A DNA stretch of 11,801 nucleotides from Gemmatimonadota bacterium (lineage in GTDB: Bacteria > Latescibacterota > UBA2968 > UBA8231), in NCBI GenBank assembly GCA_038153405.1, contig JAYOYH010000078.1, forward strand, positions 1 to 11,801, given 5' to 3'. The notes beneath the pieces are model-generated. The model worked only from the letters and a program-made list of their open reading frames with translations. It was not told where the DNA came from and made no database searches. A program made the position numbers and the translations under genes. Shown piece after piece: positions 1 through 11,801 of the stretch. Each line of letters opens with the position of its first letter. Within the stretch, counting starts at the first letter, position 1.

Positions 1-114
1 ATCGAGCGCAAGCGCGACGCCGTGCGCTATCGCTACGGACAGTCGCTCTCCCTGCTGCCGCAGGTCGATGCCCAAAGAGAACGCGTTAGCCTGCAGCTAG
101 CGCTGCGCTTTTAG
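1..114 (+). CDS. 3' end of an upstream gene (partial), possibly an envelope/outer-membrane-associated protein
   Basis: Frame 1 is open from base 1 (IERKRDAVRYRYGQSLSLLPQVDAQRERVSLQLALRF) to TAG at 112-114, 28 nt before the next + strand gene. It ends in alternating hydrophobic residues and a terminal Phe. Confidence 0.6.
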   Translation: MERKRDAVRYRYGQSLSLLPQVDAQRERVSLQLALRF

Positions 115-133
115 CAAACCGGACAACGCACGC

Positions 134-137
134 GGAG
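134..137 (+). promoter_or_regulatory. Shine-Dalgarno site of the GH32-like gene
   Basis: GGAG located 5 nt upstream of ATG 143. Confidence 0.6.
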
Positions 138-142
138 ACCCC

Positions 143-1597
143 ATGGACGATATTCCACTGCACTACCACCTGATGCACCCCGGCGGCGAGAGCCTGCCCG
201 GCGATCCCAACGCCGCGTTCTATCTGGACGGCACCTATCACCTGCACTATATCCTGCGCCATCCTTGGCGCGACGGTACGTCCTTCTGCTTTGTACACGT
301 GACGAGCCTCGACCTGCTGCACTGGACCTGGCAGCCGACGAAGCTACAGCCGGCCTTCACCGGTCACGGCATGTTCAGCGGCACCGGCTTTCTCACGGCA
401 GAAGAATGGCCCGCCGTCATTTATCACGGCCAGGCTTCCGGGCGCAACCAGATTGCCCTGGCCTGCGATCGCCAGCTATCGGCCTGGGAAGAGCCCTACC
501 CCGTTGAAGTGCAAAATCCCGACGGCAGTGCGGCGCAGATGCAGCATTGGGATCCCGACTGCTTTCGCATCGGCGATACCTACTACGCCCTTTCCGGCGG
601 GGCAAAACCTCCGGTATTCAAGTCGAAAGACCTCAAAAACTGGGAGTATATCGGCGACTTTATGCGCGGCGACATGCCGGACGTAGCCATTGGGGAAGAC
701 ATCTCCTGCCCCAATTTTTTCAAGCTCGGCAGCCGGTGGATGCTGCTGTGTATTAGCCATCCCCTGGGCTGTCGCTACTATATCGGCGACTGGGATGCGA
801 AGGCCGAGCAGTTTGTGCCGCAGCGGCACGGTCGCATGAACTGGCGCCGCGACGACCAGCCGATATATGGCCTGTTTAAACGCACCGACTTCTTTGCTCC
901 CGAGAGCGTGCTAACGGCCGATGGACGCCGCGTCATGTGGGCGTGGCTGACTTCGGCCGGCCCCGACGGCGTCGTGCTCAACAAGACCGTACAGTCGCTG
1001 CCGCGCGAGCTGAGCCTTGCCGAAGATGACACCCTGCGCATCCGACCTCTGCGCGAGTTGGAGACGCTGCGCGCCGACCGGTTCGAGGAGCGCGACATTG
1101 CAATCGACCAGCCCATAGAGGGGCACGGCGACGCCGTGCCGCCCACCGAGGCGCCCGCCTTGAGGCAGCTGGCAGTGCTGAGGAGCGATGCCGTCGAGTT
1201 GCGCATCCGTATTGCGCGCCGGCAGGCCGAGCGCAAGCTCTTCGGCCTCGTGCTCTTTGCCGAAGACGGGCAGGGACTGCCCATTGTCTTCAGGCCCGAC
1301 AGCGGCACCGTGCGGCTAGGCGACGGCGAGGCGCCGTTTGCCGTGGCCGATCTGGACGAGGGCGAAGACCTCGAGCTGCGCATCTTCGTCGATCATTACT
1401 TGGTAGAAGTCTTTGTCAGCGACCGGCAGGCCCTCGTCGCGGCCTACCCAGCCTACGCGGGCAAGCGGACCCTGGCCGCCTTTAGCGTTGGCCAATCCAC
1501 GCAGATCGAGTCGCTCGAAATGTGGAAGCTCGCGCCGACCAACGCGGGTTTTTGGGCGGCGCGAGAAAACCGGGTGTGGGCACCGGACGAAGCGTGA
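143..1597 (+). CDS. Glycoside hydrolase family 32-like protein (5-bladed propeller plus C-terminal beta-sandwich) with atypical catalytic motifs
   Basis: 484 aa. GH32 hallmarks: YHLMHP, GDPNA (NDPNG-like), YHLHY, HVTSLDLLHW, MFSGT, WDP (RDP-like), SCPNFF (ECP-like), FFAPES, GRRVMWAW, SLPREL, and LRIFVDHYLVEVF in the C-terminal domain. No signal peptide. SD present. Confidence 0.9.
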   Translation: MDDIPLHYHLMHPGGESLPGDPNAAFYLDGTYHLHYILRHPWRDGTSFCFVHVTSLDLLHWTWQPTKLQPAFTGHGMFSGTGFLTAEEWPAVIYHGQASGRNQIALACDRQLSAWEEPYPVEVQNPDGSAAQMQHWDPDCFRIGDTYYALSGGAKPPVFKSKDLKNWEYIGDFMRGDMPDVAIGEDISCPNFFKLGSRWMLLCISHPLGCRYYIGDWDAKAEQFVPQRHGRMNWRRDDQPIYGLFKRTDFFAPESVLTADGRRVMWAWLTSAGPDGVVLNKTVQSLPRELSLAEDDTLRIRPLRELETLRADRFEERDIAIDQPIEGHGDAVPPTEAPALRQLAVLRSDAVELRIRIARRQAERKLFGLVLFAEDGQGLPIVFRPDSGTVRLGDGEAPFAVADLDEGEDLELRIFVDHYLVEVFVSDRQALVAAYPAYAGKRTLAAFSVGQSTQIESLEMWKLAPTNAGFWAARENRVWAPDEA

Positions 1598-1887
1598 GCG
1601 GCGATCTCCCGCAGCGTCAGCCCCTCGGGCATCTCTTCAAAAAAATACGGCATGGGCCCCGACTGAAACCCCGGCGTGAAGCGCTCGCCTTCGCCCTGCA
1701 GCTGTGCGTCAAGCCAGGCAAAGCGCGTCCACAGCGCGCGCTGGCGATCGACCAGCGTCTCAAAGGCCGCGCGCAGTAGATCTAGGCGGCCGGGCGGCAC
1801 AATATCCTCGACGACGACAAAACCATCGCGCAGCAACCGGTCTCCATTGAGCGCATTGAGCGGCACGCCCGCTGTGTACTCATTCAC
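1453..1887 (-). pseudogene. Short phytanoyl-CoA dioxygenase (PhyH)-like remnant, probably internally deleted
   Basis: GTG at 1887 has a strong SD (GAGGAGGT, 1893-1900). The N-terminus LLRDGFVVVEDIVPPGRLDLLRAAFE matches the PhyH N-terminal pattern. There is no HxD...H iron motif, the ORF is only 144 aa, and the last ~48 codons overlap the GH32 3' end in antisense. Confidence 0.6.
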
Positions 1888-1892
1888 CCTCG

Positions 1893-1900
1893 ACCTCCTC
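1893..1900 (-). promoter_or_regulatory. Strong Shine-Dalgarno site of the PhyH-like ORF
   Basis: The minus strand reads GAGGAGGT-CGAGG-GTG. Confidence 0.7.
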
Positions 1901-1931
1901 TAACTTCTCGCAATAGATTGGCGCGCGGCGT

Positions 1932-3227
1932 CTACGCCCTTCCCGCGCGCGAAAAAATGGTCGCGCCGGCGACAATCCCCACAAAACTAACGGCAAAAAA
2001 GGGCGTATACGGGCCGACGGGCAAGCCCAACAGCTCTGTGCGCAAGCCGCCGAGCTGATCCAAGCTCCAACCGGTTAATAGTGGACTGAGGACGGCGGCC
2101 ATTTGCGTCCACGTGTAGAACAGTGCCATGTACTCCGTCTTCTTTTCTACCGGCACGAGGTCGACGTTGAGCTGCCGGTCCTGACCGATGCTGAAGCCAA
2201 TGGACCCGACGCCCCACAGCGCAGCGGCGACGGCCGCCCAAAAGACACCGACGTCGCTGTGGCGCGGTATCGCCATCCAGATCAGCGGCAGCACGCCCAT
2301 GGCCAGCACGCCGCCCAGCAAGACGAGTCGCCCGCTGAATCGATCGGCCAGCCAGCCCCAGCCGTAGCTAGAGACCAAGGTGCCGATCAGCAGGAAGGTC
2401 TGCATCTGCACCACGGTGCCCGCGTCGAGGCCAACTTCGTCCTTCAAGTACAGTGGGATAAACGCGCCCCAGGCGTGCGTGGCCAGCGACATGATGACCA
2501 GACCCCACAGGAAACGCCGGAAGGGTGCATCGCGCAGGGCCGCGCGCAAAAGTGAAAAGTGGGCGCGCTGAGAAACGGCTTGCGGCTGTGGATCGCCGCC
2601 GCCGATTGGCATTTTTACCAACACGGAGAGCAGGCCAAAAGACGCGGCCAGCACAACGAGCATCTGGTAGGCGCGCAGGTCGGCGCCATCCGATAGGAAG
2701 TGACCCATCCACGCGATCACCCCCAGCCCAAAAACGGTGGAGACGATGTTGTTAACGGCCGAAAACTGACCGCGCACGCGCCGCGGCACAAATTCGTAGG
2801 CCCATGGATAGAGGGCCGTCTCGGCAATGATCCGCAGCACCCCGAACGTTCCCATCACCGCCGCCGTGAAAATCATAACCCCGACCAGACCGGCCTGGTG
2901 CAGCACGATGGGACAGACCGCTAGCAGGGCAAAGACGAATTTGCGCGCGCTGTAAAAGACGAGATAGGTGCGTTTACATCCCCAGCGCGCGGCGAGGGGC
3001 GCGACAAAGAGGGCCAGCGGTCCCGGCAGAAAGATCAGCGCATTGAGCAGGCCGATATGGGTTTTGGGTAAGCCCAACTCGTCGTAGTAGAGCACGAGGA
3101 CGGAGCCCAGGTTGCCGTACACGCTGCCCAACGCCGCGCTGAGCAACGCCCACGGCAGGCGGCTAATCTTGGCGCGGTCCTCGTCCGCTGCGCCGTCGGA
3201 TGGGAGCGACGACGGGGCGTCGTTCAC
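1932..3227 (-). CDS. Major facilitator superfamily transporter
   Basis: 431 aa with about 12 hydrophobic segments in two halves. Motif-A-like loops PLAARWGCKR and GWLADRFSGR. The GTG start overlaps the upstream TGA stop (GTGA, 3224-3227). Confidence 0.9.
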   Translation of the reverse strand: MNDAPSSLPSDGAADEDRAKISRLPWALLSAALGSVYGNLGSVLVLYYDELGLPKTHIGLLNALIFLPGPLALFVAPLAARWGCKRTYLVFYSARKFVFALLAVCPIVLHQAGLVGVMIFTAAVMGTFGVLRIIAETALYPWAYEFVPRRVRGQFSAVNNIVSTVFGLGVIAWMGHFLSDGADLRAYQMLVVLAASFGLLSVLVKMPIGGGDPQPQAVSQRAHFSLLRAALRDAPFRRFLWGLVIMSLATHAWGAFIPLYLKDEVGLDAGTVVQMQTFLLIGTLVSSYGWGWLADRFSGRLVLLGGVLAMGVLPLIWMAIPRHSDVGVFWAAVAAALWGVGSIGFSIGQDRQLNVDLVPVEKKTEYMALFYTWTQMAAVLSPLLTGWSLDQLGGLRTELLGLPVGPYTPFFAVSFVGIVAGATIFSRAGRA

Positions 3228-4414
3228 TCGATGACCATACGCGCCGAACGGGCCACGCTATCCCAATCCGGCTCGACGACGGGTCGGTCACTCCAGGCGA
3301 TGCGGGCAACGCCGTCGCCCACCACGAGCCGCCCGCGACAGTTCTGCTCTTCTTCGGGCGGCTCGGGCTGCAGGCCCATAAACGCCTCAAAGAGTGGATC
3401 GTTGGCCACGCCCAAGATCACGTGCGGATCGCCGCCGTGCACCGGCACGCCCATGCTCTCAGCCATCTGCGCCACTTTGAGCTGTCCGGTGATACCGATT
3501 CCGCGCTGGCGCACGATATCGGTGGCGCCCAGCGCCACGTAGGGCGCCGCATTAAAGGGCTGGCCGCCGATGGCACCGATCCACTCCAGCGCTAGCACAG
3601 GTAGGTCAACCGCTTTGCACAGCGTCTGCAGGCCGAGGATATCGTAGTCCTGCAGCGGCTCTTCGATCCACTCGTAATTATACTTCTCCAGCACGCGGCT
3701 GATGCGAATAGCCTCTTCGCAGGTGTAGGACTCGACCGGATCGTGCAGCAGGAGAAAGTCGTCGCCCATCGCCGCGCGCAGCTCGCGCGCCATTTCGGCG
3801 TTGCCCTCTACGCCGCGGTACCAGTGGTCCTTGCCGCCGATAAAGCCCTGCGCGCGCTTGTCCATGGCGCTCTCGACAATCGCGTCGATCGTGCGCCCGC
3901 CAATCAGCCCATAGGCCGGCACGCTTTCCCGCGCACCGCCCAACAGCTTGTAGATAGGCTGTCGCGCGTGGCGACTGGCCAAGTCCCACAGCATGCGATC
4001 GATGGTATCGAGCGGCTGGCGGCCCGTGTAGAAAAAGCGCTGCGCGTACCACATCCGCTGCCAGATGTATTCGCGATCAAAGGCGTCCACGCCCACAATC
4101 ATCGGCATGTAGCGAGCCAGCGCCAGCTTGGCATTCCACTCCAGCTCCGAGGCGCTGTAACCGCTGCCCCAATCGCCGTAGGCGTCGAGATCGCCGTCCG
4201 TGTGCAGGCGCAGCTGGAGCTTGTACATCGGCACGGGCTCCGGCGTGGCATATTCGATGTGCAGATCGGGTTCGGGGCCCATACCCTCGCAGTGGGTAAA
4301 CAAACCCGACAGGCCGGGTGGCACTTTGTCGATGCCGCCGCGGTCGGCGTAGCGCACCTGGCGCACCTGCGGCTCGGTCTCACTCAGATAGAAGGTCGCT
4401 TGGGTAATCTTCAT
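3224..4414 (-). CDS. Mandelate racemase/muconate lactonizing enzyme family (enolase superfamily) enzyme, probably a dehydratase or isomerase; substrate unknown
   Basis: 396 aa. Capping-domain motif IDRMLWDLASRHARQPIYKLLGG. K195-x-H197 motif. Metal ligands D225 (LHDP), E251 (WIEEP) and E277 (LALEW) have the 26/26 spacing of mandelate racemase D195/E221/E247. H326 (VHG) present. SD GGAGG at 4424-4428. Confidence 0.92.
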   Translation of the reverse strand: MKITQATFYLSETEPQVRQVRYADRGGIDKVPPGLSGLFTHCEGMGPEPDLHIEYATPEPVPMYKLQLRLHTDGDLDAYGDWGSGYSASELEWNAKLALARYMPMIVGVDAFDREYIWQRMWYAQRFFYTGRQPLDTIDRMLWDLASRHARQPIYKLLGGARESVPAYGLIGGRTIDAIVESAMDKRAQGFIGGKDHWYRGVEGNAEMARELRAAMGDDFLLLHDPVESYTCEEAIRISRVLEKYNYEWIEEPLQDYDILGLQTLCKAVDLPVLALEWIGAIGGQPFNAAPYVALGATDIVRQRGIGITGQLKVAQMAESMGVPVHGGDPHVILGVANDPLFEAFMGLQPEPPEEEQNCRGRLVVGDGVARIAWSDRPVVEPDWDSVARSARMVIE

Positions 4415-5385
4415 GCGTGGCCACCTCCGATTAGACGCAGTCCGAGGCCGGGCTCGGTCGGCAGCTGCAGGTGCCCCTGGCTAATAGTTGGGAGTTCAAT
4501 GCCTTCGGGCACAGAGCCGACGGCCAGCAGTTCGGCGTTGCGCACTGCCCCCATCAGGTGGGCTGCCGCGTGCAGGCTTCCGTGCAGCTCGCAGTTCATC
4601 TGCAGCGCCTCGGCTCCGCGCGCCAGCTTGAGCGCTTCGGTGATGCCGCCGCCGTCGGGTAGTACCATTCGAACGCGGTCGACGGCCCGCGTAGTCAGCG
4701 CGCGCGTGCCGGCCAAAATGGAGTCGCCCATAAAGGCGCCGGCCACCACCGGCAGCGACAGCGCGTCGGACAGCTTCTGCAGGGCGGTCACGTCGCCGTC
4801 GCGCAGCGGCTCGGCAAACCAGTGCCCGTCGATCGCTTCCAGCGCGCGGCCGATGCGCAGCGCCCCTTCCAGGTCAAAGCGCTGACCGCCGTCGCACAGG
4901 ATGCGAAACGAGGCACCGGCCTCGCGCCTGAGTGCGCGCAGCAGGTCTGGGGTCGCCTCGGCGCACACGGCCTGCAAACCATAACCAAAGGCACCCTCCT
5001 CGCGCGCGGCCAGCGCCTCGCCCACTACGACATCGATATCGGTTGTCTTTGAGCCGACGCGGTAGATCGGTATCCGATCGCGAAAGCCGCCGATAGCGCG
5101 AAACAGCGGCAAACCCTGCGCCTTGGCAAACAGGTCCCACAGAGCGATATCGACGTGGCCCCAGGAAGCGGGCGTGAGACCGGCCTGACGACCTGCTTCT
5201 CGACAGGCGCGCCAGAGGCGGTCGCGCTCCCATACAGAACCGCCGGACAGCACGGGCTCGTAGGCATCGACGATGGTCTGGGCCAGGGGCGCGGGCACGC
5301 CGGGCGCCCAGCCTTCGGTTCCGTCGTCCACGCACAGCCGCAGCAGGCCGTCTTCTATCGCATGGGTGATTCGAATCAGCTGCAT
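4411..5385 (-). CDS. Enolase-superfamily (MR/MLE-like) protein with a degenerate active site, probable pseudoenzyme
   Basis: 324 aa. Retains VDIALWDLFAKAQGLPLFRAIGGFRDRIP, GGGITEALKLA, ELHG and LPTEPGLG. Ligand positions read D165/A191/A217, and KxH is replaced by G-L-Q. The stop overlaps the next start (ATGA, 4411-4414). Confidence 0.88.
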   Translation of the reverse strand: MQLIRITHAIEDGLLRLCVDDGTEGWAPGVPAPLAQTIVDAYEPVLSGGSVWERDRLWRACREAGRQAGLTPASWGHVDIALWDLFAKAQGLPLFRAIGGFRDRIPIYRVGSKTTDIDVVVGEALAAREEGAFGYGLQAVCAEATPDLLRALRREAGASFRILCDGGQRFDLEGALRIGRALEAIDGHWFAEPLRDGDVTALQKLSDALSLPVVAGAFMGDSILAGTRALTTRAVDRVRMVLPDGGGITEALKLARGAEALQMNCELHGSLHAAAHLMGAVRNAELLAVGSVPEGIELPTISQGHLQLPTEPGLGLRLIGGGHA

Positions 5386-5402
5386 GGGCTCTTTTCCCCT
5401 TC

Positions 5403-6317
5403 TTAGCGTGGAGACCGAGCGCAGGCAAGTTCCCCACGCATTCTTGTTGCGTAGCGCTCGGCCATAGCCATAGCCAATATACCGGCGATGATCAGCGCAC
5501 CGCCACCGGCTATATGCCAGCCCAGCGGCTCGCCCAGCACCTGGTTGGCCAAGGTAATTTGGGCAATGGGCGTGGCCGTCGTAATGGAACCGGCCAACGT
5601 GGCACTAAGCCGTTTCATGCCCTCGGAAACGAGCGTGAACGACAGCCCGGTACCCACTACGCCCAGCACGACCAACGCCAGCAGGTCTCGCCCAGCGGGC
5701 GGCGCGTGCAGCTGGAAAGACGCGGCGGAAAGCGCACCGATGATCAGGGCGCCAATCCCCATCATCGGCGCGAGAATCGCCCCGCTCGGCGCGTACGGCG
5801 CCAGCGCCTTATTGGCCAGCGCGTAGAGGCCCCAGCCCAAACCCGAAAAGAGCATCAGCGCATTCCCCCGCATATAGTTGGGCGCCAACAGCTCGCTCAC
5901 GTCACCCCCCCACACCACCACCGCAGCAATGCCGGCTAGCACCAGCCCTATGCCGGCGATCTTGCCCAGGCCGATGTGCTCGCCCAGCACGACGACGGCC
6001 AGCAGGGTCAAGGCGACGTATTGCACCTGCACGATCAGCACGCCGACGCTGGCCGTCGTATAGCTGAGCGAGAGCGCGTAGAGCGCGTAGTTCAGGCCGA
6101 TCCCCAAGCCACCCACTAAGTGCCAGCGCGACCAGACGATCGACCGCGCACTGTCGCCGCGCGCATACAGCAGGGCTAGGGCAAAGCCCGCCCCCTGCGC
6201 CGAACGCAGAAACGCAATGGTAAACGGGTCGAACACGGCCAAGAGCTGTTTGATCAAAATGGGCACCATGCTCCACAGGACGACGACGCCAACCATGCAC
6301 GCTATGCCAATCCCCAC
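5403..6317 (-). CDS. DMT/EamA family transporter
   Basis: About 10 hydrophobic segments in two EamA-like repeats (FDPFTIAFLR, LSYTTAS, VLGEHI, GNALMLFSGLGWGLY, VLGEPL). Start revised from TTG 6380 to the in-frame GTG 6317, which has GGAGG (6325-6329) 7 nt upstream; 304 aa. Confidence 0.9.
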   Translation of the reverse strand: MGIGIACMVGVVVLWSMVPILIKQLLAVFDPFTIAFLRSAQGAGFALALLYARGDSARSIVWSRWHLVGGLGIGLNYALYALSLSYTTASVGVLIVQVQYVALTLLAVVVLGEHIGLGKIAGIGLVLAGIAAVVVWGGDVSELLAPNYMRGNALMLFSGLGWGLYALANKALAPYAPSGAILAPMMGIGALIIGALSAASFQLHAPPAGRDLLALVVLGVVGTGLSFTLVSEGMKRLSATLAGSITTATPIAQITLANQVLGEPLGWHIAGGGALIIAGILAMAMAERYATRMRGELACARSPR

Positions 6318-6482
6318 GCTGTTCCCTCCCCCTCGATAGATGGGCACCCACTGATCAATGCCCACCGCAAAGCTAGCCAAATCCCCCCCGATCGCGCAAA
6401 GGCAATGGGCGCAATGGCGAAAAACGGCGGCTTCAATAACATTAATAGAGACCGGATCCGCGCCCTAGCCGAGGAGCTCTAT

Positions 6483-7028
6483 ATGCAACGCGCACCGAAT
6501 CGAACGTCCCATGCCTCGCTGCGATCTAGCCGATGGATCCGCGCACGATCCTACTGGATCGGCCTGATCGCACTGGTCTTGTTTGGCTGCGGCCGAGACG
6601 ATGCAACCGGTCCGAGCTACGACCACCTGCCCGAGCGCTACCGCGCCCTAGCCAAGACGTTTGACGCGCAGCAGGAGCGCTGGCGCGATAGCAAACTCCA
6701 ATCGTACCAGTATACCTATCAGCGCACGTGTTTCTGCGAGCCCGACTGGATACGCCCGGTCGTCATTGACGTGGTCAACAACCGCATTGAGCGCATCGTC
6801 TACGCCGACGACGGGGCACCGGTCGATTCGACCTATTGGGCAAGTTACCATACAGTCGACGGGCTCTTTGCCCTTATCGACAGCGCTCTAGCCAGAGACG
6901 CGGCCCAAATTACGGTGCAATTTGACGAGGCGCTCGGCTATCCCACCCAGCTGTATATTGACGAAGACCTGGGCATCGCCGACGAAGAGTTGCGCATCGC
7001 GGCATCGAATATGCACCCCCTGCCCTAA
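6483..7028 (+). CDS. DUF6174-like lipoprotein
   Basis: Start revised to ATG 6483 (GAGGAG at 6471-6476); 181 aa. An Arg-rich n-region and hydrophobic stretch end in lipobox LFG-C (Cys codon 6588-6590). The pattern W..YQYTYQRTCFC..P..V..TVDGLF..I..FD..GYP..D..DEE is recognised as DUF6174. Confidence 0.8.
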   Translation: MQRAPNRTSHASLRSSRWIRARSYWIGLIALVLFGCGRDDATGPSYDHLPERYRALAKTFDAQQERWRDSKLQSYQYTYQRTCFCEPDWIRPVVIDVVNNRIERIVYADDGAPVDSTYWASYHTVDGLFALIDSALARDAAQITVQFDEALGYPTQLYIDEDLGIADEELRIAASNMHPLP

Positions 7029-7200
7029 AGAACGTTCCGCTGTGGCCCTTTACCGTATGGGACTCCCAAGAGCAACCCCCCATACCGCTTAGGGCGCCCC
7101 CCTCAACCTCACCTGCCACCGACCCGCGCCCGCACGGACAATCGCCCCGTTTTCGGCACAGCGGTCCCCTGGCCCACACCCAGCTATCGTCCTCAAGCGA

Positions 7201-7310
7201 GACGCATAATTTTTAAACCGAGTGCACTGGCAAAAAACCAAAAAACGGATACATTTTGTCTTGTAGGGATAATTTATGTCCCTCTACTCCAAGCCTATCG
7301 AAAGTCAATC
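7201..7310 (+). promoter_or_regulatory. AT-rich putative promoter region of the DUF3050-like gene
   Basis: 42 of 110 bases are G+C (about 38%) in an otherwise GC-rich window, with A-tracts. Candidate TGGCAA-16nt-TACATT at 7228-7255 and GATAAT at 7268-7273. The exact elements are uncertain. Confidence 0.45.
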
Positions 7311-8132
7311 ATGCCATTGCACACCCCCTTACAGGAACAGGCGGACGAACAGTTGGCCTATCTGCGCACTGCGCTGCGCACGCACGGCGTCTACGGTGCG
7401 CTCAATACGCTGGACGATATACGCTCCTTTATGGAACTGCACGTCTTTGCCGTGTGGGACTTTATGTCGCTGCTCAAGTCGCTGCAGTCGACCATTACCT
7501 GTGTCCGCGTTCCCTGGACGCCCAGTCCACATCGCTCGGCCGCCCGACTCATCAACGAGATCGTCCACGGTGAAGAGAGCGACATCGATGCCTACGGCGC
7601 ATCCAAGAGCCACTTTGAAATGTACTTAGATGCCATGGATGAAATCGGCGCCGACGCGCAGCCCATCCGGCGCTTCATAGCCGCTCTACAGGATGGATAC
7701 TCCGTTGAACAGGCGTTGACGACGTGCTCTATAGATTCGGCGGCCGCCCATTTTGTGCGCGCGACGTTTTCCTATATCGATAGCGGCAAACCGCACGTGG
7801 TAGGCGCAGCCTTCACGCTGGGGCGCGAAGAGATCATACCCGATATGTTTCTCGAGATTTTAGCGCAGTCCGGCGCGCGCGACGGACGTTTCGGCCAACT
7901 CGTCTACTACCTAGAGCGCCACGTCGAGCTGGACGGCGACACGCACGGCCCGCTGGCCCTGCAGATGCTCGACGAGCTGTGCGGCAGCGATCCCGTGCGC
8001 ACGCAAGAAGCCCTGGCCGCTGCCGAAGCGGCACTGCACGCGCGCATCAAGCTGTGGGACGGCATTGCCGAGCGCTTCGTTGGAACCCCTGCCGACACCG
8101 CAGCAAGCGACGCACTGCTAGCCATGGCTTAG
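7311..8132 (+). CDS. DUF3050 family protein (heme-oxygenase-like fold, putative di-iron enzyme)
   Basis: 273 aa with FMELHVFAVWDFMSLLKSLQ, TCVRVPWTP, RLINEIVHGEESD, SHFEMYLDAM, FTLGREEIIPDMF and YYLERHVELDGDTHGP, all characteristic of DUF3050. Confidence 0.9.
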   Translation: MPLHTPLQEQADEQLAYLRTALRTHGVYGALNTLDDIRSFMELHVFAVWDFMSLLKSLQSTITCVRVPWTPSPHRSAARLINEIVHGEESDIDAYGASKSHFEMYLDAMDEIGADAQPIRRFIAALQDGYSVEQALTTCSIDSAAAHFVRATFSYIDSGKPHVVGAAFTLGREEIIPDMFLEILAQSGARDGRFGQLVYYLERHVELDGDTHGPLALQMLDELCGSDPVRTQEALAAAEAALHARIKLWDGIAERFVGTPADTAASDALLAMA

Positions 8133-8150
8133 CGTGGCTCGATGCGCTGA

Positions 8151-11100
8151 TCAGCGAGTGGAGTAGTCGATTTGTTCGTAGTAAATCCAGCACAGGGAAG
8201 TCATGTAGCCGAGGTGATCCGGATTCATGCTCGACGCCGCTTCGACGTAGCGGGCGGCCTGTTCAAAATCGCCCAACCCGGCGTAGCAATAGCCGATTAG
8301 ATACGTAGCCAACTCCTTCCACTGGCCAGAGATCAGCGGCAGGTGCGTCAGCGCCTCGGAAAACTGCTCGGCCTCTATATAGGCCATGGCCATGATCAAT
8401 CGGCGTGCGTCATCGGTCGGGTCGGCCAGCAGCGGGCGAATGTATGCGCGGTAGAAATAGTCGTCGCGCATCGCCTCAAACTGTTTGAAGTTGGCAGCCG
8501 CCTTGTCGCGCAGCAGGTCGCCGTCCGGCAGTTCCGGCGGATCGGTCTCCTGCAACGCTCCGTAGGGATAGTCGCGCCAAGCGTCGGCGACGACCACCAC
8601 GTTGCCGGGCACGCGCACGTCGACCCCTTCCAAGATTTTAGCACCCAACTTCCACGCATCCGTAAAGAGTCGGCCCTCGCCTAGCACAGTGACCTCGACC
8701 GGCACCCACAGCCGCCCGGCGTGTTCGACAAAGAGCGCTTCGCTTAGCTGCGTCCCCAGCTTTCTATTGGGGCTGAGGCCCGAGTCGAACATCATGAGGA
8801 TGTGTCCGGGAACGTCTACCAGCGCGGTGGAGATGCGCACATTTTCTAGCAGCGCGCAAAATAGTGCCGTGTTGTCGTCGCAGTCGCCCAGCCGAGAATG
8901 CATTAGCTCAGCCGGATATTGGATGTGGTCGATGGCCGCCGCATTCTCGCGCGCCATCTGGAAGGGCGTGTTGGCATCGGCGGCGTAGCGCACGCCCAGC
9001 GCATTGAGCCCTTCAAACATCAGCATCGCCTGCGGTATATGACCCCACGAATCGCCGCGCAGCCCGAAGTCGCCCAGCGCGGACAGCATGCTGCGGGCAA
9101 CGTGCGCGACGGCCGGATCATCCGGCGTAACAAAGGCGGCGGCCCGCGCAATCGAGTCCCAGTTGAGCATGCCCTTGCCGTGCACCGTGATTGCGCGGCT
9201 CTCTTCGATGGAGACCGTCTGCGCACCTACGGAGTAGGACAGTTTGATCTCGGCATCCCACGGCTGATGGCCGACCACCTGCAGCAGCGCGTTGTCCAAT
9301 ACGGCGTGAATGGGCACCGTGATCTGCGCGTCGGCCGGCAGCGTTAGGCTCTTTTCAGCTGGCCGCTTCATTAGCTCGGGCAGATAGTACTGCAGCGTCG
9401 CCTCGACGGGGATTTCGTTCTTGTTAAACAGCTGCACCGTGGCGACCGGGCGAATGGCATAGGACTTGTAGAACGAAGCGTAGACGTCCTCTGTCTGCAC
9501 GGAGCTGATGCCGATGGAAGAGGCCCCCGGCACGTAGATCACTTCAAAGTCGACGCGCGCCGGCTGCCGCGAATAGTTAAACGCCCTGTCAATCGCCTTC
9601 ACTTCAAAAGCGTAGGTGCCGCTGGGCAGGTCGTCGTAGTAGACGGCGTTATCCCGGGTAAAGCGCCATGCCTCGTCGTAGCCGACCAGGCGGTAGGCAA
9701 ACTGCATGAGCTTGCGCCGCGTCTGGTAGCTCATGCCCTTGAAGTTGATCGCGATGCGCTGCTGGGTCGTGGGCACTTGGATGGCAGTGCCCGGCACGTA
9801 GACCTTGTCGGCGACGACGGAGGAAATCAGCACGGCCGGATCGCTGTACTCGCTCCGCAGGCGCGTGACGCCCATGCCCGTCAGAAACCAGACGTCGCCG
9901 CCCTGCGATTCTACGATGGAAACGACGAGATTGTCGTTGAGACCGTCGCGTTTTAACAGCTCCTGGGTGGTCGCCCCATCGTAGCGAATAACGCCGTCGT
10001 CGGTGGCCAACCAAACGAGGCCGTCGCGCGCCTGCGCCACCGCGCGTACGCGGCCGTAGGACAGGCCGCTGCCGCCCTGCCAATCGGCGAGGACACCGTC
10101 GCGCATCAGGCTGATGCCCCGATCCGTGACGATCCACAGCGTGCCGTCGGCCGTCTCGTACAGCGCCTGCACGGCGTTGCCTACGAGGCCATCGCGCTGG
10201 GTAAAGGTGCGAAACGCTGCGCCGTCGTACTGGCTGATGCCGCGCAGCGTGGCAATCCACAGCGTGCCGTCGGCAGCGACCAGCACATCGTCGATCCAAT
10301 TGCTCGGCAGTCCCTCATCGGTCGAGTAGTTGGTAAAGGCCTGGCCGTCGTAGGCGCTGAGGCCGTCGGCCGTGCCGATCCACAGCATGCCGCGCTCGTC
10401 CTCGACGACCTTCTGCAGGTCGTTGCTAGGCAAGCCGTCGGCCGTCGAGAAGACGCGAAATTCCCCGCCGCTGTACTGCAGCAGGCCGTCGGAAGTAGCC
10501 AACCATATCGCCCCGCGGCGATCCTGCACAACGGAACGCACAAAGCTCGAGTCGACCAGCGTTGAGCGCGTCTGGGGCGTGCGCTGGGCGAGTGAATCGC
10601 TCTGCCCCAACAAGGTCCGTTTGTCAAAGCGCTGCGCCGTGCCGCGGTGGTAGCGGACGAGGCCGTCGTTGGTGCCGATCCACACCTGGTCCCCGTCGGC
10701 GACAAAGAGGCGCTCCACGGCGACCGAGTCGCCCGCTGCGCCTAAGTCAACGCGCTCCACCGCCCCGTCGCGCACGACGCGCAGGCCGTCGGTCGTGCCC
10801 AACCAAAGGGTGCCGGCGCCGTCTTCGACCAGCGCCGTGGTCCTGTCAGCGGCTAGCTGTCCGTTGGAAAGCGTGGTAAATATAAAGCCATCGTAGCGCC
10901 GCAGGCCCTCGTCGGTGCCGACCCACATCTGGCTGATACCATCGTGGTAGAGCGAGCGGATGACCCGGTCACCCGCATCGTCGGCCACCAACATGGGCTG
11001 CATCGCGCCGTCGTCTATCGTATACAGTCCGGTCGTCGAGCCCACCCAGATCTTGGCCTGCGCGTCCTCGGCAATGCAGGTGATTTCGGCGGGCCCGGGT

Positions 11101-11801
11101 GCGTCGGTCGGCGCCACCCGCGTCACGCGCCCCGCGCGCATGTAAAAGGCGCCCTGATCCTTCGTGCCGACCCACAGCGCACCGTCTGAGGCGACATACA
11201 GCGCCGTAATATTGCCGCTGGGCAGGCCCCCCTCTTCTACTGTGTAGTTGGCAAATTCCTCGCCGTCGTAGGTGGCCAGACCGCGGCTGGTGGCGATCCA
11301 TATCAACCCGTCCCTATCCTGCACAACGGCGCGAACATTAGAGCCAAACCCCGTGCTTATGCGCTCAAACGAGCGGCCGTCAAATTCCGAGATGCCGCCC
11401 TGCGTGCCGATCCAGAGCCGACCCTGGCCATCTTCAAAGAATGTGCTGACCCAGTCACCGGCTAGCCCATCAACGGTCGTGTAGGTGATGATCTCGTCGC
11501 CGCGCTGGCGACTGACGCCGGAGGACGTGCCGATCCACACTTCCCCGGTAGCGGTCTGGTAGGTGCCGCTGACCTCGTTGCCGGCCAGACCGTTGCCGGC
11601 GGCCAGCGTGGTAAACGACAGCCCGTCGAACACGCTCACTCCGCCTGCCGTGCCGAGCCACATCACGCCGGTGCTGTCCCTGCGGATTGAGTTGACGCGA
11701 TTGTCGGCCAGGCCGTCGTGCATATTGTACAGGTACCACGCCCCGACCTGCTGCCCGCTGCCGGCACTAGTGACGGGCAGGACCGGCAGGGTCTGCCGGA
11801 T
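8151..11801 (-). CDS. Large multidomain protein (5' partial): two-component-regulator-type propeller repeats + Y_Y_Y + beta-rich linker + transglutaminase-like domain + TPR
   Basis: The frame stays open upstream of ATG 11723 to the window edge (IRQTLPVLPVTSAGSGQQVGAWYLYNMHDGL...), so the true start probably lies outside. 15 W-[ILVF]-x-[TS] blade motifs with DGL..N.V linkers. YRLVGYDEAW...YDDLPSGTYAFEVKA (Y_Y_Y). GDCDD / PGHI / VPVEVT. C-terminal LGY-like TPR helices (YLIGYCYAGLGDFEQAARYVEAASSMNP). Confidence 0.9.
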   Translation of the reverse strand: MRQTLPVLPVTSAGSGQQVGAWYLYNMHDGLADNRVNSIRRDSTGVMWLGTAGGVSVFDGLSFTTLAAGNGLAGNEVSGTYQTATGEVWIGTSSGVSRQRGDEIITYTTVDGLAGDWVSTFFEDGQGRLWIGTQGGISEFDGRSFERISTGFGSNVRAVVQDRDGLIWIATSRGLATYDGEEFANYTVEEGGLPSGNITALYVASDGALWVGTKDQGAFYMRAGRVTRVAPTDAPGPAEITCIAEDAQAKIWVGSTTGLYTIDDGAMQPMLVADDAGDRVIRSLYHDGISQMWVGTDEGLRRYDGFIFTTLSNGQLAADRTTALVEDGAGTLWLGTTDGLRVVRDGAVERVDLGAAGDSVAVERLFVADGDQVWIGTNDGLVRYHRGTAQRFDKRTLLGQSDSLAQRTPQTRSTLVDSSFVRSVVQDRRGAIWLATSDGLLQYSGGEFRVFSTADGLPSNDLQKVVEDERGMLWIGTADGLSAYDGQAFTNYSTDEGLPSNWIDDVLVAADGTLWIATLRGISQYDGAAFRTFTQRDGLVGNAVQALYETADGTLWIVTDRGISLMRDGVLADWQGGSGLSYGRVRAVAQARDGLVWLATDDGVIRYDGATTQELLKRDGLNDNLVVSIVESQGGDVWFLTGMGVTRLRSEYSDPAVLISSVVADKVYVPGTAIQVPTTQQRIAINFKGMSYQTRRKLMQFAYRLVGYDEAWRFTRDNAVYYDDLPSGTYAFEVKAIDRAFNYSRQPARVDFEVIYVPGASSIGISSVQTEDVYASFYKSYAIRPVATVQLFNKNEIPVEATLQYYLPELMKRPAEKSLTLPADAQITVPIHAVLDNALLQVVGHQPWDAEIKLSYSVGAQTVSIEESRAITVHGKGMLNWDSIARAAAFVTPDDPAVAHVARSMLSALGDFGLRGDSWGHIPQAMLMFEGLNALGVRYAADANTPFQMARENAAAIDHIQYPAELMHSRLGDCDDNTALFCALLENVRISTALVDVPGHILMMFDSGLSPNRKLGTQLSEALFVEHAGRLWVPVEVTVLGEGRLFTDAWKLGAKILEGVDVRVPGNVVVVADAWRDYPYGALQETDPPELPDGDLLRDKAAANFKQFEAMRDDYFYRAYIRPLLADPTDDARRLIMAMAYIEAEQFSEALTHLPLISGQWKELATYLIGYCYAGLGDFEQAARYVEAASSMNPDHLGYMTSLCWIYYEQIDYSTR
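9860..11750 (-). repeat. Protein-level tandem repeats (~42 aa beta-propeller blades, 15 visible)
   Basis: Recurring unit: F..YT..DGL..N.V..I..D..G.LWIGT..G.S.YDG. At the DNA level it appears as repeated GTGCCGATCCA / GCCGTCGTAG words on the + strand. Boundaries are approximate. Confidence 0.85.

Follow-up and report, generated by a model that had tools for sequence, protein, structure and literature searches.

The window analysed here, a stretch of DNA of 11,801 nucleotides, carries two adjacent genes encoding paralogous proteins, of which one has a complete catalytic site and the other has lost most of it, and raises the question of why the stripped chain is kept. An initial annotation had called the pair a pseudo-enolase and an active enolase and proposed that the former is a non-catalytic subunit of the latter.

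Two paralogous chains of the mandelate racemase (MR) subgroup

P1 (4411–5385, minus strand) is an uninterrupted ORF for a 324-aa MR-subgroup pseudoenzyme, and P2 (3224–4414, minus strand) encodes a 396-aa MR-subgroup enzyme with a full site. At their junction (4411–4428, same strand), the P1 stop and P2 start overlap in ATGA (4414–4411), and a GGAGG (4428–4424) lies 9 nt upstream of the P2 start, as annotated. Both proteins matched the Pfam families MR_MLE_C and MR_MLE_N (the N-domain match of P1 was slightly below the curated cut-off), and no glycolytic enolase family of Pfam or NCBIfam matched either of them, only families of MR/MLE type. By sequence and by structure, the closest solved relative of both chains was Agrobacterium 1RVK/4HCH; the title of PDB entry 4HCH names a D-glucarate dehydratase of the MR subgroup. 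Predicted models (mean pLDDT about 93 for both chains; 93.5 for P1) were compared with 4HCH, giving Z 38.1 and rmsd 1.9 Å over 323 aligned residues for P1, and Z 31.3 and rmsd 4.1 Å over 328 residues for P2, whose fit to solved structures was the poorer. These results indicated that P1 and P2 are MR-subgroup proteins of the enolase superfamily and not glycolytic enolases, so that the label "enolase" was a misnomer. No NCBIfam cut-off was reached by either chain, including those of the equivalogs TalGalD, ManD, RhamD, GalD and AraD (best 102 and 90 bits, cut-off 500).

All the active-site residues that had been attributed to P2 were located: K195 (3830–3832) and H197 of the strand-2 motif K195-D-H197, the three acidic Mg2+ ligands D225, E251 and E277 on strands 3, 4 and 5, the strand-7 H326, and E343 in LFE. 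P2 also has R302. Among 120 homologues K195, H197, D225, E251 and H326 were invariant, and E277 was kept in at least 90%. MR-subgroup enzymes typically have KxK or KxH on strand 2 and a His on strand 7 that forms a dyad with a strand-6 Asp. The sequence alignment pairs H326 with the strand-7 His of 1RVK when a gap of two residues is allowed. Strand 6 of P2 lacks the Asp of the dyad and reads R302-Q-R304; in 1RVK, too, this place is taken by Arg and not by Asp. PMC7246345 places many acid-sugar dehydratases in the MR subgroup, and PMC9795676 describes chemistry and specificity in the enolase superfamily as governed by Mg2+ and the capping domain. P2 is predicted to be a Mg2+-dependent sugar-acid dehydratase or isomerase, the sugar-acid substrate being suggested by the nearest structures and the neighbouring genes.

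P2, a capping domain plus (β/α)7β barrel by Pfam and structure comparison, is also the structurally odd chain of the pair. About 45 extra residues are inserted at the 20s-loop position of its cap, the loops after strands 6 and 7 are shortened, and the PGLG motif is missing from its C terminus. PGLG was present in 0/120 P2s, 57/57 P1s and 54/67 paralogues of this genome, and is kept in the stand-alone sister family of P2. AGR_L_2751 of Agrobacterium (1RVK/4HCD/4HCH) resembles P2 in that its KxH, D/E/E, strand-6 Arg and strand-7 His all align. It differs in having one chain type and is 26–27% identical to P1 and P2, so its substrate is not transferable; relative to it, P2 lacks PGLG, its cap loop is longer and its strand-7 motif carries His326 two residues sooner, and P1 has no site.

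In P1, the KxH position is occupied by G136-L137-Q138 (4972–4980), the ligand positions by D165 (4891–4893), A191 (4813–4815) and A217 (4735–4737), with the same 26/26 spacing as in P2, and strand 8 reads L286-L287-A288 without the Glu. The annotated loss of KxH, two of three Mg2+ ligands and the strand-8 Glu was thus confirmed at the coordinates given, and P1 lacks the set of three Mg2+ ligands and the general base that a catalytic superfamily member requires. The absence of the capping 20s loop was borne out by the AlphaFold model, in which strand 1 (2–9) passes to strand 2 (14–19) through a short turn; this loop was missing from 88/88 non-redundant P1s. The fold is otherwise canonical and PGLG is kept. 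H268 stands at the place of the 1RVK strand-7 His, and only 2/35 close orthologues have it. This genome has about 67–72 MR/MLE-like genes; 67 such ORFs served as a paralogue control, and in the 66 that could be compared (one row was misaligned) Ala at the second metal ligand occurred once, in P1. A Glu at the third ligand position was found in 0/67 degenerate P1 orthologues.

P1 and P2 are 31% identical. The nearest relatives of P1 are stand-alone cap-less proteins and those of P2 a stand-alone long-capped family, indicating that the pair is old; an origin by recent tandem duplication was ruled out on these grounds. The cap-less P1 family made up about a dozen top clusters among 1.84 billion representatives.

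Conservation of the gene pair

A total of 168 genomes of the phylum were searched with P2 and with a P1 alignment. Full-length matches with E <1e-130, together with one gene divided between two contigs, were counted as P2 orthologues, and matches with E <1e-112, together with contig-edge fragments, as P1 orthologues. Both genes were found in 60 genomes, neither in 106, and a single one in two (only P1 in G133, only P2 in G135), both at contig ends of assemblies 75–77% complete. The genes therefore occurred together in 60/62 genomes containing either, a figure to be read with the proviso that adjacent genes of any operon are expected together and that related genomes are not independent. P1 lay directly upstream of P2 in 56/61 P2 genomes; the others comprised one with an intervening gene, three with an unlinked P1 elsewhere and one in which the locus was cut off. 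P1 distances correlated with P2 distances (mirror-tree, Spearman 0.59, 56 pairs), as any linked genes would show.

The junctions measured at most 134 nt in 58/59 cases, and the 4-nt overlap was seen in only 16/59. The downstream gene in the window, encoding an MFS transporter (1932–3227, minus strand), overlaps the P2 stop by 4 nt in the same way (GTGA, 3224–3227), indicating ordinary packing, so that the P1/P2 overlap says nothing special about stoichiometry. The earlier argument from translational coupling to a ratio of about 1:1 is thus weak. Surplus P2 copies without their own P1 (loci L086 and L088) and a family (f9) with one P1 per four P2 showed that strict 1:1 is not general.

Among 73 metagenome P2 loci, a set partly duplicating the genomes, P1 lay upstream in 46 cases and downstream in another 3, and no P1 was present within about 2.5 kb in 12; a further 12 loci were too short, two of them showing 400–550 nt upstream without a P1 match. 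P2 was thus alone in 12/61 informative loci. Eight of these 12 belonged to one clade, in clusters with Chloroflexota names, and the Chloroflexota-type lone P2s also had no PGLG. Since one cap-less P1 cluster includes a Chloroflexota member, they may be halves of unlinked pairs.

The flanks varied across genomes and the pair alone was conserved. An EamA/DMT transporter gene (5403–6380, minus strand; its true start is probably later than 6380, at a GTG at about 6290) lies upstream on the same strand and accompanied the pair in close relatives only, and the MFS gene was retained chiefly in that branch of the site-less P1 clade to which the window belongs. Sugar catabolism was frequent among flanking genes (Gfo/Idh/MocA and SDR dehydrogenases, UxuA, aldolases, GH32, GH38 and sugar ABC parts), in a family scan that took in 35/36 picked ORFs in one set, and no single pathway was found in the neighbourhoods across genomes. 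A promoter scan found no sigma-70 sites (0.9 expected) and 5 terminator-like sites (4.0 expected), neither figure being informative. In three metatranscriptomes short, shallow contigs lay on P1 (4632–5018; word shares 0.07–0.10, DNA carry-over possible), and in one of the three a contig, with the same possibility of carry-over, also lay on the 3′ end of P2.

Loss of the P1 site and selection on the chain

The initial annotation had proposed testing whether orthologous pairs conserve adjacency and ligand loss with dN/dS below 1, and had regarded upstream orthologues with an intact site, or an active enzyme commonly alone, as contrary evidence. Adjacency and low dN/dS were borne out; ligand loss was not general. 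K-D-H, D/E/E, the strand-6 Arg and the strand-8 Glu were retained at 26 of 61 genome P1 loci and not at the other 35; a set of 88 non-redundant P1s, biased toward the window's relatives, contained 21 intact and 67 degenerate proteins. These intact-site orthologues and the lone P2s modify the idea of a partner subunit and do not remove it. The strand-7 His was absent from all 21 intact P1s, suggesting that even these may be only partly active.

A quick-search tree of 51 of the 88 P1s with four outgroup rows placed the 35 degenerate rows in one clade (SH-aLRT 97), with one change of state. Loss began with the KxH His and the third metal ligand, and the other residues followed lineage by lineage. 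This topology indicates that the ancestral unit had a second site, which disappeared from a gene that was itself kept, the dead state being, as far as the tree can be read, derived within an older two-gene unit. As a side observation, in the P2 tree the partners of four P1s (L077, L154, L159 and L168) fell outside the main clade, hinting at independent losses of the P1 site; one alternative grouping of this kind was tested and rejected (AU p 0.00015), with the reservation that it was named after the trees had been seen and that long branches could draw dead P1s together.

Within the dead clade, the former catalytic columns vary freely (in 35 sequences, the KxH positions hold 9 and 12 different residues), and the pocket remnants differ by lineage, R239 and E266 in the window's clade and K/D/D/H/E in genus g14. 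R56, F101 and fold residues stay conserved, R256 was found in 67/67 degenerate P1s against 6% of 65 genome paralogues, and dead P1s down to 35% identity were still full-length (35 genome loci).

Selection was estimated by pairwise counting with Jukes-Cantor correction, the pairs not being independent. In the window's genus dN/dS was 0.15–0.23 for P1 (6/6 pairs) and 0.02–0.07 for P2, and the medians in g14 were 0.21 (230 pairs) and 0.08. Intact P1s evolved at about the same rate as P2 (medians 0.08–0.16 versus 0.07–0.14), whereas in the dead clade the P1 values were 2.4–5 times those of P2. Constraint on P1 was thus relaxed on the death of the site and is still far below neutrality. No internal stop was detected in the P1 matches of the 168-genome search; one metagenome P1 (L137) had an in-frame TAG. 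Together with the co-occurrence of the two genes, these values support the earlier view that P1 is maintained and not in random decay: a non-catalytic paralogue under purifying selection.

P1 as a probable partner subunit, and alternatives

P1 and P2 form a genuine pseudoenzyme-enzyme pair, which is conserved and whose evolutionary stages can still be seen. The reading we favour, and consider rather probable, is that P1 serves P2 as a structural or folding partner in a mixed oligomer. In its favour are the purifying selection on P1, the co-occurrence and adjacency of the genes, the residues conserved in dead P1s, the unusual build of P2 and the precedent of MetCaCb described below; the P2s without a nearby P1, the surplus P2 copies, the variable overlap and the stop in L137 count against it. 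The ancestral unit would have been a hetero-oligomer carrying two types of active site; in one clade the P1 site would have been lost, and the chain retained because P2 needs it for folding or assembly. The contact would most likely lie between P1-P1 and P2-P2 dimers, without exchange of active-site loops, and R256, R56 and F101 are candidate residues of the P1 interface. A bolder form, which we put forward tentatively, is that this is the first obligate hetero-oligomer of the MR subgroup, caught in mid-evolution: a cap-less subunit that once had its Mg2+ ligands and KxH would have turned into a pure scaffold, the PGLG-less P2 would be inactive without it, and the whole passage from two sites to a single one could be followed in living genomes.

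P1 might instead act on its own as a ligand-binding or regulatory protein (a sensor, substrate buffer or transient activator) in the same catabolic pathway, forming no stable complex with P2. Such a role would account for the co-occurrence, the unlinked copies and the variable gene ratios, and each lineage does keep pocket remnants; these remnants differ, however, and the cap loop is missing throughout, indicating that no common binding site is conserved in P1, and it is fold and helix residues that are conserved instead. We regard this role as unlikely.

Less likely still is that the cap-less P1 and the long-capped P2 exchange parts in a P1-P2 dimer, with the interdigitating loop of P1 in the P2 site. 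In MR-type dimers, a capping-domain loop of one chain enters the pocket of its partner. The anatomy of the two chains, one without the 20s loop and the other with the long insert, would match such an exchange; R66 of the P1 loop is kept in 28/35 of the window's clade, and some P2 cap residues relax where P1 is dead (F39 from 1.00 to 0.75, T40 from 1.00 to 0.79). Among 49 non-redundant pairs, however, the cross-subunit loop of P1 (DRFxYLPHxVRG) was near-invariant in the 21 intact pairs and collapsed in the 28 degenerate ones, while the P2 loop (QRFxYTGR) was invariant in both; loop donation would lead one to expect the reverse. The P1 loop decays with its own site, suggesting that P1 probably does not complete the active site of P2. 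As that loop serves P1's own kind of site, like-with-like dimers joined higher up, or a chaperone-like contact, would be favoured over swapped sites.

That P1 is still an enzyme, of a different, metal-independent chemistry, would be compatible with its confidently predicted canonical fold and with purifying selection, but seems improbable, given catalytic columns that vary freely and no new invariant set of polar residues. The notion of a slowly decaying pseudogene carried in the operon, to which the raised dN/dS of the dead clade and the stop in L137 might point, appears largely refuted and is given very little weight, since dN/dS is far below 1, divergent P1s remain full-length, and the next gene in the same genome, for a PhyH-like dioxygenase, has an internal deletion, indicating that DNA without a use is removed here.

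That bacteria can use pseudoenzymes as partner subunits is already established. PMC11271267 describes the metformin hydrolase MetCaCb, whose adjacent genes encode a metal enzyme and its metal-free homologue; the dead chain binds the active one, improves its solubility and is needed for activity; CdgAB and DnhAB are named there as similar cases, and direct duplication is proposed as the origin of the MetCaCb pair. In gene anatomy, P1/P2 share with MetCaCb a homologous pair, conserved together, in which one chain has no site. They differ in superfamily (MetCaCb belongs to the ureohydrolases), in their low mutual identity and different nearest relatives, and in the survival of P1s with an intact site. 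No enolase-superfamily pseudo-subunit was found in the literature searched, which left most subscription papers outside its scope. Enolase-superfamily enzymes are regarded as homo-oligomers and are screened gene by gene; should P2 depend on P1, single-gene screens would fail for a family that about a third of the phylum's genomes possess. The natural series from intact through partly to fully stripped P1s offers a test of how a subunit becomes entrenched after catalysis is lost.

A search of the same literature found no paper on GudX/GlucDRP beside GudD. In E. coli these two are tandem enolase-superfamily paralogues, one of which has little activity; GudX/GlucDRP belongs to the GlucD subgroup and keeps its metal ligands. 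By analogy, this arrangement may be seen as a weaker parallel to P1/P2.

Relatives and paralogues of P1 and P2

Four loci (L094, L095, L109 and L110) encoded a stand-alone sister family that possessed KDH/D/E/E, lacked the 20s loop and carried an N-terminal extension; at L094 an Amidohydro_2 gene lay downstream. Matches at the score level of these loci were detected in 7 genomes, all 7 of which also contained P1 and P2 (in the window, a 324-aa pseudoenzyme and the 396-aa enzyme directly downstream of it). As seen in two loci of family f9 (L087, 4030–10421, and L089, 4252–10640), a single P1 with an intact site was followed by four tandem P2 paralogues, the intergenic leaders of which were alike. 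The genome carrying the window (G000) contained ~70 MR/MLE-like paralogues in 4.9 Mb, an expansion resembling one described for SAR202 group I (PMC6946804).

Genes flanking P1 and P2

A conserved ~460-aa protein adjoined P2 downstream in four loci of genus g18 (e.g. L063, 1593–2990, and L052, 11108–12475). It had no match in Pfam, and two homologues were found in G000 (contigs C75 and C71). A 144-aa remnant of a PhyH-like dioxygenase (window 1453–1887, - strand) had an internal deletion that kept the frame. The whole dioxygenase (406 aa) was encoded in a relative, L050 (7378–8598), and was followed there by a 303-aa gene, the place of which was occupied in the window by a converging GH32 gene.

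Other genes of the window

Domain matches identified a large beta-propeller (Reg_prop) and Y_Y_Y protein (8151–11801, - strand), with a C-terminal domain containing a CDD motif and TPRs in place of a histidine kinase. The CDD motif may be transglutaminase-like. Residues 795–1017 of this protein weakly matched anti-phage ProA. Genes for DUF3050 (heme-oxygenase-like, 7311–8132) and DUF6174 (6405–7028) were both on the + strand.
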